Positions 1 to 64,000 of a DNA stretch of 64,000 nt are shown piece after piece. The stretch is from Octopus vulgaris. Lineage: Eukaryota. The translations under genes and the position numbers were made by a program. The notes beneath the pieces are model-generated. The model did no database searches. It saw only the letters and a program-made list of their open reading frames with translations, and was not told where the DNA came from. How positions within the stretch are numbered: position 1 is the stretch's first letter; the number at the start of each line of letters is the position of its first letter. The DNA is taken from positions 20,522,001 through 20,586,000 of the forward strand of contig OX597830.1 of assembly GCA_951406725.2 (NCBI GenBank). The letters run 5' to 3'.

Positions 1-65
1 TATTATTATTATTATTATTATTATTATTGTTGTTGTTGTTGTTGTTGTTATCTTCATCATCATCA

Positions 66-122
<57 letters not shown>

Positions 123-148
123 TATCATCATCATCATCATCATCATCA

Positions 149-217
<69 letters not shown>

Positions 218-218
<1 letters not shown>

Positions 219-400
219 CGAGAAATACCTTAGGAATGAGAACATAGCTTCGAAATTTCCCCAAGTCACCCGATGAAGGCTGGAGGGTATATCATCCGAA
301 ACGTTGTGTTAACAGCAAACAAGATGAGGACGAATATCCATCGAATGTAAATAATGTAAATAATGTACATAATTCTTTATCTTTTAAATATAGAACTGAG
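218..400 (+). mobile_element. Short repeat body containing a minimal hammerhead motif (265-310) and an (ATGTAAATA)n tail; copy 1
   Basis: gtcac-CCGATGA-aggctg..catcc-GAAA-cgt-t-gtgtt. Homologous to 14988-15100 (-) and 16165-16372 (+). Confidence 0.7.
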
Positions 401-544
401 TGATTTTTACAATATTCCAAAAAGTTTATCATGGAATCGTCATGGCTGTGCTGTTTAAAGGAAAATAAACACATTCATAGTTTTACCTGGGGCAACTTTA
501 CATTAACGAGTGGAACGTACAATTTCTTGAGGGTTCAAACCGCC

Positions 545-845
545 TCATGGTCCCAGCCGATAAAATGGAAAGGGCATTGCTCTGGAGGATGGTGAGGGAG
601 ATGTGCTGGAACAGTCACTCTAACTCACGAATCTCGCGCTTGTGGGTAGCCAAAAGGCTGAAATGTCACAGACTCGACCACAAACCTGTTAGAGAGCAAC
701 CGATATATTGACAGTTTGCTTTTCACAGCGGAACCCGGACTTGTAGCTAAACACACAAAGTTGCCGCTAGAGAATATTTCACAGCATGTGGCATCCCAGA
801 TTAGGGGTCTACCGCCACGGAACGGAAAAATTGTCATCGAGGTGT
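545..845 (-). mobile_element. Decayed CRE-clade-like non-LTR retrotransposon C-terminus (restriction-like endonuclease region)
   Basis: Minus strand reads MTIFPFRGGRPLIWDATC...SPGSA and, further on, LFQHISLTILQSNALSILSAG. This matches the PDG.T..P...G..L.WD.T and QR.S.AIQRGNA pattern. Confidence 0.65.
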
Positions 846-870
846 ATTGGGATCATAAATAAAAAATTAA

Positions 871-1049
871 TGGCTGAGTGGTAAGTAGCTTGTTTACCAA
901 CCACATGGTTCCAGGTTCAGTCCCACTGCGTGGCACCTTGGGCAAGTGTCTTCTACTATAGCCTCGGGCAAACCAAAGCCTCGTGATTGGATTTGGTAGA
1001 CGGAAACTGAAAGAAGCCCGTCGTATATATATATATATATACATGTGTG

Positions 1050-1087
<38 letters not shown>

Positions 1088-1294
1088 TGTGTCTCTGTTT
1101 GTCCCCCCAACATCGCTTGACAACCGATGCTGGTGTGTTTACGTCCCCGTCACCTAGCGGTTCGGCAAGAGAGACCGATGGAATAAGTACTAGGCTTACA
1201 AAGAATAAGTCCTGGTGGTCGATTTGCTCAACTAAAGGCGGTGCTCCAGCATGGTCGTAGGCAAATAACTGAAACAAAAAAAGGAATAAAAGAA
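871..1294 (+). mobile_element. SINE family A (tRNA-like head, CORE-like ccttgggcaagt, internal (TA)n(TG)n, stem-loop tail)
   Basis: A-box tggctgagtggt and B-box-like ggttcagtccc; multiple homologous copies in the window. Confidence 0.85.
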
Positions 1295-1641
1295 TATTGA
1301 AATTCTGAACTGACTAAGTTTGGTGGACAGGGATAAAATTTAGTTCTCACGGAACAGTGTTCATTAGTTCACGGATTAATTTGTACTTGTCAGCGAATTT
1401 GTACAGTAGAGTGTACGTGAGCTTGTGTGTGTGTGTGCATGCTTTTCACCATGTGTGTATGTGTGGATATTTGTTAATGCTGTTTTGTGTGTGAATGTGT
1501 GTAAATGACCGTGTGAGTGGGTGCATGTGTTAGCGGATGTGCCTACGAGTGTATTTATGTGTACGTGTGTTTAAGTGTAGGTCAATGGATGCGAGTGATT
1601 CTGTGTGAGCGACTCTGGTGACTCTGTGCGCATGTGTGTAG

Positions 1642-1730
<89 letters not shown>

Positions 1731-2147
1731 CGTGTGTGTGTGTGTGTGTGTGTATTCGAGCATGTGTTAAAGTGCGAATTGACATTATCTGTATGTGCGT
1801 TTCTGCGTATACGCATGTGCGTAAGTGCTCGACTGCATGTGTATACGTCCGACTGTGTGTGTTAACGGGCGTCAGTGCATGTGTTAGTATATGTGTGTGT
1901 GTGTTGTGTATATGATGTATGTGTGTGTGTGAGAGAGAGAGAGATAAAGAAAGAGAGAAAGAGAGAAAGAAAGAAAGTGAGGTGAATGAGACCAAGCGCT
2001 TGTTTGTGTGGATGCTTTTAAAGTGCGAATAAGCTTTTGTTTGTATGTGTGAATGTGTTCGTAAATACTTCGGTGTATGTGTCTGTGTACGTGTTAGCGC
2101 GCACGATTGCATGTATTGTACGTCTCTATCATGTTTTTTTATGTATA

Positions 2148-2206
<59 letters not shown>

Positions 2207-2359
2207 TTTCAACGTGGGTCAGCCATTTTGTTTCAAATCCGACGAATGTGCGGCCATTTCTTCCGTGTTTTTGATGTATCAAGTTTTATCCCGTCTTTCA
2301 ATTTTTCCCCCTCTCTCCATTCCTCTCCCACCCTTTCTTTCTCCCTCCCTTCTCCACTC

Positions 2360-2403
<44 letters not shown>

Positions 2404-2701
2404 ACTCTACCGACATCTCTTTCTTTCCACACACCATTCACTATTCTTTTTCTTTTTGTCTTCTCACGGAGCTTTCTCGCTATCTCTGTCTCTCTTTCAC
2501 TTTCTCTCTCCCCTTTCTCTCCCCTTCTCTATCTCTCTCCCTCTCTTTCACTCTATCTCTGTGTCATTCACCCACAGCGTCTTTTACTATCCTTCCATAT
2601 TTCATTGTTACTACTTTCTCTCTTTCACCTCTCTCTCTTTTCTCTACTCCACTTCGTTCTTTAGTTCTCCCCCATTTCTCTCTCTCTCTCTCTCTCTCTC
2701 G

Positions 2702-2754
<53 letters not shown>

Positions 2755-3362
2755 TATATATGTCTCTCTGTCTATCTGTCTCTCTTTGTTTCTCCCTCTC
2801 TCTCTGTCTATCTCTATCTCTATCTCTGTCTCCGTGTCTATCTTATTGTTATCGCTGTCACCCCCCCAACCTCGCACCTTCTACTCTCTCTCTCCTTTTC
2901 TCTCTCTTCTTTTCTTCCTTCTCTCCTCCTTTCTTTTCTTCTTCGCTCAGGTTAATAGAAGAAACAAACCATTCTTTGATTAAGAAATTATGCAAAAATA
3001 TGAGTCACGATGTCTTTTAATTCCCATCCATTTTCCTTGATGCCAATTCGACATATCGATGGCACCAATGCAAAAGACACGCACAAATACACGTGTACAC
3101 AAGCACATATACACACACACACACACATATCAAGACACACACACACACACACACACATAAACAAACACACGCATACACATAATTTATCTCTCTCTCCTTT
3201 ACACACACATTGAGATGTCACGCACACACCTATACACACACACACATATATACATATATACACAAGCATCATTTACACAGCATTTGCTCATCACAAAAAC
3301 ACATATACACACACATACAAGCACCATTTGCACAACACACGGACACACTGACACCACACACA

Positions 3363-3394
<32 letters not shown>

Positions 3395-3832
3395 TACACA
3401 TACACATACAAACGAACGAAAACCAGATGTACAAGTGACAAATACACATTCACAACGAATAACATATGTACACAGACATACACATAAACATATATATACG
3501 TATATAGATATACATATAGACACACACACACACATACACACGCACGCACACACACACACATACACACACACACACGCACACACACACACACACACACACA
3601 TGAATTCACTCCCGCCTTACACCAACACCACACCAAGTCATAGATGCACCAACACGACACCATTGCGACCCCACGTGAACATACGCAATACAAACACACG
3701 GCACATACATCGCCGCCATTGCATCGCACAACAAACGACACGCACATCGCCGCCATTACACCGCGGTGCACACACCGACACAACATCCGTCGCATACATG
3801 CTACAGAGCACGTGTCACCATCCAAACACACA

Positions 3833-3871
<39 letters not shown>

Positions 3872-5168
3872 CAGGAGACACTACATCGCACTACAAAACA
3901 CCACATAAGACCGTAGGCACACGTACAACACACTGCATAGGTATACATACACATACTACAACAAGACACACGTATATACCACAAAACAACACACACACAC
4001 ACACCACCCGTACAACATACTATACAAAGAGAGACAGACACATCACATGCACACGGGTGCAAACACACATAAACACACCTCCTGGTACATCGTCCACGCA
4101 AACACATACATACCACAAAACACCACACTGCATGCACACACACACACCACGCAAACATACACACACTCCAAGACACAACGAACACACACATAAAGAAACC
4201 CCGTACACACGCGCACACTCAAACACACACAGGAACCACACACGCACATACACACATAAACCACATACACACGCACACAAGAATCAACCACAACGCATAG
4301 AAACCACACACACACACAAACAAAGAAACCACATATACACACACACACAACCAAAGAAACCAGATATACACACACACAACCACGCATACACACACACAGA
4401 AACCACATGCACACACACACACACAGAAACCAAGCAGACACACACATATAAACAAAGAAACCACATGGACACACACATGACCACGCACACACACACACAC
4501 ACACACAGAAACCACATACACACACACGCACACATACACATACCAATCACACCGCCGTACCAACACCAGCGCTTCACCAAACACACGACCATCACGACCA
4601 CCTCCGCCGCAACCAACACCGCCACCACCACCGCCACCATCACCACCACCACCATCACCGCCAAGCCAACCTCCCCCCCACCCCGCCGCCATTGAAATAA
4701 AAGAAAATAAAGCCTCTTTATTCTTAAAGTTAGTTGAAGTCTTCGTTCGGCCTATTTGTCATATATAAAAATATAACAGAAAACGACGACCGGTAAATAC
4801 TTGGCAGACATCTTGTTTTCTCTATCTTCTTATTTATTCTCTTCTATCTTTATTTTTGCATGCATGTTTATTTGCCTGTCTGTTTGTTTGTTGGAATTGT
4901 TTTTTCTTGTGTTCTTTGCACGCCTTTTAAAGTCCTTTTTTTTTCAGTCCCCTTTTATTTATTAGTTTTTTTTTTGTCGATATTTTTCGCTGCTTTTTTT
5001 TTAAAGATTCTTTTTTTTTATATATATTTTTGATAAAAAATAGGAAAAAATAAATGATAAAAAAATCTGTTATACAGAAACAGCTTTATTTTGTTTGTTT
5101 ATTTTCTTTCTTGTTCTACATTGTTCTTGTTGGTTTTGTTTTTGTTTTGTTTCTTAACTTTTATTCAT

Positions 5169-5239
<71 letters not shown>

Positions 5240-5261
5240 TATCGTCATCTTCATCAACATC

Positions 5262-5293
<32 letters not shown>

Positions 5294-5359
5294 TATTGTT
5301 GTTGTTGTTGTTGTTGTTTTTTATTATTATTATTATTATTGTTATTATTGTTGTTATTA

Positions 5360-5412
<53 letters not shown>

Positions 5413-5628
5413 TTATTAGCAGTCTTTATAGTTGTCCTCATCATCATTATCTTTATTATCATCATCATCATCGTTATCATCATCCTGATCGATATCATCA
5501 TCATCATCACTATCATTATTAATTATTACTATACTACTACTACTATTTCTTCTTCTACTTCTTCTTCTCTTTCTACTAATTATCATCACGATCAACATCA
5601 TCATCATCATCATCATCATCAGTACTAC

Positions 5629-5669
<41 letters not shown>

Positions 5670-6914
5670 TTTTATTGTTATTCAAATCGGGTAGTTCCGT
5701 GGGAGGTGGAGGGGTGGAGGGGTGGAGCGTTGAATATTTATTTATCAAGCGGCTCGGCCAGGAATGAAATGGAATGGAATGGCATGGAATTTAATGTAGA
5801 GAAATATTGTTGCTCTTTGTGAAAGTTCCATTCCAGAAGGACAATTATGCTCCAGCTTGGCACGAACAAAAGGAAAATAGCCAGGAAATGAAGGTATTAT
5901 ATCAGCTTGCTTGTAACAAGCGATACATAAAACAAAGGGGATGCGGTGCAGCGGCGGCGGCGGCGGCAACAGGGGCGGCGGTGGTGAAGGTGGTGGTGGT
6001 GGTGGTGGTGGTGGTGGTGGTGGTGGTGGTGGTGGTGGTGGTGGTGGTGGTGGTGGGAAGGAGAGTCTAGTTACAGTTTCAAGATTGTCATCACTCCCCC
6101 TCACTCTGCCCTTCCGTTAATCTGTTAAGCTCCCTCTCTTTCTCACACACAAACACACAGACATACACGCACATGCATATATATATATATATATATATAT
6201 GCATATATGTATATATATATATATATATATGTATAAATATATATATATATATATGCATATATTTATATATATATATATGCATATATATAGATATATGCAT
6301 ATATATATACATACATATATATATATATATATGTATAATATATATATATTCACACACACACACTCATATATATACATATACATATATTATATATATATAT
6401 ATATACATATCTATATATGTGTGTATGTGTGTGTGTGCGCGCGCGCATGTGTGTGTGTGTGTGGATGTATGTTCAAAATTTCTCCTGTGAGTCGGTCTGT
6501 GCCTGGTTGTTTTACTGGATGAAAGGACGAGCACCGTGTTGGGTGTTTGCAGATCCGATTGGTCCGGGGACAACATACGGAGTGGGGGGTCTAATGGGGT
6601 GGCTGGGTAGACAGGACATTGGACGTGACTAAACGAATTGAAAACTGAAAAGCAGAAGGAAAAGGAGGGACAACTGGGGTGGATGTCGGGTGGGAGGGTT
6701 AGGGAGAGGAAAGTGGTGAAGTGAAAGTAACAACGACAACGACGACAACAACAATAACAACAATAGAACACAATGAATGTGAATAACAATACGGGGGAGA
6801 GGACGAGGAGGAGGGGGAAGAGATGTGGGCGAGGTGGATGGAAGGGGTACAGAGGTAACAGGAACATTATTAGCAGTAAAGGAACAGCATGGACATTAAT
6901 GAACATAACTAGAT

Positions 6915-8780
6915 GACAAGAAGAAGAAGAAGAAGAAGAAGAAGAAGAAGAAGAAGAAGAAGAAGAAGAAGAAGAAGAAGAAGAAGAAGAAGAAGAAGAA
7001 GATGAAGAAGATGAAGAAGAAGAAGAAGAAGAAGAAGAAGATGAAGAAGAAGAAGAAGAAGAAGAAGAAGAAAGAAAGAAAGAAGAAAGAAGACGAGGAT
7101 GATGAAGAAAGTGAAGATGAGGAAGACGAAGAAAAAAGAAGAAAAGAAAAAAGAAGTAGAAGAAAAGGAACGTGGTGGGGTTGATGGTGGTGTTTGTTGT
7201 GGTGGAGGTGGTGGAGGTGGCGTGGGTGGCGTGGGTGGCGTGGGATGGGGTGGGGTGGTGAAGATGATGAGGAAGATGATGATGAAGAAGAAGAAGAAGA
7301 AGAAGAAGAAGGAGAAGAAGTTGAAGGAGAAGATGATGATGATAAAGGTGAAGATGAAGAAGGTGAAGGAAGGCGGAGGGAAGGAGAAGGGAAGATGAGG
7401 AGAGGAGGAGGAGGAGGAGGAGGAGGAGGAAGAAGATGATGATGATGATGATGATGATGATGAAGAAGATGATGATGATGAAGGTTAAGGTGAAGAAGAA
7501 AAACAGAAAAGACGAAGAAATGAAAACAAGAGAAGGCAGGAATTTTGAGATGTTCCACTTCCCAACATGTGTATCTATCTATCATTACACCTCTGCGTGC
7601 CGAGGTGTACGTGTAGGTGTCCGAGTGTGTGTGTGTGAGAGGGCGAGAGAGAGAGAGGGAGAGAAAGTTGGCGCGTGCCTAGTTTCGTAGACACTTGTCG
7701 TCGTTTGAGGATGCGGGCATGGAGCAACGACAAAAGGATGGGAAAGTTTAAACAGGATTAGTGGAAAGGTGTGTGGAGGATTATGGGCGACTGTAGAAGA
7801 AGAAGAAGAAGAGGGGGAGGGGAGGGGAGGGGGAGGAGGAGGAGGGAAGAAGAAGAAGAAGAAGAAGAAGAAGAAGAAGAGGTGGGAGAAGAAGAAGAAG
7901 AAGAAGAAGGAGAAGGAGGAGAAGAAGAAAAAGAAGAAGAAGAGGAGGTGGGAGAAGAAGAAGAAGAAGAAACGGAGGAGGAAGAGGGGAGGAGTGGGAT
8001 AAGAAGATCAGGATGATGATGAGAAGAAGAAGATAAATATAAGAAGAAGAAGAAAGAGAAGAAGAAGAAGAGGTGGGAGAAGAAGAAGAAGAAGAAGAAG
8101 AAGAAGGAGAAGGAGGAGAAGAAGAAAAAGAAGAAGAAGAGGAGGTGGGAGAAGAAGAAGAAGAAGAAACGGAGGAGGAAGAGGGGAGGAGTGGGATAAG
8201 AAGATCAGGATGATGATGAGAAGAAGAAGAAGATAAATATAAGAAGAAGAAGAAAGAGAAGAAGAAGAAGAAGAAGAACAACAACAACAACAACAATAAC
8301 AACAACAACAACAACGACAACAAGGAAAGAAAGAAGATTAGGATGATGATGACGATGGTGAGGAGATGAAGGAGGAGAAGAAGAAGAAGAAGAAGAGGAA
8401 GTGGGAGAAGAAGAAGAAGAAGAAAGAGAAGAAGAGGAGGAGGTGGGAGAAGAAGAAGAAGAAAGAGAAGAAGAGGAGGAGGTGGGAGAAGAAGAAGAAG
8501 AAGAAGAAGAAGAAGAAGAAGAAGAAAAGGGGAGGACGAGGGGAGGAGTGGGATAAGAAGATTATGATGATGAGGAGGAGGAGGAGGAGGAGAAGAAGAA
8601 GAAGAAGAAGAAGAAGAAGAAGAAGAAGAAAAGGAAGAAGGAGAAAAAGAAGAAGAAGAAGAAGAAGAAGAAGAAGAAAAGGAAGAAGAAGAAAAAGAAG
8701 AAGGAGAAGAAGAAGGAGGACGACGACGACGACGACGATGAAGAGGTGGAGGCGGCGGCAGACGGTGGTGAGTGAGCCAA
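6915..8780. repeat. (GAA/GGA)-rich low-complexity tract with an approximately 190-bp higher-order duplication (about 7879-8270)
   Basis: gaaacggaggaggaagaggggaggagtgggataagaagatcagg occurs twice. Confidence 0.85.
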
Positions 8781-8830
8781 TGAGGTGAATGATGATGATG
8801 GAGGAAGAGAAAGCTAAGTGATAGATAGAA

Positions 8831-8879
<49 letters not shown>

Positions 8880-8958
8880 TAGATAGATGTGTGTGAGAGA
8901 CTGACAGACAGACAAACACAGAAGAATAATGAAAATAATGTCAGAGACAACTAAAGAC

Positions 8959-8989
<31 letters not shown>

Positions 8990-9196
8990 GACGACGTGTG
9001 GTGATGAGTTAAAAACAACGGCGTTAATAACAATATAGGAACACACAGACAGACAGACACGTGTCTCTGTGGTTGTATAATATCGATATTTGTGTGTGTA
9101 TATGTGTGTGAGTGTGTGTGTGTCTGTGTATTTGTGGTTGTGTATTTGTGAGTGATTATGCGTTTGTGTGCGCGTGTGTGTGTGTATATGCATATA

Positions 9197-9266
<70 letters not shown>

Positions 9267-9550
9267 GTATATATACATATGTATGCGTTCCGTCCATGAA
9301 TATGCAAACCAAAGGCAAAAAAGAAAAGAATTATTCTTGAAGAATTTCAAAAGAACAGTTTCGTCATTGCCTTTGTCCTATCGACCGTCATCGTCACCAT
9401 CATCCCTTCATCATGATTATCACCATCATCATCATCATCATCATCATCATCACCACCATCATCATAATCATCATCATCACCACCACCACCACCACGATTA
9501 TTATCATCATCCTCATCATCACCACCACCATCATCATTATCTTCATTATT

Positions 9551-9582
<32 letters not shown>

Positions 9583-9634
9583 CATCATTATCATCATCAT
9601 CATCATCTTCATCATCGTCATAATCATCGTCATG

Positions 9635-9665
<31 letters not shown>

Positions 9666-9974
9666 CCACCACCACTATCATCATTATCATCATTATCCTC
9701 ATCTTCATCATCATGATCATGATCATGATAATCATCATCATCATGATCATCATCATGGTCATCGTCATCACCATCATCACCACCACCACCACCACCACCA
9801 TCATCATCATCATGATCATCATCGTCATCACCATGGTCGTTGTTGCTGTCGTCTTTGTATATATATATATATATATCATTATCGTCATCATAATCGTCGT
9901 CGTCAACGCACTCATCCTTGTCGTCGTTCTCGCCGTCGTTATCATTATCATTATCATCATAATCATCATCATCG

Positions 9975-10018
<44 letters not shown>

Positions 10019-10127
10019 TTCATCATCATCACCTTCATCATCATCATCATCATCATCATCATCGTCGTCGTCGTCGTCGTTGTCATCATCATCATCGTCA
10101 TCATCATCATCATCATCTTTATCATCA

Positions 10128-10158
<31 letters not shown>

Positions 10159-10281
10159 CATCATCATTGTTATCATCATCATCGTAGTCGTCGTCGTCGT
10201 CATATCATCGCTGCTGTCATCATCATCATCGTGGCCATCAATATCGACATTAGCGTCATCGCCGTCATCACGATGGTCATC

Positions 10282-10379
<98 letters not shown>

Positions 10380-10398
10380 CATAATAATAATAACAATA

Positions 10399-10451
<53 letters not shown>

Positions 10452-11028
10452 CGTCATCATCATCATCGTCGTCGGCGTGGTCATCATCGTCGTCTTCATC
10501 ATCCTCATCATTATGCTCTTCATTTTCCTCCTCCTCCTCCACCTCCTCATCTTTCTCTTCATCATCGTCAACATCATCACCATGACATCCATGATCATTT
10601 TCGGTATTATTACCAAATGTCATCGTCATCATGTTTAACATGCCCATCATCTTCATCACCGGTAAAATCACCAGCATCTTTCACCAATATCGATAATACT
10701 ACAGCCACCAACAACAACAACACCACCAACGTCACAATCATCATCATCGTCATCATCTTCAACACCACATCCATCATCACCACAACCGTCACCACTACCA
10801 TCATCATCATCATCATCATCATCATTACCATCATTATGGTCATCATCATCATCATCGTCGTCATCATCCGCATCAGCATCATCAGCATCATCATCATCGT
10901 CATCATAATCATCATCATCATCTTTACCATCATTATAGTCATCATCATCATCGTCGTCGTCATCATCATCATCATCATCATGATCTTTATCATCATCATC
11001 ATTACCATCATTATTGTCATCATCGTCG

Positions 11029-11062
<34 letters not shown>

Positions 11063-11600
11063 TACCATCATTATCGTCACTGTTGTCACCATCATGGCCA
11101 CGGCTATCATCATCATCGTCATCATCATCATCATCATCGTCATTATCATCATCATCGTCGTGAGCTTCGATATCATTCGATATCATTACCACCACCATCA
11201 CCAAAATCACCAGCATCTTTCATCAACATCAATGATACCACAACCACCACCAACAACGTCACAATCATCAACGTCACAATCATCATCATCGTCATCATTT
11301 TCACCACCACCACCACCACCATCGTGGTCGTCGTCGTCGTCGGCGGCGGCGGCGGCTGCGGAGTCACCATCATCGCCATGATCATCATGAACCTAATCGA
11401 TACAACAGCCAGCATCTCTAACACATTTCTCAGTTTATTTGCAAACAGAACATAAATACACTCTGTTTGTTAAAAAAGACAGAAACTGGAATACAAAAAA
11501 CAAGAAAAGAAAAAGACAATACAAAAAAACAAGACCACCACCCCCCAAAAAAAAAAGAAAAAAATCTACAAGATACGTTTCATCGAACTATCAATAAACG

Positions 11601-12840
<1,240 letters not shown>

Positions 12841-13085
12841 CGAGGAGGTGCGTCGTGGGGGGTGTCGGCGTTGTGGACCATGCTAATGAAGGGATCCGTT
12901 CGTATTGACAAATCTTGTGAAAAATGTTAATAAGTACAGCGTTCTCTTTCGCTAGTCCTCCCCACCCACCCCCGCACTCTTCTTCTCTCTTCTGAAATGT
13001 GTGTGTGTGTGTTTGTGAATGTGTGAGAGAGAAAGAGTTTGTTTGTGTGTGTATGTCTGTGAATGAGTGCATGTGTGAGTACATA

Positions 13086-13132
<47 letters not shown>

Positions 13133-13137
13133 GTATG

Positions 13138-13171
<34 letters not shown>

Positions 13172-13226
13172 TGTATATAAACGTGCATATTTATGTATCT
13201 GCATTTATAAATGCATTTATACAAGA

Positions 13227-13260
<34 letters not shown>

Positions 13261-13355
13261 GTATATGTATATGTATGTATATGTGTATATATATATGTAT
13301 AGATAGATATATACATAGATACATAGACGGACAGACAGACAGATAGAGAGGTAGG

Positions 13356-13449
<94 letters not shown>

Positions 13450-13900
13450 CTGATTGTGTATGTGTGAGTGTTGTGAGTGTTGTATGAATTATCTTTTCTT
13501 TAAAATACCATTGCTATTTCTCCCACACATTCTATATCTTCTCTCTCTCTCTTTCTCCCTCTCCTTCTCTCTCATAACCTATCACTATCTCAATATCTTC
13601 CTCTTACTACGACCCTTCCTTTTCCTGGTAATCCCGTTTTAAATCCTTGCTGTTTGCTCAACACCCGCATCGTCCAACATCCATTGAAGTGTGCACGCTT
13701 TAACACACAAACACACAAATACAAAAGAAATACACCCTCAGACACACACACACACACATGCACAGATAGAAAAAAACACACTCAGATAGACACACACACG
13801 AGCGCGCGCACACACACATGTAATAATTAGCAAGTGTATTTGCTCGGTGTCACACGTAGATAAGTTTCTGTTAAAGATGTTGCCAAACGACAAATAGAGA

Positions 13901-13978
<78 letters not shown>

Positions 13979-14001
13979 CGATAGTGACAGTGTCTAAGGC
14001 A

Positions 14002-14152
14002 TGGCTGTGTGGTAAGAAGCTTCCTTCCATACTACATGGTTCCGAGTTCAGTCCCACTGCGTGGCACCTTGGGCAAGTGTCTTCAACTATAGCCTCGCGA
14101 TGAGCAAAGCCTTGTGAATGATTTGATAGACGGAAACTGAAAGAAGCCCGTC
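14002..14152 (+). mobile_element. SINE family A, 5' half only
   Basis: Homologous to 871-1022. Confidence 0.8.
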
Positions 14153-14416
14153 ATTTTATATACACGCGCTGATATATGACCTACGTTGGATCCCTTGTTC
14201 GCATAATCACCGAACCTGGAAATTAACTATAGTCTATCCACACGTTAAGACAGACGAAATACCTATTTCTTTACTACCCACAAGGGTTAAAATGTAGCAA
14301 CGTTGTCCTTTATAGAACAGTCATGTTATAGTGGGGGAAAAACCGTTACCGTCTAGTATTGTTGCTGCTTATATCTCGTTTAGAGATTATAGAATGAGCT
14401 ACTTTGCTGGTTTTAC

Positions 14417-14447
<31 letters not shown>

Positions 14448-14742
14448 AACACGTACACATATATATATATATGCATATATACATACGTATATGTACGTAC
14501 GTACATCTATACGTATGTATATATATATTTATAAATGAGGGTGAAAAATTTGATATTAATTTAATAATACCATCAATTTAACACCAAGTGGCTTGGCACA
14601 TAAAAACCAGAGATACAATACAAATTTATATATAAATATGAGAGAGTAACCATTATGTGGTCGACTCTAGTGCTAAAAATAGATCCGCTATGGTATAGCC
14701 ACTAAAAATTGTTTCCAAGGAGAAATACCACAACATTATACG

Positions 14743-14824
<82 letters not shown>

Positions 14825-14987
14825 CATATGTGGGCACAAGACATCACGAAATGTGTACAACATAAAAATACGAAGAACAAGAACATGGAACATGGACTAT
14901 TCTTTCGAACAATGAAAGACACAAATGGAAAATAAAACAAACAACAAAAAGGAACGACCCTTCATCAGTTGCTGGCTGTTTTTCGAG

Positions 14988-15361
<374 letters not shown>

Positions 15362-15368
15362 TATAATG

Positions 15369-15524
<156 letters not shown>

Positions 15525-16055
15525 GGTGTTATCATGTACATTGTTTTGTCTTGGTATAAAAGATGGGCTACAGCAAATATTCTGCTCAATACCACGGATT
15601 TGCTTGTCAGTTGTTTGACCTTAACCAGTTGAGCATGCCCCTTAGTGGCTGACGATATATGCATCTCTGACCACGAGCAGCAGTAGTGGGGGAGCATCAT
15701 AACCACGTGTTGAGAGGGATTCTTTGGGGTTTGAATAATTTACCTCTGGAAACATGGGTATTTCGTTCAACATCTTTAAACATCCCTTATTCAGGGACCT
15801 TTTGAGCGGGATGGGTTACTCGACCAGAAGAAAATTCTATCTTGGCCCCACCTGCAAGGTCATGTGCTGTTTATCTTGATATGAGATCACCATATCGCGC
15901 ACATATGGTTGTGATGTATATGCCTAGTGTACCCTTATCAGACCGGTAGTCCTGATGGGTATACTGGGCTTCGTATATTTTACCCCAGTGTCACTTTGAT
16001 GGCATGCACTGCTCTCTCACTCAATAATAATAATAATGATAATAATAATAATAAT

Positions 16056-16130
<75 letters not shown>

Positions 16131-16164
16131 CAATAATAATAATAATAATAACAACAACAACAAC

Positions 16165-16372
16165 ATAGGAATGAGAACCCAGGTTCGAAATTTCCCCCAT
16201 GACACCTGATGAAGACTGCGGTGTATATCAGCCGAAACGTTTTGTTAATAACAAACAATATGAGGACAAATTGTTTAATGGCGGTGCCCCAGCACGGCCA
16301 CAGCTCGTGAGCTGAAACTAGATAAAATAAAATAGAATAAATTAATAACTGTCAAATGTAAATAATGTAAAT
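16165..16372 (+). mobile_element. Hammerhead-containing body, copy 3, interrupted by a CR1-like 3' tail (about 16271-16345)
   Basis: gacac-CTGATGA-agactg..cagcc-GAAA-cgt-t-ttgtt at 16201-16246. Colinear with copy 1 on both sides of the insertion. Confidence 0.7.
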
Positions 16373-17551
16373 GCACAAGCTGTTTCGCTCTTAGCACGAC
16401 CACGTCTCGGGTCGGCAAAGGTGGAATCAGAAATATGTACTTATATAGGTGCATTGTGAATATGGACATGGGCAGGGATGTTATGTGTAACCATTAGTTT
16501 AAGGAACAGGAACTTTCATTGGTTATTTGCTGAAAGAGAGGTGCTGCTATTACAGCTAATTAAATTTGCTTATTATGTAAGCGTAATTAGATTTGCTATG
16601 GCAAACTTAAATTTATTAAATTTTTTTTTAAAAATATAACAAATCATATTAGCTAGTTTAAAACAATTTGTAATAATTTTTGTATGGTGGAATTTGGTAA
16701 AAGTGGTGAGATTTTTATAATTAAGGGTTTTGTTTTGCTATTTTTATTTTTAATTATAATTGTTAATTCATGTTGTGTTTTGGGGCGTGTTTTGTTTGTT
16801 TTCTTGTTTGTTTGTTTTCCTTTGTTTTAATCTGAAGATTTCTTTTTATAATATTTCATAATGTGTTCATATATTTATAGTCTGGTTGGAATATAATTGG
16901 ATATAAATTACCTGATATTAATTTTATTTATTAATTAAATTAATTCAATTTCTATTTTTCGTTGTTTTATACGATTAATCACGAGATGAGGAGAAGGAAG
17001 AGGAGAAAAGTAGATACACGCGGTGGTGGATTTATATTTGGTTTATATAAAACAAAGCAGGGTTGTATATCTTTGTTTTTCTAAGGGAACTTGGTCTTAA
17101 TGGCCACCTCACGAAACATTTGGTTATAAAAGGGCAGGTGGGACTAATCCTATATCGAACAATTTGTTAATGTTTGTTATGTGAAAAAGGTGTGGTCAAG
17201 AAGATGGCTTTGTAACGACGTGGTGTCTGGTTCAGTCCCACGGCACAGCACCTTCAGCAAGTGTCTACGACCATATCTTTTGGTTGACCAAATACCGGTG
17301 AGTGAATTTGGTACAGAGAAACTGTGTAGAAACCCGTTTCATATACAATATGTATATGTATATATACATGCATATATATATACATATATATATATATATA
17401 CATACATATATGTTACATATACATTAATTTATATATTAGACACACACACACACACATATATATACATATTACATACACACACATATATATATATTTATAT
17501 ATATATAAAATAAATATATATATGCATATACATACATACGTATATTATCTA

Positions 17552-17584
<33 letters not shown>

Positions 17585-19358
17585 GTGTGTGTATGTACGT
17601 ATATATATATACGCTATATTAAGTCTCCGAGTGAGAGGTAAACAGTAACAGCACGGAATCGTAAAATATATTTTCCAACTAAATGTGGCGGTCCCATAGA
17701 GGACGATGTTACTGTTGTTTTTAGCTCTAGGAAGACATCTCCTATATTTTACGATAAATATATATATATATTGAATTTTGTCGGTAAGAGAAGATAGTTG
17801 TTTAAATTTAAATTTAAGATAATAAGGGTGACAAATTGACAATTAATTTGATTAATATCAATTTAAAACCAGTGGTCTAGCATATTAACGTAAGTTATAC
17901 ATATTTGCAAAGACGATCACACTGACGAGCTACGTACAATTACGTAAGTAAATACGTAAGTGGTAACAGCGAAATTAGTTTGTGATTAATCTATATTTTG
18001 TTTCTTTTCATTTCTCTTGCTCGCTTACGTTCTGGCGTTTGCTATAATTTTCTTGAGAACATTCCTTGCTTAGTGGTAAGACCATACCAGATCTACTTCT
18101 AGCATATGGATGTCCACGTAGTGGTCATCCCTCATATTTTTTTCTTTTTTTAGTTTCAGCTCAGAGCTGCGGCCATGCTGATGTATGTAATATAATTTTT
18201 TTTTTGTTTCTTCAGATTTTAATATGCTAGTCCACTGGTTTTAAATTGATATTAATCAAATTAATATTCAATTTGTGATTTTATTTTATTTTTATATTAT
18301 TATTTTATATTATTATTTTTAATTTATTTTAAATTATTATTTTAAATTTATATATATTGATAGCTAGTTACATGTATGTATGTAAGTATGTATGTATGTA
18401 AGTATGTATGTATGTATGTATGTATGTATGTATGTGAGTATGTATGTATGTATGTATGTATGTATGTGAGTATGTATGTATGTATGTATGTAAGTATGTA
18501 TGTATGTATGTGTGTATGTATGTATGTATGTATGTATGTATGTATGTATGGGCATGTGTGGTTTTGCATTTGTGGTTGTCCTCTCACTGCTTAATAACCG
18601 GTATTAGTTTGTTTGCATCACTATAACTCTACCTTTCGATAATTAAGGTCGATAGAATAAGTATCGGGCTTTATGGTCGCTGCCCAATAACTGAAACAAG
18701 TGAAAGGCGGTGATATACATTATTCTTGAATCATATCGAGTTTGAGTATTCCATCGGTAATTCAATAAACCTTGATTCTCTTGAGTCTGTGCTTACAGCC
18801 ATGAAGCCGCTTATAGCATCAAGCCGAGAGGGAGATAAATATTTAAATGAATTGTTTTATGTTTCTTCCGGAAGTGATTCCTAGGCTCAATCTTTAACCA
18901 AGGGAGATAATTAATACTGGTTATTTATATGGTTGATAGAGCCTCATTTGCATTTCCGCGTATGCTGTATTCACAGTTGTACTCACATACACACAAACAC
19001 ACACACAAACACACACACATGCATACATATACAATTCTGCTAGGAGCAAGCATTATACATACACGTGATTGAACATGAAAATTTACCAATTATTTTATAT
19101 CTATACCCTCGAGAATTTAAATGCGTGCATAAAGCAACCACGCATGCGCCAACTCGTAGCGATAAATATGCATTAAGGTTAACTATGCTTGCAACTATAT
19201 GACAAGGACGTATATACGTATATGTAAATACACTCACCGACATACAGACATACACACATACACACACGCATATACACACATGATTATCCCTACATAAATA
19301 TGTACGTATATGAAAACCGGTGGAATGTAACACTAAATATATAATATATATACATACA

Positions 19359-19422
<64 letters not shown>

Positions 19423-19528
19423 TACATATATATATACATACATACATCCATACACACATACATGCATATATATATATGTATATATATATACATATATATT
19501 AGCATGGTCGCAGCTCTGAGCTGAAGCT

Positions 19529-19572
<44 letters not shown>

Positions 19573-19590
19573 CATACATACATACATACA

Positions 19591-19626
<36 letters not shown>

Positions 19627-19706
19627 TACATATATATTAGCATGGCCGCAGCTCTGAGCGGAAACTACAGAATATATATATATATATATATATATACATA
19701 CACACA

Positions 19707-19816
<110 letters not shown>

Positions 19817-19874
19817 TTAAACAGACATGTTTAATTTTCGAAATCTTTTATTTGATATTAATTGGTTGAAAAAT

Positions 19875-20356
19875 AGGTTTTCTTCTAGCTGCTTGTCCAT
19901 AATACCCAAGCTTATGCAGATATGTAACACACGTTCTTGGACTAACTTCTAGCTGTTTTGCAATGTCGGAAGCCTTCGAACGGGGTTCGTTTGCCACAAT
20001 TCTCTTCAAACAGCGAAGCTTCCTTTCCGAAGGCCCAGGTCGGCCAGGATGAGAATCTGTTCATTCTTTTCCTTGGCTTTTGAATTGCACTATCATTCTA
20101 TTAACTGTAGCAAGAGGAATTTGAAATTTTCGGCAATTTTTCGCTGACTCAGATTGCCCAACAATACGACCCCTTTGAAAATCTGACAGTTCTGCTGAAC
20201 TTTTTGTCCTTGGCATGGTTACTATAATGTTTAATATAATGGCACCTGGAATGAAAAAGAATAATTCATTGTAAATTCCACACCGCTGTAAACATTAAAA
20301 CGCCTATATCAGAAATTTTGAAAATTAAAGGTGTCTATTTACTTCCTGCATGTCTG
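19875..20356 (-). mobile_element. Tc1-like transposon 5' fragment
   Basis: ATG at 20216 gives [20 protein letters not shown]; after a frameshift ...PGRPG...LGYYGQAARRKP. TIR-like cagacatgcaggaagtaaatagacacc. Confidence 0.8.
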
Positions 20357-20382
20357 TTTACATATATATGTGTATATATATT

Positions 20383-20745
20383 AGATGGCACTCTGTCGGT
20401 TTCGACGTCGAGGGTACCAGCTGATCCGATCAACGGAAAAGCCTGCTCGTGAAATTAACGTGCAAGTGGCTGAAGACTCCGCAGACATGTGTACCCTTAA
20501 CGTAGTTTTCGGGAGAGATTCGCCGTGACACAAAGTGTGACAAAGCTGGCCCTTTGAAAAACAGGAAGAAAGAGTGAAGACAAAAGTTGTTGTACAGCAG
20601 GGTTCGCCACGACCTCCTGTCGGAGCCTCGTTGAGCTTTAGGTGTTTTCGCTGAATAAACACTCACAGCACCCGGTCTGGGAATCGAAACCGCGATCCTA
20701 CGACCATGAGTCCTCTGCCCTAGCCACTGAGTCATTGCGACTTCA
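20383..20745 (-). mobile_element. SINE: head C + body X
   Basis: Head with ggtttcgattcccagaccggg; the body is shared with 35836-36010. Confidence 0.75.
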
Positions 20746-20827
20746 CGCACACATGTATATATATATATATACATATATATATAAATATAAATGAATAAAT
20801 ATATATATATGTTTGTGTGTGTGTATA

Positions 20828-20881
<54 letters not shown>

Positions 20882-20882
<1 letters not shown>

Positions 20883-21089
20883 CTCTTACTCTTTTACTTG
20901 TTTCAGTCATTTGACTGCGGCCATGCTGGAGCGCCGCCTTTAGTCGACCAAATCGACCCCGGGACTTATTGTTTGTAAGCCCAGTACTTATTCTATCGGT
21001 CTCTATTGCCGAACCGCTAAGTGACGAGGACGTAAACACACCAGCATCGGTTGTCAAGCAATACTAGAGGGACAAACACAGACACACAA

Positions 21090-21150
<61 letters not shown>

Positions 21151-21316
21151 TACGACAGGCTTCTTTCAGTTTCCGTCTACCAAATCCACTCACAAAGCGT
21201 TGGTCGGCCCGGGGCTATAGCAGAAGACACTTACCCAAGATGCCACGCAGTGGGACTGAACCCGGAACCATGTGCTTGGTTAGCAAGCTACTTACCACAC
21301 AGCCACTCCTGCGCCT
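20882..21316 (-). mobile_element. SINE family A, full length
   Basis: Reverse-complement homology to the other copies, including the tail. Confidence 0.9.
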
Positions 21317-21793
21317 GTATAAATTAATATACACATAGAACATCCAAGATTTTCGCCAGTGCGGAGTCTGAATTATGACGAAATTCTGAGTCTGGCGATC
21401 CACCGACGTTCTGAGCGAATCCCAGTGTTTTTGACACCAGAAGTTCTTTTTGAGAAGTTTGTTTGAAGTGGAATATTACTGCTAGTGGCGTTCTACTTTT
21501 GCATGTGCATCATAAATGATTTCCAGTCACAATAAGAATAATATCAGGAACACATCTACCAAAGATCCTGTAATTGCGTACGCAATATTTTTATCATATA
21601 ATATAACATCGAGAGACAAACGAAAGGTTTTAAATTTAGTGACGTTTGTTTCGTAGGGAAATTTATTTAATGTACTCTTAATACAATATCGTGAAATATA
21701 TTACACATAATACCTGATCTGTGTAATTCCCTCTAGCCAATTAGCGGTGTACTACAAGTTGGTATGCCTTGATTCTTTATGAAACTTACCAAA

Positions 21794-21841
<48 letters not shown>

Positions 21842-22413
21842 ACGTATTACAGTTACATAATTATGTATTCTTTGGCGATCCTACTGACGAACTAGAGACA
21901 CCAAATTAATTCGTTTGCTCATTAATAGCGAAACTCGAGTATAAGGTTAACTAATTATTTTATTCACTCTATCGCCAATTAGCACAGTGCCTTAAGAATT
22001 CCTTTTTTCGTGGTTTGGATTTAACTGCCCTTTTTAGCATGTAAGAAGTCCTGTCAAGAGTCTTCTCTCCTTGTATAAATTTTTATACATACACACATAT
22101 ACCAGTACATAAAGACTCACATACAGGCACACATTCTTAAACAAACACAAACACACACATGTGCGCAAATGTATTCGAGGAGCCAACTCGGAATCTAGAA
22201 GATGGTCGCTGGAGGTGCTAGAAATAGAAGCCACATATTCATCACATCGCATGCTCTTCAATTTGAAAGAAATTGATGGTTATGTTGAGCAATGAAATTT
22301 GAAAAATAGGAAAAGATGGAATGGTCACGGCTAGAATGCTTTTGATCCATGTCTGCTTATTTGAAATTTATCGGGGACGAAATGACACAGACATAAACAT
22401 CAGTCAATCTATC

Positions 22414-23516
22414 GCGAGTGTCGCGTTGCTCTCAAGCAACTCTGCCGTCCGGGTCGACCTTGAGTAACTCTAACACAACCCAAGCATTCTATAGGGGATT
22501 AGTGGATGGGAGGTACGATGACGAGATCGGGGAGAACCTGGACGTCGACGAGGAATACCTGACCCGCCTGTTCGGGACGAATTTCGGGCCAGGGCCCATG
22601 GACAACTTCCAGAGATCCCTGGCCTGGCAGTAATACCGAGAAGCGCTACCCGTTCGGGATAAGCTCTACAGACACGGCTCGAGAAACACGGGGCCGACCT
22701 GCCCGAGATGCGGTCAGAGCAATGAAACCGTTCTGCACGCACTCGTGCAGTGTCCAACAATTTCCGACCTGTGGGCTTATGTCGAACGACTGCTGTCACG
22801 TGTGGGACGAGTCGGTTTATCAGCTGAGTCTATCGTCAATATTGTCACGCCTCCTTCCTTCAAACGGGAAGGAAGAGCTATTTTCATCATCCTTGTGGCT
22901 ATGGCGAAAGAATGTATCTGGTGGACGCGTCTGAAAGGATTGGAGACAACCACTTTCCTCTCTGGTCAATCTCTCATCAACTTCTTCAAGTACCACTTGA
23001 AAAGGAAAGTGAGAGTAGAGAGGCAAGTTTTGTCTAGCGAATGTTTTAAAAAAGATGGGTAAATGTAGCAAGGATGGCACGTATGAATGACGAAGCCACC
23101 TTGAGCATAATCCTATGAACCCAGGAATTGAAAATAGAGGGTTACCCACTTGCAAACAAATGTGGTAACATGTAACAATATTGACCGAGGTTACCGTGGT
23201 CTTTTCCGTAGGCTTTTCTTCCCACGGATAAACCTTATCTGCTTCCCCCTTTACACCGTACACCATGACACTGTGATACACGATCCCTATTGATCGTTTT
23301 TTTTCTTTTTCCCCTTTTTTCCTTTCTTTTCTCCTTTTTTCTTCTTTCTTTTCTTTTGTTTATTTTCCATTTTTTTCTTTTTTTTCTTCTTTCCCCTTTA
23401 CGATCCCTTTTGATCGAAAAGCTACGCCACTTTTTATTTTCTTTCCAAAAAAAGAAAAGCTCTACTTTGTAATCTGTCCCGTCTGTGTGCAGCCCTGTGT
23501 GGCTAATAAAGAAACA
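22414..23516 (+). mobile_element. 5'-truncated L1/Tx1-clade LINE: ORF2 C-terminus with zf-RVT-type CCHC motif plus 3' UTR
   Basis: One frame from 22418, with a stop at 22631, reads ...FQRSLAWQ*YREALPVRDKLYRHG..TCPRCGQSNETVLHALVQC..LW..V...AKECIWWTR. Pyrimidine-rich UTR, AATAAA at 23505, then (TATC)n. Confidence 0.85.
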
Positions 23517-23589
<73 letters not shown>

Positions 23590-23624
23590 GTCTGTCTGTC
23601 TATCTGTCTATTTATCTATCTGTG

Positions 23625-23706
<82 letters not shown>

Positions 23707-23758
23707 TCTATCTGTCTGTCTATCTATCTATCTATCTATCTGTCTAATCTATCTTTCG

Positions 23759-23854
<96 letters not shown>

Positions 23855-24443
23855 TACCAGCTTATGATTTTACAAGCCATGAGCATATAAGTCATTGGAC
23901 AGGCAAGCTGACTCACCTTCAGCCATGCGGGTGGGTGGCGGTGATAAGTCACAAAAATGGCGAAATATCTATGCCCATCCCTCCCAGATGGGATTGGGGG
24001 TGAGTTATCTCACTTGTCCATGACTCTAAGGTATTTTAACACCGACGACATGAGAGATATATACTCCGCTACGCCATTGCAGCCACCAGAAAATACACAA
24101 AGCATATATATTAGTATATGTATTTAACAATATATATATATATATATGCATGTAAGTATCTGTCTGTCTCTCTGTCTGTCTATCAATCTATCTAAACGGG
24201 TTTTGTGTGTTTTAAAAGTTATGTAACAAACATCGTTTTGTTATGAAACATATGTAGTTTTTATTTACCATTTTGATTCTTTACTTAGATATCAAGCATC
24301 AACAACTACAATAAGAGCAACAGCAACAACACAGAGAATAATAAAACGACAACAGCGGTAACACAAGCAACATCAACAAGAACAACAGCAATGAAATCAA
24401 CAAAGTCGCCTACAAAAACAAAAACAACAGCAATAATTATAAT

Positions 24444-24656
24444 TTTTCTTTCATAGCACAAGACCTGAAATTTTGGGGGTTGGGCCTGGTCGATTACATT
24501 CACCCCGGTGCTCAGCTGTTACTTATTTGATCGGCCCCGAAAATATGAAAGGCAAAGCTGAGTTCTGCCGAATTTGAACTTAGAACATAAAGACGGGAGA
24601 AATGCTGCTAAGCATTTTGTCCGGCAGGCTAACGATTCAGCCAGCTCGCCACCTTA
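24444..24656 (-). mobile_element. SINE family B, diverged
   Basis: Reverse complement begins aaggtggcgagctggctgaatcgttag. Confidence 0.75.
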
Positions 24657-25068
24657 ACAACATTAGCAAGAAAAAGTAACATTACACCAACGAACCAACG
24701 CTGGGATTCTCTCAATGAGGGAGCGGGGGCACATGACCTGTTAGAAAGAGCAACTAAATCTCCCCCAAAAGCTTCATTAATTCAAACAAAGAAACCATGG
24801 GATAATGAAGTGCTGGATATCTTTAAAATACAGCGTGATCACAGCTGGAATGCATTTCGACTGTTCGAAGCCGCTTAATCACGACCTACCTGGGGCTAAA
24901 CAACACCAGGTACAAATGATCAGTTGCAAACGTCCCCATGTGATTGTGTATATATATATATACATACATATCTTACTATATGTTGATGTGCGTGTGTATG
25001 AATGTATATAATTCCGTTTGCATGTGTGATTATATATCATGCATATATATATATATATATATATATAC

Positions 25069-25130
<62 letters not shown>

Positions 25131-25941
25131 CATCAACAAGAAGAAGAAGAAGAAGAAGAAGAAGAAGAAGAAGAAGAAGAAGAAGAAGAAGAAGAAGAAG
25201 AAGAAGAAGAAGAAGAAGAAGAAGAAGAAGAAGAAGAATGATAATAGGGAATATGATTCCAAACTTACAGGGAAAAATTCAATTTAGTAATACTAAATCA
25301 AATTTCACAATATATGATATTGTGAAGTTTGATTTAGTATTACTAAATCGAAAAGGTAAATAAAAATTGCTACATGGTGGTTCTTCTCTATTTTATACAC
25401 ATATATTATATATATAAATATATATATATCAAACATGTATACACGCACACACACTCACACACACATATACACGTATATATACATATTTGTTCATCCATAC
25501 ATGTGTGTGTATGCATGCATACTTCTACATGTAAATGTGTATGTATGTATATTTCCATGTGTGTTTGCACGTGTATATATGTATATGTGTGTATATGATT
25601 GCACGTGTGCGTATATATATGTGTGAAACGGTGTGTACAGAGAGGCCTTAATCAATAGACTTCGATTATCATCTGAGGTAAAACAGCTAATTGACCGATC
25701 GGGTCGTCACGGGTTCAATCGACCGTTACGCTTGATAAGCTCCGTTAACAAGCTACAGACAAGTGATAACGCGATTCACACACACAAACACACACAACAC
25801 ACACATGTACACACACACGCACACATACACACGCGCACGCACACACGCATACACTGATACAGACACATCGAAAGGCACACATCCAATAATAAACACGCGC
25901 GCACAAAATGCACAGATACGCATATACATACATACATATAT

Positions 25942-26035
<94 letters not shown>

Positions 26036-26768
26036 TTATATATAATATATAATATATATATATATATATATACACATATATACAATGATACATAAATATG
26101 CCCATAAAAATACACATACACGCGCATACGTATATACATTAGTATAGAGAAAACTTTAGTATAGACAAAACTACACGCACTGACACGTAAGCGCGATAAT
26201 ATATATAAAGACAAATAGAGAAGTATTAACATATGTACAAATATATAAATACACACACAGACCTGCGCGCACACACACACACACACACACACATGCACAC
26301 ACATGGGCACACACATACACATACATGCATATACACACATTCATACATATTCAAATACACAGCTACTCACCTACGTACTTTGACATACACGCAGACTCAG
26401 ATACAACGAAATATATATATATGTGTGTATGTGTGTATGTGTGTGTGTGTATACACACACATACATGCATACATAGACACGGATCGTGCGTACACACGCG
26501 CGCGCGCGCACACACGAGCCCTCACATAGACAGAGCACTTGTAATACACACGCATATGCATACATATTGATTTACATACGGCGTTAAGGTCTGTGTCTGC
26601 TTGTGTGCGTGTGTGTGTGCGTATGCGTGTGTGCATGTGTGTGTACGTATGCGTGTGTGCGTGTGTGTATGTGTGTGTGTGTCTGTGTATATTGACGTAC
26701 AAGTGAATACATACATATATATCCATATAATATATGTGTATATATTTGTATATATGTGTGTATACATT

Positions 26769-26823
<55 letters not shown>

Positions 26824-26999
26824 TATATATAAATATATACATATATTCATATATATATATATATATATGTAGTATTTATGTATATATGTACATATATATA
26901 TATATATATAGTGTATATAAATATATACATATATTCTTATATATATACATGTAGTATTTATGTATATATACATATATATATATACATTTACACACACAC

Positions 27000-27031
<32 letters not shown>

Positions 27032-27089
27032 TATATAGACATATATATGTATGCATATATGTAAGTATGAATTAATATATAAATTTATG

Positions 27090-27128
<39 letters not shown>

Positions 27129-27146
27129 TAACACATGTACATATGA

Positions 27147-27203
<57 letters not shown>

Positions 27204-27242
27204 CACTAACACATGTACATATAAATATATATATATATATAT

Positions 27243-27302
<60 letters not shown>

Positions 27303-27495
27303 TTATAAATATATGTATATATATATTTATATTATTTACACAAACGCACATACGCTCGCGAAAGATCATTGAAACTCTCAAAGGAACCTACAGTCAAACA
27401 TACATTTAAATAAACACCTATACACACACACACTTACATAAATACACACATACACACACATGCACACATACACACACACACACATACATACGCAC

Positions 27496-27593
27496 CTCGC
27501 CAATCAGGTCGCCATTTGCAGTGAAGTAGTGAGGTGGGAGGTTTCTGTCTCTTGTGAGATCTGCTTCCGGTAGGTCGGCTTGAATCTTATCAC
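27496..27593 (-). CDS. Candidate internal host exon (98 nt; phase 1 to phase 0): (G)DKIQADLPEADLTRDRNLPPHYFTANGDLIGE; protein not recognised
   Basis: Complex island between microsatellites, open frame, acceptor tctctgtatacag| and donor GAG|gtgcgt. Confidence 0.5.
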
Positions 27594-27633
27594 CTGTATA
27601 CAGAGACATCTTGCTGGACTGGGAAGGTGTGTA

Positions 27634-27700
<67 letters not shown>

Positions 27701-28030
27701 ATGTGTTTGTGTGTATTGTGTGTATGTATTGTGTGTATGTGTGTGTTGTATGTGAGAGTGTGAGCATACTTTTATGCGTGAGTGTTGTGTGCATTATGAG
27801 TGTGTTTCTGTGAATTTGTGTGTATGTATGTGTTAATCTTTGAGTGTGTTTAGTAATGTTCGTATATGCTGATTATGTACAATGTATGCTGGTTTTAGTG
27901 TGTAGGGAGTTATGAGATGCATGATGCATATGTATAAGTGTGTGTATACACACACACACACACACACACATATATACACTCACATATCATATATATATAT
28001 ACTAAACATACATATACACAAATATATATA

Positions 28031-28247
28031 TACTTTTACTCTTTTACTTGTTTCAGTCATTTTACTGTGGTCATACTGGAGCACCGACTTTAGTCGAGCA
28101 CATCGACCCCAGGACTTATTCTTTGTAAGCCTAGTACTTATTCTATCGGTCTCTTTTGCCGAACCGCTATATTACAGGAACGTAAACACACCAGCATCGG
28201 TTGTCAAGCGATGTTGGAGGGACAAACACAGACACACAAACACATAC

Positions 28248-28281
<34 letters not shown>

Positions 28282-28444
28282 GACGGGCTTCTTTCAGTTT
28301 CCGTCTACCAAATCCACTCACAAGGCTTTGGTCGGCCCAAGGCTTTAGTAGAAGACACTTGCCCAAAGTGCCATGCAGTGGGACTAAACCCGGAACCATG
28401 TGGTTGGTAAGCAAGCTACTTACCACACAGCCACTCCTGCGCCT
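28031..28444 (-). mobile_element. SINE family A, full length
   Basis: Homologous to 20882-21316. Confidence 0.9.
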
Positions 28445-28473
28445 ATAAATATATATATGTGTGTTTTTATACA

Positions 28474-29005
28474 TACAAGGTGCTTTCCAGACGTTTTGAG
28501 ACTTTTTCATGAGAGCCATTAAATCATTTCAGCGGACAGTGACTTCATCATCTCCTTCAGGCACAGGAAGCAAGGCCTGGACTCAAGGGAGGGGGAAGGA
28601 TACTTTTGATGCCCATCTTTATCAAGTAGTTGGTTACCAGTTTGGAAATGTGACCAGGTGCATTATCTTGGTACTAGTAATCTCACCTTTTGCGACGAAA
28701 TCTCTTCCTAAGCTCCCTCGAAACAACCAAAAATTATTCACCACAGGTGAGGCAGTCAGTGTATGTAGATGATATCCTTGCTGTCCAAAAAGGCGATCCT
28801 CATGACCTTCCCTGAGGATTTGCTTTGCCTGACCTCTTGTTCGGCTCATAGAAGTTAATCCATAACCACTTTGGAGCGTTTTATATGATTCAGAGACATG
28901 TTTGCCCAGTTCAACATAGAACGTCACTGCATAACGAGTTTCCAGGCTATCTTCATTATGCCGGCTGCATTCTGCAAACTAGATCTTTTTAACTATACCC
29001 TAAAT
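28474..29005 (-). mobile_element. Internally deleted mariner relic
   Basis: Minus strand reads FYVELGKHVSESYKTLQSGYGLTSMSRTR (HTH region), YQDNAPGH and ILPPPLSPGLASC (degenerate HPPYSPDLAPCD). Confidence 0.7.
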
Positions 29006-29099
29006 ATACCCTTGTGTGTATGTGTGTGTATGTATACATATGTATATGTACATATATATAATATATTATATATTATATATTAACGTTTCCTCTCACACC

Positions 29100-29154
29100 G
29101 TCTCCGATGAAGGGATATTATTATTAATTAATATTCTAGAAACAGCTGTAAGAC
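29100..29154 (+). ncRNA. Minimal type I hammerhead ribozyme motif (Penelope type), second family
   Basis: gtct-CCGATGA-a-gggatatt/aatattct-a-GAAA-cagctgt-A-agac. Stem I gtct/agac and palindromic stem III ACAGCTGT. Confidence 0.6.
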
Positions 29155-29242
29155 CTTCTATCTATAAATGCTCTAATATCTGTACAGCCTTGGGTTTTTT
29201 TTTATCTCATTACGCAAAAAACTAATGTATAATATATACATA

Positions 29243-29460
29243 GGAGCAATGGCCTAGTGGTTAGGGCAGCGGACTTGCGGTCGGAGGATCGCGGTTTCGA
29301 TTCCCAGACCGGGCGTTGTGTGTGTTTATTGAGCGAAAAAAACACCTAAAAGCTCCACGAGGCTCCGGCGGGATGTGGTGATCCCTGCTGTACTCTTTCA
29401 CCACTCTAAAGGCGGTGCTCCAGCATGGCCGCATTCAAATGCCTTAAACCATTAAAAAAA
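29243..29460 (+). mobile_element. SINE: head C + family-A tail
   Basis: tggcctagtggttaggg..ggtttcgattccc, followed by taaaggcggtgctccagcatggccgca. Confidence 0.75.
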
Positions 29461-29488
29461 CAAAAAAAAAAAAAAAAAAAAAAAATAT

Positions 29489-29569
<81 letters not shown>

Positions 29570-29604
29570 TTAATTGTATATATATATATAATATAGATAT
29601 AGAA

Positions 29605-29635
<31 letters not shown>

Positions 29636-29676
29636 CGAAGAGAGAGAAATAGATTGATAGATTTAGACAGACATAT

Positions 29677-29712
29677 ATGTTTCTTTATTAGCCACACAGG
29701 GCTGGACACAGA
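29677..29712 (-). mobile_element. About 36-bp extreme 3' end of the same LINE
   Basis: Reverse complement tctgtgtccagccctgtgtggctaataaagaaacat; flanked by GATA-type repeats. Confidence 0.75.
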
Positions 29713-29771
29713 GATAGATAGATAGATACATACATACATACATACATACATACATACATACATACATACAT

Positions 29772-29802
<31 letters not shown>

Positions 29803-29949
29803 GGTAGGTATTAGGTAGGTAGGTAGGTAGTAGGTAGGTAGGTAGGTAGGTAGGTAGGTAGGTAGGTAGGTAGGTAGGTAGGTAGGTAGGTAGGTAGGTA
29901 GGTAGGTAGGTAGGTAGATAAGTAAGACAGACAGACAGACAGACAGATC

Positions 29950-30017
<68 letters not shown>

Positions 30018-30018
<1 letters not shown>

Positions 30019-30174
30019 GTTTCTTTATTGGCCACACAGGGCTGCACACAGATGGGACAAGTTACAAGGTAGAGCTTTTCTTTTGGGGGAGAAAAAAAAG
30101 ATGGCGTAGGTTTTCGATCAAAAGGGATCGTAAAAGGGAAAAAAGAACAAAAGAAAGAAAAAGAAAAAGGAAAA
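30018..30174 (-). mobile_element. 3' end fragment of the same L1/Tx1-like LINE, inside (GATA)n
   Basis: Reverse complement matches about 23360-23516 (cgatcccttttgatcg...gcagccctgtgtggccaataaagaaac). Confidence 0.85.
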
Positions 30175-30270
30175 GATAGATAGATAGATAGATAGATAAG
30201 TTGATAGATTTACATACATAGATTCATACATGCATACATACATACATACATACATACATACATACATACA

Positions 30271-30304
<34 letters not shown>

Positions 30305-30601
30305 GATACATACATTCATACATATTCTGTGGCCTACAATTACTGCGTAAGTTATGAGAAGTTATATATACAGTGTCAAATCTATATAATTTGAATTTGA
30401 CTGTGAAATTAAACCCCACGAGGACGTTTTTGCTAGTTCGAAATGGAACTGTAAGAGTTGCCTTTCTTTGTCCTTGCAACTCATCTGCCTTCGCTTAACT
30501 TTTCCTCCTGAGGCGAGAGGGAAAGTGGCGGAAAATTTCTTATTAAATATGTAACAAAAGACCGAGTCAGATAAACCTATACGTGTGGGAGAGAGAGAGA
30601 G

Positions 30602-30645
<44 letters not shown>

Positions 30646-30745
30646 TGTGTGTGTGTGTGTGTGTTTTACAATAATAATGTGTTACAATAACATTGTCGTG
30701 TGAAAACCATTTCAAAAATAACAACTCAAAACGCAAGACTGTATA

Positions 30746-31130
30746 TCTCTCTCTATATAAACGGCAGTTTGTCTGTGTGTGTTTCTGTGTGTCTGTTTGG
30801 TTGTACCCTCACCCTGACCATGGCTTTCAACCGATTCTGATGAAACTTGACACACACATAGCCCAATGTCATAATTCAAAACTAACGCAGCGAAAATTTT
30901 GAAATGTTCCCCCAGTTCTGAAAAAAATCGATAAATTCGACATGGGGTCGAGAATCAGAAACACAAACCACAGACTGTCTAGGGGACGCAACTCGACCTT
31001 TTTAACTCTCAAAAAAAAATTTACCATCATTTTTTTCCCATTTTTTTGCTATTTTTTGGCTATAACTCTCTAAAAATGCTTTATAGTTATTTCCCTTACA
31101 AACCTGAGCAACGCCGGGCGATACTGCTAG
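30746..31130 (+). mobile_element. Non-autonomous Helitron (385 bp) of the same family as 41491-47631
   Basis: A|TC start. First ~250 bp are nearly identical to the autonomous 5' end. 3' end cttacaaacctgagcaacgccgggcgatactgCTAG|T resembles the autonomous cttacatacccgggcaacgccgggctatgctgCTAG|T. Confidence 0.93.
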
Positions 31131-31404
31131 TTGTAGATAAACTTACGTATCTTTGAAATGTGTTGAATCGTATTCGTTTCCTTAACATGATGAAATGGTG
31201 AATTGGCTTCAAGAGTCTTGAAGGGTGAGCTTCGTCTGATACACTTTAATCTAGTACCAAAAACACAATGGTTGCAGTGTGCAGGGCTTCTGTGCTTCCA
31301 TCTCTTCTTTAATCATGTGCAACACGGGGAGTATGTAAGAACCTCTCCAGATTACTAGAGCGATGTTATCAGAGACGTTTGCGCTCTATACTCAGAGTCA
31401 AATG

Positions 31405-31678
31405 TAAGGTAAAGATAGTAAAGTTATCTTCATGAGTCATACTGACTCATGAAGGCTGGTTTCCCGATTTTCATTGCGTATATATATATATATATATTCC
31501 CTACCTGGACAGGGTGCCGATCCCTCGCAGAGGAGTCCTCATGTTTGCCAGTTGAGTGGACGGGAACATCGTGAAATGAAGTGCTTTTGCTCAAGAGCCC
31601 AACGTGGCGCCCGGTACAGGAATCGAAACCACAATCTTACGACCATGAGTCTAATACCCTAACCACTAAGCCACACGC
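31405..31678 (-). mobile_element. CORE-like SINE with a perfect 12-bp hairpin in its tail
   Basis: Head tggcttagtggttaggg..ggtttcgattcc; hairpin at 31428-31454. Confidence 0.7.
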
Positions 31679-31877
31679 TTTTACAAAAGTCAAATGGATA
31701 CACAACAAAGTATCGGATTCTGAAGTGCTTGTGTCTGCTAATGTCTCCCTCTTCTTCTTCTTCTTCTTCTTCTTCTTCTTCTTTTTCTTCTTCTTCTTCT
31801 TCTTCTTCTTCTTCTTCTTCTTCTTCTTCTTCTTCTTCTTCTTCTTCTTCTTCTTCTTCTTCTTCTTCTTCTTCTTC

Positions 31878-32352
31878 CAATAAAGACTCACGCCATTAGC
31901 CACAAAGAATAACCTCTAATTCGAGCCTACTCTAAGCTACTAAGAATGCGTGTGACAACTTGAAGATCCACCCACCACACGCGATGATAGACTGGCGGTT
32001 GCACGGGCGCGAAAGCTACGTTGTTATCCTCATTCCGTAAACAGTGGCATTTACAGGTAGAGAGCTGAACCATCCTGGGGTACAAAGGATTTGCAATCTA
32101 GACTAGGGTCTGAAAGTTTACCACACCATAGTGGGTTACACCATGGTTCCTCTGCTTTTTGGCAGAAGTAGGAGGAAAGAGTGAGAGAAAGTTGTGGTGA
32201 AAGAGTACAGCAGGGTTCACCACCACCACCCCCTCCGGAGCTTCGTGGTGCTTAGGGTGTTTTTGCTCAATAAACACTCACAATGTCTGGGAATCGAAAC
32301 CGCGTTCTAACGACCGCGAGTCCGCTGCCCTGACCACTGGGCTATTGCGCCT
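31878..32352 (-). mobile_element. SINE: head C + a different body, ending in a (GAA)n tail
   Basis: Head homologous to 29243-29405. The body assignment is inferred from its position between the head and the (TTC)n tract. Confidence 0.55.
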
Positions 32353-32530
32353 CCACCCTGCTGGTTTTGGTGGCGTTGGAACTGAAATTCATTGACACAG
32401 ACTTCGCTGGAGTGACCATCTGATAAGATAACCTGATTAACGCCTGACAATGCAACACTTATATGGTCAGATGAAAGGAACAAAGTGGTCGCTATGTAAA
32501 ACAAAACTGTGCTTCAAAGATTCAATAAGT

Positions 32531-32696
32531 AGGCGTAGGAGTAGCTGTGTGGTAAGTAGCTTGCTTACCAACCACATGGTTCCGGGTTCAGTCCCACTGC
32601 GAGATACCTTGAGCAAGTGTCTTCTACTATAGCCCCGGGCCGACCAAAGCCTTGTGAGTGGATTTGATAGACGGAAACTGAAAGAAGCTCGTCGTA

Positions 32697-32773
<77 letters not shown>

Positions 32774-33008
32774 GCATGTGTGTGTGTGTGTGTGTCTATG
32801 TTTGTGTATCTGTGTTTGTCTCTCCCGCCATCGCTTGCCAACAGATGCCGCTGTGTTTACATCCCCGTATCTTAGCGGTTCGGCAAAAGAGACCGAGAGA
32901 ATAAGTACTAGGCTTACAAAGAGTGAGTCCTGGGGTCGATTTGTTCAAATAAAGGCGGTGCTCCTGCATGGCCGCAGTCAAATGACTGAAACAAGTTAAA
33001 GAATAAAT
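32531..33008 (+). mobile_element. SINE family A, full length
   Basis: Runs from aggcgtaggagtagctgtgtggtaag to cagtcaaatgactgaaac. Confidence 0.9.
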
Positions 33009-33524
33009 GAATGCATATGTACTAACGAGTGCTTGGACGACTTAAAAAGAAAACAAAACTCTTAACTTTATCTGTTAAACTTGCTTAGAGATACTTAATG
33101 TTGAAGTATGGTGTCAGGAAGTGAAAGAGGTCAACGATAGGTCACGTATATGTTTTGGCGTGTGTATGTGTGTGTATGTGTCTACGTATGTGTGTTTGAG
33201 TTTATGCATGTGTCATGACGTATATTTATGCATATAAATGCGCACGTGCGCCTTTTATGCGTGTGCGTGCGTGTGTTGATTTCTATCAGCAAAAAGGTTG
33301 ATAGTGACTTTGAAGTTTCGGCTTACCTGTCGTCGTCAGCAACCGATGACGGCTAATAAGTCTGAACTTCGAAGTCAAGGTCAAACATTTTCTTGTGAGA
33401 AACTAATGAGTACAAAATTCTAATGGAAAATATTGAACGCTCCTTCAATTTGATGTGTAACTGTTTTTGCATTTAACTTTACGTAAACGCTAGTATCAAT
33501 ATATTTACACATACACACACACGC

Positions 33525-33575
<51 letters not shown>

Positions 33576-33607
33576 TGTATATATAAATATATATATACAT
33601 TCACACC

Positions 33608-33873
33608 CAAGGTGCGTTAGTTTTTTGAGGATACCTTTTTCTAAAGTTCTAACTTTATTGTAACCTATTCTTTTAACCTTACATTTGAGATAAATAATTT
33701 CAGACATCAGGTTTCAGTAAATGAAAAGGAAGGCAAAAATGTTGCCTTAAAAGTGCAGCATAGCGATACAGAGATACCTCACTTCCTAAAAGTTGCCCGA
33801 TCATTTGTCGTCAAAGTTCGAAAAGAGCTTGAAACTGCTGACGGGGATCCAGCATCGGTACCTAAACGCAAAA
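33608..33873 (+). mobile_element. Tc1/mariner-superfamily (maT/DD37D-like) 5' fragment
   Basis: VALKVQHSDTEIPHFLKVARSFVVKVRKELE...PKRK resembles a transposase N-terminal HTH. TIR-like caaggtgcgttagttttttgaggatacc. Confidence 0.55.
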
Positions 33874-33950
33874 TGTATGCACAGGATCCTGATACCTATT
33901 TCTTTACTCACCACACAGCCACTCCTGCACCTATGATATATTACGTTTGT

Positions 33951-34390
33951 AAGGCGGCGAGCTGACGGAAACGTTAGCACGCCGGGTGAAATACTTATCG
34001 GCATTTCGCCTTCCGCTACGTTCTGAGTTCAAATTCCGCCGAGGTCAACTTTGCCTGTCATCCTTTCGGGATCGATTAAATAAGTACCAGTTACGCACTG
34101 GGATCGATATAATCGACTTAATCCGTTTGTCTGTCCTTGTTTGTCCTCTCTGTGTTCAGCCCCTTGTGGGTAGTAAAGAAATAGGTATTTCGTCTGCCGC
34201 TACGTTCTGAGTTCAATTCCGCCGATGCTGGTGTGTATAAGTCCCCGTCACTTAGCCGTTCGGCAAGAGGAACCGGTAGAATAAGAACTAGGTTTACAAA
34301 GAATAAGTCCTGGGTCGATTTGCTCGAATAAAGGTGGTGCTCCAGCATGGCCGCAGTCAAATGACTGAAACAAATAAAAGAATAAAAGAA
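33951..34390 (+). mobile_element. SINE B fused to the 3' half of SINE A
   Basis: B sequence runs to about 34224, then switches at ccga into A (ccgatgctggtgtg...cagtcaaatgactgaaac). Confidence 0.8.
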
Positions 34391-34429
34391 TATATATAAA
34401 AAATATTCACCCAAAAATAACCAAGATAG

Positions 34430-34726
34430 TTTAAAAGGGTGGTTCTGAAAGTGGGGCTTTGCGGCCCCTTTGGGGGCGGTGCAAAAATCCAGGAAGGGGA
34501 TGTTGAAGAAAAGTGGGGGCGATAATGCGTCCAATGATGGGGGCGATGGCTGTAATAAAGCCCCAAAATAATAGGTTAATTAGGTTAAGTTTTATTTGTG
34601 AAATGCCGTTGTTTTAAATTTGATGGAGAAAGGTGGTCTATGTTTATGATGTTTGGTGGGAGGAGGGCCAGGAATGTGGCCTGGGGACCAAGGGGGCGGC
34701 AGCCTGAAAAAGTTTGGGAATCACTG
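34430..34726. mobile_element. hAT/Charlie-like MITE end
   Basis: Terminus aaaaagtttgggaatcactg (reverse complement CAGTGATTCCCAAACTTTTT). The other end was not found. Confidence 0.45.
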
Positions 34727-35487
34727 GTGTAAAACACATAAAACAACAAAAGGAAATTAAATATTTATATATGATTTAAACGCTGCAGGAGCGTTCTGAA
34801 TCACCATGTACGCTACATATATACGAACCTTTATAATTAAAAATTCATTATGTTTCTCACAGTACGCATGCTCCCCCCACGGGTTCACAAGAACTTTCAA
34901 TTCCCGACTGGTGCTAAACAAGTGTCTCCTATCACAAGCATAGAATTTCTCTTTCGAAATACTGTTGTTGTTATTGTTGTTGCTGTTGTTGTTGTTGTTG
35001 TTTCGTTCCCCATCGGCCCTAATCGAACAGATCTATGATTAAAGGGATGACAATATCACATTTCCTCCGTTCCCCGGGAAATCAATGATCACATAATCCA
35101 AACTGCCATTTTCTAAGACAGTAAGATAGGGTTTGAAGAAGATTTTGGCTGTTATTTCTAGTAGGTCGAACAACCCAAATAATGGTTTCCGCTTTGTCTA
35201 CCGTGAAATATAAGAGTTGCAATTTGTTTTTTAATGTTTGCTTTAATTTTTTTAACTTTAGATCAAAAATTTGCATAAAATATATATTAAAAGAGCAAAA
35301 ATTGATTTAATGTGCATTTTAAATGAATTAAAATTCTAAGATATTCTACACGACGTAGTATTGGTTAGATATCACACATACACACACACACATATATATA
35401 TACGCAATATACGCATATACATACATACATACATACATATGTATGTATGTATGTATTTATGTATGTATGTATGTGTATATATATATG

Positions 35488-35542
<55 letters not shown>

Positions 35543-35609
35543 TATTATATATATATATTATATATATACATATATATTATATATATCTATATATATAGAT
35601 ATATAGATA

Positions 35610-35686
<77 letters not shown>

Positions 35687-35835
35687 AGAAATTAAATATA
35701 GATTATAAATTACAAAGTGGGACAAGAACGCAAAAACACACAAAGAGACGACACAAAAAAAAACACACGGGTCACTCGAAGCCTCTAATCTTCAGTCGGG
35801 AACCGGATCATCTTAGCAATTTCGGCTGTTTACGT

Positions 35836-36149
35836 GCACTCCGTCGGTTACGACGACGACGAGGGTCCCAACTGATACGATCAACGGAACAAGCTGCTCG
35901 TGAAATTAACGTGCAAGTGACTGAGCAATCCACAGACACGCGCACCCCTAACGTAGTTCTCAGAGAGATTCAGCGTGACACGGAGTGTGACAAGGCCGGC
36001 CCTTTGAAATACAGGTACTACTCATTTTTGCCAGCTGAATGGACTGGAGTAACGTGAAATAAAGTGTCTTGCTGAAGGACACAACGCGTCGCCGGGAATC
36101 GAACTCACGACCTTCCAATCGTGAGCCGAATGCTCTAACCACTAAGCCA
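35836..36149 (-). mobile_element. CORE-like SINE head + body X; a second partial copy lies at 36247-36470
   Basis: tggcttagtggttagag..gagttcgattccc..gtgtccttcagcaagacacttta. Confidence 0.78.
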
Positions 36150-36867
36150 ACAATAACAACAGATGGATAATGTGTCAATTCACTACAGCTGTTTCCAACG
36201 AATTTTTAATTGATTAACGGAGACATTGTACCATTAGAAAAAATCCCCAGACACGTGTGGTTCCCTTAACGTGGTTCTCAGGGAGATTCAGCGTAACACA
36301 ACCTGACGAAACTGGCCCTTTGAAATACAGGTACCACTTATTTTTGGAAGCTGAAGGGACTGGAGCAGCATGAAATAAAATTTCTTGCCCAAGGGCACAA
36401 CGCGTTGCCGGGAATTGAACTCCCGACCTTACGATCGTGCACCGAATACCCTTTCCACTGAACCACGCTCAGGAGTGACTCCGAAACCAAACAACTGTGG
36501 AGAGCGAAGTTCTTAGACACACAGCCGTGCCTATTATATTATCTATAAACTTAATATGTAATAATTACACATTTATAGCTAGAATATTAATATGACATAA
36601 ATCTATGGAATACACAGATGTGCAATGAATTAGGACGTGTTGTGTGTAACGGTAAGAAATTGGTTCGTAATAGGAAAGAGTTCCTAAGGTCACACATTGC
36701 GAATCAATGAGAGAAGCGAAAAAGAATAAATTAAAATAGGTTAAGTATTCAATATAATCAATTTTGTAATGATACATACACATATATATACATACATACA
36801 TACATACACTGACACACATAGGCACGCACACATACACACACACACGCACACACACTCACACGCACAC

Positions 36868-36925
<58 letters not shown>

Positions 36926-36987
36926 ATATTTCGGAATGGTCATATTGCCAGTTTAGCCAATAAATCTTGCACAACAAATATTTAAAC

Positions 36988-37064
<77 letters not shown>

Positions 37065-37499
37065 CAGACTACAGACAGACAGATAGACAGACAGACAAAG
37101 ACAAGGACAGAGAGAGGCAACTATGCGGGTAAACAAATTAGATTCATTAAATATATTAAAAATATTAAATAAGTTAAATATATTAAATTTAATAGTTTGG
37201 TTGTGAAATCCAAAATATGTTTCTACGTGTACATGAAAAGCGAGAGAAAGCAAAAGGTGGTAGCTTTCAGATGATGAATCCTCAAATATAAATATATAGA
37301 CCTTTATATGAATAGGCCCAAGATACACAGAGTACAAACGGCATAGAAAATTAAAAGGGCGGAAGAAAGAAGTTATACATCCATACGCATATATTTCGTT
37401 AAAAACACGACCATGATCCAATTCCATCTCACTAATTGCAAATTTTCCGTATTAATTTTTTGACGTTGCTCGACTTACTTTGTCCCATCTTCAGGATAT

Positions 37500-38260
37500 A
37501 AAATAGAAGAGCATTTAGATTCTCGTTCACAAAGAAGGCGCTAGAAAAATTAATTCATAAAATGAAACATTGATTAGCAATGAATATTCCACAGACTAGT
37601 AGTCCAAGTTATACGTTTATAACACAATACAGCTGCTACATTTGAGAGTACACTCAATGAAAATACACAAATCACTCAGAATTTAATATATGAGTAACAA
37701 ATGTCGAACAGAGGAATGCATCTTCAAAAATCTCATAAAGCAGAACGCAAAATGCATAAACTAAAACTAATAGTATTCTACAAAAACACCAAAAGCAAGA
37801 ACATCTCTAACTTAACACAAGATGCTAATGTCCAATGTAATCTACAAACTTGGCAGTAAAACTGAAAGTTGTAAACTTCAGGACTCTAACTGTTACATTG
37901 GACATACTTGTACAGCACTTTTTGTAAGTTCATTATGCAAACAGAAGAAATAACAGTTACAACCCACTATATTACATAGCAAAAAAATGTCGAAAGGAAC
38001 ATACCAGCGGGTAATACAAATACCTCGCAAAAAAGTAGGCGATTGGCCATTTCGCAAAATAAACATCCAAGCATCTCACGCACCAATAAATTAACTCTTA
38101 GATTCCCAACTGACGTGCTAGTACAACGGTTAAAAGATCTTTGGTGAGAAAACGTTTATGTAAATTCGGGCATTATAAAAGAAACAATACGGAAGTTAAA
38201 TAAGTTTTATATCCAGAAGATGAGGCTGTGAAAGTCTGGAAACGTCGCATCTGGATCTAG
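37500..38260 (+). mobile_element. Decayed Penelope-like element 3' region with GIY-YIG endonuclease and a degenerate hammerhead
   Basis: 37834-37908 reads NVIYKLGSKTESCKLQDSNCYIGHT, and upstream KLKLIVFYKN. 38211-38256 reads atcCAGAAGAtgaggct..agtctgGAAAcgtcg. The left boundary is approximate. Confidence 0.65.
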
Positions 38261-38403
38261 GAAGTATATTGTTCCAACAAACTATAAATAATACATATAC
38301 GAAAATACAAAAAGTTCGTGATAAAGAGAAATAAATGAAACATAGTCGCATTTTTAATAAAACATATATGTGTGTATGTGTATGTGTGAATGTATGTATA
38401 AAT

Positions 38404-38466
<63 letters not shown>

Positions 38467-38482
38467 TAATATATATATATGG

Positions 38483-38705
38483 TCTTTTCTCTTTCACTCT
38501 TTTGCTTGTTTCAGTTATTTGACTGCGGCCATGCTAGTCGACAAATTGAATCTAGGACTTATTCTTTGTAAGCCTAGTACTTATTCAATCGCTTTCTTTT
38601 GCCGAACCGCTAACTTACGGGAACGTAAACACACCAGTATCCGTTATCAAGCGATTGTTGAGGGGAGACACAAACAAATCCACACAAACACACACACGCA
38701 CACGT

Positions 38706-38767
<62 letters not shown>

Positions 38768-38909
38768 GACGGCTTTCTTTCAGTTTCCGTCTACCAAATC
38801 CACTCACAAGGCTTTGGTCGACCCAAAGCTATAAAAGACACTTGCCCAAGGTATCATGCAGTGGAAATGAACCCGAAATCATGTGGTCGGTAAGTAAGCT
38901 ACTTACCGC

Positions 38910-38910
<1 letters not shown>
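38483..38910 (-). mobile_element. SINE family A, more diverged
   Basis: Homologous, with small deletions. Confidence 0.85.
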
Positions 38911-38949
<39 letters not shown>

Positions 38950-38975
38950 GCACAGATATATAAATATATGTACTG

Positions 38976-39101
<126 letters not shown>

Positions 39102-39460
39102 TGTAGCAACAAAAGAATGAGACCTCGATATTAGAGAAATAGAGGATTATGTATATATATGTTATATATTAGAACAAAAAGTAAAAGTTTGTCATTATAG
39201 TACTCGCAGTTTCGAATGCTGGAGCGAAGAGCCAAGATACATTCATGTCGGCTATTAATAGCAACAAACGCTATGAAAAACCGTTAAATATAAGGGAAGT
39301 AACTCTAATAAGTGGAAAAGGAAAAAGAAAAAAATATAAAAATATATAAAATATACAAAAAATATACATACAACCATATTCTCACAATACATAGACATAA
39401 ACCTCCTGCGTTCAAAACGTCTACATGCGTACACCCTCACACAAACATGCATACGAACAT

Positions 39461-39493
<33 letters not shown>

Positions 39494-40183
39494 TATATGT
39501 ATGTACATACTCATACATACACACATATCCTCACACATGCACATCCTATTAGAGTTACCTCCCTTTCTAACGGGTTTTCGTAGCGTCTGTTGCCATTAAT
39601 AGCCGACGAGAATGCACCGTAGCTCTTTTAACACAGCCTTCGGTTGATCCATTTATCGCGCTTCGAATAGGGTTCAGTAAATTTATGTAACAGACGGTCA
39701 AATGAATGAAACGCATAATTCAAAGAGACCTTTATCTCACACTTTCTTAGACCGATTCTCCTCGAAGATTAAGGTAAGTACTCCTTGTCTTTATCTTCTG
39801 TTCCTGGATTAGGATAAGGTACACAAAGGTTTGTGGTATACTCAGCTACGTACATTCAAATTCAACGAATAAAAAGTTCGGTAGCTCGAAAACAGGAATA
39901 AATTATCACCGAAATGGACGGATATCCATTTTATATAGAATTATAAAGATATACCAAGATGTTAGAGATAACCGTCACATACTGATATTGAAGTCATCAA
40001 CAGAAAAGTTTGAAGTCTGTTAGAGACTACCATCCATGCTACCAACACCACACACACAAGTGTCCTATCATTATCACTCTACCTCCGCCCCCCTTTCTCT
40101 CTGTATTTCCCGTTATATATATATATATATATATATGTTTCTTCATGGACATCAAAAATTTACATCTAAGGTATGTATTAATA

Positions 40184-40286
<103 letters not shown>

Positions 40287-40520
40287 CGTGCGTGTGTGTG
40301 TTAATTATATAATATATATTATCCAAATATTTTATTATCACATTATGCCAATATATATCTCCATAAATGTTTTATACGTAATACACACACACACACACAC
40401 ACACTTGTACGTATGTATACTTCTAAGTATCTAAGCATGCAGTATTCACATATAGGAGATCATAGCAATTAAGACAGTAAACAGGAATTTAATGATCACA
40501 ATACACACATACACACACGC

Positions 40521-40563
<43 letters not shown>

Positions 40564-40586
40564 TATAAATATGAACATATAGATAT

Positions 40587-40641
<55 letters not shown>

Positions 40642-40652
40642 TACATATATAA

Positions 40653-40715
<63 letters not shown>

Positions 40716-40741
40716 TATATAATAATGTTTTTCATAGAATA

Positions 40742-40781
<40 letters not shown>

Positions 40782-41490
40782 GTGCGCACACCCCGGAGTA
40801 CATATATACGCTGTTGACACGTCAGCCGATTAGACAGTCGCCCTCACTTCAATTCTTGCATTCTTGCTTCAGTAAATACCATCTGCTGGAATTCAGCCGA
40901 ATGGCAATAAAGATCACACAATTCCAAACGATCGGCTAAGATATCATTACCCTTCCCAAAGTTGGTGCTTTGATTAAAAACTATACTCAATACCTGCAAC
41001 AGAGCCATCGTATCTGCACCGGGATGGTGGGACTCGAGCGCCAATTATTGTATTATTTGCTATCATCTAACTAGTTATCTTTGATCGGTTTCAGAGTTTC
41101 AGAGTTTCAGAGGTATTTCCTATTAAACCGGTTCACCTAGAAATTAAATGGACGGTAATCTGTTTTTGTCTGTCTGTTAGTCTCTTTTATTTTTGTTATT
41201 TTTTTTTATCTTTCGTTCTGTTCATTTGTGATACCTTTATCTTTCTCTATCTCACTTTGTCTCTCTTTCTCTGCTTCTGTCTCTCTTTTTCTCTTTCTGT
41301 CTCTCTGTCTCTATCTGTCTGTCTGTATGTCTCTCTCTTTCTCTTACACTCTCCCGCACTCTCTCTCACTCTCTCTCGCTCTCTCTCGCACATACGCATA
41401 CACGCACACAGATACATAGACACGCACACAGACACACACAAACTTGTGTGTACGTGTTTATATATATATACACATACATACATACATACA

Positions 41491-44400
41491 TCTCTATATA
41501 TATAAACGGCAGTTTGTCTGTGCGTGCTTCTGTGTGTCTGTTTTCTCGTACCCTCACCCTGACCACGGCTTTCAACCGATTCTGATGAAACTTGACACAC
41601 ACATAGCCCAGTGTCATAATTCAAAACTAACGCAGCGAAAATTTTGAAAAGTTCCCCCAGTTCTGAAAAAAATTGATAAATTCGACATGGGGTCGAGAAT
41701 CATAAACATGAACCACAGACTGTCTAGGGGACGCAACTCGAGAATCTAAGCTTTTTTTATGCAACGCATTATCTATGGTAGTTTTCACAACTTGCAATCG
41801 ATTTTCACCAAACTCATGGTGAAGCTTAATGTTACCCTAAGAAACTCAATTCTGACGTTAGTTTTCCATGCAATACCTTACCATCAGAAACAATCGATAA
41901 AATCATGTCATTTTGGGAAATCGCGTTCAAATTCAAGATGACATATTTTCGACAATATCTTTCACAAATTGGCAGGAATCTTTTTTTTTTCACAACGAAC
42001 ATCATGTCTGCTCCAAGGAGGCTATATAGCCCTTTTTATTCCAATAGGATACATTATTGGAAAAAATCGGTTAATTTAATCATATGTGGCACACATAGCA
42101 AACAAATTTGTGTATTAAACACAAACCAGACTGTCTAGGGGACGCAACTTGACCTTTTTAGCTATCGATAATTCGATCCAACCAATTCCTACCAGGAAGA
42201 AATTACATTCGAGACTTTACCCCCAACACCACCACTTCTGCTAATAGCTGCTGCAGCCGCAAGTTATTCGAATGCTTTTTTGTTTAAACTTTCTTTATAA
42301 CTACCACCCCAAACGTTTTACCTTCAATTTTTGACGTACCCTAACGGTCCTCGGACGCTACTTGCAAACTCTTGGTTTATTATAAACCACTTTTGTCGTG
42401 TGCATCAAAAACTTTTCCTTTCGTTTGTTCAGTTTGATCACTTTTGACTTTTTCGTTGTTGTCACTCACATTGCTGCCAGCTTTTTGGCCGTTTTTGTAC
42501 TTTTTATACATTTTCGGATACTTACCCCACGAGCTCCTTTTTATTACACCTTTACCAAACACATTGCTATCCACCAAAATACTTACCCCACGTGTTCCTT
42601 TTTATTACACCTTTGCCAAACACATTGCTATCCACCAAAATGCCACCCAAGAAGAGAAGGATCCTCCTCAGCCCTCGGACGGCCAAGGCATCGGCTGCTA
42701 GGGCTAGAAGGGCACGCGAGACCCACGAGGAAACCGCCTTGCGCCTCTCGCAAACAGCTTCCCGTTATGCCGCTGCTCAGGCATCTGAAACTACTAGCGA
42801 CCGTTCTACCCGACTTGCAAGGGTCGCAGCGTACAGATCTTCCCTCCACTCGAGGTTGACGAAAGAGCAACAGTCCAGCCAAAACATGCGGGCTTCTTAC
42901 TGTGCTTCCATCCGCAGAGCTCGCGAGAACCCCGAACAAAGGGCCATTCGGAATGCGGCTAACGCCACTAGCACCGCCAGGACACGATCTGTCGAAACCT
43001 CACAGCAGAGGAGAACTCGCCAAGATGCTGACGCCGCAAACAAAGCCATGGCCAAAGCTGCCGAAACACCTCAACAGAGGAGAGCTCGCCAAGCTGCTAA
43101 CGCCGCAAACACAGCCAGGGCTCGATCTGCCGAAACTCCACACCAACGGACTATTCGGACATCCAGACATGCCATTAACACTGCTTCTGCTAGGGCTTCA
43201 AAGGGTGCTGAGGCGAGAGCTGAAAGGCTTTCAAGGGATGCCACTGCTACCGCTGTCGCACGTGCATCTGAATCTGCTGAGGCACGGTGCACTCGACTTG
43301 AGAGTATCAACAAACGTCGGGATATCATTCGTGGTGTACGTACCCCTGCCCCCGCTTTCTGGTTGTCACTAGCATTCAACTACGACGCCACAATTAACTT
43401 CTCCTTGCGTGACGACATCAAGATAGGGTCAATGACAATTGTATGCCAGTTTTGCAAAGCCAAGAAATGGCCCGGAGAGCCACCTGGTTTGTGCTGCTCT
43501 GGTGGCAAAGTGGACCTGCCACCCCTATGGGAACCACCTCAACCACTGAAGGATCTCGCGGCGGGTTTAACCCCCGATTCGTCACAATTCCTTGAAATAA
43601 TTCGAAAGTACAACTGCTCATTCCAAATGACCTCTTTCGGGGCCAAAATTCCTCCCAGAGAAGGCTGGATGCCTACTTTCAAAGTGCAGGGACAGGTCTA
43701 CCATCTTATTGGGTCACTTCTGCCAGACGAGATTCAGCAGTCTTCTTTCCTCCAAATATACTTCATTGCCGACTACAACCACCAGGTTGATGCACGCCTT
43801 GGAATAATACCGGGTACAAGCTATGTTCCCCGCAAAGACATTCTTCTCCGTCTCCAAACCATGCTTCATGATATCAACAGCTACGTCTGCAGCTTCAGAT
43901 ATGCCTTGGACAGTGCTCCATCTCCAAACTTCACCGTTGTCATTGATGCTGATAAACGACCCCACGGGGAGCACGAACGCCGTTTCAACGCACCTGCGTG
44001 CAACGAAATTGCCGCAGTCATACACGGAGAGCAACACAACAGCCGTGACATAATCATCTCCTCCCGTGGTAACAACCTACACAGGATCAGCGAGACTCAC
44101 AGATCTTATGACGCGCTTCAGTATCCATTGCTTTTCCCTTATGGGGAAGACGGCTACCACTTCGGAATTCCTTTACGGCAGCCCTCCAATCAAACTACTG
44201 CGGCATCAAAGACGGTTTCCTGCAGGGCATTCTACTCATACCGGTTCATGGTCAGGGAGGGTGAGTTCAACTTAATGCCCCGTTGTCGTCAGCTATTCAA
44301 CCAGTTCGCCGTCGACATGGCCGCAAAAATGGAATCGGAAAGGCTGCTATACATTAAACTTAATCAGACCAAACTTCGCTCCGACTCCTACATTCATCTC

Positions 44401-47400
44401 CGTGACGGTTTGCAACAAGAAAATGACCCTCGCAACATCGGCAAGCCATGCATTCTACCCTCCACCTTCACGGGAGGACCGCGATATATGCGTGAAAGGA
44501 CCCAAGACGCCTTGACCTACGTGCGCATTTACGGCCGGCCGGACCTCTTTATCACCTACACGTGCAATCCCAGCTGCGACGAAATCACTCGCGAACTCCT
44601 CCCGGGTCAATCTCACACCCATCGACACGACATCGTTGCTAGGGTTTTCCGTCTGAATTTGGGCAAAATGAAGGATTTGATAGTTAAGGGTCAGATTTTC
44701 GGGCATGTCAGGTGCCACATGTTTTCGGTCGAGTGGCAAAAGAGGGGCTTGCCACATGCTCACATCTTAATTTGGCTCACTCATAAAATCGAGACTAATG
44801 ACATTGACAAATTCATTTCCGCCGAGATTCCTGACCCCGATGAGGACCCCGGACTCTACGAAATTGTCCGCACTACCATGGTACACGGGCCCTGTGGACC
44901 AAATTACGCCAACACACCATGCTACAAAAACGGATTAGCCTGCTCAAAGGGATTCCCTAAACGGTTCACTTTGGAGACTCAAACAGGCGGCGATGGGTAT
45001 CCGCTGTACAAACGAAGGAGTCCAGCCAATGGAGGCCGCACGATTACGGTTGGGCGACATCAAGTGGACAACAGCTACATTGTCCCCTACTGTCCTCTCC
45101 TGTCGAAGATATTCAAAGCCCACGTCAACGTTGAGTTCTGCAGCTCCATCAGGTCAATACAATATGTCTGCAAATATATCAACGAAGGCAGCGATGCTGC
45201 CATGTTCAGCATCCATAGGACCACCAGTCGCGACGAAGTGTCCAACTACTTGACTGGCCGGTACCTCAGCAGCAACGAAGCATTTTGGCGCATTTACGGC
45301 TTCCCGCTCCATCAGAGACACCCGACTGTGGTGCAGCTTGCTGTACACTTGGAAAATGGACAGCGGATTTACTTCACAGAGCAAAGTGCTGTGCAGATAG
45401 CCACCAGCCCTAAAGACACAACGTTGACTGGTTTCTTCAAATTATGCCAACGTGATGACTTCGCTCGAACGCTTTTGTACCCACAGGTCCCATCGTACTT
45501 CGTGTAGTCTAAAAACACCTGGGTTCGACGGAAATCCGGCAAAAACGTCGAAAGCTTCCCAGGCGTCAAGTTTGACTCCTGCCTGGGTCGATTTACAACA
45601 TCCCGCCAAACCAGCAAGAATGCTTCTACCTCCGTCTCCTTCTACATGAGGTCACTGGTCCAACAGGTTTCGCCAATATACGTACCGTCAATGGGGTTCT
45701 GTGCGACACATTCAGGGAAGCATGTATGAGACTTGGCCTTCTAGAGGATGACTCCCAGTGGGACGCCACGATGGCAGAGGGTGCTTTACTGCAAACGCAT
45801 TCGGCCCTACGACATCTTTTCGCAATCCTTCTTCAAAAATGTCAGCTTAGTGATCCACTAAGTCTCTGGATGAAATACAGGGATGACATGTCGCACGACT
45901 TCTTACGTACGGCTCAGCAACACTGCCCTTCCGCCGAGATCACGTTCACCAACTTCATTTACAATTTTGCGCTCATTCAACTCGAAGACGCTGTCATCGA
46001 TATGGGTGGGTCTGCTTTAACAGAGTACGGCCTTCCACCACCCACACGTGAACACGCCAATGTTATGTCTGTTGAATTGTTACGCGAAACTTCCTACTGC
46101 ATTGAGGAACTGCACCAGTACGTCCAAGATAATGAACCACGGCTGCTTCCAGACCAGCGCATAGCCTACAACACCATCGTAGACTCTGTCAGACAGCAAC
46201 GTGGGGGGATTTTCTTCCTTGATGCACCCGGCGGCACTGGCAAAACCTTCGTCACTAAACTAATTCTGGCAGAGGTCAGACGCAACACGGACATTGCCCT
46301 GGCTGTAGCTTCCTCTGGTATTGCGGCCACGTTGCTTCCGGGTAGCAGAACCGCCCACTCTGCCTTCAGACTCCCGCTCGATCTGGCAAAGTCCGAGTCA
46401 CCTATCTGCAACATCGCCAAGAACTCAGAACAGGCCGACATTCTGCGCAGATGCAAACTCATCGTATGGGACGAGTGCACTATGGCACACAAAGGCGCCC
46501 TTGAGGCACTGGACAGGTCCCTGCAAGACATCAGAGACTCTACGGCCCCCATGGGAGGATTAACTTTACTTCTTTCAGGAGACTTCAGGCAGACTCTACC
46601 TGTTATTCCAAAAGGAACCCGTGCCGATGCCGTGCGCGCGTGCCTTAAGTCGTCAGCTCTTTGGGCACATGTGCGGCCCTTGCACCTCCAAACTAACATG
46701 CGCACGCAGTTAATTGGTGACAGCGGATCCGCTGCATTCTCCAGGGACCTGTTATCGCTCGGTGAAAATAGGATGCTGTCTGATGCGGATGGCTATGTTC
46801 AATTGGACTCACTTTGCACCATTGTCGACACCCCTGCTAGCCTCCGGGACACTGTCTTCCACGACCTACAAAACAATTTACGCGACCTAAAATGGCTGGC
46901 AGGCAGAGCTATTCTCGCACCCAAAAATACAACCGTCAACTCCATCAATATCCAGCTACTTGAAGCTATTCCTGGTGATGTCCACGTCTACAAATCTATA
47001 GATAGGACAGCAGACCCCGCCCAGCTTGCCGATTATCCTGTTGAATTCCTGAATTCACTTGAACCGCCAGGCCTGCCACCACACATCCTGAAGTTAAAAG
47101 TCGGTGCGCCCATTATGCTCATCAGGAATTTGGTTCCACCTAAACAGTGCAACGGCACACGTTTGGTTGTGAAACATTTGGCACCACATTTAATAACGGC
47201 CACAATACTTACCGGTTGTGGGAAGGGAGAGGACGTCTTCATTCCACGGATGCACCTTCAACCGTCGGGCGCTGACCTACCAATCCACTTCAGGCGTTCT
47301 CAGTTTCCTGTTAAACTCTGCTTCGCAATGTCCATCAATAAATCCCAAGGCCAAACGCTACAAGTCGCTGGGTTACATTTGGGCGAACAGTGCTTCGCCC

Positions 47401-47631
47401 ACGGTCAACTCTACGTGGGCTGTTCACGCGTTGGGAGGCGCAATGATGTTTTCATGTTTTCGCCCAAACGGACAGCTAGGAACATCGTATATACAGAAGT
47501 ATTCCAGTGAAGACAAGACATTGCAACGTCCACATGCACCTTCGTTCCCTGGAGGAAAGGACTACATTGGGATTAGTTGTTGCCTACTAGGGGCTCTTAC
47601 ATACCCGGGCAACGCCGGGCTATGCTGCTAG
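41491..47631 (+). mobile_element. Autonomous-type Helitron (rolling-circle transposon), full length, inserted at A|T inside a (CATA)n array
   Basis: 5' TC at 41491 preceded by A. 3' CTAG at 47628-47631 followed by T. Subterminal hairpin CCCGG-gcaacg-CCGGG at 47604-47619. No TSD; flanks read catacataca|...|tacatacat. Encodes RepHel. Confidence 0.95.
42640..47510 (+). pseudogene. Helitron RepHel (HUH Rep endonuclease + PIF1-family SF1 helicase), about 1623 aa when repaired; disrupted by TAG at 45505-45507 and a 1-nt deletion near 45592
   Basis: ATG at 42640 gives MPPKKRR (NLS-like). Zn-finger-like CQFC...CC. Rep motifs PDLFITYTCNP, VEWQKRGLPHAHIL (HUH) and YVCKY. Helicase motifs DAPGGTGKT, IVWDEC, GDFRQTLPV, FAMSINKSQGQTL and HGQLYVGCSRV. 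The gap between the two track ORFs reads (W)SKNTWVRRK...LGR, then after the shift YNIPPNQQECFYLRLLLHEVTGP...FREAC, a typical Helitron linker. Confidence 0.95.
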
Positions 47632-47720
47632 TACATACATATACTTACAAATGAGTGTACTTTTATATGTCTCTCTCCATCTATAAATAGAGGGGGAGAA
47701 AGCAAGAAAGAAAGAAAGAG

Positions 47721-47761
<41 letters not shown>

Positions 47762-47762
47762 T

Positions 47763-47807
<45 letters not shown>

Positions 47808-48012
47808 TAGATAGACAGATAGATAAATAGATAAATAGATATGCATGGCTTACATATACACACACACACACACATAAAAACGCACACGCACAAACACACA
47901 TACGTGCACACACGCACAAACATAATATTGTGACAAATATTTAATTTTGTGGATGCGTAGGAGGTGTTGAGACACAATTTTTTAGTTTGTTCACTCGCGT
48001 GGATGTGCATGC

Positions 48013-48116
<104 letters not shown>

Positions 48117-48377
48117 GAATAGCATAAAATACGGATTCATAGAATCATGCAACTATCCCTGTAATCAAGATGATGTAACTATGGCGGTTTGATGATCTGA
48201 TGAGCTAGTTTTCTTTATTTACACGAAGTGTATAATAGAATGCAAAATGAATTATATAGAAGGCTGAATAGTAGGATGCAAAATAAAATTCAGGTTAATT
48301 AAGACTTGAGGTTTTCGCATTTTTCATGCTGAATAACCGGAAGACGAAACACTAAGTCGCATATGTATATGGATATA

Positions 48378-48472
48378 CCGTAAATCCTCGAGTATAGTCC
48401 GCCCTTGAGTATAATACGCAGGGTATTTTTAGGGGGCTCTACTGCTGAAAAACCTAAACCTTGTGTATAATA
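48378..48472 (+). mobile_element. Single end of a Tc2/pogo-like element abutting the mariner
   Basis: TA|CCGTAAATCCTCGAGTATAG terminus with three subterminal gagtata(g/a)t repeats. Confidence 0.5.
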
Positions 48473-49457
48473 CAGGGCAGGGCTATATGGTGGATGTGGC
48501 ACCACTTCCCAGCCAAGCTCCAATCATTTTCACGAGTTAGCAAAGATGTGTGTAGTCTAGTGCTGTCATGGTGGAACACGATTCCTTTACGATTTGCCAA
48601 TTCTGGCCGTTTTCCCTTGATTGATTCCTCCAGTTTCATTAGTTGTTGACAGTAAACATCTGAATTGATCGTTTGGTTACTTGGAAGCACCTCAAAATAC
48701 GCAATACCTTTGTAATCACACCAAATTGACAACATGACCTTTTTTTATGCAATTCAGCTTTCGATATGGTTTGTGCTGGTTCATTACGCTTGGACCATGA
48801 TTGTTCTCGATTGATGTTATTGTAGACAATCCATTTTTCATTACCAGTGATTATTCGTTTCAAAACAAGGTTGATTTCATTGCTTTAGGGATGCATATCG
48901 CAAATATTGATTCGTTGTGTTAAGGGACTCTCTTTCAATTTATGAAGAACCCAAATATCGAGCTTCTTAATGAGTCCAAGACATTTTAAGTGATTTTCAA
49001 TTGTTGTGTGTGATACATTTAACCTCTGTTCAATCTCTCGCACAGTTATATGGCAATCAGATTCAATTATGGCTTTGATTCGGTCATCAGCAACTTCAGT
49101 AGGTCGAACAGAACGTTCTGGAGTGAAAAATCTCCAGAACGGAATTAAAAAATCCTTTCTGACATGTGCATTCTGTTTAGCAATCAAAACAATAAACTTC
49201 ACATATCTCTATCTTGCCTTTACGGAAATAAAAAAGCAAAATATGGCGAAAATGTTCGTTTTTGCACTCTATGTTAAAATTGACATGGAACTAACAGCTG
49301 TAAACAAAATTATGCGCAATTTGCTTCTAAAGTAAGCTAAAAGTAACGGCTATCAAATCTCAAAAGGAAAACAATTCATAACATTGACAAAAGTCATTCA
49401 AAACAATCCTAAGTATTTATTTGCGAAAAACCAAATTACTTTCTTGCCAAACCAGTA
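48473..49457 (-). mobile_element. Mariner (D,D34D; Hsmar1/cecropia-like) transposon relic, 3'-truncated
   Basis: Frameshifted segments KKLDIWVLHKL, ITGNEKWIVYNN, VFHHDSTRLH and WEVVPHPPYSPAL. TIR-like TA-ctggtttggcaagaaagtaatttggttttt ends at 49457. Confidence 0.88.
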
Positions 49458-49742
49458 TGTATATATATATATATATATTTAAAAAAGGAGATGTCGAACA
49501 CGAGTTGTGATATATAAAAAAGGAAATGAAGAAAATGCTGACAAAATAATTGAAGTAATTTAAGTAATTTAATTAGGTGAAAGTTCTTTTTACCGGTTGC
49601 GCATTTGTTATGCTTATCAAAATATAAAAGAGAGATTAGAGTTCCTTCCTGATAGATTTTTTCCTCTTATCTGATAGATTTTTTCCTCTTATAAATTCTT
49701 ATAAAGATGATTTTATCCTATTTTTCAATTGTGCGTGTGTGA

Positions 49743-49798
<56 letters not shown>

Positions 49799-50195
49799 TC
49801 ACACACGCACAATTGAAAAATAGGATAAAATCTTTATAAGAATTTATCAAGTATGAAAAACCTTATAAGGGAAAAATCCATCAATTTATTCCTCTTAAAT
49901 ATATTTACTTATATTAAGGGCTTTACTATACATAAATGCCTCACGCTATAAGGGACTTTAAAGTTAAAACTACCATAATAAATGAACACATTGTACCGAA
50001 TTCGAGGGAATGCAACTTTCGAAGCGAGCATCTTAAAAACAGAATTCAGCTGCATATCATATGATTTCATAATTAGTGCACAAAATGCACTTTTTAATCT
50101 TCAGTGCAAGCATGATTCAAGATACACAAAATGAACGAAAATCAACATACCAGAAGAACAGCAAATATATCCAGCATAGTACATAGAATTGTTCA

Positions 50196-50265
<70 letters not shown>

Positions 50266-50909
50266 AAAAGGCGGGCTTTTCGAACTGCATCTCGGTACAT
50301 GTGTTTATTCGGAATAAAATTCAGCACTGAATATATTCCGGTTAAATTTACAATTGAAAGAATTTATTATGGTAGTTTTGACTTTAAAAGTCCCTCCTAG
50401 CGTGAGTCATTTATGTATACTAATGCCCTTAACATAAGTATATATATATATATATATATATATATAAGATTTCCAGAGAGGACGTTTGAATCAAGCAGAC
50501 TACGATTGATACATACATATACCGATTTAATTATTATAGAATTGTCCAATCTAAAACATATATTAATACATTCGGAATATAAAGATAGCGTCTAGCGTCT
50601 CGGGTCTGACTCGAGTACTTCCATGCTTTCTATGCTTTTCGATAGAAAATTATGATTTTATACATATATATATATATATATATATACACATCTATATAAT
50701 CTTTCATTTCTTTCAGTCATTAGATTGTGGACAGGCTGAGGTACCGTCTTCAAGAACTTTTAGTCGAATGAATCGACCCAAAGACTTATTTAATTAAGCC
50801 TTGTATTTAACAGACTGACAGACTGACAAAGACAGATAGACAGACAAACGGACAGACAGATAGATGGATAGACAGACAGACAGACAGACCGATAGATAGA
50901 TAGACAGAC

Positions 50910-50959
<50 letters not shown>

Positions 50960-51820
50960 GTAGACAGACAGACATACAGACAGAAAGACAGATTGTCAGA
51001 GAGTCAGACAGATACTTAAACAGCCGGGCATTCAAGCAAATAGACAGACAGTACAAAACATTTCTATACAATGTATCATCCACCATTTTGCCGCCGCTGT
51101 ACCGTTATTTTAAACGTTCAGTAACCATTTTGTTTTTGTTTGGTCTTTTTCCCTCCGCCATTCTATCCTCCCCCGCATCACTGCGTACCCCACCCCCGCA
51201 TCACTGCGTACCCCACCCCCGCTTCCACCCTCTTCCTCCTCCTCCTTCAACTCTCTTTTGTCCCTTTCCCTCCTCCCTCTCTCTATCTCTTTCCCCTCAT
51301 TCTCTGCTTCTGTCTTTTCTCTTATATCATCAACATTGACAGGTTAAAGTCCGAACTACTGTAAGATAGGAAGGGGCAACCCCGCTCCTCACATTTCATT
51401 TATGTACATACACAAACACACACACACATACACATATATATATACGCACATATATATACATATACACACACACACAAACATACACTTAAACAGATACATC
51501 ACTACACACCAACACTACAGCCTAAATTACAGCATTGCCAAAACCACCGCCAATACACTTCCAAGGGTTGTTTACCTACCCAATACCAGACACACCAATT
51601 ACCTCTTCCACGCTTGTCCTGCCTTTTGCCGACTTTTTCAGCCCCACCTCCACCAACGCCTCCACCAGCATCCAGCCATTCACCACACCGGTTCCCCCTC
51701 CTGCTCTTCATGTCCACATCACCCATGTACACGTGCATAAATACATAAATATACATATACATATACATATATATATATATGTGAGTGTGTGTGTATTTAC
51801 ATGCATATATACATATATAC

Positions 51821-51864
<44 letters not shown>

Positions 51865-52055
51865 AGATAGATAAATACATAGAAAAATATAGTTGTATAA
51901 GGAAATAGACATATATAAATATGTATACGTATATAGATGATAAGATACACACATACCTGACAGACACACATACACACATATCTATGTACATATATATATA
52001 TATAAATACACACACACACACACATTTATAGGTATGAAGACTGTCAGGTATGTTT

Positions 52056-52124
<69 letters not shown>

Positions 52125-52176
52125 AGAGACAGAAAGCGAGATACATATATACATAAAACAGATAGATCAATATATC

Positions 52177-52214
<38 letters not shown>

Positions 52215-52273
52215 TCGATAGATAGATAGATAGATAGACAGACATACAGTCAGATAGATAGATAGATAGATAT

Positions 52274-52351
<78 letters not shown>

Positions 52352-53408
52352 CTATATTTATGTGTACGTATATAAGAATCCATGTCTATATATGCTTATA
52401 TATATGTGTGTGTGTGTGTGTGTTTGTGTGTGTGTATAAATATACGTAAATATATATGTATACATGTACATGTATTTCACTCTTTCTCTCTCGTATATAT
52501 ATATGAGTGTGTATATGTGTGTATAGACATACATATGCTTGTATATACACATAGGTAAATAGATAGATAATACATGTAGATGTGCATTCACACACACACA
52601 TGTTCAAACACATACACGCACACACACACAGACATTCACACCACACGACACACTCAGGTACACACATACATACACATTCATACGCACATTCACGCACTCA
52701 CACACACACATTCACACACACACGGGCACACACTCACACACACACACACACGCATACACACACTCACACAAGCACACACGCATACACACACTCACAGAAG
52801 TACACACATACATACACACACACTCACACACGCACATGGACACACACATATACGCACATACATACATACATGCACACAGAAACATACACGCACACACAAA
52901 CACATACACACGCACAAAACCCACACACATACGCACAGAAACAAACACACACACGCACACAACACACACACACATACGCAAAGAAACATACACTCACACA
53001 CACGCACACATACACACATATACACATACACACAGAAATACACATGCACACACACACTTACACACACACACTCACGCATAGCCAAAGAAATTGCCAAAGC
53101 GAGCTGATGTCGTATTGTGGAATGGATCTTCTTTCACAACTTTCAACGAAGAACATCCCAACCGGATCATCCCACCCCAATCCAATCTGTCCCAACACTA
53201 CACAACACAAACAGCGGCACCGCCACCGCAGCCGCCGCCACCAACACCAACGCCACCGCCTCCAGACCACACATTCATCTGAGCACCAACTCCCGCCACC
53301 CCGCTCGCTTTTCCTTCTTACCTCAGCAGCGACTCATATCAACCAATCCCTCCCGTCTATCGTCTGCTGTCTATATAATGTACCGCTTTTCTTTCTGCTC
53401 TCCATCCA

Positions 53409-53451
<43 letters not shown>

Positions 53452-53463
53452 CATACATATATA

Positions 53464-53527
<64 letters not shown>

Positions 53528-53573
53528 TATACATATATATATATATGCACTGGATGGTGATATATATATATGT

Positions 53574-53618
<45 letters not shown>

Positions 53619-53704
53619 CATACTTATATTCATACGTGTGGGGGGTGTATGCGTGCGTGTCTTTGCGGGACTGTGTGTTTATGAATATATATATATATGT
53701 GTGT

Positions 53705-53744
<40 letters not shown>

Positions 53745-55121
53745 GTGCGTGTGAATGTGCTTGTGTGTATGTATATTGAGAAATACAGATATGTCAATAA
53801 ATATAAGCATATATATTTATATATATATAAATATATAAGTATGTATAAGGGTGCACGTGTATATATACGTATATACACACGTACATGTGTCTGTAGGTGT
53901 GTAGGTGTGTGTATGCACATAATTGTATTTAAAAACAAACACATACATATAAAATTATGCACACACATATAAACATTGCTATCACTCTCTCATTCTGCTC
54001 TCTCACTCTCCCATTTCTGCCATTCTCTTTCTCTCTCTTTCTCACTCCCTCTCTCTGTCTGTCTCTCTCTCTCTCTGCTTCTCTTCTACTTTCACTTTCT
54101 CTCCTCCGTACCATATTTTTGATTGCCGTGTACAGGCCGTTTTACTTTTGGTTATTGCCACAACTATGAATCATAAATATTCTCACACCACAACCCCCCT
54201 CCGACAGACACCATCGTCGCCGTCACCGCCGCCGCCGCCGCCGCCACTGCCGCCGCCGCCATCGCCGCCATCAACACACCCTCCACCTCATTATCTCCAC
54301 CGTTATCTTCGTCTCCATCACATCGTCATCACCACCGCTACCTGCTGCAACAGCCAGCTCCACCACCACCACCGCCACCGCCGCCACCAGCAGCAGCCAC
54401 CACCACCACCACCACCACCAGCGCTATAGCCACTTCCACCAACACTAGCACCACTGCCACCACCATCACTATCACAACCACCACCGCCACCACCACCCTC
54501 ACCACCAACGTTAGTAGCCCCCATCTTCACAACCACTATAACCACCACCACCAATACCACCACTAGTACCACTACCACCACTTCCACCGCCACTACTACC
54601 ACTACCGCCACCACCATCGTCAATACATCGTTACTACTACCCAACACCATCATCATCATCATCATCATCGTCATCATCAATACCAACAGCACCACAAACA
54701 CCACCTCCTTTATCGCATAGTCATAACCACTACAACCACCACCACCACCACCACTACCATCACCAGGTACAACAACCACTACCGCCTTCATCCATTACTA
54801 CCACCACCACGGCCACCCCGCTACAACCACCACCACTACAATCGCCATACCATCAACAACCATCACCATCACGACCATGACAAACAGAGAAAAGAGGGGG
54901 AACTCTTGTGGTTGCGATGCCTGCCAGAAAGAGCAGTCAAATCTATCTCAAATAATCATTTGAGTTATATAGTCTTCTATATTCCTCAGATAATAAACGT
55001 GACAGTCATGGCTGTATTGCCTTTGATGACAGGTGCTCGATCAACTTTGACCTGCGTCTAACAACAATTAAGGCTTACACCATCAACCGTGCAGTCACTA
55101 TCATGACAAATGACACCAACC

Positions 55122-55207
<86 letters not shown>

Positions 55208-55212
55208 CGCTC

Positions 55213-56205
<993 letters not shown>

Positions 56206-56235
56206 ACGGATTGTTGTTGTTGTGGTTATTATTAT

Positions 56236-56607
56236 ACTCTTTTACCTGTTTCAGTCATTTTACTGTGGCCATGCTGGAGCACCGCCTTTAGTCGAGCAAA
56301 TCGACCCCAGGACTTATTCTGTGTAAGCCTAGTACTTATTCTATCGGTGTATTTTGCCGAACCGCTGAGTTACGGGGACGTAAACACACAGCATCGGTTG
56401 TCAAGCGATGTTGGGAGGACAAACACAGACATACAAACATATACACAAACATACACATGCACACACAAACATACACACAAACACACACACACACATATAT
56501 ATATCCATATATACGACGGGCTTCTTTTCAGTTTCCGTCTACCAAATCCACTCACAAGGCTTTGGTCGGCCCGAGGCTATAGCAGAATACACTTTCCCGA
56601 GGTACCA
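56236..56607 (-). mobile_element. SINE family A, head truncated
   Basis: Homologous to 28031-28444. Confidence 0.85.
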
Positions 56608-56609
56608 TG

Positions 56610-56692
<83 letters not shown>

Positions 56693-56861
56693 ATCCTTCG
56701 CTATCACCATCACACAACTGCAACCAACACCAGCAGCACCGTCCTTGCTTCGACCACTGCCACTATCACTACTACTACAGCAACCCCCACCATCACCACC
56801 ACTATCCCTACTACTACTCCTACTACTACTAGTCCTACTACTGCTACAACTACTACTAGCT

Positions 56862-56915
<54 letters not shown>

Positions 56916-57023
56916 CAGCAGCAGTAGTACAAGTAATAATAGTAAGTGTAGTGGTGGAGGTGGTGGTGGTAGTAGAGTTATGGATTTTATAGGTGTTGGT
57001 AGTCAGTTTCATGGATTTGATGT

Positions 57024-57105
<82 letters not shown>

Positions 57106-57349
57106 GGTGGTGGTAGTGCTGGTGCTGGTGTCTCCATCAGTATCTTTTCTGAACGCTATCTTTAGTACCAATACCAGTATAGGAACATCGCGACAGACAG
57201 TGTTGTGAGCACTACTTCCACCGCTGCCACCACACACAGCCACAACTAACGACACCACCTCTACTACAACCTCCACTATGAGTATCACTTAACAAAATCC
57301 TTCTAGCTCATCCATCGGCATTGCCTTTCTCACCACCAACAACCACTTA

Positions 57350-57419
<70 letters not shown>

Positions 57420-58224
57420 GCCACTTCTACCGACATTCATCAAATCCACGAAAATGACTACTGATACCTATAAAATCCATATCTCTACTACCTCCTCCAC
57501 CACTACCACCATGCTGCTTCTGCTGCTACTACTACTACCACTACTACTTATACTACTACTAACATCAAATCCATGAAACTGACTACCAACACCTATAAAA
57601 TCCATAACTCTACTACCACCACCACCACCTCCACCACTACACTTACTATTACTACTACTACTGCCACTACTACTACTACTACCACTACTTATGCCATGCA
57701 GTCCACCAAATTGATGGACGTCACCTCCATCCCGCCCATCATTATCATCATCTTCATCATTCCTCCGTCACAACCGCCACTACCATTAAACTAACCGACC
57801 AGACTAGGAAAACCACCATCGCTGCCAACATCTCCCACCCACCCCCACTGCAGTCCACAACAACAACAACAACAACACGAAGTGACAGTAGCAGTCCATC
57901 ATATATAAGGGCGTGTCTGTCTGTCAGTTAACCAATCCACGAAATTCTTGGATCCCAACATCTCTGTCTCTCTCTCTCTCTCTCTGACTTTCTTTTTTCT
58001 CTCTCTCCCTCTATGTGTTTCTCTCTGCTCTCTCTCTCTCACTGTATCTATCTATCTATCTATCTATCTCTTATAAAATGGATTCTTCCCATGGCTTCAT
58101 CCTACCTTTACACAGTTTCACTTTCACTTCCTACCTTAGTTTCACTTTCACTTTCACTTGTCTCCTTACTGTTGCTGTTGTTATTGTTATTGCTGTTGTT
58201 GATGATGATGATGATGTTTTTGTT

Positions 58225-58255
<31 letters not shown>

Positions 58256-59117
58256 TTGTGGGTGGTGGTGGTGGTGATGGTGGTGGTGGTGGTGGTGATG
58301 GTGGTGATGGTGGTGGTGGTGGTGGGTTGGTACAATTGTTGTTGATATTGTTGGTTATAACGGTGGTAGTGTTAGCAGTGGAGGAGGTGGTGGTGGTGGT
58401 GGTGATGGCGGAATTTTTGCTGTTACTGTTGGCAGTGGTGTTAATGGTGATGGTGGTAGTAGTGGTGGTGGTGGTAGTGGTGGTGGTGGTGGTGGTGGTG
58501 GTGGTGGTGGTAGTTTCGGTGGTGGAATTTTTGCTGTTATTGTTGGCAGTGGTGCAGGTGGTGATGGCGGGTGATAGTGGTAGTGGTGGTAGTATTAGTG
58601 GTGGTTGTAGTGGAAGCTGTAGAGTGGGCCCGGGGGTGACGGTGTTGGTGGCGGTGGTTGTGATGGAAATTTTTTTATTGTTGTCGGCAGTGGTGATGGT
58701 GGTGGCGGCGACGGCGGCGGCGATGGCGATGGTGGTGGAGGTGGTTATAGTTGGGGGTGGTGATAGTGATGGTGGTGGTGGTGGTGGTGGTGGTGATGTA
58801 GTTGTTACAGGCCTTGTTCTTGTTGCAACTATTTATTGACGTTGTTATTGCAATTATTGCTCTTCTTCTTCTTCTTCTTCTTCTTCTTTTTCTTCTTCTT
58901 CTTCTTCCCCTCCTCCTCCTCCTCCTCCTCCTCCTTCTTCTTCTTCTTCTTCTTCTTCTTCTTCTTCTTCATGTTACCCATTCGTAATGCTCTTCTTGCT
59001 CTTGTTATTGTCTCTGATTACTGGTCATGCCGTTCGTGTTGTTATTCTTCCTGTTATTAACTACGTTTGTTGACGTTCTTATTGCCTTCGTTCTTCTTAC
59101 CACTGAAGGTGTTGCAG

Positions 59118-59152
<35 letters not shown>

Positions 59153-59415
59153 GCTGCTGCTCCTGCTATTATAATTGTTACTCTCACTGTTGCTATGGTG
59201 GTAGTTATTTTTTTGCTATGAATGTTCCTGGATTTTGTTATTGTTGTTATTGCAGTTGTTGATGTCGTTGTTAACTTTGTTTAACTTCCTTCCTTCCTTC
59301 CTTCCTTCCTTCCTTCCTTCCTTCCTTCCTTCCTTCCTTCCTTCCTTCCATTTTCGTTTTCTCTATTTATCTATCAATACATCTCTTTTAGTATGTATAG
59401 CTATATATCCATCTA

Positions 59416-59458
<43 letters not shown>

Positions 59459-59507
59459 ATATATATATATATCTGTCTGTCTATCCATCAATCTATCTAT
59501 CTATCTT

Positions 59508-59575
<68 letters not shown>

Positions 59576-59869
59576 TGTCTGTCTGTCTGTCTATTCATCT
59601 ATCTATTTATCTATCAACCTATTACATATATATATCTGCGTGTGTGTGTGTGAGTGTGTGTATGTATATATTTACATGTATATATATGTATAAATATATA
59701 TACACACACACACACATACATTTACATAGACAGATAGAGAGATACATACATGTATACATATATATATATATATGTGTGTGTGTGTGTTTGCATATATATA
59801 TATATATATATGCGTCTGTGTGCGAGTGTATATGTATGTATACATGCTTATATTTTCCATGTGCATCAG

Positions 59870-60057
59870 TCTTTCGACTGCGGTCATGCTAGGGCCCCGC
59901 CATCCAGGGGTTAGTCTAAAGAATCGACCCCAGTACTTTAATTTTCAAGTCTGATATTTATTTTGTCGGTATCTTTTGCCGAGTCGATAAGTTACAAGCG
60001 TAAACAAACCAACCATGATTGTTAAGCTAATTGGTCCGGGCGAACACAGACACAAGG
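59870..60057 (-). mobile_element. SINE family A, diverged 3' half
   Basis: gactgcggtcatgct...atcgacccca...ttttgccga...taaacaaacca. Confidence 0.6.
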
Positions 60058-60085
60058 ACACATACACCCATTTAGCTTAACAATC

Positions 60086-60134
<49 letters not shown>

Positions 60135-60196
60135 TATATATATGTATACATATATATGTATATATATATATATATACATACATGTACATATATAAA

Positions 60197-60299
<103 letters not shown>

Positions 60300-60347
60300 C
60301 ACACATATATATATGTATATGTATATATACATATATATATGTATATG

Positions 60348-60383
<36 letters not shown>

Positions 60384-60482
60384 ATTATATGTGTGTGTTT
60401 GTATTTTTTCATTCATTTATTCTTTTATGCGTTTCAACCCTAAAGCTGTGACCAACCTGGAATATATATATATATATTCTTT

Positions 60483-60770
60483 TTATAGTTTCAGCTCAGA
60501 GCTATGGCCATGCTGGGGCACTACTGTTTTGCTACACTGTTATTATTGAGAGCTTCCTCTAATATGTGGCACTTGGTAAAGAATGACGTTTGATGTCGCT
60601 AGCCTCATTTGCACCTCGTGCGGTAGGTTCATCTGGGACTCTCGGCAAGAAGAGGTCCAATTTTGATTTGAAAACACCTACATCCACGTTGTGTAGGTCC
60701 CTCATGCTCTTTGGGAGAACATTAAAAGCTGTGGGCCCCTGAAACCCAGGCTGTTGCAGTAACTGGTCCT
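60483..60770 (-). mobile_element. CR1-like LINE 3' end (ORF2 C-terminus + 3' tail)
   Basis: Minus strand reads [12 protein letters not shown], then after a frameshift NVLPKSMRDLHNVDVGVFKSKLDLFLPRVPDEP. Tail gtgccccagcatggccatagctctgagctgaaacta. Confidence 0.75.
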
Positions 60771-60942
60771 ATATATATACATATATACATATATATACAT
60801 ATATATACATATATATACATATATATATATATATATACATACATACATAAATGTATCCATATATATATATATATATATATTTGTAAAGATATATTAGGTT
60901 ATTTAAACATATTCTTTTACTTATATATATGTACATGTATAT

Positions 60943-60992
<50 letters not shown>

Positions 60993-61002
60993 GTGTATAT
61001 AC

Positions 61003-61036
<34 letters not shown>

Positions 61037-61499
61037 GTGTGTGTATATATATATATATTGATTTAACATTTATGTATCAAGAATTTTAAGTGAAACAAGG
61101 AACAGACTGACAAGAATCGAACCACGCACCTCTTGCATACCAGACAGAAGTGTTTCTACACGCGCAAACTTTCCTTATTCTGTCCAAAACTTTCAAATTG
61201 TTCTTCACAAATGCGTCGGTTAATTGTCCTTTTACAATTTATTCAAGCGTGTCTATGTAATAATAGTATGTTGTCGGGGTACAAAGTATGTGTGTCCATC
61301 GCTTTCGATATTATTGTTGTTGTTGTTGTTGTTGTTGTGTCTTCGTGTGTCTGTATGCATGGCATGTATGCGTGTGTGTGTTTACGTGCGTGCACGCGGT
61401 CATACACCAGCGCGCATGTAACGACACAAGGAAACGTGGTGAATTTTTCTAACAACGTAACATAATCCCTCGTCTCCCTTTTTATCAGTCTGTCAGTTT

Positions 61500-62570
61500 A
61501 TGTATGTATGCATGTATGTATGTATGCATGCATGTATGTATGTATGCATGTATGTATGTATGTATGCATGTATGTATGTATGCATGCATGTATGTATGTA
61601 TGCATGTATGTATGTGTGTATGTATGTATGTATGTATGAATGTATGTATGTATGTAGGTATGTATGAATGTATGTATGTATGTATGTATGTATGAATGTA
61701 TGTATGTATGTATGTATGTATGTATGCATGTATGTATGTATGTATGTATGTATGTATGTATGTATGAATGTATGTATGTATGTAGGTATGTATGAATGTA
61801 TGTATGTATGTATGTATGAATGTATGTATGTATGTATGTATGTATGTATGTATGCATGTATGTGTGTGTATAAGTGTATGTATTCATGTATGTATGTGTA
61901 CGTAAGCAGGTATGTATATATGTATGTGTGTGTATAAGTGTATGTATGCATGTATGTATGTATGTATGTGTGTGTGCATGAGTGTGTGTATGCACGTATA
62001 TATGTATGCATGTGTGTGTACGTATGTGTGTATACATATATATATATCTATGTATGTGTGTGTACGTGTGTATGTATGCATGTATATATCTACGTATGTA
62101 TGTATATATGCATATATGTATGTATGTGTGTGTATATGTGTATGTATGCATGCATATATGTATGTATGTATATATATACGTACGTACGTATATATGTATG
62201 CATGTTTATATTTCTGTATGTATGTATGTATGTACATACGTACGTACGTATGTATGTATGTTAGTATGCATGTATGCATGTATATATATATGTATGTGTG
62301 TACGTGTGTATGCATGCATATATGTATGTTCATATATATGCATGTATTTATGTATGTATGTATGTATGCATGCATGTGTGTGTGTGTATGTATGTATGTA
62401 TGTATGTTGCATCTATGCATGTTGCATCTATGTATGTATGTATGTTGCATCTATGTATGTATGTATGTTGCATCTATGTATGTATGTATGTATGTATGTA
62501 TGAATGTATGCATGTATGTATGTATATATGTATGTATGTGTGTGTGTGTGTGTGTATGCATGTATGTATA
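61500..62570. repeat. (TATG)n-type compound microsatellite, representative of many (TA)n, (CA)n, (AAT)n, (CAT)n and (GATA)n tracts across the window
   Basis: Directly visible in the sequence. Confidence 0.95.
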
Positions 62571-62934
62571 TGTTAATGGGTGGATGGATACATGCATCCA
62601 TGTATGCATGTATTTACGCATCATTGGATGTATATATGGACGTGTAATTGTGTGTATGCCTTTGTGAATGAATATCTATGTAGCGATGATGCTTGAATGT
62701 TTTTATATAAATATTTTATATAATGCATTTATGTATGCATGAATGCATGTTTGTGTGTATGGATTTATGTATGTGTATATGTATATGTATACCTGTATGT
62801 ATATATGTATGAATGTATATATGTGTGTATGTATGCAGGTAAGGATGCTTGAAGGACTATATGCATGTATGTTTGAGTGAATGTCTGTGCTGATGATTGC
62901 ACAAAAAATATATACCCGTGTGTGTGTGTATGTA

Positions 62935-63030
<96 letters not shown>

Positions 63031-63136
63031 CATATTTATTTATATCTGTGTGTGCATATATAGGAATATATATGCACACACAAAAAAATATATATATATT
63101 AAAATATATATATATATATATATATATTTATTTATT

Positions 63137-63210
<74 letters not shown>

Positions 63211-63340
63211 CAGAGGCAGACAAGCAGAGAAAAATAGAGAAATATATATATATATATGTATGTATCTTTGTATTTATATATATATATATGTATATTTGTA
63301 CGTATATGTGTAATGTATATATGATTATATATATATCTAT

Positions 63341-63382
<42 letters not shown>

Positions 63383-63761
63383 GTATCTTTGTATTTATAT
63401 ATATATATATTATATATTATATATATATATTTGTATGTATATGTGTAATGTATATATGATTATATATATCTACACACACACACACATATATATATATGTG
63501 TGTGTGTGTGTATGCAAATTTGTTTTTACGTGTATATGTGTACGTGCATAAGCACGCACACACACATATATATATAGATATACATATATATTTTTATATT
63601 CATATTTATATATACATGTATTTATATGTATATTTGTATTTTTGTCTATATGTATATATAGAAATTTATATATTTTTGTGCGCGTATATATATATATGTT
63701 TATGTATATATAATATTTGTGCATATACATGTGTATGTGTCCACATATATATATATTTATG

Positions 63762-63803
<42 letters not shown>

Positions 63804-63885
63804 TATATGTATATATATATATATTTATATATATATATATATATATATACATAGACATAGACACACACATATATGTAAGTATATT

Positions 63886-63936
<51 letters not shown>

Positions 63937-64000
63937 CACATACACGTCTATACAATCCGATAAGTTGCAACACATATCCCGTTAATTTCGTTCACTCTGG

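Follow-up and report, generated by a model that had tools for sequence, protein, structure and literature searches.

We found that a Helitron1 element of Octopus vulgaris encodes, in frame with its transposase, nine 23-residue STPR units near the N-terminus, and that the same element carries a tract of 4-bp period just inside its left end. We propose, with confidence close to but short of even, that the STPR array grips this tract on the element's own left end and loads the transposase there. The window, the whole stretch of 64,000 nucleotides that was analysed, contains the element at 41491 (TC) to 47631 (CTAG), inserted between A and T, together with a non-autonomous sibling. Their features are as follows.

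41472-41490, +: left host flank, (ACAT)n of ~4.75 units, its last letter the A of the A/T target, as read from the sequence
41491-41505, +: Helitron 5' terminus, TC and then a TATATA-AA box, with 252 bp in common (94%) with the sibling at 30746
41512-41543, +: subterminal (GTNT)n-like tract of ~8 tetramers, a candidate STPR site, from lag-4 windows and the sibling
42518-42639, +: 61-bp tandem duplication (95%), immediately 5' of the ATG
42640-42660, +: MPPKKRR start, a putative basic NLS-like motif common in relatives
42709-43338, +: nine STPR units, 42709-43329 in the register of the initial annotation and 42718-43338 in the STPR register
43372-43497, +: AFxY and zinc-finger-like CxxC..CC motifs belonging to the Helitron N-terminal domain, from alignments
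44230-45507, +: Rep/HUH nuclease (Helitron_like_N, aa 531-711), from Pfam and the Helraiser alignment
44755-44763, +: HAH, within the Rep/HUH nuclease
45163-45177, +: YxxKY, within the Rep/HUH nuclease
45505-45507, +: premature TAG closing the Rep frame
45508-45725, +: broken linker with a one-base frameshift near 45591
45726-47510, +: PIF1 helicase, including Walker A (46230-46247) and a 2B domain (PF05970, E 1.4e-62; PF21530)
47604-47631, +: 3' palindrome (47604-47619) and CTAG (47628-47631), then T, with the same ends in the sibling
47632-47644, +: right host flank, (TACA)2 and then degenerate, as read from the sequence
30746-31130, +: non-autonomous sibling of 385 bp (TC, tract, hairpin, CTAG), an A/T insertion in non-repeat DNA

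The initial annotation had described nine contiguous 23-aa units after MPPKKRR, and exactly this arrangement was recovered: nine adjoining units in one frame at 42709-43329, within an ORF of 955 aa (42640-45507), spaced by exactly 23 aa without indels across all nine units and with the N-terminal words as it had listed them. In the STPR register, where E is position 1, the array corresponds to aa 27-233 (42718-43338). Identity at lag 23 was 0.33, compared to 0.26 at lag 46 and 0.27 at lag 69, and 0/2000 shuffles reached 0.33 at any lag, the shuffle best-lag maximum being 0.227. Unit 3 is degenerate, with 9–17% identity to the other units and neither E1 nor R9. The contention that the repeats are not a product of recent slippage stood for most unit pairs, which are diverged (DNA identity 22–80%); it stood less well for units 5 and 6, the most alike at 80% and by their sequence a younger duplication, and for relatives, which swiftly gain and lose units. 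Five variants within the array were observed in X6 contigs, each amino-acid-changing, two of which may be mis-mapped since they are unit-5 letters at unit 6.

The reading of the array as an STPR domain, also put forward in the initial annotation, was supported by several results. First, the Pfam STPRs profile (PF21107) matched the array at 60.4 bits against a cut-off of 27 (E 2.3e-16). Second, a PDB search with the N-terminus as a single sequence returned FMBP-1 (5D23) as its only match (E 7.8e-4), and a profile of 20 Helitron N-termini matched the same structure at E 6.8e-11; 15 of the 20 N-termini in that alignment matched STPRs at E <=0.01. Lastly, AlphaFold with the 20-sequence alignment (mean pLDDT 88.8) predicted a zig-zag of single helices, each unit a two-residue linker and a 21-residue helix, with helix breaks at E1-T2 of the units except unit 3. 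Units 6-8 of this model, which are predicted to be FMBP-1-like single helices, superposed on DNA-bound FMBP-1 5D23 with an rmsd of 0.9 Å over 64/64 residues, by far the lowest rmsd among the 50 matches listed, yet with a Z of 5.5 that ranks 26th, among generic helices; the model may also echo 5D23 from training data. AlphaFold from the single sequence was poor (pTM 0.23), and Foldseek returned no match for the single-sequence or the alignment-based array model.

The array shares with Bombyx mori FMBP-1 a strict 23-aa period, E1 (7/9 units), T/S2 (7/9), R6 (7/9) and R9 (8/9), a predicted linker and helix, and a small residue at position 14 in 8/9 units. It differs in having nine units where FMBP-1 has four, and in being joined to a transposase where FMBP-1 is a transcription factor. 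STPR counts of 3–7 have been reported across 178 proteins, and Helitrons are not mentioned in the excerpt of that report considered here (PMC4856987). In FMBP-1 (PDB 5D23, 5D2Q, 5D2S), one helix spans 4 bp, positions 13 and 17 face bases, and recognition of DNA is mostly indirect, by shape readout (PMC4856987). The base-contact set of FMBP-1 (M13, S14, Y16, A17, R20, L21) is mostly lost in the Helitron array, in which M13 occurs in 0/9 units, Y16, A17 and R20 in 1/9 each and L21 in 0/9, while position 21 is R or K in 7/9. By analogy, the geometry of FMBP-1 should carry over to the Helitron array; its (ATAC)n preference need not, and transfer of that preference to the array was rejected because the contact residues differ.

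Downstream of the array, the RepHel set is complete (zinc finger, HUH, two tyrosines, PIF1) and split by a stop and a frameshift. The copy is thus broken, by the TAG at 45505-45507 and the frameshift near 45591; the extra base there is present in most of the X6 contig depth (77242/102582), and X6 contigs span the whole element up to, but not into, its flanks. The four cysteines of the zinc-finger-like motif are invariant (alignment A2), and the motif aligns to Helraiser 7LCC. Like Helraiser (PDB 7LCC), to which it aligns from aa 248 (E 7e-135), the protein has a zinc-finger-like motif, an HUH/Y2 Rep and a PIF1 helicase, and the element resembles Helraiser in TC and CTAG ends, 3' hairpin and A/T insertion. 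Unlike Helraiser, the copy described here is broken, and the first 109 aa of Helraiser gave no STPR match, either by alignment to the array or with the 20-sequence profile. STPR units may still be present there despite the profile miss, and the array may not be universal. The fold energy of the 3' palindrome is unremarkable taken alone (z -0.95). A/T flanks surround both copies, and within the (ACAT)n flank a short duplication would be indistinguishable. Neither the 5' motif nor the protein had a match in viral collections.

Other repeats were observed in the window. A 37-bp internal duplication (84%) with CTAG lies at 41716-41752 and 42127-42163, and the sibling at 30746-31130 joins the contexts of both sites. 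X6 contigs carry many internal deletions, which run from the 41800-42110 region as far as the element's 3' end. At 48400-49250 on the minus strand, a decayed transposase remnant with stops and frameshifts retains the words WVLHKL and ITGNEKW, and we take it to be mariner-like. Six copies, of 430–550 bp and 76–86% alike, belong to a SINE-like repeat whose head resembles a tRNA and which contains an internal (TA)n(TG)n tract. Together with the window's microsatellite load, this repeat is reminiscent of an octopus genome.

871-1297, 20825-21331, 27970-28457, 32530-33018, 38364-38910 and 56227-56609: SINE-like copies

Relatives of the octopus protein were collected with a search of aa 1-407, which returned 4789 representatives at E <=0.001, 150 of them listed; 153 proteins were analysed. 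The zinc-finger motif was found in 135 of the 153; under an approximate rule, 45 of the 135 carry at least three units (range 0–10), with a query that favours array-bearers. Pfam, run on 80 of the 153, detected STPRs in 16, nine of them over the cut-off; three of the nine (P0001, P0018, P0054) have Helitron_like_N in the same chain, and one named relative is from Ancylostoma caninum (P0001). Scans of metagenomes and genomes gave the best 80 of 211 metagenome loci and 16 genome loci, 12 of the latter (L081-L088, L092-L094, L096) contained in a bacterial bin, G001, whose Helitron- and microsatellite-rich contigs are most likely eukaryotic DNA. L089 and L090 likewise come from prokaryotic genome bins with Helitron- and microsatellite-rich contigs, which are most probably eukaryotic contamination.

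Comparison of these arrays revealed drift in unit number alongside uniformity within arrays. Four copies of a G001 family, family A, that is ~98.5% identical have 11, 8, 8 and 9 units, and the whole range across relatives is 0–11. Positions 13, 16 and 17 differ among the units of the 41491-47631 copy and between families; within most arrays, units are near-identical at base-facing positions. In families that are ~50% identical, units 1 and 9 each match the unit at the corresponding position. Over 84 Helitron units, the most constant residues were R6 (65%), R14 (71%) and R16 (69%), and the constancy of E1, R9 and R21 is partly imposed by the selection rule.

Several N-terminal variants were noted among the relatives. 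An OTU domain lies upstream of the Helitron1 N-terminus in P0063 (Pfam) and, by eye, similarly in L009:733 onward; OTU domains with Helitron1 are likewise recorded by HELIANO (PMC11417382). A Helitron-like protein at L089:6139 onward has, by eye, a different ~20-aa repeat in place of STPR. STPR arrays are also present in G001 at L178:583 onward, with a long unrelated N-terminal region, and in L182 (minus strand). A wheat Helitron has been described with a long, partly disordered N-terminus, in passages that make no mention of STPR (PMC13286980).

The left-end tract at 41512-41543, ~8 GTNT tetramers lying 21–53 bp inside TC, is the most 4-periodic stretch of the element (lag-4 0.59, mean 0.25 over 6105 windows), and the sibling keeps a 4-bp-periodic tract at 30767-30798. 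The layout TC-TATATAAA-tract recurs in unrelated families, and the units in related families are GTCT, GTTT, GTGT or GTAT. The distance of the tract from TC is fixed, and the period of 4 is kept where the letters change, as in L006, which has other letters and a lag-4 value of 0.62 compared to 0.24 at lag 2. We picked 16 family ends by hand and ranked the subterminal 36 nt of each against 200 downstream windows: the tract was in the top 5% in 9/13 families with at least three units and 0/3 with two or fewer (post hoc Mann-Whitney p 0.005). Of the array-poor families, two out of three form a single clade, and the ends of L032 and L062 are uncertain. No clear tract accompanies the arrays of L032 (~10 units) and L005, and the subterminal windows of L003, L028 and L045 were unremarkable by lag-4. 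In family A, 8, 8, 9 and 11 units go with 6, 6, 8 and 9 tetramers, a match that is possibly due to chance because tracts of non-autonomous copies vary from ~2 to 9 units. Across 19 loci, duplicates included, unit number was not significantly related to tract length (rho 0.31, p 0.2). The earlier suggestion that the array could recognise element ends is supported indirectly by the 4-bp-periodic subterminal tract.

Similar tracts have been described elsewhere. Lepidopteran Hel-2 has (CTGT)n or (GTTT)n near its 5' end (PMC4344730), and DINE-1 has microsatellites (PMC4067079); both share with the present element a variable tract of tetranucleotides a short way in from the left end. Unlike the element described here, whose tract accompanies a predicted 4-bp-per-helix reader, these elements are non-autonomous, and their tracts are presented without an assigned function in the cited sections (PMC4344730, PMC4067079). 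Counting against a link between array and tract, microsatellites are also a feature of DINE-1/Helentron elements (PMC4067079), although STPRs are reported almost only from HLE1 (PMC11417382). The tract's reverse strand (ANAC) was considered as an FMBP-1-like site and is not supported by the affinities of FMBP-1, for which (atac)3 is the best 3-unit ligand (135 nM) and the tract-type tetramers (agac)3, (acac)3 and (aaac)3 have Kd values of 8377, 3879 and 3073 nM, 23- to 62-fold weaker (PMC4856987). Since FMBP-1 is weak on such tetramers, binding of the left end by the array would need a changed specificity, and residues linked to specificity (Y16, M13, L21) are indeed lost in the array.

In the mechanism we favour, the array would wrap double-stranded DNA in the major groove with ~4 bp per helix, like FMBP-1, and a transposase monomer would load on the double-stranded left end; the HUH domain would then nick at TC, beside the easily melted TATATA box. 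Helraiser requires its N-terminal 489 aa for ssDNA binding and cleavage and transposes from dsDNA donors (PMC4778049, PMC5876387). The uniform units within arrays are as expected if the array reads a repeat, and with near-identical units reading a near-identical repeat, unit number could drift while function is kept. The same affinity could, as a side effect, pull insertions to the left ends of other copies and to AT-rich repeats. A further-reaching form of this proposal, which we advance only tentatively, is that the array is the end-recognition module of animal Helitron1, co-evolving with the left-end tetranucleotide tract, with the residues that each family has at positions 13/14/16/17 setting the tetramer.

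An alternative, which we judge unlikely, is that the array reads the target and directs insertions towards AT-rich microsatellites, (TA)n or (ATAC)n for example. The 41491-47631 copy interrupts ~7 ACAT units, a reconstructed (ACAT)7 site; its (CATA)n setting, pointed out in the initial annotation, is real but short: the left flank (41472-41490) holds ~4.75 units and the right flank (from 47632) holds 2. The (TACA)2/(TACA)2 context is rare, at 0.66% of the window's AT sites, and (atac)n is the preferred 3-unit ligand of FMBP-1; yet the residues with which FMBP-1 reads ATAC are mostly absent from the array, some microsatellite begins at 27.5% of the window's AT sites, and only one of the family's two copies in the window lies in a microsatellite, the sibling at 30746 being in non-repeat DNA. 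We also characterized 3' flanks in G001 for two STPR-Helitron families, taking 30/34 and 30/51 of the 3'-end matches; with three off the end pattern and one duplicate dropped, 56 ends remained (L116-L175). Family A ends in CTTG, not CTAG. Sixteen of the 56 ends, including a cross-family junction (L126), abut the 5' end of another Helitron, in keeping with a pull towards left ends. Among the 40 non-tandem flanks, all from STPR-bearing families and still including duplicate-looking pairs (L119/L141, L164/L165, L155/L156), 11 start with (TA)n, compared to 1.8% of 8447 nearby AT sites (p ~1e-10), or 6/40 compared to 1.6% under a stricter rule; on the other side, 0/40 start with (ATAC)n and 29/40 are non-repeat. 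Where a (TA)n flank opens with TC(TA)n, as some do, it may represent another copy's left end that has expanded. A lepidopteran Helitron-like element is reported, in the title of one paper, to disrupt (GAAA)n, but Helraiser, without an STPR match, also favours AT-rich 3' flanks (PMC4778049). Support for steering into microsatellites is partial, with an enrichment at (TA)n in related families but no (ATAC)n flank among the 40 and a sibling outside any repeat. Left-end grip and target steering are compatible, since affinity for the left end would also favour head-to-tail stacking.

We would also not expect a second alternative to hold, namely that the array serves as a basic anchor on DNA with low specificity, reading backbone and shape and perhaps also acting as an NLS, and that the tract is a hitch-hiking slippage product. 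Consistent with it, arginines and capping residues are the most constant over the 84 units, shape is what FMBP-1 chiefly reads (PMC4856987), copy number varies between 0 and 11, arrays without tracts exist, and one paper title terms (GTCY)n tracts 'hitchhiking'. Against it, the tract stays at a fixed distance from TC with a period of 4 despite changed letters (L006), and the match of units 1 and 9 to their counterparts across ~50% identical families suggests position-specific constraint. Very improbable is a TALE-like code in which every different unit would specify its own 4-bp word within one unique site: the units of this copy do differ at positions 13, 16 and 17, of which 13 and 17 face bases in FMBP-1, and these positions vary between families, but most arrays are uniform there with variation spread over the unit, unit number shifts by 3 within a ~98.5% identical family and FMBP-1 recognition is mainly indirect (PMC4856987), so that the variable-residue code envisaged in the initial annotation was not upheld.

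The pairing of STPRs with Helitron1 is already in print: HELIANO names STPRs as one of 20 additional domains that are stably carried, with STPRs nearly confined to HLE1, and groups them with domains 'encoded in different ORFs', without a transposition role (PMC11417382). In contrast to the elements treated in that section, the array here shares its reading frame with the zinc finger and Rep, and the same holds for P0001, P0018 and P0054; the section describes neither the in-frame fusion nor copy-number drift, and does not discuss a link to the left-end tract (PMC11417382). A literature search on the role of the array found none, judged mostly by titles and abstract openings and with most subscription journals outside its scope.

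Two questions are, to our knowledge, open: how a Helitron transposase locates, on double-stranded DNA, the left end of its element, and for what reason a tetranucleotide microsatellite lies at that end in many animal Helitrons. An in-frame STPR array, with a solved relative that reads 4 bp per helix, connects the two. If the link between array and tract fails, what is left is a widespread, already listed architecture on a dead copy, with one correction that remains regardless, the STPR domain being in frame with RepHel. If the array is instead an end-recognition module co-evolving with the tract, the two would lengthen in step, and the module would account for the head-to-tail stacking, the (TA)n bias and the (CTGT)n/(GTCY)n tracts termed 'hitchhiking'. 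In that case nature would have supplied, in the Helitron1 arrays, a library of DNA-binding helices that can be retargeted and are mounted on an HUH transposase.
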